Source: a virus
Lineage: Duplodnaviria; Heunggongvirae; Uroviricota; Caudoviricetes
Strand: one strand, 5' to 3'
IMG/VR virus record: IMGVR_UViG_2526164596_000007
Span: 1 to 13,502 of that record
Length of the DNA stretch: 13,502 nucleotides
Shown: one piece after another, positions 1-13,502 of the stretch
How the letters are laid out: each line of letters starts with the position of its first letter
Position numbering within the stretch: position 1 is the first letter of the stretch
Notes under the pieces: model-generated
Database searches by the model: none
What the model was told of the DNA's origin: nothing
What the model saw: the letters and a program-made list of their open reading frames with translations, nothing else
Translations under genes and position numbers: made by a program

Positions 1-577
1 AACAAGGGGAAATTTGCGCCTGGATCGCACGAATAAACGGTTCGAAGGAGCGATGCGTGATTTGTTGCTGAATAAAACTTTTATCCAGCATGACGCGGGT
101 GAAAAGACCATCAAAAACCGCTTTCATTGTGCTATTACCTGCTCCCAAATTGCCTAACACAAGGGGATACATTTGCGATAAGGATAAAAGATCGCGATTA
201 TCTTTTCCTTCATTGAGATGCGGGTAATTCTCATTAATCAACAGTTCAATAAACGGATATTTTAATAGTTCGCCTGCGTAATTATCCCTCTCTAATAATA
301 ATGTAGCCACTTGTGGCGTTAAATTAAGCCAGGCAAAGAGTTTATGTTGAATAAAAAAATGTTGGCATGATTTTAGTAATTCCAACTGCTCTGAAAATAA
401 TTGCCAATGTTGCTCCTCGGTAAGTTGCGCTATAACCCGACTCGTCGGGATACGCACCGTGCCATCTTCACTGGAGAAATGGGTAATTAACTCAACGCCG
501 ACAAGGAGTTGCTGGTTATCTCTTATCGGCAGGAAATAGCAATCAGAATGATAAAGATTCTCCAAAAAAATCTTCAT
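1..577 (-). CDS. ydiV: Anti-FlhDC factor YdiV (EAL-like), partial; 3' end lies beyond the window start
   Basis: Reverse-strand translation from the ATG at 577..575 reads MKIFLENLYHSDCYFLPIRDNQQLLVGVELIT..., matching my recollection of E. coli YdiV. The open frame runs to the window edge. Not in the ORF track because no stop codon falls inside the window. Confidence 0.8.
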   Translation of the reverse strand, partial: MKIFLENLYHSDCYFLPIRDNQQLLVGVELITHFSSEDGTVRIPTSRVIAQLTEEQHWQLFSEQLELLKSCQHFFIQHKLFAWLNLTPQVATLLLERDNYAGELLKYPFIELLINENYPHLNEGKDNRDLLSLSQMYPLVLGNLGAGNSTMKAVFDGLFTRVMLDKSFIQQQITHRSFEPFIRAIQAQISPC

Positions 578-783
578 GGTAACCGTCCCTCTCGAAGGAT
601 GTTTTTCAGTATCCGGCTAAAAGGGATGAGGCCATAAGACATAACAATTACAGAAGGAGTAACTTTCATTTGTTCCATGTTAACCACTTTTTCAGGGGTC
701 CTTTTTTTAGATTATCCTGATTATAAACGAATAATCCATTTACGGAATTTTTGTCTGCAAAATACTACTGTATTCAGGAGTAA

Positions 784-816
784 ATGGACGGCGATGTATC
801 ATCGCCGTCCATTTTT
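784..816. terminator. Perfect 13-bp inverted repeat (784-796 / 800-812, 3-nt loop) followed by T5 on the plus strand, just 3' of nlpC
   Basis: Seen in sequence: atggacggcgatg-tat-catcgccgtccat then ttttt. The A-run/T-run arrangement favours plus-strand termination, but it may act bidirectionally at the end of nlpC. Confidence 0.4.
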
Positions 817-823
817 CGACATA

Positions 824-1288
824 CTAGATTCGTCTCGCCTGCCAGAAATTTTTCTGCCAATAGACATTATCAAGTGAGGAACGCATCACTCCCTTGCTGG
901 TAGAGGCGTGGATAAATTGGTTGTTGGTATCGTAAATACCTACATGCAAACCATTTTGTCCGGACCCCGTTTTGAAAAAGACCAGGTCACCAGGCAGCAA
1001 CTCGTCTTTATCAATTTGCGTGCCGATAGAGGCTTGTTCTTTGGTTTCTCGGGGCAGCTGCAAATCGAAACGATCGCGCATCGTTACAACCACAAATCCC
1101 GAACAGTCCACACCGCGCCGCGTCATGCCACCATAACGATACGGCGTGCCATGCCAGCTTTGTAGCTGGTCGTTCAAACCGGCAATAACGGTAATCGAAT
1201 CAGAAAGTCTGGCATTTGGCGGCGGTGCTTTATGGTGGCTACACCCGGCCAGAAACAGTGCTGTGATCAAAATAAGGCAGAAACGCAT
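824..1288 (-). CDS. nlpC: NlpC/P60-family lipoprotein NlpC
   Basis: 154-aa ORF with a lipoprotein signal and lipobox (LFLAGC) and an NlpC/P60-like Cys motif (GVDCSGFV). Its position downstream of btuD matches the E. coli K-12 gene order. Confidence 0.9.
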   Translation of the reverse strand: MRFCLILITALFLAGCSHHKAPPPNARLSDSITVIAGLNDQLQSWHGTPYRYGGMTRRGVDCSGFVVVTMRDRFDLQLPRETKEQASIGTQIDKDELLPGDLVFFKTGSGQNGLHVGIYDTNNQFIHASTSKGVMRSSLDNVYWQKNFWQARRI

Positions 1289-1365
1289 TCCGTACGGTTC
1301 CTCTGTTTTTTATTCTTGCATTAATTTAGCGTCGTAATTACCCGATTTTCAAGATACTAATGAAA

Positions 1366-2115
1366 TCAGATGGTCGAAATCAGCATTCTGTGACCTTCGA
1401 TATCCAGACGGCGAAAATTCATCCCATAGGCCTGCGCCAGATTTGGCGGCGTGAGCACCTCTTCTCTGCGTCCACTGGCCAGCATTTTTCCACCTTTTAG
1501 CAACCACGCCCGATGCGCATGACGCAATGTGTGGTTGAGATCGTGACTGCTCATCACAATCGCCAGTCCTTGCTGACACAGAGCGCTCAGAATTTTGTCT
1601 AACGCACTTTGTTGCGCAACATCAAGACTGTTCATCGGCTCATCAAGAAGCAGCAATTGACCTGCGGGATTGGCTTGTGGTGTGATTTGCAGCACCACCG
1701 CAGCAAGACGTACGCGTTGCCATTCACCGCCGGAAAGTTGATTGGTGCTACGTCCGAGTTTGTCATCAAGAGCCAGCGCCCCTGCGACATCATTCAGTAG
1801 TTCGGTACGCGTTTTATCGTGCTGATGCAGTGTCAGGTAGTGCCAGACCGGCATTGCAAACGGCGGCGTCTGCTGTTGTGAAAGATAGGCGCGATGCAGC
1901 GCGAGTTTTGTTGCGGACCATGCTTCCAGGGGTTGCCCCGCGAACTGAATGCTTCCCTTACCGCTGGTCATTCCGGCCATTCGTGCAAGCAAGGTACTCT
2001 TACCCGCGCCATTCGGCCCCACCAGATGCAGGATCTCCCCAGCCCGAACCTCGCCAGAAAGTGGCCCCAGGCGGGTAGATTCCGCAACATCCTGTAACTG
2101 CATCACAATAGACAT
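1366..2115 (-). CDS. btuD: Vitamin B12 ABC transporter ATP-binding subunit BtuD
   Basis: 249 aa with Walker A (GPNGAGKST), ABC signature (LSGGEWQR) and Walker B (LLLLDEP). Sits in the expected btuCED context. Confidence 0.95.
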
Positions 2116-2666
2116 TATTTTGCCAACGCCAGTTTAATGCTTTCCATCACAATGGGGTCTTCCGGCGTCATATCCGGGGAAAAACGCTGGATGACCAATC
2201 CGTCCCTGCCAACTAAAAATTTCTCAAAATTCCATAAAATATCATCAGGGTACAGCGGTGCACGACCTTTGCTGACCATACGGGCATAGAATCCGCTCTC
2301 TTCCGGCGCGACTGCGGTCGGCGCTGCGGCAATCAATTTTTGATACAGCGGATGGCGTCCTTCGCCATTAACTTCAATCTTACTGAACATCGGGAACGTC
2401 ACCCCCCATGTGGTGGTACAGTAAGTTTTAATCTCTTCATCGCTGCCCGGTTCTTGTTCCAGAAACTGGTTGCACGGGAATCCCAGCACCACAAAACCTC
2501 GATCGGCCCAGGCTTTCTGAATATTCTCCAACTGCTCATATTGCGGCGTTAAGCCACACTTTGAGGCGACATTGACAATCAACAGCACATTACCGGCGTA
2601 CTTCTCCAGCGTGGTCACTTCACCGTCGATATCTTTCACTACGGTCGTCAGAATGGAATCTTGCAT
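2115..2666 (-). CDS. btuE: Glutathione peroxidase-family protein BtuE
   Basis: 183 aa with a GPx-like active-site region ([23 protein letters not shown]). Its stop shares base 2115 with the btuD start. Confidence 0.95.
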
Positions 2667-2728
2667 CGTTTCTCCTGGGTGTGGTCAGTAAAAATCTTAG
2701 CTTTTAATCATAGACCGTCTTTTTGCGG

Positions 2729-3709
2729 CTAACGTCCTGCTTTTAACAATAACCAGATAAACACCGGCGCACCCAACGTTGCGGTGACCACGCCAATAGG
2801 CAGCTCTGCGGCAGCTAATGCCAAGCGCGCTACAACATCGGCCAGCAGCAATGCGCTCGCCCCTGCCAGCGCGCAGCCGGGAAGTAATACGCGATGATCG
2901 GTTAAACCACACAACCGAAGAATATGTGGGATCACCAGACCAATAAAGCCGATAGCACCCGCCAGCGCCACACTGACGCCAACCATCCAGCCGGTCGCTG
3001 CCACCAGCACATTGCGCCAGAACCACAGGGGTAAACCCAGTTGCCGCGCCGAGATCTCGCCAAGTGCTAACATATTCATCGGCCTGGACTGACAACAGAT
3101 CCACAACAACACGGGGATCAATGCCAGCATCAGCCAGCTTTGCCGCCAGTCTACGCCGCCAAAACCGCCCATCATCCAGTACATCAGCTGACGTAAATCA
3201 ACAGAGGTGGAAAAGTAGATAGCCCACGTCATTAGTGCGCTACAGATAATCCCTAATGCAACGCCAGCCAGCAATAACCGACTGGTCGAAAGATGACGAC
3301 GGGCGAAACGTAAGAGTATTAAAGTGATGATAAGCGCGCCAGCAATCGCACACAGCCCTAGTGCCCAGTTTGGGAGTTGCCCTTGCCCAAGCAATACCGC
3401 GGCGATAAGCCCTACGCCTGCGCCGTTAGAGACGCCAAGTAGTCCAGGTTCTGCCAGAGGATTTTCAAACAACGCCTGCATTACTGCGCCGGATATAGCC
3501 AGCGCCGCACCAACCAGCAATACAGCCAGCGTACGTGGCAGGCGAATCTGCCAGACGAACAGTTCGCCACGAGGAGAAAACCAGTCACCTGGCGAGATCC
3601 ATTGTTCACCGGCGCAAAGGCTTAAGAGAAGCGCCAGCAGCATCAAAACTGACAGGCATAATAACCAGCGAATATTTTGTCGCTGTTGTTGGCGGGCAAG
3701 TGTCAGCAT
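2729..3709 (-). CDS. btuC: Vitamin B12 ABC transporter permease BtuC
   Basis: 326-aa, highly hydrophobic polytopic membrane protein of the FecCD/BtuC permease type. First gene of the btuCED cluster. Confidence 0.95.
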
Positions 3710-3766
3710 GGTATCCGTTCTGCTGAAGTGTCATGGCGTTGATTTTACGGTGACTCTTCGACAGTG

Positions 3767-3792
3767 AAAAGAAAAAAGGCCGCAGAGCGGCC
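3767..3792 (-). terminator. Rho-independent terminator for leftward (minus-strand) transcription
   Basis: Seen in sequence: GC stem ggccgc-aga-gcggcc (3778-3792) that on the minus strand is followed by a T-rich run (plus-strand A-run 3767-3777). It lies 69 bp upstream of the btuC start, at the junction with the phage-like DNA. Confidence 0.6.
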
Positions 3793-3807
3793 ATAAACAC
3801 AAACAAA

Positions 3808-3820
3808 AATCAATAAGTTA
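3808..3820 (+). promoter_or_regulatory. Candidate IHF-binding site in the putative attL region
   Basis: aatcaataagtta matches the IHF consensus WATCAANNNNTTR exactly and is preceded by an A-tract (3801-3809). It lies between the junction and the integrase-proximal direct repeats. Confidence 0.3.
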
Positions 3821-3881
3821 TATAATTATCAAAGGCTTACAGACACACAAAAACACAGCCAACCACAACAAATAACAGGGA

Positions 3882-3901
3882 TGTGGTCACTTTGTGGATC
3901 A
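3882..3901 (+). repeat. Direct repeats TGTGGTCA / TGTGGATCA spaced 11 bp apart; candidate integrase arm-type binding sites
   Basis: Seen in sequence at 3882-3889 and 3893-3901. They resemble the P2 Int arm-site consensus as I recall it (TGTGGACA direct repeats); that consensus is from memory. Confidence 0.3.
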
Positions 3902-4294
3902 TTCGCTCCCCTCTTTTTCCTTATTTCGTTGAACGCCAATTGCGACACACGTACTAAGCAAATCTTTACATTTCTCTACGTCTTCAGACTTACGCAATTT
4001 GATGCTTTTTACAGACTGCGGGCTACTGTCCGTAGCACGATACATCGTTATTTCAATATCATTTCGGTCTAAGAGTCCCATAATGGCTTTTGCAACCTCC
4101 ACACCCTTCTTCGCGAAATCAAAGAACAGAGCAAGTTTATATGGATTTTCGACGGAAAAAACTTCAATTTTGCTAAAACCAACATCGTGTCGAGAAAAAT
4201 ATTGCTCAACCTCATCTCGAAGTTCTGGATCGCAGACAATGTCTATTCTCCAGTACTGACCTAAATGCAAATCGCTATTAACTGTTTTTTCCAC
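3899..4294 (-). CDS. Hypothetical protein (131 aa from GTG at 4294; 138 aa if the TTG at 4315 is used), translationally coupled downstream of int
   Basis: A strong SD (AAGGAGG, 4306..4300 on the minus strand) overlaps the int stop codon, with an in-frame GTG 5 nt downstream. The ORF is AT-rich relative to the integrase and I recognise no family. Confidence 0.55.
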   Translation of the reverse strand: MEKTVNSDLHLGQYWRIDIVCDPELRDEVEQYFSRHDVGFSKIEVFSVENPYKLALFFDFAKKGVEVAKAIMGLLDRNDIEITMYRATDSSPQSVKSIKLRKSEDVEKCKDLLSTCVAIGVQRNKEKEGSE

Positions 4295-4304
4295 AACATC
4301 CTCC

Positions 4305-5279
4305 TTACCCAGCAATAGGATTAAATCTCACCGCATCCTGCAAGTAATCCGGCGCAAGATGGGCATAAATCATCGTTGTCTGAATCTTTGCGTGCCCCAG
4401 AATTTTCTGGAGCGTCAGAATATTGCCGCCGTTCATCATGAAATGACTGGCGAAGGTGTGGCGCAGCGCATGAACAGCCTGGCCGTCAGGAACATCAGGT
4501 GCGACCGTTTTGATGACATCGCGAACCAATGGATAATCCAGCGTCGGAAACACCAGTTTCCCGCCCCGTTTTTTGATCTTTTCAAACAGGCTTTCAGAAA
4601 TAGGAACGGTACGGTTTTTGCTGTTCTTCGTTTTTGAAAAAGTGATTCGACAATGAAGAACACGGCGCTGCTCCAGTACCGCTACCTCGCCCCATCGCGC
4701 CCCGGTCGACAGAAGGATTTCGACAGCCAGCCGTTCATCGGGATTTTCAGCCAGTGCATCCAGCAACTGAACACATTCAGACTTACTCAGATATCCCATT
4801 TCGCGCTCGTTAACCTTCATTCCTTTAAGGCCTTGAACGGGGTTATCGTTAAGAAAATGGCCGGATGAGATGAGTGCGGTAAACATCGCGCTTAACGCCC
4901 CAATCTCTCGATTTATGGTGCTGGGCTGTATCCCCTGCTCTATCCTGGACACACGTAGCTCGGTGAGCATCGTTGTATTAAGTTTATGCACGCACGGGTC
5001 ATCCATTGCCTCACTCAAGCGCAGCAATTTAAGGCGCGTGTTATGCCCTGACTTCATTAGCTGGCCGTGGTATTTCCACCACAAGTCAATAAGCACTGAC
5101 AGCGGACGGCGATCAATGGAGTTTCCTTTCCACTCATTGTTATGCTGTTGCGCCAGCACCCACCGCTCATATAAAACTGCATCCGATTTCGTTTTAAATT
5201 TTTTACGAATGCGTTTGCCTTTACGCCCCTCCGGGCGCATGTCAAGAAGATACCCTCCCGGAATTGATTTTATGCTCAT
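4305..5279 (-). CDS. int: P2-type tyrosine integrase
   Basis: 324 aa with tyrosine-recombinase box II (HALRHTFASH) and the catalytic Tyr region (TTMIYAHL). Strong end-to-end resemblance to P2 Int (337 aa) as recalled. Confidence 0.9.
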   Translation of the reverse strand: MSIKSIPGGYLLDMRPEGRKGKRIRKKFKTKSDAVLYERWVLAQQHNNEWKGNSIDRRPLSVLIDLWWKYHGQLMKSGHNTRLKLLRLSEAMDDPCVHKLNTTMLTELRVSRIEQGIQPSTINREIGALSAMFTALISSGHFLNDNPVQGLKGMKVNEREMGYLSKSECVQLLDALAENPDERLAVEILLSTGARWGEVAVLEQRRVLHCRITFSKTKNSKNRTVPISESLFEKIKKRGGKLVFPTLDYPLVRDVIKTVAPDVPDGQAVHALRHTFASHFMMNGGNILTLQKILGHAKIQTTMIYAHLAPDYLQDAVRFNPIAG

Positions 5280-5328
5280 TCGTGAAACCCCAGCGTTACA
5301 AGACCACCATGCCCCCAGCGCTCCATGA

Positions 5329-5637
5329 TTAGCCGGGCTGTGTGCCAGTCTTGCGGGGTTTTTGAGAAGGCGATGTGCTTTTTAGCCCATCAGGGGAGAG
5401 AGACGGACTGATCTGCCCAGCAGCCTCATTTGTTTTTCCCGTCATAAGCCAATTCATGTACTTAAAAAAGCGAGGGTGATTAACAATCTTGATAAGCACT
5501 TCGCCACCTATGTTTTCAATCCGCCCCGTTTCATAACGACGCAAAGTGCCGATAGGCACATCAATCAGGCCGCAAAATTCTTCGCGCGTTAAATCCTCTG
5601 ATTCACGAATCACTCTAATTTTTTCACCGATAAGCAT
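5329..5637 (-). CDS. P2 C-like immunity repressor (HTH)
   Basis: 102 aa (P2 C is 99 aa as recalled), with an HTH-like N-terminus (LTREEFCGLIDVPIGTLRRYETG). It sits upstream of int on the same strand and is divergent from the cox-like gene across a palindromic operator region. Confidence 0.7.
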   Translation of the reverse strand: MLIGEKIRVIRESEDLTREEFCGLIDVPIGTLRRYETGRIENIGGEVLIKIVNHPRFFKYMNWLMTGKTNEAAGQISPSLSPDGLKSTSPSQKPRKTGTQPG

Positions 5638-5649
5638 TGACAGTGTTCC

Positions 5650-5695
5650 TATAAGTACACTAAGCTTGCGCGCAAGGTGTACTTATAAGTACACC
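5650..5695. promoter_or_regulatory. Lysis/lysogeny switch operator: three half-sites of tataagtacac (direct, inverted, direct), including a perfect 20-bp palindrome
   Basis: Seen in sequence: tataagtacac at 5650-5660, its reverse complement at 5677-5687, and a third copy at 5685-5695. The stretch 5676-5695 (ggtgtacttataagtacacc) is a perfect palindrome and cttgcgcgcaag (5664-5675) is a second one. A TTGACA -35-like hexamer at 5637-5642 lies just upstream. Confidence 0.6.
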
Positions 5696-5733
5696 AAGTC
5701 ACAAACAACCACAGATAGCGCAGGTTATCACAC

Positions 5734-6012
5734 ATGGCAAAAGTCCTGAACACACACGAACAGGCAGACTTTGAGCGTTTAGCAGCGTTCTATCCCTACC
5801 GCGATGAGCATGGGTTACCAGTACTTGAAGAAAGCCTGAAAGATTACGCAAAGCGTACCAACCAAGCTGTTAACACAGTGAAAAGACAGGCTGACAGAGG
5901 TTCAATTCCCATCAACCAGGATGAAAAGAACTCAAGACGCACAGTAAATCTCTTCGCTCTTTTCCTGAAAACAATCAGGAGCGCAGAAAAATACGTGCAG
6001 ATGACAAAATAA
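5734..6012 (+). CDS. Cox/Apl-like small DNA-binding protein (putative excisionase and switch regulator)
   Basis: 92 aa (P2 Cox is 91 aa as recalled). It is the first gene of the rightward operon, divergent from the repressor, and has an HTH-like segment (YAKRTNQAVNTVKRQADRGSIP). Confidence 0.5.
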   Translation: MAKVLNTHEQADFERLAAFYPYRDEHGLPVLEESLKDYAKRTNQAVNTVKRQADRGSIPINQDEKNSRRTVNLFALFLKTIRSAEKYVQMTK

Positions 6013-6026
6013 CGAGGTGTCATTTT

Positions 6027-6365
6027 ATGCTGAAGCAACGCCGTAATTTTCGTACCGGAACAGAACGCCACGCTAACCGTTTCACTACCAGTGCATCACG
6101 CAGCAACATCCGCTACAGCCTGAGTGATACACACGCAACGCCGGATGGCTACCCAGTAAAACAAATCGGCGAGCACGCCTGGCTGATTGAGAAAGCTGGA
6201 ATCGTGATCCACAAATGCCCACGCAATCCGTTTACCGGAAACCGCATTTTTGCATTGAGCTGTGGCGACAATCAGTTCGGGCAGGATTTCACATTATACG
6301 AAGCACTTCGCACGGTTGATCGTCTGCTTCGCGGACAAAGTTTTATTAAACAGGTTGATTTATAA
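6027..6365 (+). CDS. Hypothetical early-region protein (112 aa)
   Basis: SD GAGGTG precedes the ATG; the ORF is packed tightly behind the cox-like gene in the same orientation. Confidence 0.55.
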   Translation: MLKQRRNFRTGTERHANRFTTSASRSNIRYSLSDTHATPDGYPVKQIGEHAWLIEKAGIVIHKCPRNPFTGNRIFALSCGDNQFGQDFTLYEALRTVDRLLRGQSFIKQVDL

Positions 6366-6375
6366 CAGGTGCTTT

Positions 6376-6663
6376 ATGACCAAAGAGTATGCACAAGGTG
6401 TATTTATCCGTTTTATTGATTTTCGCGGTGAACTGTTATTACGTGCATCCGCTATTGACGGAGTGACTCCGGCGGGTAAAAACGGAGCCGACGAAGCCAC
6501 TTACGTTTATCTGAACGGCACGCGACTACTTGTGGAGCTTCCGTACCAGACCGTTCGCGAAGCCATTAACGAAGCTGAAAAAGCGCGCCAGGCTAATAGC
6601 GATGAACCCTATATCGAAATTATTTGTATGGATTCAGAAGCTGAAATTAAGAAAGCAGATTAA
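6376..6663 (+). CDS. Hypothetical early-region protein (95 aa)
   Basis: SD AGGTG at 6366-6370 sits 5 nt before the ATG at 6376. The longer track ORF starting at 6262 overlaps the previous gene and is less likely. Confidence 0.55.
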   Translation: MTKEYAQGVFIRFIDFRGELLLRASAIDGVTPAGKNGADEATYVYLNGTRLLVELPYQTVREAINEAEKARQANSDEPYIEIICMDSEAEIKKAD

Positions 6664-6674
6664 AGGGCGTTGTG

Positions 6675-6917
6675 ATGGGCAAAGAATATAAAACTCTCAT
6701 TAACAAAGCACTTGAGCGTTTTTATTTTCGCTTAAGCGCATCAGGCGCTCATGCTGAACGTGCAGCCCGTGACTCATTGACCAGGGCAATCCGGAGTTTG
6801 TATGACGTCGCTTTTTACGCTGATGATCTGGATGCACTTAACGAACTTTCCGAGCTGATCTGTGCCGCAGAATGCGGGGAACATATTGAACCGTATAAGC
6901 TGGGGAATATCGCATGA
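6675..6917 (+). CDS. Hypothetical early-region protein (80 aa)
   Basis: SD AAGGG at 6663-6667; start is the ATG at 6675 (a GTG at 6672 is also possible). Confidence 0.5.
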   Translation: MGKEYKTLINKALERFYFRLSASGAHAERAARDSLTRAIRSLYDVAFYADDLDALNELSELICAAECGEHIEPYKLGNIA

Positions 6918-7027
6918 GTATATTTATCTCATGGCTTGTTCTGATTATTTCGGTGGCCTGCGCCATTGGGATTATGCGAATTATTCATTCAGTAAAAAAG
7001 ATTGAACGCTTTTTCACTGACGAATAA
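6914..7027 (+). CDS. Small predicted membrane peptide (37 aa, one hydrophobic helix)
   Basis: Translation MSIFISWLVLIISVACAIGIMRIIHSVKKIERFFTDE. Its ATG overlaps the upstream stop (ATGA). Below the ORF-track size cutoff; AT-rich. Confidence 0.4.
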   Translation: MSIFISWLVLIISVACAIGIMRIIHSVKKIERFFTDE

Positions 7028-7116
7028 CAGCACAAACAAAACACCAGATTAAATAAGAAAACGTGAAAACAATCCGCATTCGCGGAGGCATCCACATATA
7101 TAAACACGAGGTTAGC

Positions 7117-7380
7117 ATGCTCAGGACAAATCAAAAAATACTGAAGGATGCGTATTTTGATAGGGGGCAGGATCTCGCAAAGCTTTGTGCCGCGCTAGAA
7201 GAGATACATCAGTATTTCGCTGATATTGAAGATGATATAGCTAACAAAGGTACCAGTATTTCATCAGCGAACAGAGCACATTTTATGGGCTTTAATATTT
7301 TTACAGCAATAAGAACATTAAAAGAACAAAAAGAAGAAATAGAAAAGCTCAAACACGGACATAAAGCTAAGAGAGTGTAA
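7117..7380 (+). CDS. Hypothetical protein (87 aa), AT-rich
   Basis: SD GAGGT at 7107-7111 sits 5 nt before the ATG at 7117 (the track ORF starts at a GTG at 7063). Visibly AT-rich and lysine/glutamate-rich. Confidence 0.5.
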   Translation: MLRTNQKILKDAYFDRGQDLAKLCAALEEIHQYFADIEDDIANKGTSISSANRAHFMGFNIFTAIRTLKEQKEEIEKLKHGHKAKRV

Positions 7381-7583
7381 TGGCAATTAAGCATTTTCCC
7401 GTCGTTCGTTTCACCTCCAGAGGGCGCGAATACGAGGTCGACGAACGCCTGATTACCACTATCGACAAACATCGTTCGGAAAAGGATGCACACCACATCT
7501 ACCTCACTGACGGCACTTACTTCTGCGCCACTAATGTGGCGCGGGTAAACCTTATCCGACAGGTACAGGAGCCACGCAGATGA
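7380..7583 (+). CDS. Hypothetical protein (67 aa)
   Basis: Start overlaps the upstream stop (TAATG), indicating translational coupling. Confidence 0.5.
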   Translation: MAIKHFPVVRFTSRGREYEVDERLITTIDKHRSEKDAHHIYLTDGTYFCATNVARVNLIRQVQEPRR

Positions 7584-7846
7584 CCATTCTGGACTACATC
7601 GCTACTCATCCGGGGTGTAGCGGCGGAGAGATCGCCGCAGCACTGAATACCCCAACCACAGCCATTAATGCTGAGTTACGCCGACTTTGGCGCGGCGGCT
7701 TAGTCATCAGAACAAACCGCAGCACAGGTGGTCGCGCTCGCAAAACAGGAGGCCAGGCTTCTTACCACGTAAACCCGATGCCGTTCGGGTGTAGCAATCC
7801 ACTTACTCACATGTTTAACCAGCTACTGAAGGAAGCCAGAGCATGA
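7580..7846 (+). CDS. Hypothetical protein (88 aa), possible winged-helix DNA-binding protein
   Basis: ATGA overlap with the upstream gene. The segment ILDYIATHPGCSGGEIAAALNTPTTAINAELRRLWRGGLV resembles a wHTH domain; this is a by-eye judgement. Confidence 0.5.
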   Translation: MTILDYIATHPGCSGGEIAAALNTPTTAINAELRRLWRGGLVIRTNRSTGGRARKTGGQASYHVNPMPFGCSNPLTHMFNQLLKEARA

Positions 7847-8142
7847 GCACCATCAACCACCAGAAGCTACGCGAACTGGCATTTGCCCTGCAACGAATGG
7901 CAACGCCTCAAAAATTACTGGCATTTCGCGCAATGCTCTCGCCGTCTGCTGTGCTGGCACTGCTGGATGAGCTGGAGCACGCCAGAACCACGGCTCCTGC
8001 CATTCGCCTGACGCTCCATCATGAAATCGCTGATTTCTGCGCGACGTTGGAGTCGCCGGGCGAACCGGAAACGCCGGAAGCAATACAGCAAGAGCTGCTG
8101 CAACGCATTGACAAGGTTTTTGATTTTTTTCTGAACCAGTAA
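7843..8142 (+). CDS. Hypothetical protein (99 aa)
   Basis: ATGA overlap with the upstream gene; last gene before the non-coding island. Confidence 0.55.
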   Translation: MSTINHQKLRELAFALQRMATPQKLLAFRAMLSPSAVLALLDELEHARTTAPAIRLTLHHEIADFCATLESPGEPETPEAIQQELLQRIDKVFDFFLNQ

Positions 8143-8464
8143 GAAACCAGAACATGCACACACAAAAAAACCGCTTGCCATGCCGCAATCAGTCAGGTTA
8201 CATTTCCACTGCACCTCATAAAACGGGTGCCGGGTTTCGCAGCCTGCTGACTACACAAGCGCACAACCGCGCCAGCGGTTTTTTTGTGCGTACTGTATTG
8301 CCACGTTTTTTTCGCGTCAGAATTATGGCGGGGCGTACGGGGCCGACTTCGGTCGGGCCGGGTTCTTGTGTAGCCGGTACTGCGAACCTCGTACGTCTCG
8401 CCACCCACAGTTTCGCAGCTCTGGATGGTGAGTTTTCACAACTTACTACACAAGGGGCCACACC
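8143..8464 (+). other. GC-rich, hairpin-rich non-coding island (candidate structured RNA or regulatory element)
   Basis: No plausible ORF. Contains a 15-bp inverted repeat (8161-8175 / 8274-8288) flanking about 100 bp, a C(UUCG)G tetraloop hairpin at 8343-8356, and a short hairpin plus T7 run at 8267-8285. Confidence 0.35.
8267..8285 (+). terminator. Putative weak intrinsic terminator (ccgc-gcca-gcgg followed by T7)
   Basis: Seen in sequence. The stem is short (4-6 bp), so the call is tentative. Confidence 0.35.
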
Positions 8465-8695
8465 ATGGCAAACCGCAAACAGCACCGCGCTATCGCGGAG
8501 CGTCGTCACATCCAGACTGAAATCAACCGCAGACTTTTCCGCGCATCACGCGTCGCGCAAATCATGCACATCAATATGCTGCATGAGCGCAGCCACGCAC
8601 TATCAAACATCTATTCCGCCGCTGTTTTCAGCTATCTGGCGGATGATCTGCACGAGCTTCAACAGCTCATCCAGCAGCAAAACAAACTCCATTAA
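8465..8695 (+). CDS. Hypothetical protein (76 aa)
   Basis: SD AGGGG at 8452-8456 precedes the ATG; charged, helical-looking sequence with no cysteines, so not Ogr-like. Confidence 0.5.
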   Translation: MANRKQHRAIAERRHIQTEINRRLFRASRVAQIMHINMLHERSHALSNIYSAAVFSYLADDLHELQQLIQQQNKLH

Positions 8696-8767
8696 TTCCT
8701 GTTCCGGGCCCTTCCTGCACCTTGCGGCGGGAGGCCTTCGCACATCTGTAACCAGAGGATTGCCGCA

Positions 8768-9133
8768 ATGATTCTCGCCAACGACTTTCTTGAATACCTG
8801 CTCAACACAGAGCGTGATCTTGCCGTTCGCGTGCGTGAACGTTATGACATGTACCTGAAATCCCTGCCTGTACCGCAGCTCGCTGACGGAAAGATTGTTA
8901 TTGATGGTCGCTACATGATTGACAGCCACGAGGGAAATTACAGGCTTTACCGCATTGAAGGTGGCACCCCGTCCGTTATTGGCATTTACCAGCGCCCATC
9001 CTCTGCAATCGTCGATGTGATTGCCGACAGCATCCGCATCACACATCGCCATGCCGACACAGAAGACACCGTGCTGGAAATTCAGCGGCTGGCTACAGTC
9101 TGCCGCGACACCCTGAATGGCATGACGAAGTAA
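8768..9133 (+). CDS. Hypothetical protein (121 aa)
   Basis: SD GAGGA at 8753-8757; ends 7 bp before the replicase start. Confidence 0.55.
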   Translation: MILANDFLEYLLNTERDLAVRVRERYDMYLKSLPVPQLADGKIVIDGRYMIDSHEGNYRLYRIEGGTPSVIGIYQRPSSAIVDVIADSIRITHRHADTEDTVLEIQRLATVCRDTLNGMTK

Positions 9134-9139
9134 ATCACT

Positions 9140-12013
9140 ATGACGGCAGAGTACATCAGGGACTGGCAACAACCGCGCCACGCAGTGGGGCGTGAAGGAA
9201 CGGGGATCCCCGCTCCTGAATCCGCGCTTTCCTCCTGGCTGGATGCCTACCGGGTAGAGAACGAGCGCCGCCAGGAAATGGCTGATGCGGCGTTCTCCGC
9301 AACGCCGCTGGGCAACCTGATTAATAAAAGCCTGGACGCACAGGAAAAACAGGACAAAACCATCACACTGGCAGGAGACGCCAGAAAACAGGCACGCGGC
9401 GCGGTGGATGAAGCCATGGCCTCGCTGCGCCTGCTGCCGTCCTATCTGCGCGATCCGCTTATTCGCCACCTCTCCTTCCTGCGCAAAAAACAGGAAGCCG
9501 ATCGCCGGAAAGGCAAAAAGAGCTGGCAGGCGGAACGCTATGCACGCGGAACCCTGCGCAAAATATTCGAACGTCTGGATCGCACTGACAGACACTGGCT
9601 GACACCGGGTTACCGCTCCCTTGCTGGACGCGAACGCCTGGACGATTTGCTTTACCTGCCGCAGCTCAACAAACACCAGATACAGACGCTGGCCACCATG
9701 ACAGCGGCGATGTTCAGCAGCACCTTCGAAAAACTCTGCGATGGCTTTGGCGCGACCGATGGCGAACTGACCATGGATGTAACGCTGAAGGCGTATCAGA
9801 TGCTGGCCCGCATGGCGTTACACCTGCACATCATGCCTCCACATTATGACGCACTGACAACAGATAAAGACCGGAGGAACGAACCGGACACGGAGCTGCT
9901 GCCGGGCGCAATCCTTCGCCTGACCTGTGCGGAATGGTGGAAACGCAAACTGTGGCTGTTACGTTGCGAGTGGAGAGAAGAACAACTCCGCGCCGCCTGT
10001 CTGGTTTCCAGAAAAACATCACCCTATCTGAGCCAGGACGCGTTAAGCGAGTTTCGCGCACAGCGCGAGAAAACACGCGATTTCCTGAAAAGTTTCATGC
10101 TGGAAAACGAAGACGGGTTCACGATTGATCTCGAGACAGTGTATTACGCGGGAGTAAGTAACCCGGTTCACCGTAAGGCAGAAATGATGGCCACCATGAA
10201 GGGGCTGGAACTTCTGGCCGAAGCCCGTGGCGACAAAGCGGTGTTTCTGACTGTCACCTGCCCGTCAAAATACCACGCCACAACAGAGAACGGTCATCCG
10301 AATCCCAAATGGAACGGGGCCACCATGCGCGACTCCAGCGATTACCTGGTTAACACGTTTTTTGCGGCGGTCCGCAAAAAACTGAACCGCGACGGCCTGC
10401 GCTGGTATGGCATCCGCACGGTGGAGCCTCACCATGACGGCACCGTGCACTGGCACATGATGGTCTTTGCTCATCCGGAAGAAATCGACAGCATCGTGGC
10501 CATCACCCGCGATATTGCCATTCAGGAAGACCGCCACGAGCTGGGCAATGATATTACTCCGCGCTTTAAGGCGGAGTATGTCGACGGCTCAAAAGGCACA
10601 CCAACCAGCTACATCGCCACCTACATCGGAAAGAACCTGGACAGCCGCGCCGTGGATGGCATCGACCCGAAAACGGGCAAGCCACGCGTTGACCACGAAA
10701 CCGGAAAATCAATGGCCGAGAGTGTGGAACGCGCCATCGGCTGGGCGCGCCTTCACCGGGTCCGCCAGTTCCAGTTCTTTGGCATCCCCTCCCGTCAGGT
10801 ATGGCGTGAACTCCGCCGCCTTGCCAGCCAGATGGCACGCAACCCGGAAGGCCCACAACGGCTGAAGGATGATGCAATGGATGCGGTACTCGCTGCCGCT
10901 GATGCCGGGTGTTTTGCCACCTACATTGAGAAACAGGGCGGCGTACTTGTTCCACGCAAAGACTACCTGATTCGCACCGCCTACGACCTCGCAGATGAGC
11001 TGAACGATTACGGCGAACAGAGCGTACAGATTTACGGGATCTGGTCACCACTCATCGGGGAATCCTCCCGTGTGTGCACGCACCCGGATAACTGGAAGCT
11101 GGTAAGACGTAAACCGGAAGCGGAAGACAGCACCCGCGAAAATGGTTTTGACCTTCAGGGCGGCCCTGCCGCCCCTTGGACTCGTGGCAATAACTGTCCC
11201 CGTGTACAGGAAACGGACAACAACGGGACAGAACAGCCGGAAGAACGGCCAGCACCGTGGCCGCAGCTCCCTGACGGCGTTGAAGTGAACGAATGGATGC
11301 GCTCACTGAAACGGCACGAACGCCGGGCGCTGATGCGTTCGCTTCGTGACAAACAGGCAAAAAACAGCAGTGATGAAATGCAGAGCTGGACACAGAGCCG
11401 CAAACAGCAGCGGCCTTTGCCTGATAACCACGAATTACTCGCTAAAGAATGGCGGGAGTCTGCTGAAGCTCTCGGCCTGCATATCGGTGAACAGCAGATG
11501 CAGCACCTGTTACGGGGCGGCAGTCTGTACGTTGACGGCAGCATCATTGCACCGCAGGGATTTGAAATTGTACGCAAACCGGATACCCGACCGGACAGCC
11601 GGATCACGCAGCTCTGGCAGCGCCTGAGCCGTAACCACGGCGTAAGCAGCACGGAGATCCGCCATAACCCGGTCGCCAGCTATCTGGCACAGCTGGGGGC
11701 ATCAGACCACGAAGCCGCCGCACGCCTGGCATCCACACTTCAGCAGGACCAGAACACCATGAAAACACCCGTTACCGTGCTTTCTGACATGCTGCGCGCC
11801 ATCCGCGACGCAGAGCACGCACAGAGAATCAGTGAAACCACTGAACGCGCCCGCCGCAAAGCAGATCTGCTGCGGGGTAGCCTGACCAGTGGAAACAAAA
11901 AACAGACAGAAACGGGATTCACAAATCCCGTAAATGAGCAAAAACGCGCCGCGATATATGAAGCGCGCACAAAACAGGCAAAAACGGGATTTCAGAATCC
12001 CGTAAACGATTAA
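9140..12013 (+). CDS. HUH rolling-circle replication initiator, P2 gpA family, with an extended C-terminus
   Basis: 957 aa. HUH motif HWH at residues 437-439 (VHWHMMVF) and a paired-tyrosine motif YIATYIGK (Y491/Y495) analogous to phiX174 gpA / P2 A. Positioned as the last early gene, as in P2. Confidence 0.85.
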   Translation: MTAEYIRDWQQPRHAVGREGTGIPAPESALSSWLDAYRVENERRQEMADAAFSATPLGNLINKSLDAQEKQDKTITLAGDARKQARGAVDEAMASLRLLPSYLRDPLIRHLSFLRKKQEADRRKGKKSWQAERYARGTLRKIFERLDRTDRHWLTPGYRSLAGRERLDDLLYLPQLNKHQIQTLATMTAAMFSSTFEKLCDGFGATDGELTMDVTLKAYQMLARMALHLHIMPPHYDALTTDKDRRNEPDTELLPGAILRLTCAEWWKRKLWLLRCEWREEQLRAACLVSRKTSPYLSQDALSEFRAQREKTRDFLKSFMLENEDGFTIDLETVYYAGVSNPVHRKAEMMATMKGLELLAEARGDKAVFLTVTCPSKYHATTENGHPNPKWNGATMRDSSDYLVNTFFAAVRKKLNRDGLRWYGIRTVEPHHDGTVHWHMMVFAHPEEIDSIVAITRDIAIQEDRHELGNDITPRFKAEYVDGSKGTPTSYIATYIGKNLDSRAVDGIDPKTGKPRVDHETGKSMAESVERAIGWARLHRVRQFQFFGIPSRQVWRELRRLASQMARNPEGPQRLKDDAMDAVLAAADAGCFATYIEKQGGVLVPRKDYLIRTAYDLADELNDYGEQSVQIYGIWSPLIGESSRVCTHPDNWKLVRRKPEAEDSTRENGFDLQGGPAAPWTRGNNCPRVQETDNNGTEQPEERPAPWPQLPDGVEVNEWMRSLKRHERRALMRSLRDKQAKNSSDEMQSWTQSRKQQRPLPDNHELLAKEWRESAEALGLHIGEQQMQHLLRGGSLYVDGSIIAPQGFEIVRKPDTRPDSRITQLWQRLSRNHGVSSTEIRHNPVASYLAQLGASDHEAAARLASTLQQDQNTMKTPVTVLSDMLRAIRDAEHAQRISETTERARRKADLLRGSLTSGNKKQTETGFTNPVNEQKRAAIYEARTKQAKTGFQNPVND
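11912..12003. repeat. Two copies of the palindrome acgggatt-N4-aatcccgt, 72 bp apart, inside the 3' end of the replicase ORF and just upstream of parM; candidate parC-like centromere and ParR operator
   Basis: Seen in sequence at 11912-11931 and 11984-12003. A possible parM promoter (TTCAGA at 11990-11995, ATTAAT at 12013-12018) overlaps the second copy. Confidence 0.45.
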
Positions 12014-12037
12014 TTAATCAACATAAGGAAAAGCGAC

Positions 12038-12998
12038 ATGAAAATTTGTATCGATGACGGCTCCACCAACATCAAGCTGGCATGGACTGAGAACGGCGAA
12101 CGCCGCAACGCCATCAGCCCGAACAGCTTCAAGTCGGAATGGTCTGCGCCGTTCGGTGACACGCAGCCCGCGAACTACATGCTTGATGGCGTGCGCTATG
12201 GTTTTGATCCGGTCAGCGATCGCTTTGTCCAGACGACCGACACGCAATACCAGTACAGCGATGTGAATGTCATTGCCATTCATCACGCGCTGGTCAAATC
12301 AGGCATCACACCACAGGAAGTGGATGTGGTTGTCACCCTGCCACTGAGCGAATATTTCGACACAAACGCACAGCCGGACATGGCCAACATCAACCGCAAA
12401 AAAGCAAACGTCGTGCGCCCGGTGGCGTACCAGAACGGAAAAAGCATTCACTATCCGTAACGTACGGGTTATGCCTGAATCCATTCCGGCTGGCTTTAAG
12501 GCACTGGCTGACATGAGTCCGTTTGAATCCCTGCTGATTGTGGATTTAGGCGGAACCACGCTGGATGTGGCAAAGGTTCAGGGACAACTGGCAGGTATCA
12601 GCCAGGTGTTTTGCGATCCACACGTAGGCGTTTCCCTGATGGCCGATGCCGTACTGTCGGTGATGGCCACTAACGGTATGCGTACCAGTCACCACATCGC
12701 CAATACCATTATCGAACATCGCCATGATGAAGCCTGGCTGCGCCAGCACATCCACAATGACGCGCATTACGCCAGCCTGATGGCGGTTATTCGTGAAAAG
12801 GAAGAAACACTGAAACAACGCGTGATCCGCGCGCTGGCGGGTTTTTCGGGTTACGGGCGGGTGATGGTTGTCGGTGGCGGGGCGGAGATTGTGGCACCCG
12901 CTATCCGCGAAGCCTGCGGAGTTAATGCGACTTTCATCGCGGACGGGGTGCCACAGTTTGCTCTGGTTAATGGGCTGTACGCAATGGACAAGGAGTAA
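12038..12998 (+). pseudogene. parM: ParM/StbA-type actin-like segregation ATPase, interrupted by a +1 frameshift in an A5 run
   Basis: N-terminus MKICIDDGSTNIKLAW matches R1 ParM (MLVFIDDGSTNIKLQW) as recalled. Phosphate-2 (LLIVDLGGTTLD) and adenosine (VMVVGGGAEI) motifs are present. The frame shifts from the 12038 frame to the 12471 frame at aaaaa (12439-12443); removing one A restores a continuous ORF of about 319 aa. Confidence 0.8.
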
Positions 12999-13002
12999 AC
13001 CA

Positions 13003-13314
13003 ATGACGACACCAACCAGACGGATAAGTTTCTATCTGAAGCCCGCCGCCGTCAAGAACGAAGGCGAAGCATGCGCCTGGCTGGACAGCCTTACACCAGA
13101 AGCCCGCAAAAGTGGTCAACGTGTGGCTTTTCTGGCCGGGCTGGCACTACTGAAAATGAATCCGGCAGAGGCTTACCGACTGGCTGCATGGGCTGATTAT
13201 GAGGCGTTATCAGTGACACAAACCAGGACAGAACGCCCCGCGTCACAGCCAGTATCAGCCGCACAGATAACCAGTCAGATGGCCGGAAATATCCGGGCGT
13301 TATTTCCCGAATAA
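13003..13314 (+). CDS. parR: ParR-like centromere-binding protein (103 aa)
   Basis: SD AGGAG at 12991-12995 sits 7 nt before the ATG. The N-terminal segment (RRISFYLKP...LDSL...AFLAGLAL) and C-terminal IRALFPE resemble R1 ParR as recalled. Lies immediately downstream of parM, as in parMRC loci. Confidence 0.65.
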   Translation: MTTPTRRISFYLKPAAVKNEGEACAWLDSLTPEARKSGQRVAFLAGLALLKMNPAEAYRLAAWADYEALSVTQTRTERPASQPVSAAQITSQMAGNIRALFPE

Positions 13315-13377
13315 CACAACATCAGGGCGCATCCGCCCGGATGACTTTAACCCGGGAGCATAAACAAGGGGGACACA

Positions 13378-13502
13378 ATGCAACACATTGACAGAGAAAA
13401 AGCGCAGCGACTGATTGAGCGGATGGAAGCGCTGGCGAAAGAAGAAAATGTCAACATCCAAAAAATAGCTGAATGTGGCCAGATAGTTCTTCGTCGTGAA
13501 AA
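13378..13502 (+). CDS. Hypothetical protein, 5' portion only (runs off the window end)
   Basis: SD-like aaggggga upstream of the ATG at 13378; the frame stays open to the window end (MQHIDREKAQRLIERMEALAKEENVNIQKIAECGQIVLRRE...). Confidence 0.4.
   Translation, partial: MQHIDREKAQRLIERMEALAKEENVNIQKIAECGQIVLRRE

Follow-up and report, generated by a model that had tools for sequence, protein, structure and literature searches.

The 13,502-nucleotide stretch of viral DNA considered here (the window; positions 1 to 13,502 of IMG/VR record IMGVR_UViG_2526164596_000007) holds bacterial genes on its left and phage genes on its right, and the segment between btuC and the integrase side (3710-3901) raises the question of where the chromosome ends and which recombination signals mark the transition. 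A sequence-only reading had proposed a prophage-chromosome junction next to btuC with candidate attL signals, leaving the core itself unplaced. The comparisons described below make it very probable that this segment is the attL (B-O-P') of a P2-like (Peduoviridae) prophage, placed by a P2-type tyrosine integrase into the intrinsic-terminator hairpin between ihfA and btuC. The assignment as attL follows from the int-side arm, which is the arm present at this junction.

Host boundary, empty site and att core

The host portion and the core comprise the following features:

824-1288, minus strand: nlpC (open reading frame and Pfam)
1366-2115, minus strand: btuD (open reading frame and Pfam)
2115-2666, minus strand: btuE (open reading frame and Pfam)
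2729-3709, minus strand: btuC, vitamin B12 ABC transporter permease (326-aa open reading frame; Pfam FecCD, 1e-86; annotated btuC in all matching genomes)
3710-3767, no strand: host spacer upstream of btuC, identical to prophage-free strains in the K-12 comparison
3768-3792, no strand: att core AAAGAAAAAAGGCCGCAGAGCGGCC, 25 bp, from the attL/attR/attB comparison in STEC1590, JNEC-KY180, CB9615, SE11, O111 and O157

The left part of the window is matched by all 5426 complete E. coli genomes, a match that in ~95% of cases extends no further than 3792 (position 493 of the query, which covered window positions 3300-4400). Base-by-base comparison with K-12 assigns the DNA up to 3792 to the host and that from 3793 to the phage: K-12 reads GAAAAGAAAAAAGGCCGCAGAGCGGCC up to the point of divergence and TTTTTAGTTAGATCAGA-TTA (the ihfA stop) beyond it, while the window reads GGCCGCAGAGCGGCC followed by ATAAACACAAAC. 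In K-12, ihfA is reached 17 nt past this point, so that the hairpin ending there lies 17 nt past the ihfA stop codon; the position given for ihfA, immediately upstream of btuC, is thus accurate, the whole spacer measuring 100 bp. The shift in composition suspected at about 3793 is also evident. Between 3710 and 3792 the DNA contains 25% A, 20% C, 30% G and 24% T; between 3793 and 3881, A rises to 55% and G falls to 9%, with 21% C and 15% T. A consensus scan predicts a promoter-like site within the spacer upstream of btuC (TTTTCA-17-TAAAAT, 3770 to 3742, minus strand).

An empty site, i.e. an uninterrupted btuC-ihfA spacer detected with a 141-bp K-12 probe, is present in 5118 of the 5426 complete E. 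coli genomes. The core together with a P' arm of the window type occurs in 306, with one chromosomal copy each, and the P arm with the core in 299. These numbers indicate that nearly all interruptions of the btuC-ihfA site are of the same att type. The carriers include E2348/69, O104:H4, O111, O26, O145, O55:H7 and SE11.

The core that had been missing was found by aligning the window to the prophage-free btuC-ihfA region and by locating the other prophage end: the similarity to the empty site ends at 3792, and the core is the 25-bp sequence 3768-3792, repeated beside ihfA. It exists as a single copy in K-12 and as an exact direct repeat at both prophage ends in six related lysogens (STEC1590, JNEC-KY180, O55:H7 CB9615, SE11, O111:H- 11128 and O157:H7 Z885), where it flanks a prophage of ~36 kb. 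The window represents one prophage end, and the duplication is read from these six relatives rather than from the source genome. Their far ends show an intact ihfA, then CTAACTAAAAA-GGCCGCTCTGCGGCC-TTTTTTCTTTCAATAAC, then phage DNA (hok, ogr). In the orientation of the window, attR reads phage-TTG AAAGAAAAAAGGCCGCAGAGCGGCC TTTTTAG-ihfA and attL reads btuC-GTGA AAAGAAAAAAGGCCGCAGAGCGGCC ATAAAC-phage. The presence of one core in empty sites and two in lysogens indicates that strand exchange occurs inside the hairpin and its A-run. The A3 run of attR (TGAAAG) is of phage type and the A4 run of attL (TGAAAAG) of host type, which confines the exchange to the region right of ~3770 and left of 3793. 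For the source strain, the ihfA flank is expected to read TGTGGAC-N4-GTGGAAC, ~20 bp, AATCAATNNGTTA, TTG AAAGAAAAAAGGCCGCAGAGCGGCC TTTTTAGTTAG and the ihfA stop.

At sequence level, the core coincides with the predicted intrinsic terminator of ihfA, consisting of hairpin and T-run. A terminator scan places the stem-loop at 3778-3792 and the T-run at 3768-3777 on the minus strand; the hairpin has six GC pairs and a 3-nt loop followed by TTTTTTCTTT on that strand, with a folding energy of ~-11.6 kcal/mol (z = -2.2). The attB site accordingly shows the predicted pattern of an intrinsic terminator, a GC-rich hairpin and a T-run downstream of the ihfA stop codon. The GC-hairpin terminator noted before the junction is therefore present and is itself the crossover region. 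The insertion downstream of the ihfA stop codon, with ihfA intact at the other end in related lysogens, explains why no ihfA remnant is found to the right of the terminator, as had been observed; truncation of ihfA by the prophage is rejected, since all lysogens that were inspected have the complete gene at the other end. No gene is disrupted, and hairpin and T-run are retained at both junctions on the minus strand and, at attR, also on the other strand. The transcripts of ihfA, btuC, the phage int and ogr/hok would thus stay insulated from each other. In related prophages, a hok/gef-family toxin gene lies between ogr and the P arm and is transcribed toward ihfA (locus L003, 11040-11180; locus L005, 37072-37212, attR side), so that the duplicated hairpin at attR would be the sole barrier to antisense transcription into ihfA. 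A regulatory link between the prophage and the supply of IHF is conceivable, the target being the terminator of ihfA itself, and finds no support here.

Three variants of this junction were observed. The attR of STEC1590 (L003, 10775-10790) has a host-like GACAGTG directly left of the core in place of the usual phage GTTATTG. As a result, the resemblance to attB grows to ~32 bp and the P arm loses its IHF consensus, while the phage-type A3 run is kept; this variant may derive from an earlier form of attP or from gene conversion. Salmonella enterica strain s1 (L009, ~6070-6230, reverse strand) carries a 98%-identical integrase at the same kind of junction; its hairpin loop is TAA rather than AGA, and both P'-arm IHF consensus matches are retained with different N bases. 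The overlap region is predicted to measure 6-8 bp and to be centred on the loop, GC-AGA-GC (3782-3788); were the loop indeed part of it, co-variation of phage and host would have been required in this case. Contig NZ_JBQPOM010000071.1 (L008), labelled Vagococcus sp. WN89Y, a Firmicute, contains the enterobacterial core and P' arm followed by a 98%-identical integrase, with a flank across the core that is unlike E. coli; it is probably a contamination or a mislabelled assembly.

Arm-type sites, IHF consensus matches and the A/C-rich tract

To the right of the core, the phage arm contains the following elements:

3808-3820, plus strand: IHF consensus match H'1, AATCAATAAGTTA, an exact match to WATCAANNNNTTR, ~15-16 bp past the core
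3827-3839, plus strand: IHF consensus match H'2, TATCAAAGGCTTA, about halfway from the centre of the core to the arm-type sites
3843-3878, plus strand: A/C-rich tract with ACA(C/G/A) at an exact 10-bp period, at the position of the Cox boxes in P2 attP
3882-3900, plus strand: predicted P' arm-type sites for the integrase, the direct repeats TGTGGTCA (3882-3889) and TGTGGATC (3893-3900) at a period of 11 bp

The arrangement TGTGG-N6-TGTGG at 3882-3897 is the only one of its kind in the window, where 0.03 are expected. Eight attL variants were aligned, representing five ordinary E. coli lineages, an 80%-identical E. coli copy, the Salmonella enterica copy and the Vagococcus-labelled enterobacterial contig. 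Across them the P' arm-type sites are invariant, a single spacer base varying among 18 columns, and similarity between lineages ends directly past TGTGGATC, where differing cargo genes start. The P arm, with two arm-type sites and then an IHF consensus abutting the core, would be found beyond the window, where the prophage meets ihfA; its arm-type sites in relatives are TGTGGAC and (C/A)GTGGAAC. All four sites of the two arms have the same orientation and fit tgTGGaCa, the consensus of P2-type arm sites (PMC3448106). The distance from the core to the P' sites is 90 bp, compared to 87 bp in P2, and that from the P sites to the core is ~35 bp in both. The TGTGG repeats reported one helical turn apart are thus where they had been placed and have an 11-bp period, but they do not directly precede int, because a 131-aa open reading frame (3899-4294) intervenes.

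An attP was reconstructed by joining the left side of the CB9615 attR to the right side of attL. Its P side consists of TGTGGAC/CGTGGAAC (11-bp period), ~20 bp, AATCAATTAGTTA and the core, where AATCAATTAGTTA matches the IHF consensus exactly and is separated from the core by 3 bp. On the P' side, the core is followed by 15 bp, AATCAATAAGTTA, TATCAAAGACTTA, the A/C tract and TGTGGTCA/TGTGGATC.

The exact IHF consensus noted at 3808-3820 is indeed present and is one of two matches to WATCAANNNNTTR in the 13.5-kb window, for which 0.57 would be expected; both are in the P' arm, 19 bp apart, and cannot be occupied simultaneously. H'1 mirrors the IHF match of the P arm at ~28 bp from the hairpin centre. 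Within the eight attL variants, the specified positions of H'1 are invariant and changes are limited to N positions, while in H'2 all 4 N positions vary and 7 of the 8 variants preserve the specified ones. Of the IHF-specified columns, 1/18 is variable, in comparison to 33/71 of the other columns between core and arm sites (one-sided Fisher p = 8e-4) and 6/8 N columns; this comparison draws on a small set of related sequences and owes the majority of its substitutions to two divergent copies. Five attR variants show the same conservation pattern for the IHF match of the P arm, with STEC1590 as the exception. Exact consensus matches on both arms and their pattern of conservation are therefore consistent with IHF sites of a P2-type attL.

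The A/C-rich tract that had also been pointed out is a candidate binding region for the Cox-like excision factor of the phage, an assignment that is tentative and based on the pattern of the letters. The four-fold ACA pattern with its 10-bp period (span 3845-3878) is unique in the window and is reached by none of 200 shuffles, although the pattern was chosen post hoc. The equally post hoc CACAR-N5-CACAR is found only at 3854-3868 and at 5700-5714, just upstream of cox, a position that corresponds to where P2 Cox represses Pc. The enrichment of k-mers common to the P' arm and the C-cox spacer is marginal (p ~0.03-0.06), with higher 8-mer counts for other stretches of the prophage; one common 8-mer, CAACCACA, is at the same time an arm-like TGTGGTTG read on the opposite strand. 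Since the Cox-like protein is only marginally similar to P2 Cox, the P2 cox boxes do not apply to this tract. As a hypothesis, its phasing is consistent with the cox boxes of P2, which are helically phased (PMC3936717). The C-cox spacer itself contains, at 5643-5697, the direct repeats CTATAAGTACAC and CTTATAAGTACAC on either side of the GC-rich palindrome AAGCTTGCGCGCAAGG; by analogy with O1/O2 of P2, these repeats look like an operator pair for the C-like repressor.

Sequence conservation and the annotated attP of P2 together suggest how these elements could cooperate. The comparisons show that the prophage was inserted by strand exchange inside 3768-3792, presumably catalysed by the P2-type Int. 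As a heterobivalent protein, Int would bind the two TGTGG repeats at 3882-3900 with its N-terminal domain, while its core-binding and catalytic domains would act on the inverted repeat GGCCGC/GCGGCC. IHF would bend each arm, on the P' side at 3808-3839, and thereby bring the arm-bound Int to the core. For excision, the Cox-like protein would load on the 10-bp-periodic A/C tract in attL, beside the arm sites.

The integration module, its cargo and the rival readings

The phage genes of the window are:

3899-4294, minus strand: cargo open reading frame, 131 aa, between int and the P' arm sites; phrog_14142 (unknown function)
4305-5279, minus strand: P2-type tyrosine integrase, 324 aa (Pfam Int_N, 1.6e-28; Phage_integrase, 1.8e-19)
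5329-5637, minus strand: C-like HTH immunity repressor (Pfam HTH_3/HTH_31; phrog_147)
5734-6012, plus strand: Cox-like excisionase/repressor, 92 aa (phrog_575 'Cox-like excisionase and repressor', 1.1e-7; weak similarity to P2 Cox)
further early region: a DUF4761 protein and several small open reading frames, with the GpA replication endonuclease at 9140-12013

The integrase shares 46% identity with P2 Int over its full length, with the RWGE, HALRH, GH and Y motifs aligned, and the spacing of Y10, D13 and R15 matches that of the discriminator residues described for P2-type integrases (PMC3448106). The genes int, C, cox and gpA are arranged in P2 order, all as full-length open reading frames, and relatives of the element are complete prophages of ~36 kb with full sets of P2 morphogenesis genes. 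The Cox-like protein (5734-6012) is presumed to be the directionality factor acting on attL. Among GTDB species representatives there are two integrase copies with 98% identity (Salmonella and the Vagococcus-labelled contig), the remainder having at most 51% and being as distant as P2; the footprinting consequently relies on E. coli variants plus these two copies. An isolated phage with a close integrase was not found: the best protein match in INPHARED has 56% identity, and at DNA level there is a weak Klebsiella match. Likewise, a search for a free or excised attP, defined by the phage-type TGAAAG, hairpin and ATRA pattern, gave 0 matches in IMG/VR or metagenome contigs.

The 131-aa cargo product has no Pfam or PADLOC match, its homologues are restricted to E. 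coli and Salmonella, and its AlphaFold model (pLDDT 71) has no fold match in PDB and BFVD searches. Other lineages carry different cargo between int and the P' arm (L006, L008, L009 and L088-L090). The swapped segments are at 2012-2687 in L006, 1920-3060 in L088, from 435 in L089, from 451 in L090 and at 4981-6052 in L009. Among otherwise near-identical prophages, the cargo consists of the 131-aa orphan, a DUF1640 protein or pairs of hypothetical proteins, with the boundary directly after TGTGGATC. In P2-like prophages, the int-att interval is a minor hotspot for accessory genes (PMC13586616), and the swapping at 3899-4294 fits this hotspot, the gene found here differing in that it encodes no recognisable defence domain.

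The IHF matches allow two readings of the P' arm. Tentatively, this integrase lineage may use an attP layout unlike that of P2, with IHF on both arms (one site abutting the core on P, two alternative sites on P') and a phased Cox tract. It is rather unlikely that the P' arm instead works exactly as in P2, with 3793-3881 devoted purely to Cox binding, IHF on the P arm only and consensus matches that are incidental to A/T-rich DNA. The latter would agree with the annotated attP of P2, in which the IHF site is limited to the int-distal arm and the Cox sites to the int-proximal one, with the nearly equal core-to-arm spacing (90 versus 87 bp), with the local A+T content of 70%, at which WATCAANNNNTTR matches become more likely, and with the steric overlap of H'1 and H'2. 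It accounts less well for the fact that the only two IHF consensus matches of the window both fall within a 90-bp arm, and that the differences among eight variants, including the 80%-identical and the Salmonella copies, affect N positions and spare the specified ones.

Whichever layout the arm has, the reading of the junction as attL has to be weighed against two further explanations. The prophage of the source strain could be a fixed, non-excising remnant, with att signals that are mere relics. The limited part of the element that can be seen (9.7 kb), the degraded copy riddled with IS elements that strain P15-25 has at this site, and the lack of an attP form in IMG/VR and metagenome contigs and of an isolated phage of this integrase lineage in INPHARED are compatible with this idea; it is nevertheless improbable, given full-length int, C, cox and gpA, close relatives that are complete ~36-kb prophages with all P2 structural genes, and an undamaged core and arm sites, which other lineages have in identical form. 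The second explanation, in which the DNA beyond 3792 would be an unrelated island or a variable intergenic region of the host and the phage boundary would lie elsewhere, is already refuted. Beyond the absence of attR from the window, nothing speaks for it, while 5118 genomes join 3792 straight to the 3' flank of ihfA, their spacers departing from the window at precisely 3793; the limits of the element coincide with the 25-bp repeat, and homology extends from the core through TGTGGATC in lineages with different cargo. The same 5118 genomes, together with the P2-like int region to the right, bear out the proposed prophage-chromosome junction beside btuC.

Prior records and comparison with known systems

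Both the btuC-ihfA integration site, a common one for prophages in E. coli, and the 25-nt duplication have been described before. For prophage PP_SE11-4 of E. coli SE11, Table 2 of Oshima et al. (2008, PMC2608844) lists a P2-like element 'between btuC and ihfA' with a 25-nt duplication. PP_SE11-4 is thus P2-like and occupies the same site with the same length of duplication, and the SE11 attR shows the same core and P arm; it differs in belonging to another strain and in some arm sequence variation, and the publication gives the site without a dissection of the arm, IHF and Cox sites. The integrase family, the consensus of the arm sites and the general plan of attP are shared with P2-type phages. 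The sequence-only reading is completed by the identification of the core, the location of the other end in related lysogens and the quantification of the empty site. With site, integrase family and arm/core/IHF logic all established, the finding opens no new question, and the IHF consensus sites on both arms, as read from sequence, are its sole mildly unusual aspect.

Its practical value is that the exact boundary is fixed for a prophage present in ~5.6% (roughly one in eighteen) of complete E. coli genomes, a frequency reached by an integrase lineage that nevertheless has no isolated phage in the collections searched. Since btuC lies immediately beside phage DNA, automated prophage callers could include it in the phage. 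A 2026 survey of P2-like viruses classed the BtuC permease as a phage 'auxiliary metabolic gene' (PMC13100340); this call may be an artefact of over-wide prophage boundaries, with btuC ~60 bp from a very common P2-like attL. The att/Int pair could also be of use for single-copy integration, as the site, a bidirectional terminator, is conserved and harmless and is available in 5118 of 5426 genomes.

The annotated attP of P2 (AF063097) has the order P-arm Int sites, single IHF site, core, Cox region (74 bp) and P'-arm Int sites overlapping the 3' end of int. The element described here shares the succession of arm sites, ~35 bp with an IHF site, core, ~90 bp, arm sites and int, with a P arm that mirrors that of P2; it also shares the integrase family, the TGTGGACA-like arm repeats 11 bp apart in one orientation and the hairpin-like core. 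The two differ in attB, which is locI in P2 and the ihfA terminator here, and their core sequences are unrelated. Furthermore, the int-side arm of the window additionally contains IHF consensus matches, its A/C tract occupies the position of the Cox boxes of P2, and a cargo gene separates int from the P' arm sites, which in P2 lie inside the 3' end of int. The sequence-only reading had expected an integrase arm, an IHF site and a core, and arm-type repeats, IHF consensus matches and a core are present; because annotated P2 has Cox on the P' arm and IHF on the other arm, the arrangement is not literally that of P2.

The P arm of lambda attP offers an analogy in layout only. Its order is core - H2 - X2/F - X1 - P2, which combines a core-adjacent IHF bend, helically phased sites for the excision factor and an arm-type Int site on the same arm. 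The sequences are unrelated, and lambda Int and Xis belong to families distinct from P2 Int and Cox. If the attP layout of this lineage does depart from that of P2, excision at attL would depend on an interplay of IHF and Cox that is nearer to the P arm of lambda than to P2.

Follow-up and report, generated by a model that had tools for sequence, protein, structure and literature searches.

A small gene in a variable slot between int and attP of a P2-like prophage of Escherichia coli

Results

Gene order at the left end of the prophage

The stretch of DNA analysed here (13,502 nucleotides, hereafter the window) begins in the E. coli chromosome and runs into the left end of a P2-like prophage. 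The host genes nlpC, btuD, btuE and btuC (824-3709, minus strand) lie in the flank; btuC itself (2729-3709, minus strand; FecCD match at 1e-86, annotated as btuC) is host DNA outside the element, and similarity to prophage-free E. coli genomes stops at position 3792. Within the prophage, a P2-type tyrosine integrase gene (int, 324 aa; 4305-5279, minus strand; PF24624 Int_N at 1.6e-28, PF00589 Phage_integrase at 1.8e-19, phrog_1 integrase) lies downstream of the gene for a C-type HTH immunity repressor (5329-5637, minus strand; HTH_3/HTH_31, phrog_147). The plus strand carries a Cox-like gene (5734-6012; PHROG match) and the gene for the gpA replication endonuclease (9140-12013), with small early genes between the two. 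An earlier note on this DNA had placed an ORF of 131-138 aa after int on the same strand, and this is borne out: both lie on the minus strand, the ORF at 3899-4294 or 3899-4315 according to the start codon chosen, and int at 4305-5279.

An identical arrangement is annotated in the O55:H7 strain CB9615, where it continues into a complete set of P2-type head, tail and lysis genes and ends, at the far side of the prophage, with ogr and a hok/gef gene adjoining ihfA. The prophage is integrated into the ihfA terminator, beside btuC. Genes for toxins of the hok/gef and PemK/YafO kinds are found close by at these prophage ends.

Anatomy of the attachment site

The att core at attL (GGCCGCTCTGCGGCC TTTTTTCTTT; 3767-3792, minus strand) was delimited by the similarity limit given above, by its repeat at attR and by a terminator scan. 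A second copy of GGCCGCTCTGCGGCC with its T run (3792-3767, minus strand) stands at attR of CB9615, immediately behind ihfA, and the core scores as an intrinsic terminator with six G-C pairs and a T run; the att core is therefore the intrinsic terminator of ihfA. It is also the first predicted terminator downstream of int and the ORF.

Next to the core lies an attP spacer of about 88 nt (3793-3881), whose role we assign by position. Its counterpart in P2 measures 86 nt and holds Cox-binding sites (in AF063097 the core is at 24356-24383, the Cox sites at 24399-24472 and the Int site of the P′ arm at 24470-24496). The spacer leads to putative P′ arm-type Int-binding direct repeats, TGTGGTCA-ctt-TGTGGATCA (3882-3901, plus strand), recognised by their conservation and by their similarity to the annotated P′ arm of P2, TGTGGACA-ctg-TGTGGACA. 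An element of 19-20 nt, TGATCCACAAAGTGACCAC, is identical in the window, in two other loci carrying the ORF (L002 and L016) and in a locus with an alternative cargo (L006), and the surrounding DNA diverges. These putative P′ arm repeats are the outer edge of attP and, with it, the distal boundary of the slot that holds the ORF; the second repeat overlaps the ORF stop codon (3899-3901). A segment of 406 bp with the ORF is wedged exactly between the int stop codon and this edge. The earlier note stated correctly that P2 has no gene between int and attP: there the P′ arm site (24470-24496) overlaps the 3′ end of int (int end 24462, AF063097), so that no gap is left.

Limits and conservation of the gene behind int

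The longest mechanical ORF behind int spans 3899-4315 on the minus strand and has 138 codons from a TTG, which, at 4315, is not a conserved start. The start in use is predicted to be that of the 131-aa form (3899-4294, minus strand; GTG start, TGA stop), because the PHROG alignment, the RefSeq annotation and the starts of the homologues agree. PHROG 14142 aligns in full (profile positions 1-128 of 128, E=2e-69) with residues 8-135 of the 138-aa ORF, the RefSeq CDS is the 131-aa form (WP_000416306.1), and all homologues begin at the 131-aa start codon, which is an ATG in the Salmonella copy. Membership of PHROG 14142 also corrects the earlier note, in which no family was recognised. As this family carries no functional annotation, membership is silent on function.

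According to the earlier note, a reading frame that is lost among homologues would speak against a gene. The 45 full-length relatives, which range from 126 to 133 aa and are as low as 27% in identity, all retain the frame and the start. Pairwise dN/dS of the ORF is 0.13-0.26 at a dS of about 1, compared with 0.08 for int over the same pairs; dS is 1.0-1.2 for both genes, and the ORF protein changes two to three times faster than the integrase at equal dS. This equality of dS means that the ORF has long travelled with int. A chance ORF is ruled out by the conservation of the frame and by the dN/dS values. Judged by how its sequence has evolved, the ORF is a genuine protein-coding gene.

The gene stands out in composition, with a G+C content of 40% against 49% in int and 57% in gpA, and a GC3 of 36% against 54% and 64%. 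It had been described as AT-rich and acidic. The first part stands (40% G+C), and the second holds in a mild form only, the protein having a pI of 5.3, 24 D+E against 20 K+R and a net charge of -4.

Junction with int and predicted expression

On the minus strand, the junction of int and the ORF reads GCT GGG TAA GGAGGATGTT GTG. The TAA stop codon of int occupies 4307-4305 and the in-frame GTG 4294-4292, the ORF starting 10 nt past the int stop. A Shine-Dalgarno (SD) sequence, AAGGAGG (4300-4306, minus strand), lies over the int stop codon and 5 nt before the GTG, exactly as first reported, and the placement of the SD over the stop is kept in a divergent copy (L002, 77% DNA identity), in which AAGGAGGATGTTGTG is identical and the ORF overlaps int by 17 nt. 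The Salmonella copy (L016) reads TAAGG-N8-ATG, with a 10-nt gap from int and a weaker SD.

Scanning the minus strand, we found no terminator-like site between 5637 and 3792, upstream of the att-core terminator, and a consensus scan returned no sigma-70-like site within 3900-5800. Because neither kind of site was found between the repressor gene and the att core, co-expression of the ORF with int is the simplest reading, and the protein is probably made together with the integrase in lysogens. By analogy with the Pc promoter of P2, the repressor gene presumably heads a C-int-ORF transcript; the layout of P2, Pc-C-int, is the same as the order in the window. Compared with a classical 'moron' cassette, the ORF shares the base composition divergent from that of neighbouring phage genes but lacks a promoter-like site of its own directly upstream.

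Unrelated cargos occupy the same slot

For a survey of the slot, a query made of the arm and int was compared with 5426 complete E. coli genomes. It matched 306 of the 5426, and 282 of these 306 cover at least 80% of the query. The ORF is present in 159 of the complete genomes, as a single copy in each, and every copy inspected lies behind int at btuC. In 86 E. coli genomes the slot is filled instead by two genes, of 110 and 145 aa, that are unrelated to the ORF. The slot of STEC388 holds a 132-aa gene and a DUF1640/CCDC90-like coiled-coil protein, and that of TUM1880 a CCDC90-family gene. Altogether, at least five unrelated cargos stand in E. coli behind arm and int DNA that is 97.7-99.8% identical, and the integrase of L006, a locus with the 110 + 145 aa cargo, is 99.1% identical in protein to that of the window. 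Presence or absence of the gene at the same position in related prophages, a check suggested from the outset, thus gave a clear result: the content varies behind near-identical integrases.

The alternative cargos are placed much as the ORF is. Their first gene starts no more than 32 nt from the int stop codon; of the four that were inspected, three overlap the stop or begin 2 nt after it. The first genes of three of them were compared by hhalign with the profile of the ORF family and are unrelated to it (probability <1%), and the alternative cargos of the slot gave no match to catalogued defence systems.

The interval between int and att in P2-like prophages has been described as a minor defence hotspot, accounting for 3% of P2 systems (2026 survey, PMC13586616, with 3574 delimited P2-like prophages). 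As in that hotspot, the ORF belongs to a P2-like prophage and has the integrase gene on one side and the att site on the other, and the content of this interval varies among close prophages; the ORF does not correspond to a recognised anti-phage system (PADLOC-DB v2, 0 families). The earlier note had suggested an att-proximal accessory gene, possibly with a defence or anti-defence function. The accessory slot is supported by the number of cargos (at least five) and by the published hotspot (PMC13586616), whereas the functional part of the suggestion drew no match in PADLOC, Pfam, NCBIfam or fold searches.

A distant subfamily on the other flank of attP

Members of the close subfamily (56-100% protein identity; E. 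coli and Salmonella) always show the order int, ORF and attL at btuC. A distant subfamily (27-40% identity) is located at the opposite prophage end, on the ogr side of attP, in the order host gene, att core, IHF-type site with TCCAC arm repeats, hairpin and ORF. In every full-length copy inspected this ORF converges on hok/gef or on ogr-gpD, and in two copies (L008 and L013) only about 20 nt separate the hairpin from the start codon. Since the distant copies stand behind a hairpin terminator and not behind int, coupling to int is not a property of the whole family. The distant subfamily spans at least eight att sites. When the phage map is drawn as a circle, the place and orientation of the gene between int and ogr are constant in both lineages, and attP is downstream of the gene in one and upstream of it in the other.

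A gene that always adjoins the outer edge of attP, on either flank and in the same orientation, and that is here coupled to int and has diverged together with it (dS 1.0-1.2 in both), might encode an accessory factor of site-specific recombination, modulating Int, Cox or attP in directionality, efficiency or insulation. We regard this as very unlikely. Two observations weaken the explanation: the same attP and an Int with 99.1% identity also work alongside unrelated cargos, and P2 shares the attP architecture and the core-to-P′ spacing and does without such a gene. Also against it, prophages at the raiA and the dsbB att sites share an identical protein (P0047), truncated remnants of 57 aa persist in prophages, the protein matches no HTH or other DNA-binding family, and the element already has its Cox-like gene (5734-6012).

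Two more specific candidates were rejected. An RDF/excisionase of the Cox or Xis kind does not agree with the lack of any HTH, Xis or Cox match, with the separate Cox-like gene or with the replacement of the gene behind the same int and att. Phages of the 186 type carry a Tum/DinI-type antirepressor gene in the interval from D/ogr to attP; neither DinI nor Tum appeared among the Pfam or PHROG matches of the ORF.

A small protein family in enterobacterial prophages

Distant relatives, including P0013, P0050 and P0054, match PHROG 14142 at 1e-44 to 1e-67. An exhaustive HMM search of 1.84 billion representatives with the family profile returned 12 matches only; one of the 12, a 2029-aa repetitive protein, was treated as spurious. 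A profile search of 5.8 billion clusters returned 68 of them, and every source-named match came from Enterobacterales (Escherichia, Salmonella, Citrobacter, Enterobacter, Klebsiella/Raoultella, Yokenella, Kosakonia, Yersinia, Pectobacterium, Pantoea and Symbiopectobacterium). The exact protein of the window occurs on at least 1000 public contigs, and its carriers include EPEC E2348/69, the O104:H4 outbreak strains, O26:H11 11368, O111:H8 and O55:H7 CB9615. Neither the 50,697 isolated-phage records nor the 72,556 plasmids searched by tblastn yielded a copy; when the locus was compared with phages by megablast, the only match was a weak one to int, and a scan of species-representative genomes gave one truncated copy, in Symbiopectobacterium, adjoining IS elements. 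The family is small, and its copies found here all belong to chromosomal P2-like prophages of Enterobacterales. A literature search with the RefSeq accessions of the ORF and the PHROG 14142 identifier retrieved no paper, and Rfam places no RNA family in the ORF region.

Protein model and its reading

Structure prediction, another of the checks proposed in the earlier note, yielded a model but no informative fold match. The model, the second of those made, was built from the 45-sequence alignment (pLDDT 81.9, pTM 0.74) and shows the element order beta-alpha-beta-beta-alpha-beta-beta-alpha-beta, from which we infer a ferredoxin-like beta-alpha-beta-beta-alpha-beta core with a beta-alpha-beta extension. 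In the family alignment, residues F33, A68, M72, G73, L74, R77, E81, L100, C109 and L112 are invariant, and H10, C21, C45, D79, T88, K99, R101 and D105 nearly so. The query has no Pfam or NCBIfam match (Pfam gave nothing beyond marginal hits for the 45 members either), the 5027 PADLOC models contain no family for it (one of the 45 members has a marginal match, E=0.015), PDB sequence searches with two profiles gave noise only (E>0.3), and the fold searches returned heterogeneous hits at noise level. No recognisable catalytic or DNA-binding motif was seen in the protein.

About 60 named members of the family are all 'hypothetical'; one more (P0096, Citrobacter freundii CAM7602060.1) is named a 'PDDEXK family nuclease' by its source. 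This name and the conserved acidic and basic residues D79, E81, K99 and R101 raise the idea of a minimal PD-(D/E)xK nuclease effector, which we rejected and hold to be extremely improbable: the alignment has no conserved (D/E)xK triplet, a D...(D/E)xK motif on an alpha-beta-beta-beta-alpha-beta core of the restriction-endonuclease type was not seen, and none of the 45 members matches any PDDEXK Pfam family, even at E<=5.

The beta-alpha-beta-beta-alpha-beta core deduced from the order of secondary-structure elements in the model (pLDDT 81.9) recalls ligand- or protein-binding regulators with a ferredoxin-type fold (ACT/PII/CutA-like), and the gene could then be a lysogenic-conversion factor unrelated to phages, altering host physiology. 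In the distant subfamily the gene directly follows, in the same orientation, host genes such as raiA and yccJ, which are stationary-phase genes. Yet terminator hairpins separate the gene from these host genes, the fold matches are heterogeneous and at noise level, and marginal ACT/LytR_C matches are seen in only 1-3 of the 45 members. Such a factor therefore seems to us quite unlikely.

Another explanation is a counter-defence or host-takeover protein, translated from the Pc transcript as soon as the phage has infected. It would shield the incoming phage genome, by anti-restriction or another anti-defence activity, and would be a by-product in lysogens. By its layout, the gene belongs to a transcript that in P2-type phages is active soon after infection. 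Its product is small and soluble, mildly acidic and without motifs, it changes faster than int, and its family is limited to one phage group. All the same, we consider this role unlikely. Neither in sequence nor in fold does the protein resemble solved or viral proteins, among them the anti-defence ones in the PDB or BFVD, and its net charge is only -4, unlike that of DNA mimics. Int of P2 is weakly expressed, and coupling to a weakly expressed recombinase gene would be an odd route to a fast stoichiometric inhibitor.

Discussion

Our preferred reading, which we put forward tentatively, is that the ORF is an accessory cargo gene of a P2-like prophage, expressed in the lysogen and of the exclusion type. 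The gene would be dispensable and would occupy the sole permissive gap of the module, from the int stop codon to the P′ edge of attP. Transcription may start at a P2-type Pc promoter, include C and int and end at the att-core terminator. Ribosomes would load at the SD over the int stop codon, and translation of the ORF might depend on, or be helped by, ribosomes finishing int. The protein would thus be present for as long as the repressor/integrase operon is switched on, both while lysogeny is being established and while it is maintained. We picture the product as a small soluble alpha/beta protein, most likely acting by binding another macromolecule, and the benefit to the lysogen would be interference with superinfecting phages or satellites, as with tin, old and fun of P2.

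An exclusion or defence type of lysogenic conversion is, for the function itself, a guess from genomic context that we find possible. The other cargos of the slot are also unrecognised, so guilt by association is weak in this lineage. A bolder version, which strikes us as somewhat doubtful, concerns the whole of PHROG 14142. Its members would be single-protein anti-phage or anti-defence systems not recognised before, of a fold without solved relatives. The gene would be hard-wired to the lysogenic C-int transcript in one lineage and placed on the opposite flank of attP in another, so that integration would switch its transcriptional context.

If phage exclusion or counter-defence is indeed the role of this protein, the P2/P4 repertoire would gain a compact single-gene module that is structurally new. 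The gap between int and attP would then be productive to mine, with at least five unrecognised cargos in this prophage lineage alone. Without such a role, it would simply add to the conserved hypothetical genes of prophages. Well-studied pathogens are among the carriers, which makes testing easy. The locus also bears on the evolution of P2-type att modules and on how they are rebuilt, since the same gene adjoins attP on either flank depending on the lineage, and the ihfA terminator serves this phage as att core.

Several known systems resemble this locus. Like old, tin and Z/fun of P2 and the hotspots of P2 and P4 (Rousset et al. 2022, PMC9122126; PMC13586616), the ORF is a non-essential gene of low G+C content at a position whose content varies in near-identical prophages. 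In contrast to old and tin, which lie between gpA and the portal gene, and to fun, which lies within the tail genes, it occupies the int-att slot; also unlike them, it would rely on the int transcript and not on a promoter of its own, and it has no sequence or fold similarity to catalogued systems. PICI satellites are known to carry defence cargo between int and att (cited in PMC13586616). The ORF shares this position between integrase gene and attachment site, and PICI cargo and ORF alike are so placed that they are mobilised with their element; it differs in belonging to another class of element and in being, as judged from the junction, translationally joined to int.

The third parallel is with genes of the rexAB/sieB type in lambda, accessory genes that are co-transcribed with the lysogenic operon. 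The ORF would likewise be an accessory gene on the transcript that maintains lysogeny, as the scan and the P2 layout suggest, differing from the lambda genes in that no homology links them and in that its partner is int, not the repressor alone. The ORF is accordingly an uncharacterised member of a locus type that has already been described, and hence not a new kind of system.

Distant family members lie at the ogr end of prophages

The full-length distant relatives of the 131-aa ORF in PHROG 14142 that were inspected (loci L008, L010-L015, L017-L021 and L025-L033) occupy the prophage end that carries ogr. There they lie directly 3′ of the terminator of a host gene and in the same direction as that gene, and eight or more att sites are involved (raiA, dsbB, yccJ, mlaA, fabF-like, the prpB region, ytfP/tamB and yegQ-like). 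At these inspected loci the family gene is often convergent with a hok/gef toxin gene, and toxin genes of the PemK or YafO type are likewise close by.

Many contigs of E. coli and Salmonella carry gene annotations for C-terminal remnants of the family, of 57 aa (5001-5174 in L025-L027). The family gene is evidently able to decay while the prophage end stays. The Symbiopectobacterium copy (L007 5971-6252) is truncated at its 5′ end. Only 8 bp separate it from the stop codon of ogr, and transposase genes of IS elements are found upstream of it, so that the locus has the look of a decayed prophage in the genome of a symbiont. One further match to the family profile, the highly repetitive 2,029-aa protein P0019, was treated as a repeat-driven false positive, its E-value of 1e-7 having been reached via eight repeated weak stretches.

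Alternative cargos and the attachment site

The alternative cargos of the slot between int and attP (L006 5359-6128, L023 3944-4982 and L024 1610-2557) are cassettes of two genes. The first encodes a small protein with a Cys motif (110, 132 or 166 aa), for one of which a marginal zinc-ribbon match was obtained, and the second a 145-aa coiled-coil protein that is DUF1640/CCDC90-like. None of the three cargos gave a PADLOC match, and they are candidates equally as uncharacterised as the 131-aa ORF.

The att core is the ihfA intrinsic terminator (window 3767-3792; about 15970-15995 in the compared locus L005). The phage targets the terminator of an IHF-subunit gene, and this terminator is restored at attR. 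P2-type integration makes use of the host factor IHF. By eye, IHF-consensus-like sequences are seen in both att arms, for example AATCAATAAGTTA at window 3808-3820.

Host btuC (window 2729-3709) immediately adjoins this common P2-like prophage. In a 2026 survey of P2-like viruses, a BtuC permease is one of the 'auxiliary metabolic genes' assigned to phages (PMC13100340); since the prophage sits right beside the host gene, this call could be a prophage-boundary artefact.

The early region and gpA

The gpA of the window (9140-12013) is 957 aa long, versus 761 aa in P2 (A gene, 28034-30319 in the P2 reference record AF063097). In the O55:H7 strain CB9615, ParM-like and plasmid-partition-like genes lie 3′ of gpA, within the classical gpA-portal hotspot (L001 28348-29623).

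In the early region, Rfam places isrK RNA (window 8211-8285, + strand, 65 bits) next to C4 antisense RNA (8321-8408, + strand, 83 bits), immediately 5′ of one ORF, which RefSeq names 'derepression protein' in related prophages. The long ORFs listed here, such as 8154-8771, are probably not genuine. The RNA pair and its ORF are a C4-antirepressor immunity module in the style of P1/P7, within a P2-like phage.

Follow-up and report, generated by a model that had tools for sequence, protein, structure and literature searches.

The island at positions 8143–8464 of the window (the whole 13,502-nt stretch of phage DNA analysed here) is very probably an RNA immunity module of the IsrK–C4 type, in the class of P4 seqA–CI and P1 immI, carried within the early operon of a P88-like (Xuanwuvirus) prophage of the P2 family. 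The kind is already known from P1 (immI), the P4 immunity region and Gifsy-1 (IsrK), and PMC3632133 is the source of the term "IsrK-C4 immunity system" as well as of equating seqA with IsrK and CI with C4; what is new is a member in Xuanwuvirus-type P2-like phages. In the searchable literature that we checked, there was no mention of an RNA-based immunity layer in P2-like phages.

An earlier note, made from the sequence alone, had described the island as GC-rich and non-coding, and had proposed either a structured RNA (a small RNA, processing substrate or antisense regulator) or an embedded miniature element. A sequence check recovered every motif that it had listed, each in its place, and these motifs are non-random: both halves of the island exceed the gathering score of curated Rfam models, and in relatives the C4 loops and the repeated words vary together. 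The structured RNA was borne out as an IsrK-like terminated leader plus a C4/CI-type antisense RNA and its target sites. Two checks suggested at the time, an Rfam scan and a comparison of pairing across homologues, returned isrK and C4 at full length above the gathering score and compensatory changes in the stems of both RNAs. The grouping of the motifs has to be redrawn: the C4 closing stem has one cgtacg box in each of its strands, the isrK terminator and its U-tract make up the right arm of the inverted repeat, and the duplicated words are antisense target sites. The description as GC-rich holds marginally (54.7% vs 51.0% for the window).

Tandem isrK and C4 RNAs with duplicated target sites

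The upstream half of the island matches the Rfam isrK model with 65.2 bits (gathering score 50; model positions 1–77), and the downstream half matches the C4 model with 83.2 bits (gathering score 45; model positions 1–87; E = 1.6e-15) (Table 1). An isrK-then-C4 tandem was present in all 17 related loci fetched. Compensatory changes affect 4 of the 13 consensus pairs of isrK, and 15 of the 27 consensus pairs in the C4 stems show compensatory double changes across 16 sequences that include P1 and P4. An alternative hairpin, mutually exclusive with folded C4, is also conserved in 16 sequences including P1 and P4, with compensatory changes in six of its seven pairs. Hfq binding is a trait of the isrK family, and in P1 and P4 RNase P frees a stable C4 RNA of ∼77 nt from its precursor, which then acts in trans to repress translation.

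A promoter scan identified a putative internal sigma-70-like promoter, PisrK, with 9 of 12 consensus positions matched and a predicted start at ∼8211. Its −35/−10 pair lies at a constant distance from isrK position 1 in 17 of 17 fetched loci, and its sequence varies between them (TTGATT..TACACT, TTGACT..TATATT, TTGACG..TAAAGT). A second promoter-like match at 8298–8326 (TTGCCA-17-AATTAT) was treated as chance: it is not conserved (P88 has TCGCCA, and the lambdoid spacers are 11 nt shorter), and its start would fall inside the C4 stem.

Table 1. Features of the module and its surroundings, in window coordinates
Feature	Position	Strand	Details
Long Ash/Eta-like ORF, 205 aa	8154–8771	+	starts at an ATG ahead of the internal promoter; spans isrK, C4 and a2/b2
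Left repeat arm	8158–8178	+	perfect core 8161–8175; A7 run 8164–8170
PisrK, internal sigma-70-like promoter (predicted)	8175–8204	+	−35 TTGCCA 8175–8180, 18-nt spacer, −10 TACATT 8199–8204
IsrK-like leader/sRNA (P4 seqA leader equivalent)	8211–8285	+	Rfam RF01394 isrK
isrK hairpin 1	8211–8230	+
isrK hairpin 2	8231–8246	+
a1 target site	8234–8243	+	GTTTCGCAGC; core TTCGCAG 8236–8242; loop of isrK hairpin 2; complements C4 a′
b1 target site	8251–8259	+	CTACACAAG; complements C4 b′ loop
isrK Rho-independent terminator	8265–8280, plus U7 ending 8285	+	terminator scan
Right repeat arm	8271–8291	+	terminator loop, 3′ strand, U-tract, GTGCGT
C4/CI-type antisense RNA	8321–8408	+	Rfam RF01695 (clan CL00128)
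C4 closing stem	8326–8342 / 8387–8403	+	includes both cgtacg boxes (8334–8339 and 8390–8395)
C4 UUCG hairpin	8343–8356	+	CCGACTTCGGTCGG
C4 second hairpin	8357–8378	+	b′ loop 8362–8373; core CTTGTGTAG at 8365–8373
C4 single-stranded a′	8379–8386	+	core CUGCGAA 8380–8386
Alternative hairpin	8397–8432	+	C4 closing-stem 3′ strand 8397–8403 with 8426–8432; a2 in loop
a2 target site	8410–8419	+	GTTTCGCAGC; core TTCGCAG 8412–8418
b2 target site	8446–8457	+	CTACACAAG 8446–8454; overlaps Shine-Dalgarno AAGGGG 8452–8457
P4 epsilon derepression protein homologue, 76 aa	8465–8695	+	first regulated gene; Pfam PF25738 Derepression
ORF121, 121 aa	8768–9133	+	downstream cargo
Replication gene A	9140–12013	+	Phage_GPA 439 bits; phrog_3237

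The b′ core CTTGTGTAG, which begins at 8365, is the reverse complement of the CTACACAAG word shared by b1 and b2. The diversity of these loops was taken from a specificity set of 39 natural variants (31 b′ and 15 a′) obtained by a DNA-pattern scan of viral contigs; a search of genome contigs with the 76-aa protein gave just three loci. With a match defined as 7 nt or more of perfect complementarity between a loop and the site at the conserved position, b′ matched its own upstream site in 31 of 39 variants (non-cognate pairs, 13 of 1364) and its own downstream site in 33 of 39 (24 of 1364), while a′ matched its own upstream and downstream sites in 35 of 39 (6 of 1242) and 39 of 39 (29 of 1242), respectively. 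At the sequence level, the C4 loops and both target pairs change in concert across the 39 specificity variants.

Duplex energies single out b′:b2 (−20.4 kcal/mol, with 3 of 500 shuffled loops equal or better), the other three loop:target duplexes being unremarkable against shuffled loops, so that the antisense case rests on the comparative data. Loop and target sequences set specificity in P1 and P7, where they are the basis of heteroimmunity (PMC12197685).

A repeat arm upstream of the internal promoter

The inverted repeat consists of CACAAAAAAACCGCT at 8161–8175 and its perfect complement at 8274–8288 (15 bp), and extends to 21 nt at 90% (8158–8178 and 8271–8291). The left arm precedes the internal promoter and is confined to transcripts starting further upstream. 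In equilibrium folding, the long-range helix between the arms is preferred over the terminator hairpin (−54.6 vs −44.9 kcal/mol), and on this model the left arm could be a candidate antiterminator for read-through transcripts.

The left arm is conserved in Xuanwuvirus-type loci alone and was not seen in the lambdoid and P4-type loci examined. In a covariation comparison with the terminator, the arms proved almost invariant, and the rare variants (A5 in loci L027 and L114; L050) showed no clean compensation. A comparable complement to the terminator was sought upstream in lambdoid loci; a 9-nt match in three related loci did not track the loop change in mEp460, and this candidate was dropped.

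We lean against, but take seriously, the reading that the left arm is a mere promoter UP element or translation-initiation enhancer, i.e. an A-rich and CA-rich tract after the ATG at 8154 whose complementarity has no function in RNA. The A7 run occupies −47 to −41 of the predicted promoter, as a UP element might, as well as codons 4–6 of the long ORF, and the A5 variants retain the U7 terminator, so pairing is not strictly maintained. A UP element by itself would nevertheless leave to chance (∼1.5e-5) the perfect complementarity of eight more bases flanking the A7:U7 core, and the strong preference for the long-range helix in equilibrium folding also speaks for pairing between the arms.

Proposed regulation in comparison with P4, P1 and Gifsy-1

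The P4 immunity region is laid out as PLE–seqA leader–CI RNA–seqC, nested in eta/kil, with epsilon and then the alpha replication operon after it. As in P4, the same two Rfam families occur here in the same order, a longer open frame extends across the RNAs and encloses a constitutive-type internal promoter (the open stretch is 654 nt in P4), and an epsilon-family derepression gene is placed directly downstream, with replication genes beyond. The 76-aa product scores 31.8 bits against PF25738 (gathering score 27), shares 29% identity with P4 epsilon (BLASTP, E = 2e-8) and is 100% identical to the P88 "derepression protein". ORF121 has no significant homology to P4 ORF151, and the fold of the intergenic stretch 8690–8775 is not beyond chance (z = 0.43). 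Unlike the P4 satellite, the host is a complete P2-like phage with tail and head genes and its own repressor of the P2 C type (5329–5637; 40% identical). Its replication gene is a P2-type A rather than the alpha primase, its isrK–C4 spacer measures 35 nt against 107 nt in P4, and its long frame ends beyond the epsilon-like gene, at the ATGA of the next gene, whereas that of P4 ends at the epsilon start (8-nt overlap).

The P1/P7 immI region has the layout Op51/P51a,b–a1 b1–c4–a2 b2–icd–ant, and the annotated P1 record gives the order a1, b1, c4, a2 and b2, followed by an ATG 11 nt past b2. The window shares with P1 the C4 family match, target pairs on either side of the RNA, a small first ORF (73–76 aa) and a b2 site 11 nt before the first regulated ATG (8465), equal to the b2-to-icd spacing. 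In contrast, the P1 leader belongs to Rfam c4-a1b1 (RF03163) and not to isrK, the first ORF here is no icd homologue (the 76-aa product has no similarity to P1 Icd), and the cargo is an epsilon-like gene plus gene A, with no Ant1/2 homologue. The P1 module also carries stops in all three frames where a frame is open here, so an open frame is not inherent to the RNA.

Salmonella Gifsy-1 (isrK–orf45–anrP) and lambdoid and Stx-phage loci likewise have isrK and C4 in tandem before an anti-repressor-type gene. The lambdoid cargo is an anti-repressor of the Rha/Ant/Bro type, and the lambdoid long frame is in phase with the ATG after b2 (nested genes), whereas it is out of phase here. One Stx2 phage record already annotates both RNAs. 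For Gifsy-1, a short terminated IsrK, a read-through isoform and a processed downstream RNA have been described (PMC4825925).

By analogy with P1, P4 and Gifsy-1, the internal promoter would fire constitutively in the lysogen, and most transcripts would end at the isrK terminator. Read-through transcripts would be matured into a stable C4 RNA, by RNase P if processing follows P1 and P4, and its a′ and b′ loops would pair with a2/b2 and block translation of the epsilon-like gene; via polarity or lost translational coupling, ORF121 and gene A would be blocked too. Pairing with a1/b1 may serve as feedback or as a decoy, and the highly variable a/b sequences would define immunity specificity against superinfecting relatives. 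We infer the transcript ends, C4 processing and repression of the epsilon-like gene from these related systems, and control of ORF121 and gene A from their position and the P4 precedent.

The sign of regulation by the leader is uncertain, since the short IsrK of Gifsy-1 has been reported as a translation activator and not as part of a repressor. We consider it rather unlikely that activation of the Gifsy-1 type dominates here, in which a1/b1 would pair with the C4-like segment in cis and keep the transcript silent until a short IsrK-like RNA opened it in trans and switched on a downstream anti-repressor, with no free C4 repressor RNA. Such activation has been shown experimentally for the homologous Gifsy-1 locus (PMC4825925), and both the complementarity of a1/b1 to C4 and the conserved alternative hairpin are present here; however, the same paper also reports a stable processed RNA downstream of IsrK, likened to CI. 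Moreover, a2/b2 covary with the loops as tightly as a1/b1, and b2 lies over the ribosome-binding site, neither of which a cis-only model needs, and C4/CI are established as trans-acting repressors by P1 and P4 genetics (P1 record annotation; PMC3632133). The repression and activation models are probably two faces of one system.

An open frame across the RNAs and its possible role in lytic escape

The earlier note saw no credible ORF in the island and called it non-coding, which is doubtful. The 8154–8771 frame matches Pfam Phage_ASH, is uninterrupted across the module in 55 of 56 unique relatives and across the epsilon overlap in 48 of 56, and always has an upstream in-frame ATG, drawn from at least nine different upstream contexts; relative L040 has a stop just before C4. 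The frame crosses the epsilon-like gene out of frame, and its TGA (8769–8771) overlaps the ATG of the next gene (8768–8770) as ATGA. The island is probably not untranslated. A gene across it had been named as evidence against a structured RNA; such a frame exists, yet RNA and ORF coexist.

The Pfam match is marginal (PF10554, 26.7 bits vs a cutoff of 26) and covers aa 16–108, corresponding to nt 8199–8477, i.e. the RNA module; the Phage_ASH domain overlies the module in P4, mEp460 and the window alike. A BLASTP comparison of the long ORF with the P4 frame gave nothing significant. The topology is that of P4 eta, and by analogy with it the frame would be translated.

It is very improbable that the region is a plain Ash-family protein gene with RNA-like features as by-products. 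Such a gene would account for the Pfam match, the conserved open frame and one GenBank record that labels the region "similar to ash family protein", but not for a barely sufficient Pfam score whose match spans exactly the RNA module, nor for variable module positions that are evenly distributed over the three codon phases. Variation instead follows RNA logic, with compensatory stem changes and three-way covariation of loops and targets, and the RNAs recur in P1 with no frame open across them. The C-terminal half, moreover, is read in another frame than the gene it overlaps, which has a Pfam family of its own. In this epsilon-overlapping half, a codon-phase test showed a slight excess at third positions in the epsilon-like gene (67 vs 42 and 40), whereas the long frame had none; with no codon-phase signal of protein-level selection, the C-terminal half is not conserved as protein. 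Stop avoidance in the same half was not significant (7.9 expected, 4 observed, P = 0.11) in a test that lacked power, the epsilon-like gene having four nonsense alleles, and under synonymous resampling of the epsilon-like gene the probability of an open frame ranged from 0.009 to 0.36 by variant.

The embedded miniature element of the earlier note is unsupported, and it is scarcely credible that the repeat marks a MITE-like mobile element, a DNA cruciform or a recombination site inserted in the operon. On the side of this reading are a repeat that is perfect across 15 bp, window–P88 homology that begins exactly at 8161, and genes upstream of this point that differ between relatives. The arms, however, enclose no more than PisrK and the leader; the right arm is accounted for by the terminator; neither the words of the repeat nor the a and b 7-mer cores have further copies in the 13.5-kb window; and the module keeps a constant position in every Xuanwuvirus-type locus, with lambdoid and P4 versions that have no left arm.

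For the RNA immunity module, the open frame suggests a tentative route of escape. Transcripts from the early promoter would carry the ATG at 8154, and the long frame may be translated across the terminator, C4 and a2/b2 to the ATGA. Lytic transcription might thereby evade the RNA immunity, as P4 eta is reported to allow, and the upstream repeat arm may contribute an RNA antiterminator toward this escape. For P4, PMC10111431 summarises how translating the long frame from the upstream promoter suppresses termination and how the antisense RNA makes transcripts end prematurely. One possible reading, which we put forward with reserve, is that a P4-style RNA cassette is wired before gene A in Xuanwuvirus-type phages, with lytic escape by two devices, long-frame translation and a promoter-selective RNA antiterminator. 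In the first, the product of the long frame would be irrelevant: the frame runs out of phase over the anti-repressor gene, and ribosomes would be passed on at the ATGA. In the second, the repeat arm, present on early-promoter transcripts only, would sequester the 3′ strand of the terminator. Neither device is known to have been described for Xuanwuvirus-type P2-like phages.

Of 5426 complete E. coli genomes, 1397 (about a quarter) carry the region, and the annotation in the records listed gives hypothetical proteins or an "Ash family protein" here and no RNA gene. The identity of the module explains the recurrent "gap" in the annotation of P88-type prophages, and a Phage_ASH "domain" that is co-extensive with two RNA genes is relevant to annotation pipelines. 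The module's identity further predicts a second, RNA-based immunity layer in a genus of the P2 family and many natural specificity types (39 here), which could control both superinfection exclusion and the cross-induction of prophages that share a host. If the two-device reading is true, a helper-type phage that carries a satellite's derepression gene suggests derepression of heteroimmune P2-like neighbours.

Anatomy of the island and its prophage

The window is a P2-family prophage, nearest to P88 and other Xuanwuvirus members (Peduoviridae), and its island at 8143-8464 is very probably an IsrK–C4 antisense immunity module. An Rfam scan gave two full-length matches there, isrK and C4, both above gathering score, and all the motifs from which the earlier note had proposed a structured or antisense RNA fall on these two RNAs. 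The perfect 15-bp inverted repeat (8161-8175 against 8274-8288) was verified and reaches 21 nt at 90% (8158-8178/8271-8291), and the C(UUCG)G hairpin, the two CGTACG boxes (8334-8339 and 8390-8395) and the duplicated words GTTTCGCAGC (8234 and 8410) and CTACACAAG (8251 and 8446) were all found in place. The description of the island as GC-rich proved marginal (54.7% vs 51.0% in the window).

Features of the window and of the module
Feature	Position	Strand	Details
Integrase	4305-5279	-	
P2 C-type repressor	5329-5637	-	40% identical to P2 C
Internal sigma-70-like promoter	8175-8180 / 8199-8204		TTGCCA, 18-nt spacer, TACATT; 7 nt before isrK position 1
isrK (RF01394)	8211-8285	+	65.2 bits, gathering score 50
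Inverted-repeat right arm	8271-8291		isrK terminator loop and 3' strand, U-tract, following GTGCGT
C4 antisense RNA (RF01695)	8321-8408	+	83.2 bits, gathering score 45
C4 closing stem	8326-8342 / 8387-8403		its two strands are the CGTACG boxes
First C4 hairpin	8343-8356		the UUCG hairpin
b' segment	8365-8373		in the 12-nt loop of the second C4 hairpin; reverse complement of CTACACAAG
a' segment	8380-8386		CUGCGAA, single-stranded
Epsilon-like ORF	8465-8695	+	76 aa; Pfam Derepression protein family, 31.8 bits, gathering score 27
Replication gene A	9140-12013	+	end of early operon

Because the duplicated words are complementary to the C4 pairing segments a' and b', they represent its target sites, a1/b1 within isrK and a2/b2 3' of C4. 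Site b2 overlaps the Shine-Dalgarno sequence AAGGGG and ends 11 nt before the ATG at 8465, and in the annotated P1 record icd lies equally far from b2. In an alternative hairpin (8397-8432), the closing stem's 3' strand (8397-8403) can pair with 8426-8432 instead, which places a2 in the loop; this hairpin and folded C4 are mutually exclusive. Compensatory changes affect six of the hairpin's seven pairs in a set of 16 sequences that contains P1 and P4, and the alternative-structure logic described for Gifsy-1 fits it.

The epsilon-like protein is 29% identical to P4 epsilon, an annotated helper derepression protein (E = 2e-8), and shows no relationship to P1 Icd; tblastn against the phage collection found no close relatives outside Xuanwuvirus records. 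Its gene is followed by a 121-aa ORF (ORF121) and then by A. Downstream of A, a ParM/StbA actin-like plasmid-segregation homologue (12038-12998), unusual for a P2-like prophage, is split between two frames (ORFs 12038-12460 and 12471-12998), reflecting either pseudogene formation by frameshift or an error in sequencing.

Conservation and pairing specificity

Among 5426 complete E. coli genomes, 1397 contain the 700 bp around the island, where the annotation gives hypothetical proteins. For P2 and 186, the early region gave no Rfam match at all. Each of the 17 related loci retrieved first (among them P88-type phages, a Citrobacter phage, Stx phages, mEp460 and Salmonella phages) has isrK ahead of C4 with a gap of 21-35 nt, and in each a −35/−10 pair of differing sequence lies at the position equivalent to the internal promoter. 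A second sigma-70-like match just 5' of C4 (8298-8326, TTGCCA-17-AATTAT) was rejected, its −35 being unconserved in P88 and lambdoid loci; the AATTAT part is conserved as the 5' flank of C4. Unrelated Rfam matches in the fetched loci were sRNA-Xcc1 downstream of a Rha-family gene in phage TL-2011c (2523-2606 of locus L014) and an ALIL pseudoknot in a Stx2a phage (5066-5182 of locus L004).

Covariance analysis showed that pairing is kept, with compensatory double changes at 15 of 27 pairs in the C4 consensus structure and compensatory changes at 4 of 13 in that of isrK. More than 100 further loci came from a pattern scan of viral contigs, giving 39 distinct a'/b' combinations overall (31 b', 15 a'). 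Counting perfect complements of ≥7 nt at the conserved position, b' matched its cognate upstream site in 31/39 cases (non-cognate 13/1364) and its downstream site in 33/39 (24/1364); for a' the corresponding values were 35/39 (6/1242) and 39/39 (29/1242). This three-way covariation of loops and targets argues strongly, on comparative grounds, for an RNA that works by antisense pairing and for diversifying selection on the pairing sequences, which fits an immunity determinant.

Among the 39 variants, the a and b specificities occur in reassorted combinations. The window and P88 have epsilon-like proteins that are 100% identical, yet they differ in every one of the six specificity elements, a1, b1, a', b', a2 and b2 (window 8211-8464 against P88 3051-3304), so specificity elements are exchanged independently of cargo.

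The long frame and the left repeat arm

The earlier note had seen no credible ORF in the island, a claim that is doubtful. The frame at 8154-8771 (+) deserves reinstatement as a feature. It is stop-free through the module in 55 of 56 unique collinear P2-type loci, against averages of 2.6 and 1.75 stops for the two remaining frames. Its residues 16-108 match Pfam Phage_ASH (PF10554; 26.7 bits vs a cutoff of 26) and are the translation of isrK and C4; over the module elsewhere, the same family scores 82 bits in an open frame of P4 and 57 bits in mEp460 gp41. Phage_ASH is co-extensive with the isrK and C4 genes in three phage lineages (window 8199-8477; P4 ∼8329-8704, minus strand; mEp460 ∼1489-1780), and most of the apparent 'Ash' protein domain may be conservation of RNA seen through one conserved frame. 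The RNAs of P1 come with stops in all three frames.

An in-frame ATG lies a few bases 5' of CACAAAAAAACCGC in each of at least nine unrelated upstream contexts, preceded in some lambdoid versions by GGAGG 7 nt upstream, and in most loci the frame terminates in an ATGA overlapping the ORF121 start. In P2-type loci it crosses the epsilon-like gene out of phase. Its C-terminal half shows no protein-level conservation, its openness given the epsilon protein sequence is only moderately unlikely (P = 0.009-0.36 by resampling), and an allele-based stop-avoidance test on the epsilon-overlapping half was not significant. Our tentative reading is selection for translation through the module, not for the protein. 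According to the 186 record, A is translated only if the gene before it is translated to its end, which fits a coupling chain from the long ORF through ORF121 to A. Some relatives (IMG/VR loci L043, L079, L072 and L075) have an epsilon-like gene that has lost 54 nt in frame or stops prematurely, with the overlapping long frame still open as far as the ATGA junction.

The left arm of the inverted repeat lies 5' of the predicted start, so only early-promoter transcripts carry it. The 8143-8292 RNA folds into a long-range helix (MFE −54.6 kcal/mol, pair probability 0.996; −44.9 kcal/mol with the terminator enforced), and the terminator forms in 8211-8292. In length-stepped folds the arm stays 70-90% unpaired until 8275-8280 emerges, which it then captures. 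These folds support, only thermodynamically, a candidate promoter-selective antiterminator. The arm, confined to Xuanwuvirus-type loci, does not covary cleanly; its A7 run occupies −47 to −41 of the promoter as well as codons 4-6 of the long ORF. There, a zero-frame heptamer A_AAA_AAC (8163-8171) is of the type seen in −1 frameshifting or transcriptional slippage, and the −1 frame soon meets stops. Homology among Xuanwuvirus-type loci (P88, L002, L005-L007 and IMG/VR loci) begins abruptly at the arm (8158-8161 in the window), and the differing accessory genes or contexts upstream, at least nine in number, indicate an early-operon recombination boundary.

Known systems and proposed regulation

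The IsrK–C4 system itself is already known. The same two Rfam matches are the seqA leader and CI RNA of P4, followed by epsilon; P1 has the C4 match and the related model c4-a1b1. P4 CI/seqA has been described and the 'IsrK-C4 immunity system' named for P4 and lambdoid prophages (PMC3632133), P1/P7 C4 is summarised in PMC12197685 and Gifsy-1 IsrK is described in PMC4825925; both RNAs are also annotated in one Stx2 phage record. The searchable literature yielded no account of the module in P2-like phages. The window's gene order (leader, CI, epsilon, ORFs, replication gene) is closer to the P4 left operon than to P1 immI. The long frame of lambdoid loci shares its phase with the ATG that follows b2, which nests the genes as in P4 eta/kil. 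In the window the long frame is out of phase, a trait that, with the upstream repeat arm, appears to distinguish this variant. In P4 a constitutive promoter lies inside eta, and eta translation from the upstream promoter prevents termination (PMC10111431), a precedent that parallels our reading of selection for translation through the module.

Anatomy, family membership, structures and antisense complementarity are demonstrated, and we consider the following regulatory steps somewhat probable in their detail. In a lysogen, the internal promoter would yield mostly a terminated IsrK-like leader, and read-through RNA would be processed into C4. Pairing of C4 with a2/b2 would block the epsilon-like gene, with polarity or loss of coupling blocking ORF121 and A, and pairing with a1/b1 would provide feedback. 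The specificity of immunity would be set by the variable loops. More tentatively, and with some doubt, early-promoter transcripts might evade the module through translation of the long frame, perhaps aided by the antiterminator arm.

Follow-up and report, generated by a model that had tools for sequence, protein, structure and literature searches.

Two conserved palindromic sites upstream of parM in a P88-like prophage as a putative parC-like ParR binding site

The window analyzed here, by which we mean the whole stretch of 13,502 nucleotides, belongs to a P88-like prophage (Xuanwuvirus, P2-family) integrated in E. coli. Its right-hand part carries a replicase gene that is followed by a compact cassette of repeats, parM and parR; in P88-like P2-family prophages this cassette lies between the replicase gene and the portal gene. 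The features that concern us are, by window position:

9140-12013, plus strand: replicase gene of the P2 gpA family, whose product has 957 aa in the window as against 940 aa in most relatives; Pfam Phage_GPA, E = 9.5e-132.
11896-13315, plus strand: compact putative parC-parM-parR cassette of 1.4 kb, comprising two repeat units, parM and parR.
11896-11937, no strand assigned: repeat unit 1, 42 nt, in which palindrome 1 is preceded by an A-rich tract; direct-repeat family D1; its start is the left edge of the cassette.
11912-11931, no strand assigned: site 1, ACGGGATT-CACA-AATCCCGT, core GGG-N10-CCC at 11914-11929, within the last replicase codons.
11940-11944, plus strand: A5 run, A6 in relatives; the missing base joins site 2 to the replicase ORF.
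11945-11967, no strand assigned: GC-rich spacer element, CGCGCCGCGATATATGAAGCGCGC, containing the TGA (11959-11961) that is the replicase stop of A6 relatives.
11968-12009, no strand assigned: repeat unit 2, 42 nt, a direct repeat 81% identical to unit 1.
11984-12003, no strand assigned: site 2, ACGGGATT-TCAG-AATCCCGT, whose distance to the parM ATG is 54 nt and which is intergenic in almost all relatives.
12013-12018, plus strand: ATTAAT box, part of the conserved ATTAATCAA and a candidate weak -10, recognized by eye in the P88-type loci and in the outgroup loci L173 and L175.
12025-12029, plus strand: Shine-Dalgarno sequence AAGGA, downstream of the ATTAAT box.
12038-12998, plus strand: parM (R1-type actin-like ATPase), split in the window into 12038-12460 and 12471-12998 as a result of a CG-to-AAA change at about 12439-12443.
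13003-13314, plus strand: parR, 103 aa, Plasmid_stab_B / R1 StbB family; Pfam PF10784, E = 9.4e-24.

Of 117 loci, 108 have an uninterrupted parM reading frame of 319 aa; that of the window is frameshifted. The intact ParM orthologue of locus L030 matches Pfam StbA_N (1.8e-82) and the ParM C-terminal domain (4.6e-68), and comparison of ParM with the R1 ParM chain 1mwk gives E = 1e-92. ParR can be aligned with the R1-type, pOXA-48, IncI and D6 ParR proteins, and 14 variants with identities as low as 43% share its N-terminal RRISFYLKP and C-terminal NI..FP signatures. An AlphaFold2 monomer model of ParR calculated from a 14-sequence alignment was poor (pLDDT 58), with helices at residues 20-29 and 32-52 after the N-terminal segment, and a sequence search of the PDB with ParR gave no relevant match; a ribbon-helix-helix fold is predicted from family membership only. 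The locus has the composition of a type II partition system, that is, a ParM/StbA-family ATPase, a StbB-family ParR directly downstream, and a repeated cis site conserved with the operon.

An earlier, sequence-only reading of this DNA had described two palindromes 72 bp apart upstream of parM, and both inspection of the sequence and a repeat finder bear this out at a level far above chance. The palindrome ACGGGATT-N4-AATCCCGT occurs at 11912-11931 (in full, ACGGGATTCACAAATCCCGT) and at 11984-12003 (ACGGGATTTCAGAATCCCGT), 72 bp from start to start, and lies where the centromere and operator of a type II partition operon are expected, as had been proposed. With up to three mismatches allowed there are only two matches in the 13.5 kb, against a chance expectation of 0.07, and none of 200 shuffles contained two; the relaxed core GGGATT-N4-AATCCC is likewise confined to these two places in the window, and is absent elsewhere in the 35.8-kb P88 genome. 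The GC-rich element described between the copies is also present (CGCGCCGCG...GCGCGC). Iteron arrays of the R1 architecture (two clusters of 10-11-bp direct iterons with the promoter between them) were not found in the window, which holds only the two 20-bp dyads. A phasing of A-tracts, considered as a sign of bent DNA, was weak and unspecific: 37 of 2000 shuffles reached its value, and the power at an 8-bp period equaled that at 10 bp. The idea that the sites form the origin used by the replicase was set aside, as they accompany parMR behind a different replicase type, and a "nicking at origin" annotation in phage 520873 proved to be a fragment of a frameshifted replicase gene rather than an origin feature.

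Both sites are kept in all 158 related loci with an intact upstream region, and 153 of these loci have them 73 bp apart. When the 76 distinct upstream variants are compared, site 1 shows no variation in columns 3-6 and 13-17 while its loop differs, and site 2 lies 54 nt from the parM ATG in 75 of these variants, the loops TCAG, TAAA, TGAA and CCAG being found. Given that P88-type loci diverge little, however, invariance of the arms is weak evidence by itself. More distant loci extend the comparison. In Hafnia (ParR 74% identical) the replicase stop falls inside the loop of site 1, and both cores as well as the 73-bp spacing are kept, the spacer still measuring 53 nt despite compensating indels. 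The outgroup loci L173 and L175 (ParM 62% identical) have exactly two GGG-N10-CCC dyads upstream of parM, 73 and 72 bp apart, where by our own estimate about 0.07 single matches are expected per 300 nt; these dyads have stems of only 3-4 bp and loops of 10 nt, their folding is mostly non-significant, and they form no stable hairpin. Relatives retaining parMR without the palindromes, which the sequence-only reading had named as evidence that would speak against it, did not occur among the 158 loci, and a relaxed form of the sites persists even at the distance of these outgroups. The Serratia and Enterobacter systems, whose ParR begins with NRKISFYL, and the R1-type systems (RRTIAFKL) are without these dyads and have other repeats instead. 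The comparison thus supports a switch in site type where the N-terminal strand of ParR switches, a link that should be read with the caution due to only about four lineages per side. Species-representative genomes searched with ParM yielded only three loci, all 97-98% identical, and added no diversity.

The boundaries of the homologous region support the view that the two sites, parM and parR move as one cassette. Three different genes are found upstream of the cassette, whose left edge in every case lies about 16 nt 5' of palindrome 1. Homology with loci carrying other upstream genes restarts at window position 11897 for L030, in which a different replicase and extra ORFs lie upstream, and at 11895 for L043, in which a zinc-ribbon ORF is found upstream in another reading frame; in L043 the homology stops at 13315, directly after the parR stop. 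A further candidate for a natural boundary, just 5' of site 2 in L016, was rejected, reflecting an IS66-family insertion and a deletion in a decayed prophage. Of 5,426 complete E. coli genomes, 1,302 (about a quarter) contain the region; it occupies 1441 places in such genomes, 1439 of them on the chromosome. In the literature searched we found no paper on the ParMR of P88 or Xuanwuvirus or on its centromere.

A more complicated picture emerges for the coding sequence that overlaps the sites. The Phage_GPA domain spans only residues 179-503 of the replicase, which is annotated with 940 aa in both P88 and Shae_phiSM, and the last 21 codons of this 940-aa form are cassette DNA. The replicase gene reads into the cassette, normally ending between the two sites. 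Among 107 loci, the run at 11940-11944 is A6 in 101, AAAAGA (of the same length) in one, A7 in three and A5 in two; with A6 the replicase stops at the TGA at 11959-11961, between the sites, and site 2 is therefore intergenic. When 9140-13502 is compared with about 90 relatives, the window shows only two indels of its own, of which the A5 run is one, and an exact match to the window is absent from the 5,426 complete E. coli genomes, the best of the matches listed having 157 nt where the window has 156. A one-base deletion in the A6 run shifts the frame in the window, so that the ORF continues across site 2; it also leaves 72 bp, a multiple of three, between the starts of the 42-nt units, and for this reason the same peptide is translated twice. 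The ORF at 9140-12013 does read both copies in frame (...TGFTNPVNE...TGFQNPVND*), and to this extent the sequence-only reading, which reported the repeated peptide TGF(T/Q)NPVN(E/D) at the end of a 957-aa replicase, is upheld. The repeat is not conserved, though, and arises from the A5 frameshift, and the overlap of coding sequence and cis site that had been called striking is not shared by most relatives, in which site 2 lies outside the replicase.

Comparison of the gpA homologues indicates that the tail is kept as DNA only. At least six different replicase termini occur among the relatives: a short tail of the ...NEQKTRRDI* type is found in about 115 of about 146 loci, the long tail in only two (the window and the independent L038), and other replicase types (L030, L043, L118) are without the tail altogether. 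Elsewhere, the bases of site 1 are translated in a different frame or form part of a different gene. With termini so varied, and with other frames and genes reading the same bases, the replicase tail is conserved as DNA and not as protein. One could still imagine that the repeated motif is a functional part of the replicase, with the A-run toggling between short and long forms, given that the long ORF recurs in an independent locus and that an indel within a homopolymer is slippage-prone. The rarity of the long tail, the alternative termini and the non-synonymous substitutions within the motif (F to L, V to A) make this exceedingly improbable, and the window parM too has a disruptive indel, suggesting decay or sequence error. 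The repeated peptide is, on this comparison, a by-product of the frameshift. For annotation this means that the 957-aa form should be regarded as a frameshift allele and the repeated peptide not be taken as a protein feature.

Less can be said in favor of a promoter at this position. The parM -35 and -10 hexamers that had been placed on the second palindrome copy were not confirmed by a consensus scan, which detected no sigma-70-type promoter at threshold in 11600-12300, and the best hexamers that could be picked by hand over this copy are weak (TTCAGA, a 16-nt spacer and ATTAAT, with four of six matches each). Transcription of parM may instead read through from the early operon. An operator role of the sites is uncertain because no sigma-70-like promoter was detected.

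We suggest that the palindromes are probably a parC-like cis site, and probably also an operator, of an R1-family ParM/ParR cassette, and hence a putative ParR binding site. ParR dimers would attach to each 20-bp dyad by their N-terminal strand TRRISFYL, of the ribbon-helix-helix type, with the invariant GGG and CCC half-sites as the inferred contacts. The 73 bp between the dyads correspond to about seven helical turns and would therefore present both on the same face of the DNA. Such a ParR-DNA complex would, like its counterpart in plasmid R1, cap the filaments of ParM; repression of transcription into parM is a further possible role.

The palindromes can also be read as RNA hairpins. Both P88-type hairpins resemble minus-strand intrinsic terminators, an observation that counts against the parC reading, and such terminators could keep antisense or leftward transcription that originates in the late or moron region out of the replicase and the early operon. 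A terminator scan called both copies on the minus strand, with an 8-bp stem including four G-C pairs, a 4-nt loop and the tails TTTTTGCCTGT and TTCTGTCTGT; the hairpin energies are about -10 to -11 kcal/mol, and the A-rich tract, T-rich on the minus strand, belongs to the conserved 42-nt unit. The combination of hairpin and T-rich tail exists on the minus strand only, however, and no minus-strand gene ends at the sites; since parM and parR lie on the plus strand, termination would affect only antisense RNA, at least 1.3 kb from any minus-strand gene. It is the sequence that is invariant, with no compensatory changes in 23 distinct arm variants, and the outgroups keep GGG-N10-CCC and the 72-73-bp spacing with the hairpin reduced to its short stems and 10-nt loops. 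Termination does not call for a fixed spacing of seven turns either, and we consider the terminator reading unlikely. Plus-strand hairpins in a replicase-parM transcript, serving as a processing or stability element or as an attenuator of read-through to parM, would fit with folding energies of -10.7 to -11 kcal/mol (z-scores -3.6 to -5.2) and with a parM that, for want of a separate promoter, may be co-transcribed with the replicase gene. Yet a U-tract is absent 3' of both plus-strand hairpins, the commonest site 1 variant (ACGGGACT...) produces a C-A mismatch in the plus-strand RNA, and the outgroups retain the dyads while losing the hairpin potential. A covariation test for RNA hairpins found no change affecting both sides of a stem; transitions on one side only yield wobble pairs, for site 1 on the minus strand and for site 2 on the plus strand, an inconsistent signal. 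We regard this second hairpin reading as quite improbable.

There is very little likelihood that the repeats are a scar of cassette insertion, or of a 72/73-bp tandem duplication, without present function. The 42-nt units are direct repeats and unit 1 begins right at the edge of the cassette, as such a scar would have it, but the cores are invariant while loops and flanks drift, the spacing is preserved despite compensating indels, and the same two-dyad layout recurs in lineages with unrelated inner bases.

As a putative parC, the two-dyad site resembles that of plasmid R1 in some respects and departs from it in others. Shared are the ParM and ParR (StbB) families, the order of cis site, parM and parR, and a cis site of two separated units around a spacer of about 40-50 bp (PMC2241845; seen directly in locus L111); in the R1 parC a cluster of repeats lies on either side of the promoter (PMC2241845). 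The R1 iterons are 11-bp direct repeats, ten in all (5 + 5), set around a clear TTGACT/TAAACT promoter in a long intergenic region, and the plasmid relatives examined do carry iterons. The prophage cassette, by contrast, offers no convincing promoter and only two dyads of 20 bp; its intergenic gap measures 76 bp, and its first site is inside the upstream gene. The prophage ParR is shorter than the R1-type proteins (103 versus 116-117 aa), is 23-30% identical to them and differs in its N-terminal strand. Two dyads, or four half-sites, are few compared with the ten R1 iterons, which weighs against a parC reading. So does the genomic setting: the host is an integrated prophage and not a plasmid, and as the region is nearly always chromosomal, a segregated target is not evident.

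Among P2-like prophages, ParMR systems of Hafnia (L173), Plesiomonas (L175), Serratia (L176) and Enterobacter (L179) are likewise flanked by the replicase gene and the portal region. The two dyads at 72-73 bp and the ParR strand TRR(I/V)SFYL recur in L173 and L175, though their inner dyad bases differ and the dyads are not true palindromes. What one finds in L176 and L179 is instead a set of long inverted arms (GGGAAC..AATAGAAAAAT / ATTTTTCT.TTTC) together with the NRKISFYL strand. Further afield, the chromosomal ParMRC of C. botulinum has a centromere-like site, Cb-cParC, with three palindromic repeats that Cb-cParR binds in gel shifts (PMC12270681); its position is given as upstream of cParMR in the text and as after cParR in a figure legend of that source (PMC12270681). 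It shares with the prophage cassette a chromosome-encoded ParMR and a palindromic centromere-like site, and differs in phylum, in its distant ParM and ParR and in the number of palindromes; the two are likened here by layout. A precedent for a ParMR-like role in an integrated prophage may be AlpAC/alpS of the Corynebacterium glutamicum prophage CGP3, in which an actin-like filament protein and a DNA-binding adaptor with specific sites are reported to be implicated in phage DNA transport and replication (PMC5539076); the adaptor protein and the sites are apparently unrelated.

These likenesses raise the question of what role a plasmid-partition machine has in prophages that are almost always integrated. 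One tentative answer, which we hold possible but doubtful, is that P2-like prophages carry a minimal self-contained ParMRC, whose two-dyad centromere would act on the excised, replicating phage genome or in an episomal carrier state. If ParR binds the dyads, they would constitute a very small centromere for an R1-family ParR, with four half-sites at a fixed seven-turn spacing, and would offer a simple test case for the number of ParR dimers needed to cap a ParM filament. Should the prophages indeed possess such a minimal ParMRC, its parC would be much smaller than that of R1 and differently organized, and actin-like DNA positioning would be part of the P2-type life cycle.

Paired palindromes upstream of parM had been proposed by a sequence-only reading of this DNA, and direct inspection, a repeat finder and pattern counts all confirm them. 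The segment that carries them (9140-13502) shares 97.5% identity with Escherichia phage P88 (Xuanwuvirus, Peduoviridae), and most of it is also covered by 13 other phage records. Since host genes lie upstream, followed by an integrase and a repressor, the element is an integrated prophage; an attachment site is expected near 3710-4300, at the host/prophage junction, and no tRNA gene was found in the junction region (1-5637).

Features of the window
upstream, within 1-5637: host genes (NlpC/P60, btuD-like ABC ATPase, glutathione peroxidase, btuC-like FecCD permease)
4305-5279: phage integrase, adjoining the host genes
5329-5637: repressor, after the integrase
8211-8285: isrK Hfq-binding RNA (Rfam match)
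8321-8408: C4 antisense RNA (Rfam match)
8465-8695: ORF of the 'Derepression' family, 3' of the C4 RNA match
9140-12013: P2 gpA-type replicase, 957-aa ORF (Phage_GPA, E = 9.5e-132)
11896-13315: cassette unit (repeat unit 1, 30-nt spacer, repeat unit 2, ribosome-binding site, parM, parR)
11912-11931: site 1, ACGGGATTCACAAATCCCGT, within the 42-nt direct repeat 11896-11937
11984-12003: site 2, ACGGGATTTCAGAATCCCGT, within the 42-nt direct repeat 11968-12009
12038-12998: parM, R1-type (StbA_N and ParM C-terminal domain; E = 1e-92 to PDB 1mwk)
after parM: parR, 103 aa (Plasmid_stab_B family, E = 9.4e-24)

The stretch 8211-8695 looks like a P1/P7-style c4/ant-type immunity module within a P2-like early region, and long ORFs called within this stretch are probably not genuine.

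Sites 1 and 2 lie 72 bp apart in the window, and the direct repeats enclosing them are 81% identical. With up to three mismatches allowed, the palindrome pattern matches the window at these two places only (chance expectation 0.07), and none of 200 shuffles contained two matches. The half-site by itself is not enriched elsewhere in the window, and the GGGATT-N4-AATCCC core has no occurrence outside this position, either in the window or across the complete P88 genome.

The limits of the conserved unit are evident from relatives with different genes upstream. In locus L030, homology begins again at 11897, after extra ORFs and a 773-aa replicase of a different kind, and a small unrelated ORF reads through site 1. 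L043 has yet another type of replicase upstream, together with a zinc-ribbon ORF of 145 aa; here homology begins again at 11895, site 1 falls in a different frame, and homology stops at 13315, directly 3' of parR. These edges define the unit as 11896-13315. A Hafnia relative, whose ParR is 74% identical, has its replicase TGA in the loop of site 1. Judged from these alignments, the sites belong to the parMR cassette, and the replicase gene only runs into it. One IMG/VR prophage (L016) has its replicase 3' end and site 1 replaced by an IS66-family element (566-3273 of that record; three ORFs including a TnpB-like 115-aa protein), and we attribute its lack of site 1 to insertion and deletion in a decayed prophage.

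Spacing is strongly conserved: of the 158 loci with both sites, 153 have 73 bp, three have 74 bp and two have 72 bp, and the distance from the start of site 2 to the parM ATG is 54 nt in 75 of 76 distinct upstream variants. Columns 3-6 (GGGA) and 13-17 (AATCC) of the 20-mers are invariant, while the outermost pair and the loops vary (CACA, CACG, TACG or CATG in site 1; TCAG, TAAA, TGAA or CCAG in site 2); no compensatory change in the arms was seen among the compared variants. The spacer in Hafnia is non-coding; internal one-base shifts in opposite directions leave its length at 53 nt.

A ParM search led to other P2-like prophages that also keep the order replicase, parM, parR, portal. In each of those from Hafnia (L173) and Plesiomonas (L175), both with ParM 62% identical, the 300 nt preceding parM contain exactly two GGG-N10-CCC dyads; by our estimate about 0.07 single matches per 300 nt are expected by chance. 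Dyad spacing is 73 and 72 bp, and the second dyad lies 55 and 59 nt from the ATG, respectively; the inner bases are unrelated to the P88 type and form no stable hairpins. Such dyads are absent from the Serratia (L176, ParM 58%) and Enterobacter (L179, 53%) prophages, where long inverted arms, GAAATAGAAAAATG / CATTTTTCTATTTC, replace the two local dyads (L176 3370-3480, L179 about 2870-2990) and the left flank GGCAAAAA(C/T)GGGA is shared with the P88 type. Plasmid relatives with ParM at most 52% identical (R1-type, pOXA-48, IncI, phage-plasmid D6) carry 10-11-bp direct iterons in two clusters. The N-terminal strand of ParR reads TRR(I/V)SFYL in all GGG-N10-CCC lineages, NRKISFYL in Serratia and Enterobacter, and RRTIAFKL in the R1 type. 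From this distribution, site type appears to track the presumed DNA-reading strand of ParR across the few lineages available, and the Serratia and Enterobacter site could be a rearranged version of a related centromere, matched to the NRKISFYL ParR.

The 957-aa ORF does read both palindromes in frame in the window, and the repeated C-terminal peptide that results had been singled out as notable. That the peptide is functional is contradicted by A-run counts, E. coli genome matches and tail translations. The window carries A5 at 11940-11944; the counterpart in P88 and Shae_phiSM, GAGCAAAAAACGCG, has A6. The annotated replicase of these two phages is 940 aa long and terminates between the palindromes, at the TGA of ATATATGA, leaving 76 nt before parM. 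Of the IMG/VR and reference loci, 107 have an exact site 2; A6 occurs in 101 of these, AAAAGA of the same length in one, A7 in three and A5 in two, the window and L038. Compared with about 90 relatives, segment 9140-13502 has just two private indels: this one-base deletion and, at about 12439-12443, a replacement of CG by AAA, which breaks parM into ORFs of 140 and 175 aa. Of 117 related loci, 108 have an unbroken parM of 319 aa; in this prophage either the gene is dead or the sequence contains an error. The A5 run, carried independently by L038, is likewise either a genuine allele or an error in sequencing the homopolymer. The region (query 11890-12045) is a very common prophage module in E. 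coli, being found in 1,302 of 5,426 complete genomes in up to three copies per genome (1,439 chromosomal and two plasmid places); none matches the window exactly, and the best among the matches listed are 157 nt long vs 156 in the window. Translated tails are of the short ...NEQKTRRDI* type in about 115 loci, long and repeated in two, and of an A7 type in three, and upstream A-run indels give three more frames ending in or just 3' of site 1. The length of this second A-run, AACAAAAAACAG (11896-11911, just 5' of site 1), likewise differs between relatives and gives rise to alternative termini. The replicase 3' end is a homopolymer-indel hotspot. Substitutions within the repeated motif change the amino acid (F to L, V to A), and together with the private frameshift and the varied tails they indicate a tail unconstrained as protein; the in-frame peptide is incidental, a product of the window's frameshift.

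The main rival is that the P88-type palindromes are minus-strand intrinsic terminators, which both hairpins resemble in a terminator scan. This leaves unexplained the plus-strand gene context, the invariant sequence without covariation, the fixed spacing and the hairpin-free dyads kept in outgroups. A plus-strand RNA element is made less likely by the missing U-tract and the C-A mismatch in the common site 1 variant. The best-supported reading is a parC-like two-dyad ParR site, for which we infer binding, repression and segregation alike: the dyads, about seven helical turns apart, would be bound by ParR, and site 2 is near enough to the parM start to affect its expression. R1 offers a parallel: its 39-bp promoter core has a repeat cluster on either side, and ParR there serves as repressor as well as assembling the partition complex (PMC2241845); in C. 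botulinum a palindromic parC is bound by its own ParR (PMC12270681). The parM promoter hexamers suggested over site 2 were not confirmed: a scan of 11600-12300 returned no sigma-70-type promoter; a box, ATTAATCAA, about 20-25 nt 5' of the ATG and common to the three GGG-N10-CCC lineages, is the sole, weak promoter-like candidate.

ParM and ParR of P88-type phages are already annotated in public records; the cis site carries no annotation in public phage records, and we found no paper on it in the literature searched. The system is a variant of R1 ParMRC, with the same proteins and gene order, but its site differs in architecture, is much smaller and partly overlaps the upstream gene, and the host element is a prophage. 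One record submitted as a 'plasmid' (NZ_CP148288.1; circular, 34.5 kb, non-mobilisable) is an entire P88-like phage genome that includes integrase, structural genes and parMR. This may represent an episomal or excised state of the phage, a possibility that bears on the purpose of the ParMR cassette.

What the first reader, a model, noticed from the sequence alone, without database searches (positions are those of the whole stretch)
9140..12013. gpA-family replicase is about 200 aa longer than P2 A, with the extra length at the C-terminus
The HUH motif (HWH, residues 437-439) and the YxxxY nicking tyrosines (491/495) are at positions typical for the family, but the ORF continues to 957 aa (P2 A is 761 aa as I recall). 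The tail (about residues 650-957) is charged and Gln/Arg-rich and ends in the palindrome-encoded repeat. It may be an extra domain coupling replication to partition, or a fusion created by loss of an ancestral stop.
Basis: partly seen in the sequence, partly recalled or inferred. Interest (0 to 1): 0.4.

Follow-up and report, generated by a model that had tools for sequence, protein, structure and literature searches.

The report
Ordinary long-tailed P88-type phage replicase
This is the standard replication-initiator gene of a P88-like (P2-family) prophage found in about a quarter of complete E. coli genomes; its long C-terminal tail is normal for this lineage, and only the last 17 residues are an oddity, caused by one missing A in a run of A's.

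Summary
It is an ordinary gpA (Pfam Phage_GPA) replicase of a P88-like prophage from an E. coli DEC15B contig.

- **Normal length.** The usual form is 940 aa and sits in clusters of thousands of sequences. The tail DNA occurs in 1368 of 5426 complete E. coli genomes.
- **Window-specific part.** Only residues 936-957 are unusual. An A5 run at 11940-11944 is A6 in relatives, which shifts the frame past the usual stop and through a second palindrome.
- **Origin inside the gene.** The phage's putative replication origin lies at 11159-11201. It encodes the invariant APWTRGNNC stretch in a predicted disordered linker and has zero synonymous change.
- **Variable tail.** The part after the origin comes in length classes from 76 to 254 aa, and whole tails are swapped at the origin.
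- **Tail make-up.** The first ~115 tail residues are homologous to the P2 and Fels-2 tails. Residues 804-860 are shared with other long gpA proteins. Residues 861-905 are lineage-specific. The last ~30 codons belong to the junction with the downstream ParM/ParR cargo.
- **Palindromes.** They are DNA elements, read in different frames in different relatives.

I found no partition-coupling domain and no gene fusion. The tail's function is unknown.

The parts
9140..12013 (+). gpA-family rolling-circle replication initiator as it reads in this window (957 aa). The normal allele is 940 aa.
   Evidence: It is 97% nt-identical to phage P88 and relatives, and the exact protein is EHY06355.1 / WP_000123473.1 of E. 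coli DEC15B.
9674..10648 (+). Phage_GPA (PF05840) nuclease region, residues 179-503. It holds HWH (10448-10456) and Y491/Y495 (10610-10624).
   Evidence: H437, W438, H439, Y491 and Y495 are invariant in alignment A1 across P88, Fels-2, SW5, P2-like, K139 and HP1.
11159..11201 (.). Putative origin of replication inside the gene: hairpin GGCGGC-CCT-GCCGCC followed by CCTTGGACTCGTGGCAATAACTGTCCCC. It encodes GGPAAPWTRGNNCP (residues 674-687).
   Evidence: The same block sits in the A genes of P2-like, Fels-2, K139 and PV94. PMC3986222 states that the P2 ori lies in gene A and is nearly identical in PV94. It is the only stretch that megablast finds in distant Klebsiella and Salmonella phages. dS = 0 over these 15 codons in every comparison. 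A678-C686 are the only invariant columns of alignment A3. The hairpin arms differ but stay complementary in P2 and Fels-2.
11201..11548 (+). Proximal tail, residues 688-803, homologous to the post-origin tails of P2, Fels-2 and others. It includes a small predicted alpha/beta unit (residues ~756-816, 11405-11587).
   Evidence: tblastn alignments reach query residue 796-800 for Fels-2 and P2. Alignment A1. AlphaFold pLDDT 73-88 for residues 756-816. dN/dS 0.1-0.39.
11549..11854 (+). The real extra length relative to P2: helical extension, residues 804-905. Residues 804-860 are shared with SW5-type and other long gpA proteins; 861-905 are specific to the P88 type.
   Evidence: motif LWxRLxxNHGxxxxxIRxNPVxxY. 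dN/dS is 0.06-0.31 for residues 804-860 and up to 0.6 for 861-905. PHROG 91 matches residues 820-937 at E 2e-9.
11855..11961 (+). Last ~30 codons of the normal 940-aa ORF. This is the junction with the variable cargo region, and its sequence changes with whatever lies downstream. The usual stop TGA is at 11959-11961, out of frame in this window.
   Evidence: DNA alignment A2: the 910-aa and 916-aa variants diverge from about 11846-11870 onward and carry other cargo. Frame-variable endings appear in P0101 and the Hafnia protein.
11940..11944 (.). A5 run that is A6 in relatives. The 1-nt difference creates the 22 window-specific C-terminal residues (936-957), which replace TRRDI.
   Evidence: In 57 of the 60 sampled rows from 1,303 matching E. 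coli records, the match to the 181-nt query spans 182 nt.
11896..11937 (.). 42-nt repeat, copy 1, with palindrome ACGGGATT-CACA-AATCCCGT (11912-11931). It lies inside the gpA ORF.
   Evidence: 2 matches against 0.07 expected. Conserved as DNA in E. coli, Salmonella and Hafnia.
11968..12009 (.). 42-nt repeat, copy 2, with palindrome ACGGGATT-TCAG-AATCCCGT (11984-12003), 72 nt from copy 1. It is normally intergenic and is translated here only because of the frameshift. I read the pair as the parC/operator of the ParM/ParR cassette, which is an inference.
   Evidence: It sits immediately upstream of parM. It is absent where ParM is absent.
12038..12998 (+). parM (StbA) of the cargo cassette, split into two ORFs in this window by an indel near 12439.
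   Evidence: Pfam StbA_N and ParM C-terminal domain fall on two separate ORFs. The indel against P88 is shown.
13003..13314 (+). parR/stbB-like partition protein (PF10784).

Best explanation
The ORF is the normal replication initiator (gpA, an HUH endonuclease with two active-site tyrosines) of a P88-like (Xuanwuvirus, Peduoviridae) prophage.

**Origin inside the gene.** As in P2, the origin the protein presumably nicks lies inside its own coding sequence, here at 11159-11201. It encodes a short invariant peptide in a predicted disordered linker. That site splits the gene into two parts: a conserved catalytic body (residues 1-672) and a post-origin tail that behaves as an exchangeable module.

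**Variable tail.** Among close relatives the tail comes in length classes of about 76, 126-146, 189-193 and 229-254 aa, and whole tails are swapped by crossovers at the origin. This window carries the longest and, in E. coli, a very common class.

**Layers of the tail**
- A proximal part with a small alpha/beta unit, shared with P2 and Fels-2.
- A helical extension (residues 804-860), shared with other long gpA proteins.
- A weakly constrained long helix (residues 861-905).
- About 30 terminal codons that are simply the edge of the cargo region between gpA and the portal gene. Here that edge is a ParM/ParR cassette, and its upstream palindromic repeats overlap the end of the ORF.
- A further 17 residues that exist only because one A is missing from an A6 run. 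That is either a draft-assembly error or a slippage mutation.

**What is shown and what is inferred.** Identity, domain layout, the conserved origin block, mosaicism, selection and the frameshift are shown. That the conserved block is the functional origin rests on its match to the P2 region, which PMC3986222 places in gene A; the exact P2 nick-site sequence is from my memory. I infer that the tail is a non-catalytic accessory module that helps the cis-acting initiator act at its origin, by binding flanking DNA, by self-association, or by recruiting a host helicase. The confidence of 0.85 is for the identification and anatomy. For the tail mechanism it is about 0.25.
For: **Identity**
- Pfam Phage_GPA at 439 bits. 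PHROG 91 'nicking at origin of replication' matches residues 3-937.
- 97% nt identity to P88 and relatives. P88 annotates a 940-aa replication endonuclease followed by ParM and a partition protein.

**Commonness**
- Clusters of 940-946 aa with 16,881, 3,025 and 707 members.
- Tail DNA in 1368 of 5426 complete E. coli genomes.

**Origin**
- Conserved DNA block shared with P2-like, Fels-2, K139 and PV94.
- dS = 0 over the origin codons, even against the Hafnia relative where dS exceeds 1 elsewhere.
- The only invariant columns of A3 are A678-C686. The linker has pLDDT below 32.

**Modularity**
- L015 has a Fels-2/186-like body (52% identity) with a 96-98% identical tail plus ParM/StbB.
- L014 has a 96-98% identical catalytic body (residues 179-672; its first 178 residues are a different N-terminal allele, 51% identical) with a 36-42% identical tail and no ParM.
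- Tail-length classes are listed.

**Selection on the tail:** dN/dS 0.1-0.3 for residues 688-860.

**Cargo junction:**, and Rousset et al. 2022 (PMC9122126), which describes the gpA-gpQ hotspot and a partition system in about a quarter of P2-like phages.

**Frameshift:**
Against: - Nothing here gives a function for the tail. There is no Pfam or NCBIfam domain, no solved relative and no significant fold match. The models are of moderate confidence only (pLDDT 62 and 69).
- The nick site itself was not mapped. The identification of the origin rests on sequence conservation and on P2 literature that I could not read directly.
- About 94% of tail copies in E. coli are followed by the ParM junction (1441 of 1528 places), so some functional link between tail and cassette cannot be fully excluded.
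- I cannot decide whether the A5 run is a sequencing error or a real mutation.
Confidence: 0.85

Rival explanations
1. The long tail is a dedicated domain that couples replication to the ParM/ParR partition system, for example by binding ParR or the palindromic centromere.
For: The tail is usually followed by the ParM junction: 1441 of 1528 places in complete E. coli genomes. In L015 the tail and the ParM/StbB cassette appear to have moved together into a Fels-2/186-like phage. The ORF physically overlaps the first palindrome.
Against: The 910-aa and 916-aa variants keep the same tail up to about residue 905 (91-96% identity) but carry unrelated cargo and no palindromes. Homologous tail pieces occur in SW5 and P0047, which have no ParM downstream, and in further long gpA proteins whose neighbourhoods I did not read. 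The palindrome-encoded residues are read in different frames in the Hafnia protein, P0101, the E. coli majority and this window, so they are not a conserved peptide.
Confidence: 0.07
2. The whole extra tail is a fusion, real or artefactual, of gpA with a formerly separate downstream gene after loss of a stop codon.
For: The last 17 residues really do arise that way. Frameshifts in A-runs recur at this 3' end: P0101, L015 with run0 of A5, and a RefSeq gene flagged 'frameshifted' in L016.
Against: The 940-aa ORF is continuous in thousands of independent assemblies, including complete genomes and isolated phages. The eight distant tail homologues I read among 1.84 billion representatives all look like gpA C-termini, and the remaining hits look like fragments of this same gpA; none looks like a separate family. 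Residues 688-803 align with the tails of P2, Fels-2 and SW5. dN/dS across residues 688-860 is 0.1-0.3.
Confidence: 0.03
3. The distal tail (about residues 861-940) is kept mainly because its DNA matters: sequence flanking the origin, and the operator or centromere of the cargo cassette. The peptide it encodes would be largely incidental read-through.
For: dN/dS rises to about 0.6 for residues 861-905. Residues 906-940 change with the cargo and are read in several frames. AlphaFold gives only a long, low-confidence helix and disorder there. The palindromes are conserved as DNA.
Against: Residues 861-905 are still 93-98% identical among E. coli variants that carry different cargo, and no stop-truncated variants ending near residue 860 were seen in the P88 tail class. 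I found no DNA motif or repeat in 11720-11855.
Confidence: 0.15

Closest known systems
Phage P88 (Xuanwuvirus P88) replication endonuclease, YP_009113059.1, 940 aa
   Same: 97% nt and 96% aa identity over the whole gene. Same upstream genes, and the same ParM plus partition-protein cassette downstream.
   Different: The window has A5 instead of A6 at 11940-11944, which gives 22 different terminal residues and 17 extra ones. Its parM is also frameshifted.
Phage P2 A protein (about 761-763 aa), the characterised rolling-circle initiator whose origin lies inside its own gene
   Same: Same Pfam family. HUH and YxxxY motifs are invariant. There is a conserved origin block (hairpin plus ...CAATAACTGT) inside the gene, and a homologous proximal tail with the LxRGxS unit.
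   Different: About 31% identity. The window has about 58 more residues before the origin, mainly in the N-terminal region, and a 271-aa post-origin tail against 135 aa. Residues 804-957 have no counterpart in P2.
Long-tailed gpA proteins of other lineages: Salmonella phage SW5 (878 aa), P0146 (841 aa), Fels-2 (809 aa)
   Same: They show that the family has a range of tail lengths. SW5 and P0146 share the residue 804-860 sub-domain (motif LWxRLxxNHGxxxxxIRxDPVGxY). Fels-2 has an identical origin peptide, APWTRGNNCP.
   Different: They lack residues 861-940 of the P88 type. SW5 and Fels-2 also lack the ParM/ParR cassette downstream; P0146's neighbourhood was not examined.
gpA-gpQ cargo hotspot of P2-like prophages (Rousset et al. 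2022, PMC9122126)
   Same: The ParM/ParR cassette sits exactly in this hotspot. That paper reports a putative partition system in about a quarter of E. coli P2-like phages.
   Different: Here the left border of the hotspot lies about 30 codons inside the gpA ORF rather than after its stop. I did not check whether the paper mentions this detail.

Membership tests
P2 gpA-type rolling-circle initiator (Pfam PF05840, Phage_GPA) | Significant match to the family profile | tested here: met
   439.3 bits against a gathering cut-off of 31.4, residues 179-503. PHROG 91 at E 6e-275.
P2 gpA-type rolling-circle initiator (Pfam PF05840, Phage_GPA) | HUH metal-binding motif | tested here: met
   HWH at residues 437-439, invariant in A1.
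P2 gpA-type rolling-circle initiator (Pfam PF05840, Phage_GPA) | Two active-site tyrosines, YxxxY | tested here: met
   Y491 and Y495, invariant in A1. PMC3986222 cites both tyrosines as part of the P2 A active site.
P2 gpA-type rolling-circle initiator (Pfam PF05840, Phage_GPA) | Origin or nick site located inside the initiator's own coding sequence | tested here: met
   Met by sequence only. A conserved block at 11159-11201 is shared with P2-like, K139 and PV94, with dS = 0. The location of the P2 ori in gene A comes from PMC3986222. The nick itself is not mapped.
P2 gpA-type rolling-circle initiator (Pfam PF05840, Phage_GPA) | Site-specific nicking with covalent attachment, and action in cis | not testable with these tools
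   Needs biochemistry and genetics.
Type II (ParMRC, R1-like) partition cassette downstream | Actin-like ParM ATPase | tested here: met
   StbA_N at 7e-70 and the ParM C-terminal domain at 3e-69, but on two ORFs because of a frameshift near 12439.
Type II (ParMRC, R1-like) partition cassette downstream | ParR/StbB adaptor protein | tested here: met
   PF10784 Plasmid_stab_B at 9e-24 for 13003-13311.
Type II (ParMRC, R1-like) partition cassette downstream | parC centromere of repeats upstream of parM | tested here: inconclusive
   Two 42-nt repeats with GGGATT-N4-AATCCC palindromes, 72 nt apart and conserved as DNA. They are unlike the ~10-nt iterons upstream of a plasmid parM, and ParR binding is untested.
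Gene fusion by loss of a stop codon | Relatives have a stop where this ORF reads on, and the extension corresponds to sequence that is otherwise non-coding or separately coding | tested here: met
   Met only for residues 936-957. Not met for residues 650-935, which are a continuous ORF in all relatives with no stand-alone homologues.

The most novel reading that the evidence does not exclude
The origin embedded in a disordered linker may act as a fixed recombination joint. Through it, P2-family phages would exchange 'post-origin tail plus cargo' units as one piece. The tail would then be a portable specificity or regulatory module for the initiator. The overlap of the gpA 3' end with the ParR-type palindromes could let transcription or translation of gpA modulate expression of the partition cassette, or centromere occupancy. 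That would be a DNA-level link between replication and partition rather than a protein-level one.
Probability: 0.1. Interest if true: 0.4.

Novelty: already known. Interest (0 to 1): 0.13.

Why it matters
It matters little beyond good annotation.

- **Annotation.** The 957-aa length should not be propagated as a new replicase variant; the normal protein is 940 aa. The split parM in the same contig warns that this draft contig carries indels.
- **Gene architecture.** gpA is built around its own origin. The catalytic body is conserved, the origin is encoded in a predicted disordered linker under DNA-level constraint, and the post-origin tail is freely exchanged and merges into the known gpA-gpQ cargo hotspot. 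This explains why gpA lengths in the phage records read here range from 763 to 940 aa (about 690 for phage 186, from memory). It also gives a sequence landmark, APWTRGNNC and its DNA, for locating origins and recombination joints in P2-like prophages.

Tried and rejected
**Domain and structure searches on the tail**
- Pfam, NCBIfam and PHROG searches gave no named domain. The only matches were the gpA PHROGs 91 and 6857.
- A PDB sequence search found nothing.
- AlphaFold models of the full protein (pLDDT 62) and of the tail (pLDDT 69) were made.
- afdb50 was unavailable.

**Looking for the tail elsewhere**
- An exhaustive HMMER scan of 1.84 billion representatives gave only 25 hits. The eight distant ones I read all look like gpA C-termini; the rest look like fragments of this gpA.
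- A word-indexed search with the tail returned only 15, mostly partial, gpA entries.

**Literature and other checks**
- I tried to read Liu & Haggård-Ljungquist 1994 for the P2 nick site. It is not held, and a literal sequence search of the literature found nothing relevant.
- I looked for the cassette's palindromes upstream of plasmid parM genes. Similarity to plasmids starts only inside parM (~66% nt), and the plasmid upstream region has different iterons.
- The promoter scan found no sigma-70-like site between the palindromes.

**Rejected readings**
- The palindromes as plus-strand terminators of gpA: the terminator-like calls are on the minus strand only, and the elements go with the cargo.
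- Hidden overlapping genes in the tail: I saw only unremarkable antisense ORFs and did not pursue them.
Full report
**1. The observation**

The window holds a single long ORF at 9140..12013 (+) of 957 codons. HWH is at residues 437-439 and YIATY at 491-495. Pfam Phage_GPA (PF05840) matches residues 179-503 at 439 bits against a cut-off of 31.4.

The composition claim holds only in part:
- The segment 650-957 is no more charged than the rest, 28.9% against 28.5%.
- Arg is barely higher, 10.4% against 9.2%.
- Only Gln is about twofold enriched, 7.8% against 3.7%.

**2. What and where it is**

The gene is 97% identical at the DNA level to the replication gene of phage P88 and other Xuanwuvirus (Peduoviridae) phages and prophages. 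The exact 957-aa protein is EHY06355.1 / WP_000123473.1 from a 13,502-nt contig of E. coli DEC15B. It is on record from that one contig only.

In P88 the gene is annotated as a 940-aa replication endonuclease, followed by ParM and a partition protein. In the large protein collection the long form is very common. Clusters of 940-946 aa hold 16,881, 3,025 and 707 member sequences. DNA of the tail (11540-11860) is present in 1368 of 5426 complete E. coli genomes.

**3. The last 17 residues come from a frameshift**

Relatives end ...TGFTNPVNEQKTRRDI*. The window has AAAAA at 11940-11944 where P88, two complete E. coli chromosomes and a Fels-2-like relative have AAAAAA. The Salmonella relative also keeps the frame but reads AAAAAG at the same place.

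In a sample of 60 rows from 1,303 matching E. coli records, 57 matches to the 181-nt query 11880-12060 span 182 nt. The missing A replaces TRRDI* with 22 other residues (936-957). It also carries translation through the second copy of a palindromic repeat that is normally intergenic.

A second indel, near 12439, splits the adjacent parM into two ORFs. I cannot tell whether these are draft-assembly errors or real mutations. Frame changes in the A-runs at this 3' end do recur elsewhere: P0101 and L015, and a RefSeq gene flagged 'frameshifted'.

**4. Where the extra length really lies**

Lengths in the family vary:

| Protein | Length (aa) | Source |
|---|---|---|
| P2-like | 763 | |
| HP1 | 775 | |
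| K139 | 800 | |
| Fels-2 | 809 | |
| SW5 | 878 | |
| P88 | 940 | |

The PHROG 91 profile is itself 852 positions long and matches residues 3-937.

In alignment A1 the window exceeds the P2-like protein mainly in two places. One is an N-terminal stretch, about residues 35-95. The other follows the motif LLRGGSLYVDGSII and runs from about residue 804 onward. P2 and Fels-2 align up to query residues 796-800 and SW5 up to 856. So the extra tail starts near residue 804, not 650.

**5. The origin of replication lies inside the gene and organises it**

Shared 11-mers between the P2-like A gene and the distant Vibrio phage genes (PV94, K139) pick out one block...CTGTCAATAACTGT. PMC3986222 states that the P2 ori lies in gene A and is nearly identical in PV94. 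From memory, the P2 nick-site oligonucleotide contains GCGCCTCGGAGTCCTGTCAA, which is this block in the P2-like gene.

The window has the homologous block at 11159-11201. It is a hairpin, GGCGGC-CCT-GCCGCC, followed by CCTTGGACTCGTGGCAATAACTGTCCCC. The hairpin arms differ but remain complementary in Fels-2 (GGGCGC-TT-GCGCCC) and P2 (GCGGC-ATC-GCCGC).

Several results mark this block as DNA under its own constraint:
- It is the only part of the gene that megablast finds in distant Klebsiella and Salmonella phages, at query 2017-2078.
- It shows zero synonymous change in every comparison, including Hafnia, where dS exceeds 1 elsewhere.
- It encodes the only invariant columns (A678-C686, APWTRGNNC) of a 31-sequence alignment.
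- In the AlphaFold model the peptide sits in a disordered linker, residues 660-706, with pLDDT below 32.

**6. The post-origin tail is an exchangeable module**

Among proteins that share the same origin peptide, the tail after it is 76, 126-146, 189-193 or 229-254 residues long. It is 271 only in this window. Two relatives show whole tails being swapped at the origin:
- L015 is a Fels-2/186-like phage. Its gpA body is only 52% identical to the window, but its tail is 96-98% identical and is followed by ParM/StbB.
- L014 has a 96-98% identical catalytic body (residues 179-672; its first 178 residues are a different N-terminal allele, 51% identical) with a 36-42% identical tail and no ParM.

**7. 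Anatomy of the tail**

| Residues | Description | dN/dS |
|---|---|---|
| 688-803 | Basic helices, then a small alpha/beta unit (about 756-816, pLDDT 73-88); homologous to the P2 and Fels-2 tails | 0.1-0.39 |
| 804-860 | Motif LWxRLxxNHGxxxxxIRxNPVxxY; recurs in SW5 and in long gpA proteins of other bacteria | 0.06-0.31 |
| 861-905 | Long helix of modest confidence, specific to the P88 type | up to 0.6 |
| 906-940 | Changes with whatever lies downstream | not meaningful |

For the last segment, the 910-aa and 916-aa variants diverge from about 11846-11870 onward. They lack the palindromes and are followed by other cargo, for example AAA plus peptidase S8 genes, instead of ParM. This is the left edge of the gpA-gpQ cargo hotspot described by Rousset et al. 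2022. That paper reports a putative partition system there in about a quarter of E. coli P2-like phages (PMC9122126).

An exhaustive HMMER scan with the tail found only 25 hits among 1.84 billion cluster representatives. The eight distant ones I read in full all look like gpA C-termini: five carry the origin peptide and three are short pieces with the tail motif only. The closer hits look like fragments of this same gpA. I saw no free-standing homologue.

**8. The palindromes are DNA elements**

Two 42-nt repeats (11896-11937 and 11968-12009) each contain ACGGGATT-N4-AATCCCGT, and they start 72 nt apart. They lie directly upstream of parM (StbA) and stbB/parR. They are conserved as DNA in E. 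coli, Salmonella and Hafnia, while indels in neighbouring A-runs put them in different reading frames.

The endings TGFTNPVNE, KQKRDS and TGFQNPVND are therefore incidental translations. I infer that the repeats are the operator or centromere of the ParM/ParR cassette. This is untested, and they do not resemble the short iterons upstream of a plasmid parM.

**9. Interpretation**

The 'loss of an ancestral stop' idea is right for 17 residues and wrong for the rest. The 'replication-partition coupling domain' idea is not supported, for three reasons:
- The tail exists with other cargo.
- Its conserved sub-domains occur in phages without ParMR.
- The palindrome-encoded peptide is not conserved as a peptide.

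About 94% of tail copies in E. coli are followed by the ParM junction (1441 of 1528 places), and L015 suggests the two can move together. I read this as linkage in one lineage rather than function, but a DNA-level interplay at the overlap is not excluded.

**10. How it most likely works**

Shown: a P2-type HUH initiator with two tyrosines, whose gene contains a conserved origin block.

Inferred from the P2 model: the protein nicks that site and primes rolling-circle replication, acting in cis.

The tail is translated and constrained but has no recognisable domain or fold. My best guess, at about 0.25, is an accessory module that binds DNA next to the origin, self-associates or recruits a host helicase. 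It works with heterologous catalytic bodies (L015), so it is functionally autonomous.

**11. Verdict**

This is an ordinary, already annotated P88-type gpA. The only window-specific feature is a 1-nt indel that lengthens the ORF by 17 codons. Interest is low. The modest points of value are the annotation correction and the picture of gpA as a gene hinged on its own origin, with an exchangeable tail that runs into the cargo hotspot.

Noticed in passing
window 12038-12998: parM (StbA-type actin-like segregation ATPase) is split into two ORFs (12038-12460 and 12471-12998) by an indel near 12439. The window reads GGAAAAAGC where relatives read GGCGAAGC or GGTGAGGC. With the A5/A6 difference 500 nt upstream, this suggests either draft-assembly errors or a decaying cassette.
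   Followed up: partly
window 11159-11201: Putative phage origin of replication inside gpA: a hairpin whose arms differ but stay complementary in P2 and Fels-2, followed by a nick-region motif. It is 100% identical to a Hafnia relative over 11144-11201 even though dS exceeds 1 elsewhere. Crossover points of mosaic gpA genes (L014, L015) fall here.
   Followed up: yes
window 11896-12009: Two 42-nt direct repeats, each with a GGGATT-N4-AATCCC palindrome, starting 72 nt apart and directly upstream of parM. They may be the centromere or operator for the StbB/ParR protein. They are unlike the ~10-nt iterons upstream of an IncL/M plasmid parM (L011 1051-1172).
   Followed up: partly
plasmid record NZ_CP148288.1 (hit H151): A 34,461-bp record filed as an E. 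coli plasmid carries the P88-type gpA 3' end plus ParM/ParR at 97% identity. It may be a P88-like phage kept or assembled as an episome, which would fit the suggestion that the partition cassette allows plasmid-like maintenance.
   Followed up: no
window 9140-9670 (gpA residues 1-178): The N-terminal ~100 residues of gpA also come in at least two alleles, about 51% identical (MTAEYIRDWQQPRHAVGREG... against MSEFAWSWNEPRPAIDPARF...), combined with near-identical catalytic bodies. This points to a second recombination joint at the 5' end of the gene.
   Followed up: partly
window 11194-11231: A 12-nt inverted repeat (CTGTCCCCGTGT / ACAACGGGACAG) lies immediately downstream of the origin core. 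It is partly kept in the Salmonella and Hafnia relatives but not in L014 or Fels-2. Significance unknown.
   Followed up: no
window 8154-8771: The 205-aa ORF two genes upstream of gpA has a borderline Pfam Phage_ASH match (26.7 bits against a cut-off of 26). The 121-aa ORF at 8768-9133, directly upstream of gpA, has no family match.
   Followed up: no
locus L016 (NZ_CP182383.1), gpA 3' end: In a complete E. coli chromosome, RefSeq flags the P88-type replication endonuclease as 'frameshifted'. This shows that frame-disrupting indels in this gene also occur in finished assemblies. I did not locate the frameshift.
   Followed up: no

Follow-up and report, generated by a model that had tools for sequence, protein, structure and literature searches.

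The locus described here raises the question of what an actin-type plasmid partition gene pair does in a P2-like phage that integrates into the chromosome of its host. It lies in a stretch of viral DNA of 13,502 nucleotides (IMG/VR record IMGVR_UViG_2526164596_000007, positions 1 to 13,502), the whole of which was analysed and is referred to below as the window. An earlier note, made from the letters of the window and their open reading frames, had placed a ParM-like ATPase gene and a ParR-like adaptor gene at 12038-13314, and these coordinates proved exact, with the ATG of parM opening the interval and the end of parR closing it (Table 1).

Table 1. Features of the window discussed in the text, in order of position.
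Feature	Position	Strand	Evidence or remark
nlpC, btuD, btuE, btuC	824-3709	minus	E. coli chromosomal part at the window start
Integrase	4305-5279	minus	P2-like prophage
CI-type repressor	5329-5637	minus	P2-like prophage; followed by the rightward early operon
Gene A (gpA), P2-type replication initiator	9140-12013	+	Pfam Phage_GPA, 9.5e-132
Repeat unit 1	11896-11937	+	Repeat search; holds 20-nt palindrome ACGGGATTcacaAATCCCGT (11912-11931); candidate ParR operator or parC half
Repeat unit 2	11968-12009	+	Repeat search; holds palindrome ACGGGATTtcagAATCCCGT (11984-12003); candidate ParR operator or parC half
parM 5' fragment	12038-12460	+	140 codons, StbA_N domain; Pfam StbA_N, 7e-70 (12038-12457)
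A5 homopolymer with the +1 insertion breaking parM	12439-12443	+	Relatives have A4 or GCGAA
parM 3' part, shifted frame (ORF from ATG 12471)	12444-12998	+	PF21523, 2.8e-69 (12471-12995)
parR	13003-13314	+	103 aa; Plasmid_stab_B PF10784, 9.4e-24 (13003-13311)
Next gene, truncated at the window end	13379-13502	+	RefSeq name of the matching gene: 'ClpX C4-type zinc finger protein'

The first part of the window is E. coli chromosome, with undamaged host genes nlpC and btuCED; a btuC-attL-int junction then leads into the prophage. By the Phage_GPA domain of its replication initiator and by 97.9% DNA identity to P88, the element is P2-like (Peduoviridae) and of the P88/Xuanwuvirus type. Its annotated relatives carry int, Cox/CI, gpA, portal, terminase, GPO, and a P2-family capsid protein, and their gpA bears the RefSeq name 'replication endonuclease'. 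The layout btuC-int...gpA-parM-parR was found in 165 complete E. coli chromosomes in which at least 80% of the window was covered. Because the chromosome and the prophage are joined in the same way in all of these genomes, an assembly chimera of plasmid and prophage DNA, which the earlier note had named as a possible source of error, was excluded.

It is near certain that 12038-13314 encodes an actin-type (type II) partition system in the order parM, parR, with the start of parR only 4 nt past the parM stop. Matches to PHROGs families, both named 'partition protein', agreed with the Pfam assignments (phrog_691, 1.4e-90; phrog_2515 (ParR), 3e-57); in NCBIfam, neither ParM nor ParR scored above the cutoff. 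When the reading frame was repaired, ParM aligned end to end with the R1 ParM structures (1mwk, E 3.5e-93, 47% identity). The phosphate-binding and adenosine-binding motifs were conserved in this alignment, and the motifs DLGGTTLD and GGGAE were located within the 3' part of the gene. ParM thus has the domains and motifs of the actin-fold ATPase that characterizes type II (ParMRC) systems, in a gene that is frameshifted in the window, and the adaptor gene directly downstream is ParR by family and profile match. A PDB search using the window ParR as a single sequence gave no match; a profile built from the ParRs of the phage clade described below and of plasmids matched the pB171 ParR (2jd3) with an E of 1.8e-15. 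The N-terminal part of the protein includes the strand RRISFYLKP, as is typical of ribbon-helix-helix adaptors, and multiple alignment revealed that this strand (RxxFY..P) and the C-terminal N..LFP tail are invariant across the phage and plasmid relatives. In R1 ParR, the C-terminal tail is the part that contacts ParM. Since the strand and the tail are invariant, the partnership between ParR and ParM is probably preserved. The description of both genes as ParM- and ParR-like was therefore correct, and the Pfam, 1mwk, and 2jd3 searches identify them as genuine homologues of the R1/pB171 type. The statement that they closely resemble the R1/R100 module was right as to homology, but the closeness amounts to 47% ParM identity only.

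The single ParM gene of the earlier description held for the actin ATPase domains but not for the reading frame. An extra A in the homopolymer at 12439-12443 splits parM into ORFs 12038-12460 and 12471-12998; the 5' fragment ends early because of this +1 frameshift, and the window copy as sequenced cannot yield full-length ParM. The insertion was found in none of 5,426 complete E. coli genomes, where the best match over 76 nt was 97.4% (668 places), and the parM ORF comprised 319 aa in 80/80 IMG/VR copies. A programmed frameshift in parM was rejected, since the extra A was seen in none of the other copies. A second A-run change lies about 500 nt away in gpA, where the run at 11940-11944 is A5 in the window versus A6 in relatives (alignment with the relatives L001 and L002). 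Without the usual gpA stop (TGA, 11959-11961), which the change removes, the ORF gains 17 codons and crosses a stretch that in relatives forms a 76-nt intergenic region. A suspected third frameshift at 7009 was rejected, as the 37-aa ORF matches a length variant in L001.

A change in homopolymer length is a classic error of several sequencing chemistries, and the extra A in parM is either a private mutation or such an error. If both A-run changes are real, the window cassette would be a dead copy in a decaying prophage, a reading that we consider possible, though somewhat short of an even chance. It is favored by the occurrence of two uncompensated one-base changes within the prophage, next to undamaged host genes, and by their absence from relatives: the parM insertion was missing at the 668 E. 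coli places and 80 IMG/VR loci, and the gpA change was missing from L001 and L002. However, both changes are of the homopolymer type, the third indel is natural variation, and no further decay was observed: apart from the frameshift, 6 substitutions in parM and 2 in parR are all that separate the window copy from the nearest relative. Because parM is frameshifted, the system may do nothing in the window copy. For the lineage as a whole, the dead-remnant reading is contradicted by the intact parM in 80/80 loci and by the dN/dS values given below, and it is only for the window copy that it may apply.

When the distribution of the pair was examined, the 1.5-kb parMR region was detected in 1,307 of the 5,426 complete E. 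coli genomes, close to the number that carry the gpA type of the window (1,444). The carriers, about a quarter of complete E. coli genomes, include O157:H7, O145, ST131, and UTI89 strains, and the region was chromosomal in 1,453 of 1,455 E. coli places. Among the IMG/VR loci, gpA was located upstream in 78/78, parM was intact in 80/80, and parR was intact in 69/73. The stretch between parR and the portal gene, 0.9-2.5 kb in length, occurred in at least 27 unrelated versions among 54 IMG/VR loci, and the neighboring cargo of relatives was often of the defence or toxin type (HicAB, KAP NTPase, Hok). In view of its near-constant presence and of the many versions that follow parR, parMR is a fixed module bordering the variable region and is not cargo. 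The pair does lie directly after the gpA-like replicase, as had been noted, but its assignment to the variable cargo position was not supported, since the hypervariable stretch opens after parR, with the gene that is truncated at the window end. We consider it near certain that parMR is a near-constant module right after gene A in P88-like (Xuanwuvirus) prophages of E. coli, Salmonella, and Citrobacter. For annotation, parMR should be treated as a lineage marker and not as cargo, with the reservation that the window copy is frameshifted.

The dN/dS of parM ranged from 0.02 to 0.2 in 21/21 pairs compared, and purifying selection on parMR is near certain. An integrating rolling-circle phage keeps actin-type segregation genes under strong purifying selection. 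The parMR region shows 95-99% identity to isolated, inducible phages of the P88/Xuanwuvirus type (P88, PhiR44_2, P884B11, 520873, and Citrobacter phiSM). Records of P88-type phages already annotate the pair as ParM and partition protein. Public records of phages and genomes already list the pair in this place, and PHROG families exist for it; it is not unexpected for this phage type, although it had been called the least expected gene content of the window. What is new here is the frameshift, the core-like status of the pair, a P2-phage ParM clade with conserved synteny, and a reduced two-dyad site upstream. A tblastn search of 50,697 phage records with ParM found R1-type ParM only in P88-like phages and in the P1-like phage-plasmid D6, in agreement with the lack of these genes in canonical P2 and 186.

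A search of 5.8 billion proteins placed the window ParM in a tight cluster of thousands of members with 90-98% identity. The next homologues were from Hafnia and Plesiomonas (62%), Serratia (58%), and Enterobacter (53%), followed by many plasmid ParMs at about 50%. In a neighbor-joining tree, the window ParM formed one clade with its relatives from Hafnia, Plesiomonas, Serratia, and Enterobacter, and R1 ParM fell outside it. Since a search of genome contigs with the single ParM yielded only 3 loci, the more distant contexts were traced from the protein matches to their contigs. The four divergent clade members looked up in this way were all encoded in P2-like prophages; for Plesiomonas, this context had been predicted from the tree and was then confirmed. 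The gene order in the four was gpA, up to two small ORFs, parM, parR, cargo, portal, and terminase, the same as in the P88-like group. The survey of P2-like prophages that the earlier note had proposed thus found the pair after gene A in the P88-like, Hafnia, Plesiomonas, Serratia, and Enterobacter elements. Three of three ParMs checked outside the clade belonged to an ICE, an integrated Rep3/ParAB plasmid, and another non-P2 element.

When the proteins of five of these phages were compared, pairwise identity was 52-74% for ParM, 29-55% for gpA, 30-86% for the portal protein, and 36-80% for the large terminase. ParM was the best conserved of the compared proteins for most phage pairs, except between Serratia and Enterobacter, with 86% for the portal protein and 80% for the terminase against 74% for ParM. 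These values suggest that the module is either old and strongly constrained or mobile among P2-like phages yet inserted into the same slot every time; both possibilities imply a phage-adapted function of parMR.

The region upstream of parM contains two 42-nt repeat units 72 nt apart, each holding a 20-nt palindrome (ACGGGATTnnnnAATCCCGT), at positions -126 to -107 and -54 to -35 relative to the parM ATG. The palindrome pattern occurs only twice in the window and only twice in a whole 34.5-kb phage genome, in every case just upstream of parM. Both palindromes were kept in 78/78 IMG/VR loci, where variation was found mostly in the loop and at the outermost positions; the changes were single-sided only, without compensatory pairs or co-variation specific to ParR. 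At the corresponding place, the Hafnia phage has two GGGATT/AATCCC dyads, an inverted repeat of 16-20 nt is present in the phages of Serratia and Enterobacter, and the Plesiomonas phage carries two 26-nt repeats with the same 72-nt spacing upstream of parM. In the plasmid database, the palindrome region was found only inside the same prophage type, always beside 'replication endonuclease'. Judged by their position and conservation, the two palindromes are candidate ParR sites that may constitute a minimal parC or an operator.

The parC of R1 is a 2 x 5 array of 11-bp iterons around the promoter. No iteron array was detected by TRF and repeat searches of the window and the complete 34.5-kb phage genome, and an R1-style, iteron-type parC was rejected; tandem iterons embracing a par promoter, the mark of a classical parC, are not part of this phage. 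Plasmid-type relatives have iteron clusters upstream of parM, with units TTATCTC or TATTTTTCT. The palindromes are far fewer than the iterons of R1-type parC and may be operators only, or not ParR sites. An Rfam search of the palindromes gave no family at E<=1.

A crude consensus scan of the window and an intact relative found no sigma-70 consensus promoter above its threshold between gene A and parM, and no plus-strand terminator was found in this interval. For this reason, parMR is probably co-transcribed with the early replication operon, which would lead to its expression after infection or induction and its silence in the repressed lysogen. A weak autoregulated promoter active in lysogens would also be compatible with such a scan.

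Phages of the P2 type replicate by a gpA-initiated rolling circle that produces monomeric circles. These circles resemble plasmids and would be suitable substrates for ParMR. We considered that ParR could bind the two 20-nt palindromes, 72 nt apart, as a reduced parC or an operator, and that parMR would be transcribed with the early replication operon after infection or induction. The circular monomers arising from rolling-circle replication would then be moved or spaced by filaments of ParM, which could help the phage DNA to be replicated, packaged, or passed on to daughter cells ahead of integration or lysis. Taken by itself, this mechanism, with ParR on the palindromes, early expression, and ParM moving phage circles, is offered tentatively, at somewhat less than an even chance. 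The explanation as a whole, a conserved phage parMR module combined with segregation of circular phage DNA, appears to us slightly more probable than its negation. By analogy with AlpAC of prophage CGP3, positioning or segregating extrachromosomal circular phage DNA would be the most likely role of parMR, and we hold this with moderate confidence. The proposal can be extended to a distinct ParMR lineage with a minimal two-dyad centromere that many integrative P2-like phages would have adapted as a core-like function; it would be made together with the replication operon and would actively space or transport gpA circles, or partition unintegrated circles while lysogeny is established. In this extended form it is a conjecture that we think is less likely than not to hold.

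No functional work on the cassette, or on ParM in P2-like phages or Peduoviridae, was found in the searchable literature. In the paper on phiSM, the gene is listed only as a putative 'fitness' factor (PMC6456863). AlpA and AlpC of CGP3 recognize sites upstream of the operon that encodes them; their induction is early, they act on excised circular CGP3 DNA, and efficient replication of the phage DNA requires them (PMC4446434). AlpAC would be the best functional analogy for the P88-type pair.

An episomal phase had been suggested for this element. The corresponding rival reading is a facultative phage-plasmid: instead of integrating, a P88-like genome would be kept by ParMR as a circular episome of low copy number, in a carrier state or in pseudolysogeny. 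A complete 34.5-kb P88-like genome, closed across attP, has indeed been deposited as the circular plasmid pZ1323PEC0009-2, and the only other phage with an R1-type ParM in the 50,697 records is the plasmid-prophage D6. However, a phage identical to the pZ1323PEC0009-2 record is integrated in a sister strain, and excised circles from spontaneous induction are a frequent assembly product. A phage-plasmid is extrachromosomal in its lysogens and has a plasmid-type replicon; the elements studied here all have an integrase, none has a plasmid replication gene, all but two of the 1,455 E. coli places are chromosomal, and the one circular record is simply the whole phage. Replication of P88-like phages moreover relies on gpA, within a repressible early operon. 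The suggestion of an episomal phase therefore has little support, and we regard a facultative phage-plasmid as unlikely. A Shigella boydii 26.8-kb 'plasmid' was rejected as an episomal phage; this match is a linear contig ridden with IS1 and represents an IS1-disrupted prophage.

The pair could instead serve in competition, with ParR and ParM of the prophage disturbing the partition of incoming plasmids or of superinfecting related phages. Purifying selection and constancy fit any selected function, competition included, and the adjoining cargo of relatives is often of the defence or toxin type. Cross-reaction with plasmids is nevertheless unlikely, given that plasmid ParMs share no more than about 50% identity and have unrelated parC iterons, and that the candidate ParR sites, which in the plasmid database are confined to the same prophage type, were found in no genuine plasmid par locus. 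The exclusion of a competing replicon, put forward in the earlier note, thus becomes unlikely where plasmids are concerned, and competition in general is, in our judgment, improbable. A purely regulatory reading is improbable as well: here the palindromes would be ParR operators or RNA hairpins, and ParM would not serve to move phage DNA or would be functionless. The presence of two sites only, with no iteron array anywhere in the phage, is consistent with this, as is the scoring of the palindromes as terminator-like hairpins on the minus strand. Against it stand the retained C-terminal ParM-binding motif of ParR and the ATPase motifs of ParM, the low dN/dS of parM, and the parM-parR order, which is always co-inherited across very divergent phages. 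Segregation of circular phage DNA by ParMR therefore remains the reading that we prefer.

Among known systems, the R1/R100 ParMRC system (parA/stbAB) shares the full-length ParM similarity, with DDGSTNIK, DLGGTTLD, and GGGAE conserved, the tightly coupled order of parM and parR, and a ParR in PF10784. It differs in being carried on a plasmid, whereas the prophage cassette resides in an integrative, gpA-replicating P2-like phage, has two spaced palindromes without a consensus promoter in place of the iteron array, and encodes a shorter ParR with a deletion in the middle region. The match to the pB171 ParR (StbB, 2JD3) extends from end to end, including the N-terminal strand region and the C-terminal ..LF tail, but the DNA sites of that protein differ from the candidate sites of the prophage. 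P88/Xuanwuvirus, Citrobacter phiSM, and related prophages are the same type of element as the window, with an intact parM in place of the private frameshift and the extended gpA. The AlpA/AlpC system of CGP3 in C. glutamicum likewise belongs to an integrated prophage and pairs an actin-like filament protein with a co-transcribed adaptor, although the host is Gram-positive and the phage is unrelated.

If ParMR organizes extrachromosomal phage DNA, phage replication assisted by a cytoskeleton would be a feature not only of CGP3 and jumbo phages but also of a family of enterobacterial prophages that is very common. The P88-type pair would then be a Gram-negative counterpart of CGP3 AlpAC, its upstream site would offer a natural minimal parC for study, and a route would be indicated by which plasmid segregation machinery can become a factor of the phage replication cycle. 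The StbA-type module of phage-plasmid D6 also includes an R1-type ParM (47.5% identity), but D6 is a true 91-kb plasmid prophage, whereas the P88-type element integrates into the chromosome.

ParM was 52-74% identical among five divergent P2-like phages (L001, L007, L009, L010, and L012, which together comprise a P88-like element and those of Hafnia, Plesiomonas, Serratia, and Enterobacter), and in most pairs the replication protein gpA, the portal protein, and the large terminase subunit were less conserved than ParM. When the P88-like and Hafnia phages were compared, identity was 62% for ParM, 30% for the portal protein, 36% for the terminase, and 33% for gpA; the Serratia and Enterobacter pair was the exception to ParM being the better-conserved protein. 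The higher conservation of ParM points to either strong constraint or exchange of the module between P2-like phages. The 0.9-2.5 kb located 3' of parR, up to the portal gene, were hypervariable, with at least 27 versions in 54 loci among the parM-carrying IMG/VR loci L016-L095. In more distant P2-like prophages, the same slot was occupied by HicAB, a KAP-family NTPase, a Y1 transposase, or Ogr.

Upstream of parM, the A-run at 11940-11944 comprised five residues in the window versus six in relatives, and the usual gpA stop codon was lost because of this missing base. The window gpA was consequently 17 codons longer, and the added stretch (11959-12013) overlapped the second palindrome (11984-12003), a candidate ParR site. 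The peptide TGF(T/Q)NPVN was present as a repeat in the added tail because the underlying DNA is itself repeated.

Unusual parM copies were observed in other records. The ParM match in Escherichia phage 503458 (CP025874.1/NC_049341.1) was split into four pieces, and its annotation listed two or three "partition protein" fragments at parM; this is another record with parM frameshifts. In two IMG/VR loci, L070 and L090, the ParM tblastn match (6001-7380) extended over 1,380 nt versus the usual 957, the 319-aa ORF nonetheless beginning at the usual parM ATG, and a duplication or insertion 3' of parM is possible. A 226-kb contig labeled as a genome of the Firmicutes genus Vagococcus (NZ_JBQPOM010000071.1, "Vagococcus sp. 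WN89Y") encoded a ParM 97% identical at the protein level to the enterobacterial ParM of the window, probably reflecting a contaminated or mislabeled assembly.

Features located in the window and in the circular record L006 (NZ_CP148288.1).
Feature	Record	Position	Remark
Hok/Gef-family toxin gene, Com regulator, and DNA methyltransferase	L006	110-1431	near ogr end
Usual gpA stop (TGA)	window	11959-11961	missing from window reading frame
37-aa hydrophobic ORF (MSIFISWLVLIISVACAIGIMRII...)	window	6914-7027	early operon

Positions 1-34461 of L006 constituted a whole P88-like phage genome with closure across attP, deposited as the circular plasmid pZ1323PEC0009-2, and an identical phage was found chromosomally integrated in strain Z1323HEC0067. 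Hok/Sok is the other of the classical R1 stability loci, and the presence of a Hok/Gef-family gene in L006 therefore means that this phage type has homologues of both R1 stability systems; that gene is known from L006, the matching prophage end falling beyond the window.

In relatives, the small hydrophobic ORF was either 37 or 45 aa long. It was located at a mosaic junction, the point at which the closest relative ceased to be similar.

Follow-up and report, generated by a model that had tools for sequence, protein, structure and literature searches.

Introduction

In the deposited sequence of a prophage of Escherichia coli DEC15B, the gene for the segregation protein ParM is divided into two open reading frames (ORFs) by one additional A in a short homopolymer. 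The question raised by this locus is whether the additional base belongs to the strain, as an inactivating mutation or as a regulated switch, or to the deposited sequence alone. An earlier note on this DNA had set sequencing error, recent inactivating mutation, and phase variation side by side and had chosen none of them; as argued below, error is favored, recent inactivation is tentatively retained, and phase variation finds no support.

A P88-Like Prophage With a Partition Cassette

The window (the whole stretch of DNA that was analyzed, 13,502 nt) is the entire contig AIHP01000014.1 of assembly GCA_000250515.2 (E. coli DEC15B). Positions 1 to approximately 3800 are E. coli chromosome and comprise ydiV, nlpC, btuD, btuE, and btuC (the btuCED flank), and the sequence beyond approximately 3800 is the left arm of a P88-like (P2-type) prophage, which comprises an integrase, repressor-like genes, gpA, parM, a parR-type gene, and the start of a ClpX-zinc-finger gene. 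The parMR block of 1.3 kb is present in 1307 of 5426 complete E. coli genomes, in which it is annotated as “plasmid segregation protein ParM” and “plasmid partitioning/stability family protein.” It is further known from 14 phage records, among them that of Escherichia phage P88 (Peduoviridae, Xuanwuvirus), and from 7 plasmid records; hence, both the cassette and the phage family are known. In the annotated relatives, parM is an uninterrupted coding sequence of 960 nt and gpA encodes 940 aa. The parM of the window is part of an R1-type parMR partition cassette, whose place in P88-like (Xuanwuvirus, P2-type) prophages is between gpA and the ClpX-zinc-finger gene. The two genes that flank parM are as follows.

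Positions 9140 to 12013, plus strand: gpA replication endonuclease of a P2/P88-type prophage, with an aberrant C-terminal extension (Pfam Phage_GPA, E 9.5e-132)
Positions 13003 to 13314, plus strand: parR-type adaptor gene, 103 aa, intact (Pfam Plasmid_stab_B, E 9.4e-24)

The ORF at 13003-13314 adjoins parM as a cognate adaptor gene of the ParR/StbB type does, and its exact 103-aa product is found on 29 contigs. The contig stops within the ClpX-zinc-finger gene (window 13378-13502), and just 3′ of the contig end the P88-like phages diverge, with the ClpX zinc finger in some and Ead/Ea22-like genes in relatives. The break at 13502 fits a boundary between repeated or variant sequences, possibly owing to a second related prophage in the strain.

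Two Pieces of One ParM

The window reads GGAAAAAGC, in which positions 12437-12445 are ggaaaaagc and the five A residues (A5) occupy 12439-12443. The split gene comprises the following features.

Positions 12038 to 12460, plus strand: N-terminal ORF of parM, 140 aa, consisting of 135 native residues and an out-of-frame tail, SIHYP, followed by TAA (Pfam StbA_N, E 7e-70)
Positions 12439 to 12443, plus strand: A5 homopolymer with one extra A, the +1 frameshift site; relatives have A4 or CGAA
Positions 12444 to 12998, plus strand: rest of parM in the +1 frame (Pfam ParM C-terminal domain, E 2.8e-69)

The first ORF covers positions 1-137 of the 158 positions of the StbA_N profile, ends with ...AYQNGKSIHYP* (that is, ...VAYQNGKSIHYP*), and has the database entry EHY06356.1, “stbA family protein [E. 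coli DEC15B].” The +1 frame is already open upstream of 12360, reads ...KAFTIRNVRVMPESIPAG..., and ends at the stop codon at 12996-12998; gene callers begin this downstream part at ATG 12471, which results in a 175-aa ORF identical to the corresponding part of intact ParM in other genomes. The E-values of the two pieces place the match with ParM far beyond chance.

The earlier note had located a single-base frameshift in A5 at 12439-12443, had traced ParM homology across the junction in both frames, and had expected an intact protein of about 319 aa from four A residues. Alignment indeed puts the extra base inside the A run at these coordinates, and removal of one A fuses the ORFs 12038-12460 and 12444-12998 into a ParM of 319 aa that aligns with R1 ParM straight through the junction. 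The repaired protein exceeds the gathering scores of both Pfam ParM domains (StbA_N, 273 bits, residues 1-157; ParM C-terminal domain, 230.5 bits, residues 159-316). It is identical to WP_000686508.1 at 317 of 319 positions, with 100% identity after the shift, and differs from the intact relatives only by D41, common to the nearest haplotype, and V126. Against the NCBIfam equivalog model NF010498, “plasmid segregation protein ParM,” it scores 19.3 bits, below the cut-off of 417; this model covers a different ParM subfamily, and RefSeq still calls the orthologs ParM. A single uninterrupted frame is present in the relatives, whereas the deposited sequence is split at A5.

Distribution of the A5 Allele and the Question of a Regulated Switch

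At the frameshift site, the closest relatives align as GG-AAAAGC and phage P88 as GG-CGAAGC. With a parMR query of 1321 nt, the full-length matches in E. coli genomes, phage, and plasmid records span 1320 nt. With an 81-nt query centered on A5, 640 complete E. coli genomes were matched, none of them identically, and all matches listed span 80 nt. For a 30-mer containing A5, searches of IMG/VR, GTDB representative genomes, and JGI/ENA metagenomes yielded no exact match, whereas the A4 version of this 30-mer has 14 and 4 matches. Approximately 40 loci were fetched, and all those that cover the site have A4 or CGAA. Among approximately 15 billion proteins, the 140-aa fragment is found on one contig only, namely the contig analyzed here. 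The exact repaired protein of 319 aa is also absent from the protein collection; therefore, no re-sequenced copy of DEC15B is available there. The earlier note had proposed that orthologs consistently having A4 would indicate a sequencing error and an intact gene; since every ortholog examined has A4 or CGAA, the comparison favors error by that measure.

The same comparisons bear on whether the A run could be a regulated switch, either through phase variation by tract length or through programmed +1 ribosomal frameshifting or transcriptional slippage on GGA-AAA-AGC, which would yield a fixed proportion of full-length ParM (...NGK-AFT...). If tRNA-Lys slipped by +1 from AAA (12440-12442) to AAA (12441-12443), the exact wild-type sequence would be restored, and A runs with lysine codons are well known to be slippery. 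However, conservation of the frameshift is lacking: all homologs examined are in frame, and the potential A-AAA-A slip site is present only in this sequence. Some relatives have A4 at the tract, and others, P88 among them, have CGAA and hence no homopolymer; known contingency tracts, and the runs at which transcriptional slippage occurs, are far longer than A5; and the next codon in the 0 frame, AGC, is neither a stop nor a rare codon. A long tract varying among close relatives, as expected of a phase-variable contingency locus, was not found in the 640 complete genomes and three other collections, and no second length variant occurs among these 640 genomes. The phase variation raised in the earlier note is thus contradicted by a tract of only 4-5 nt that is CGAA-interrupted in many relatives and by the lack of a second A5 allele in the collections searched. 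A regulated switch at this site is regarded as extremely improbable, and nothing suggests that spontaneous +1 slipping on A-AAA-A would exceed background.

Clustering of Private Differences in the Contig Tail

A near-identical prophage for comparison was found by exact look-up of the integrase of the window. This assembly (L047; GCA_052484015.1) has the same prophage at the same btuC site, with identical gene order, in a different host background: its chromosomal flank differs from that of the window by 64 substitutions and 2 single-base indels. By contrast, window 3823-13502 differs from L047 at seven sites in total, which are listed below together with the cluster that six of them form.

Position 10572: substitution
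Position 11879: substitution, gpA G914S
Positions 11940 to 11944, plus strand: second private homopolymer discrepancy, A5 in the window and A6 in L047 and other relatives, which shifts the last gpA codons
Position 12413: substitution, ParM M126V
Positions 12439 to 12443: A run of parM, A5 in the window and A4 in L047
Position 13122: substitution, synonymous, in parR
Position 13339: substitution, intergenic
Positions 11879 to 13339, no strand assigned: cluster of six differences, i.e., the substitutions at 11879, 12413, 13122, and 13339 and the two homopolymer indels

One difference lies in 3823-11878 (8.06 kb) and six in 11879-13502 (the last 1.62 kb); this tail makes up 16.8% of the prophage sequence, and the binomial probability of its receiving 6 or more of the 7 differences is 1.3e-4. 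The same six differences set the window apart from ten more relatives (L022 and L034-L042), which are near-invariant among themselves over this segment. An earlier pile-up on a small panel, in which private substitutions appeared scattered along the prophage, is superseded by the comparison with L047. Outside the tail, the contig is in excellent agreement with other assemblies: window 1-3800 is 100% identical to several finished genomes, all seven 7-nt homopolymers and the other 6-nt runs agree with relatives, and the 11.9 kb that precede the tail match almost perfectly, so that the unusual features are all packed in the 3′ tail. The per-site divergence of approximately 1e-4 elsewhere in the prophage predicts approximately 0.2 substitutions in the tail, whereas 4 substitutions and 2 indels are seen; therefore, a uniform accumulation of real mutations does not fit. 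With regard to the alleles, 11879 A and 13122 T are found in other P88-like lineages, whereas the other two, 12413 G (found in none of the 640 genomes) and 13339 G, are private, as are both indels. The haplotype nearest to the window is that of L022 (OHOZ01007353.1, a metagenome contig aligned to window 11464-13502), in whose record 7 bp of parM (window 12898-12904) and approximately 30 nt near window 11691-11719 are missing.

The second homopolymer change lies approximately 500 nt upstream of the A5 of parM. Through the change from A6 to A5, the end of gpA, ...NEQKTRRDI*, becomes ...NEQKRAAIYEARTKQAKTGFQNPVND*, and the protein comprises 957 aa instead of 940 aa; the altered C-terminus is also given as ...EQKTRRDI* changed to ...EQKRAAIYEARTKQAKTGFQNPVND*. 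Only the last five residues of the normal protein are touched. In the protein collection, the 957-aa gpA is found on this contig only. Against 1250 complete genomes, the best matches of the 81-nt query at the gpA run have a span of 82 nt and 98.8% identity, which corresponds to A6, and one record in the band of at least 99% must be a partial match, as judged from its ranking. A5 at the gpA run is absent from all fetched relatives that cover the site, with the exception of the error-ridden draft contig APWZ01000690.1 (L008/L027; GCA_000358755.2, also in IMG/VR). This contig was considered as a recurrent miscall of the same run and rejected, since its 91 single-base gaps in 3.5 kb are scattered and not tied to homopolymers, and its A5 is uninformative for the same reason. 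Relative to a finished genome, these gaps chop its gpA into at least four ORFs, and its parM is split at a site other than that of the window.

Error in the Draft or Mutation in the Strain

Taken together, the comparisons suggest that the extra A is probably a consensus error in the deposited draft contig AIHP01000014.1, introduced at a low-quality contig end, and not a property of the strain. The true gene would then be an ordinary intact parM of 319 aa. The reads behind the tail may have been few or of poor quality, or may have been mixed up between similar prophage copies, such that homopolymer lengths and a few bases were miscalled. Error is favored because the differences cluster in the tail only and because neither half of ParM has decayed. 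The extra A occurs in a single assembly, independent assemblies of this prophage lack it, and it is co-located with other private discrepancies at a contig end.

The presumed sequencing history is compatible with this explanation. It is well established that 454 chemistry miscounts homopolymers. The submitting centre of the DEC15B assembly was, we take it, the University of Maryland Institute for Genome Sciences, and the accession series of AIHP01000014.1 presumably dates from approximately 2012. One study of 2012 by that institute used 454 Titanium and the Celera assembler (PMC3491183). The argument from the platform is circumstantial.

Several observations count against an artefact. The long runs agree with relatives, and the contig therefore has no general homopolymer problem. 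Four of the six clustered differences are substitutions, which are rarely 454 consensus errors, and the alleles 11879 A and 13122 T look more like real variation or mixing across copies than like random error. A consensus collapsed from two P88-like copies in DEC15B was considered for these two substitutions, which match other lineages, and was set aside, since a second copy would be expected to flip more than two sites. Furthermore, homopolymers are natural hotspots for real slippage too, and parM is dispensable for an integrated prophage, with real null alleles in circulation.

The rival explanation is that the extra A is a genuine, very recent, strain-private +1 slippage insertion in an A4 run, which inactivated parM in a resident prophage not needing partition, with the A6-to-A5 change in gpA as a second neutral slip. 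Homopolymer changes of ±1 are the commonest real indels, and the gpA change could be neutral with only the last five residues altered. The substitutions in the same segment, two nonsynonymous (gpA G914S and ParM M126V), one synonymous, and one intergenic, fit relaxed selection, and the high accuracy of the rest of the contig speaks against a generally sloppy assembly. Real disruptions of parM are also known from other genomes, i.e., a Q189* allele, a deletion allele (L024), and another split gene (L025). The Q189* null allele of P88-like parM (CAG to TAG; L043-L046, e.g., L043:1501-2460) occurs in independent samples, on 23 or more contigs; the gene keeps its length, is called as two ORFs, and has several amino-acid changes downstream of the stop. 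It shows that parM can be lost in P88-like prophages. In L024 (FZJE01000008.1), which is a prophage remnant, the whole early region and gpA have been deleted, so that the C-terminal half of parM follows the integrase region at a distance of approximately 750 nt.

Because genuine null alleles of parM exist elsewhere, a recent inactivating mutation retains a real, if lesser, claim. However, six private changes in 1.6 kb beside 8 kb with one change are unlike uniform mutation accumulation, and recombination would bring in alleles already present in other lineages, which the two frameshifts and two of the substitutions, being private, are not. Neither homopolymer allele was found in the other genomes or metagenomes searched, the sequence downstream of the shift is without decay, and the cluster adjoins the contig end. 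Hence, we consider a genuine mutation a tentative alternative, somewhat unlikely as the evidence stands. A further variant, in which all six clustered differences are real, would involve a local mutation burst or an unusual recombination patch in the gpA-3′/parC/parMR segment and a recent knock-out of parM, with low +1 slippage that might still provide some wild-type ParM; this is judged improbable.

Consequences for the Reading of the Locus

If, as preferred here, the extra A is an error in the draft, DEC15B carries the standard intact parMR cassette of P88-like prophages, and EHY06356.1, EHY06357.1, and the 957-aa gpA (EHY06355.1/WP_000123473.1) are database noise, neither pseudogenes nor novel variants. 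If the extra A is real, the strand AFTIRNVRV between the two fragments would be lost, the shift being at position 137 of the 158 positions of the StbA_N profile. The N-terminal fragment would keep the first phosphate loop (DDGSTNIK), and the C-terminal fragment from ATG 12471 would keep DLGGTTLD and GGGAE. The nucleotide cleft formed between the two halves would be split, such that no functional filament-forming ATPase would be expected, and the allele would represent one more private loss of function in a gene that integrated prophages can lose, as with Q189*. The finding is ordinary, with nothing novel and little biological weight. Its lesson is methodological: comparison of a draft contig with a near-identical independent assembly exposes error clusters restricted to the contig tail without recourse to reads.

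Comparison With Known Systems

The allele of the window has been compared with two kinds of broken sequence. Miscalls in early next-generation drafts resemble it in that two ±1 changes in A runs are private, lie at most 1.6 kb from the contig end, and are accompanied by other private differences; they differ in that the longer runs of this contig are correct and substitutions are present in the cluster. The Q189* allele affects the same gene in the same prophage family but is a nonsense substitution, present on at least 23 contigs and followed by further amino-acid changes, whereas the allele of the window is private and without decay.

The closest characterized partition protein is R1 ParM (1mwk), with which residues 2-316 of the repaired protein align over residues 2-318 (E 3.5e-93; 148 of 317 positions identical, 47%). 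The nucleotide-binding motifs DDGSTNIK, DLGGTTLD, and GGGAE of the repaired protein all align with R1 residues. The gene order of the type II (actin-like) ParM/ParR/parC system of R1 is likewise found here, with parM followed by a small Plasmid_stab_B (StbB/ParR-type) gene and repeats upstream of parM, as listed below.

Positions 11896 to 12009, no strand assigned: two 42-nt direct repeats, each with the 20-bp palindrome ACGGGATTnnnnAATCCCGT (11912-11931 and 11984-12003; two matches, whereas 0 of 200 shuffles reach two)

These repeats, of which only two copies are present, lie directly upstream of parM and extend over the 3′ end of gpA. They are a candidate for the parC centromere or the ParR operator in the P88-type parMR, a putative function suggested by their position. 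In R1, parC consists of ten 11-bp iterons. The window differs from R1 in these upstream repeats, which are two 20-bp palindromes 72 nt apart, in its parM ORF, which is broken as deposited, and in its carrier, since R1 is a plasmid and the cassette described here is on an integrating P2-type prophage. Phage P88 (YP_009113060.1 and YP_009113061.1) and the E. coli prophages carry parM and parR at the same position, between gpA and the ClpX-zinc-finger gene, with 97.9-99.3% DNA identity over 1.3 kb. At the frameshift site, P88 reads GGCGAAGC, whereas the window has one extra A, by which the gene is split, and the substitution M126V.
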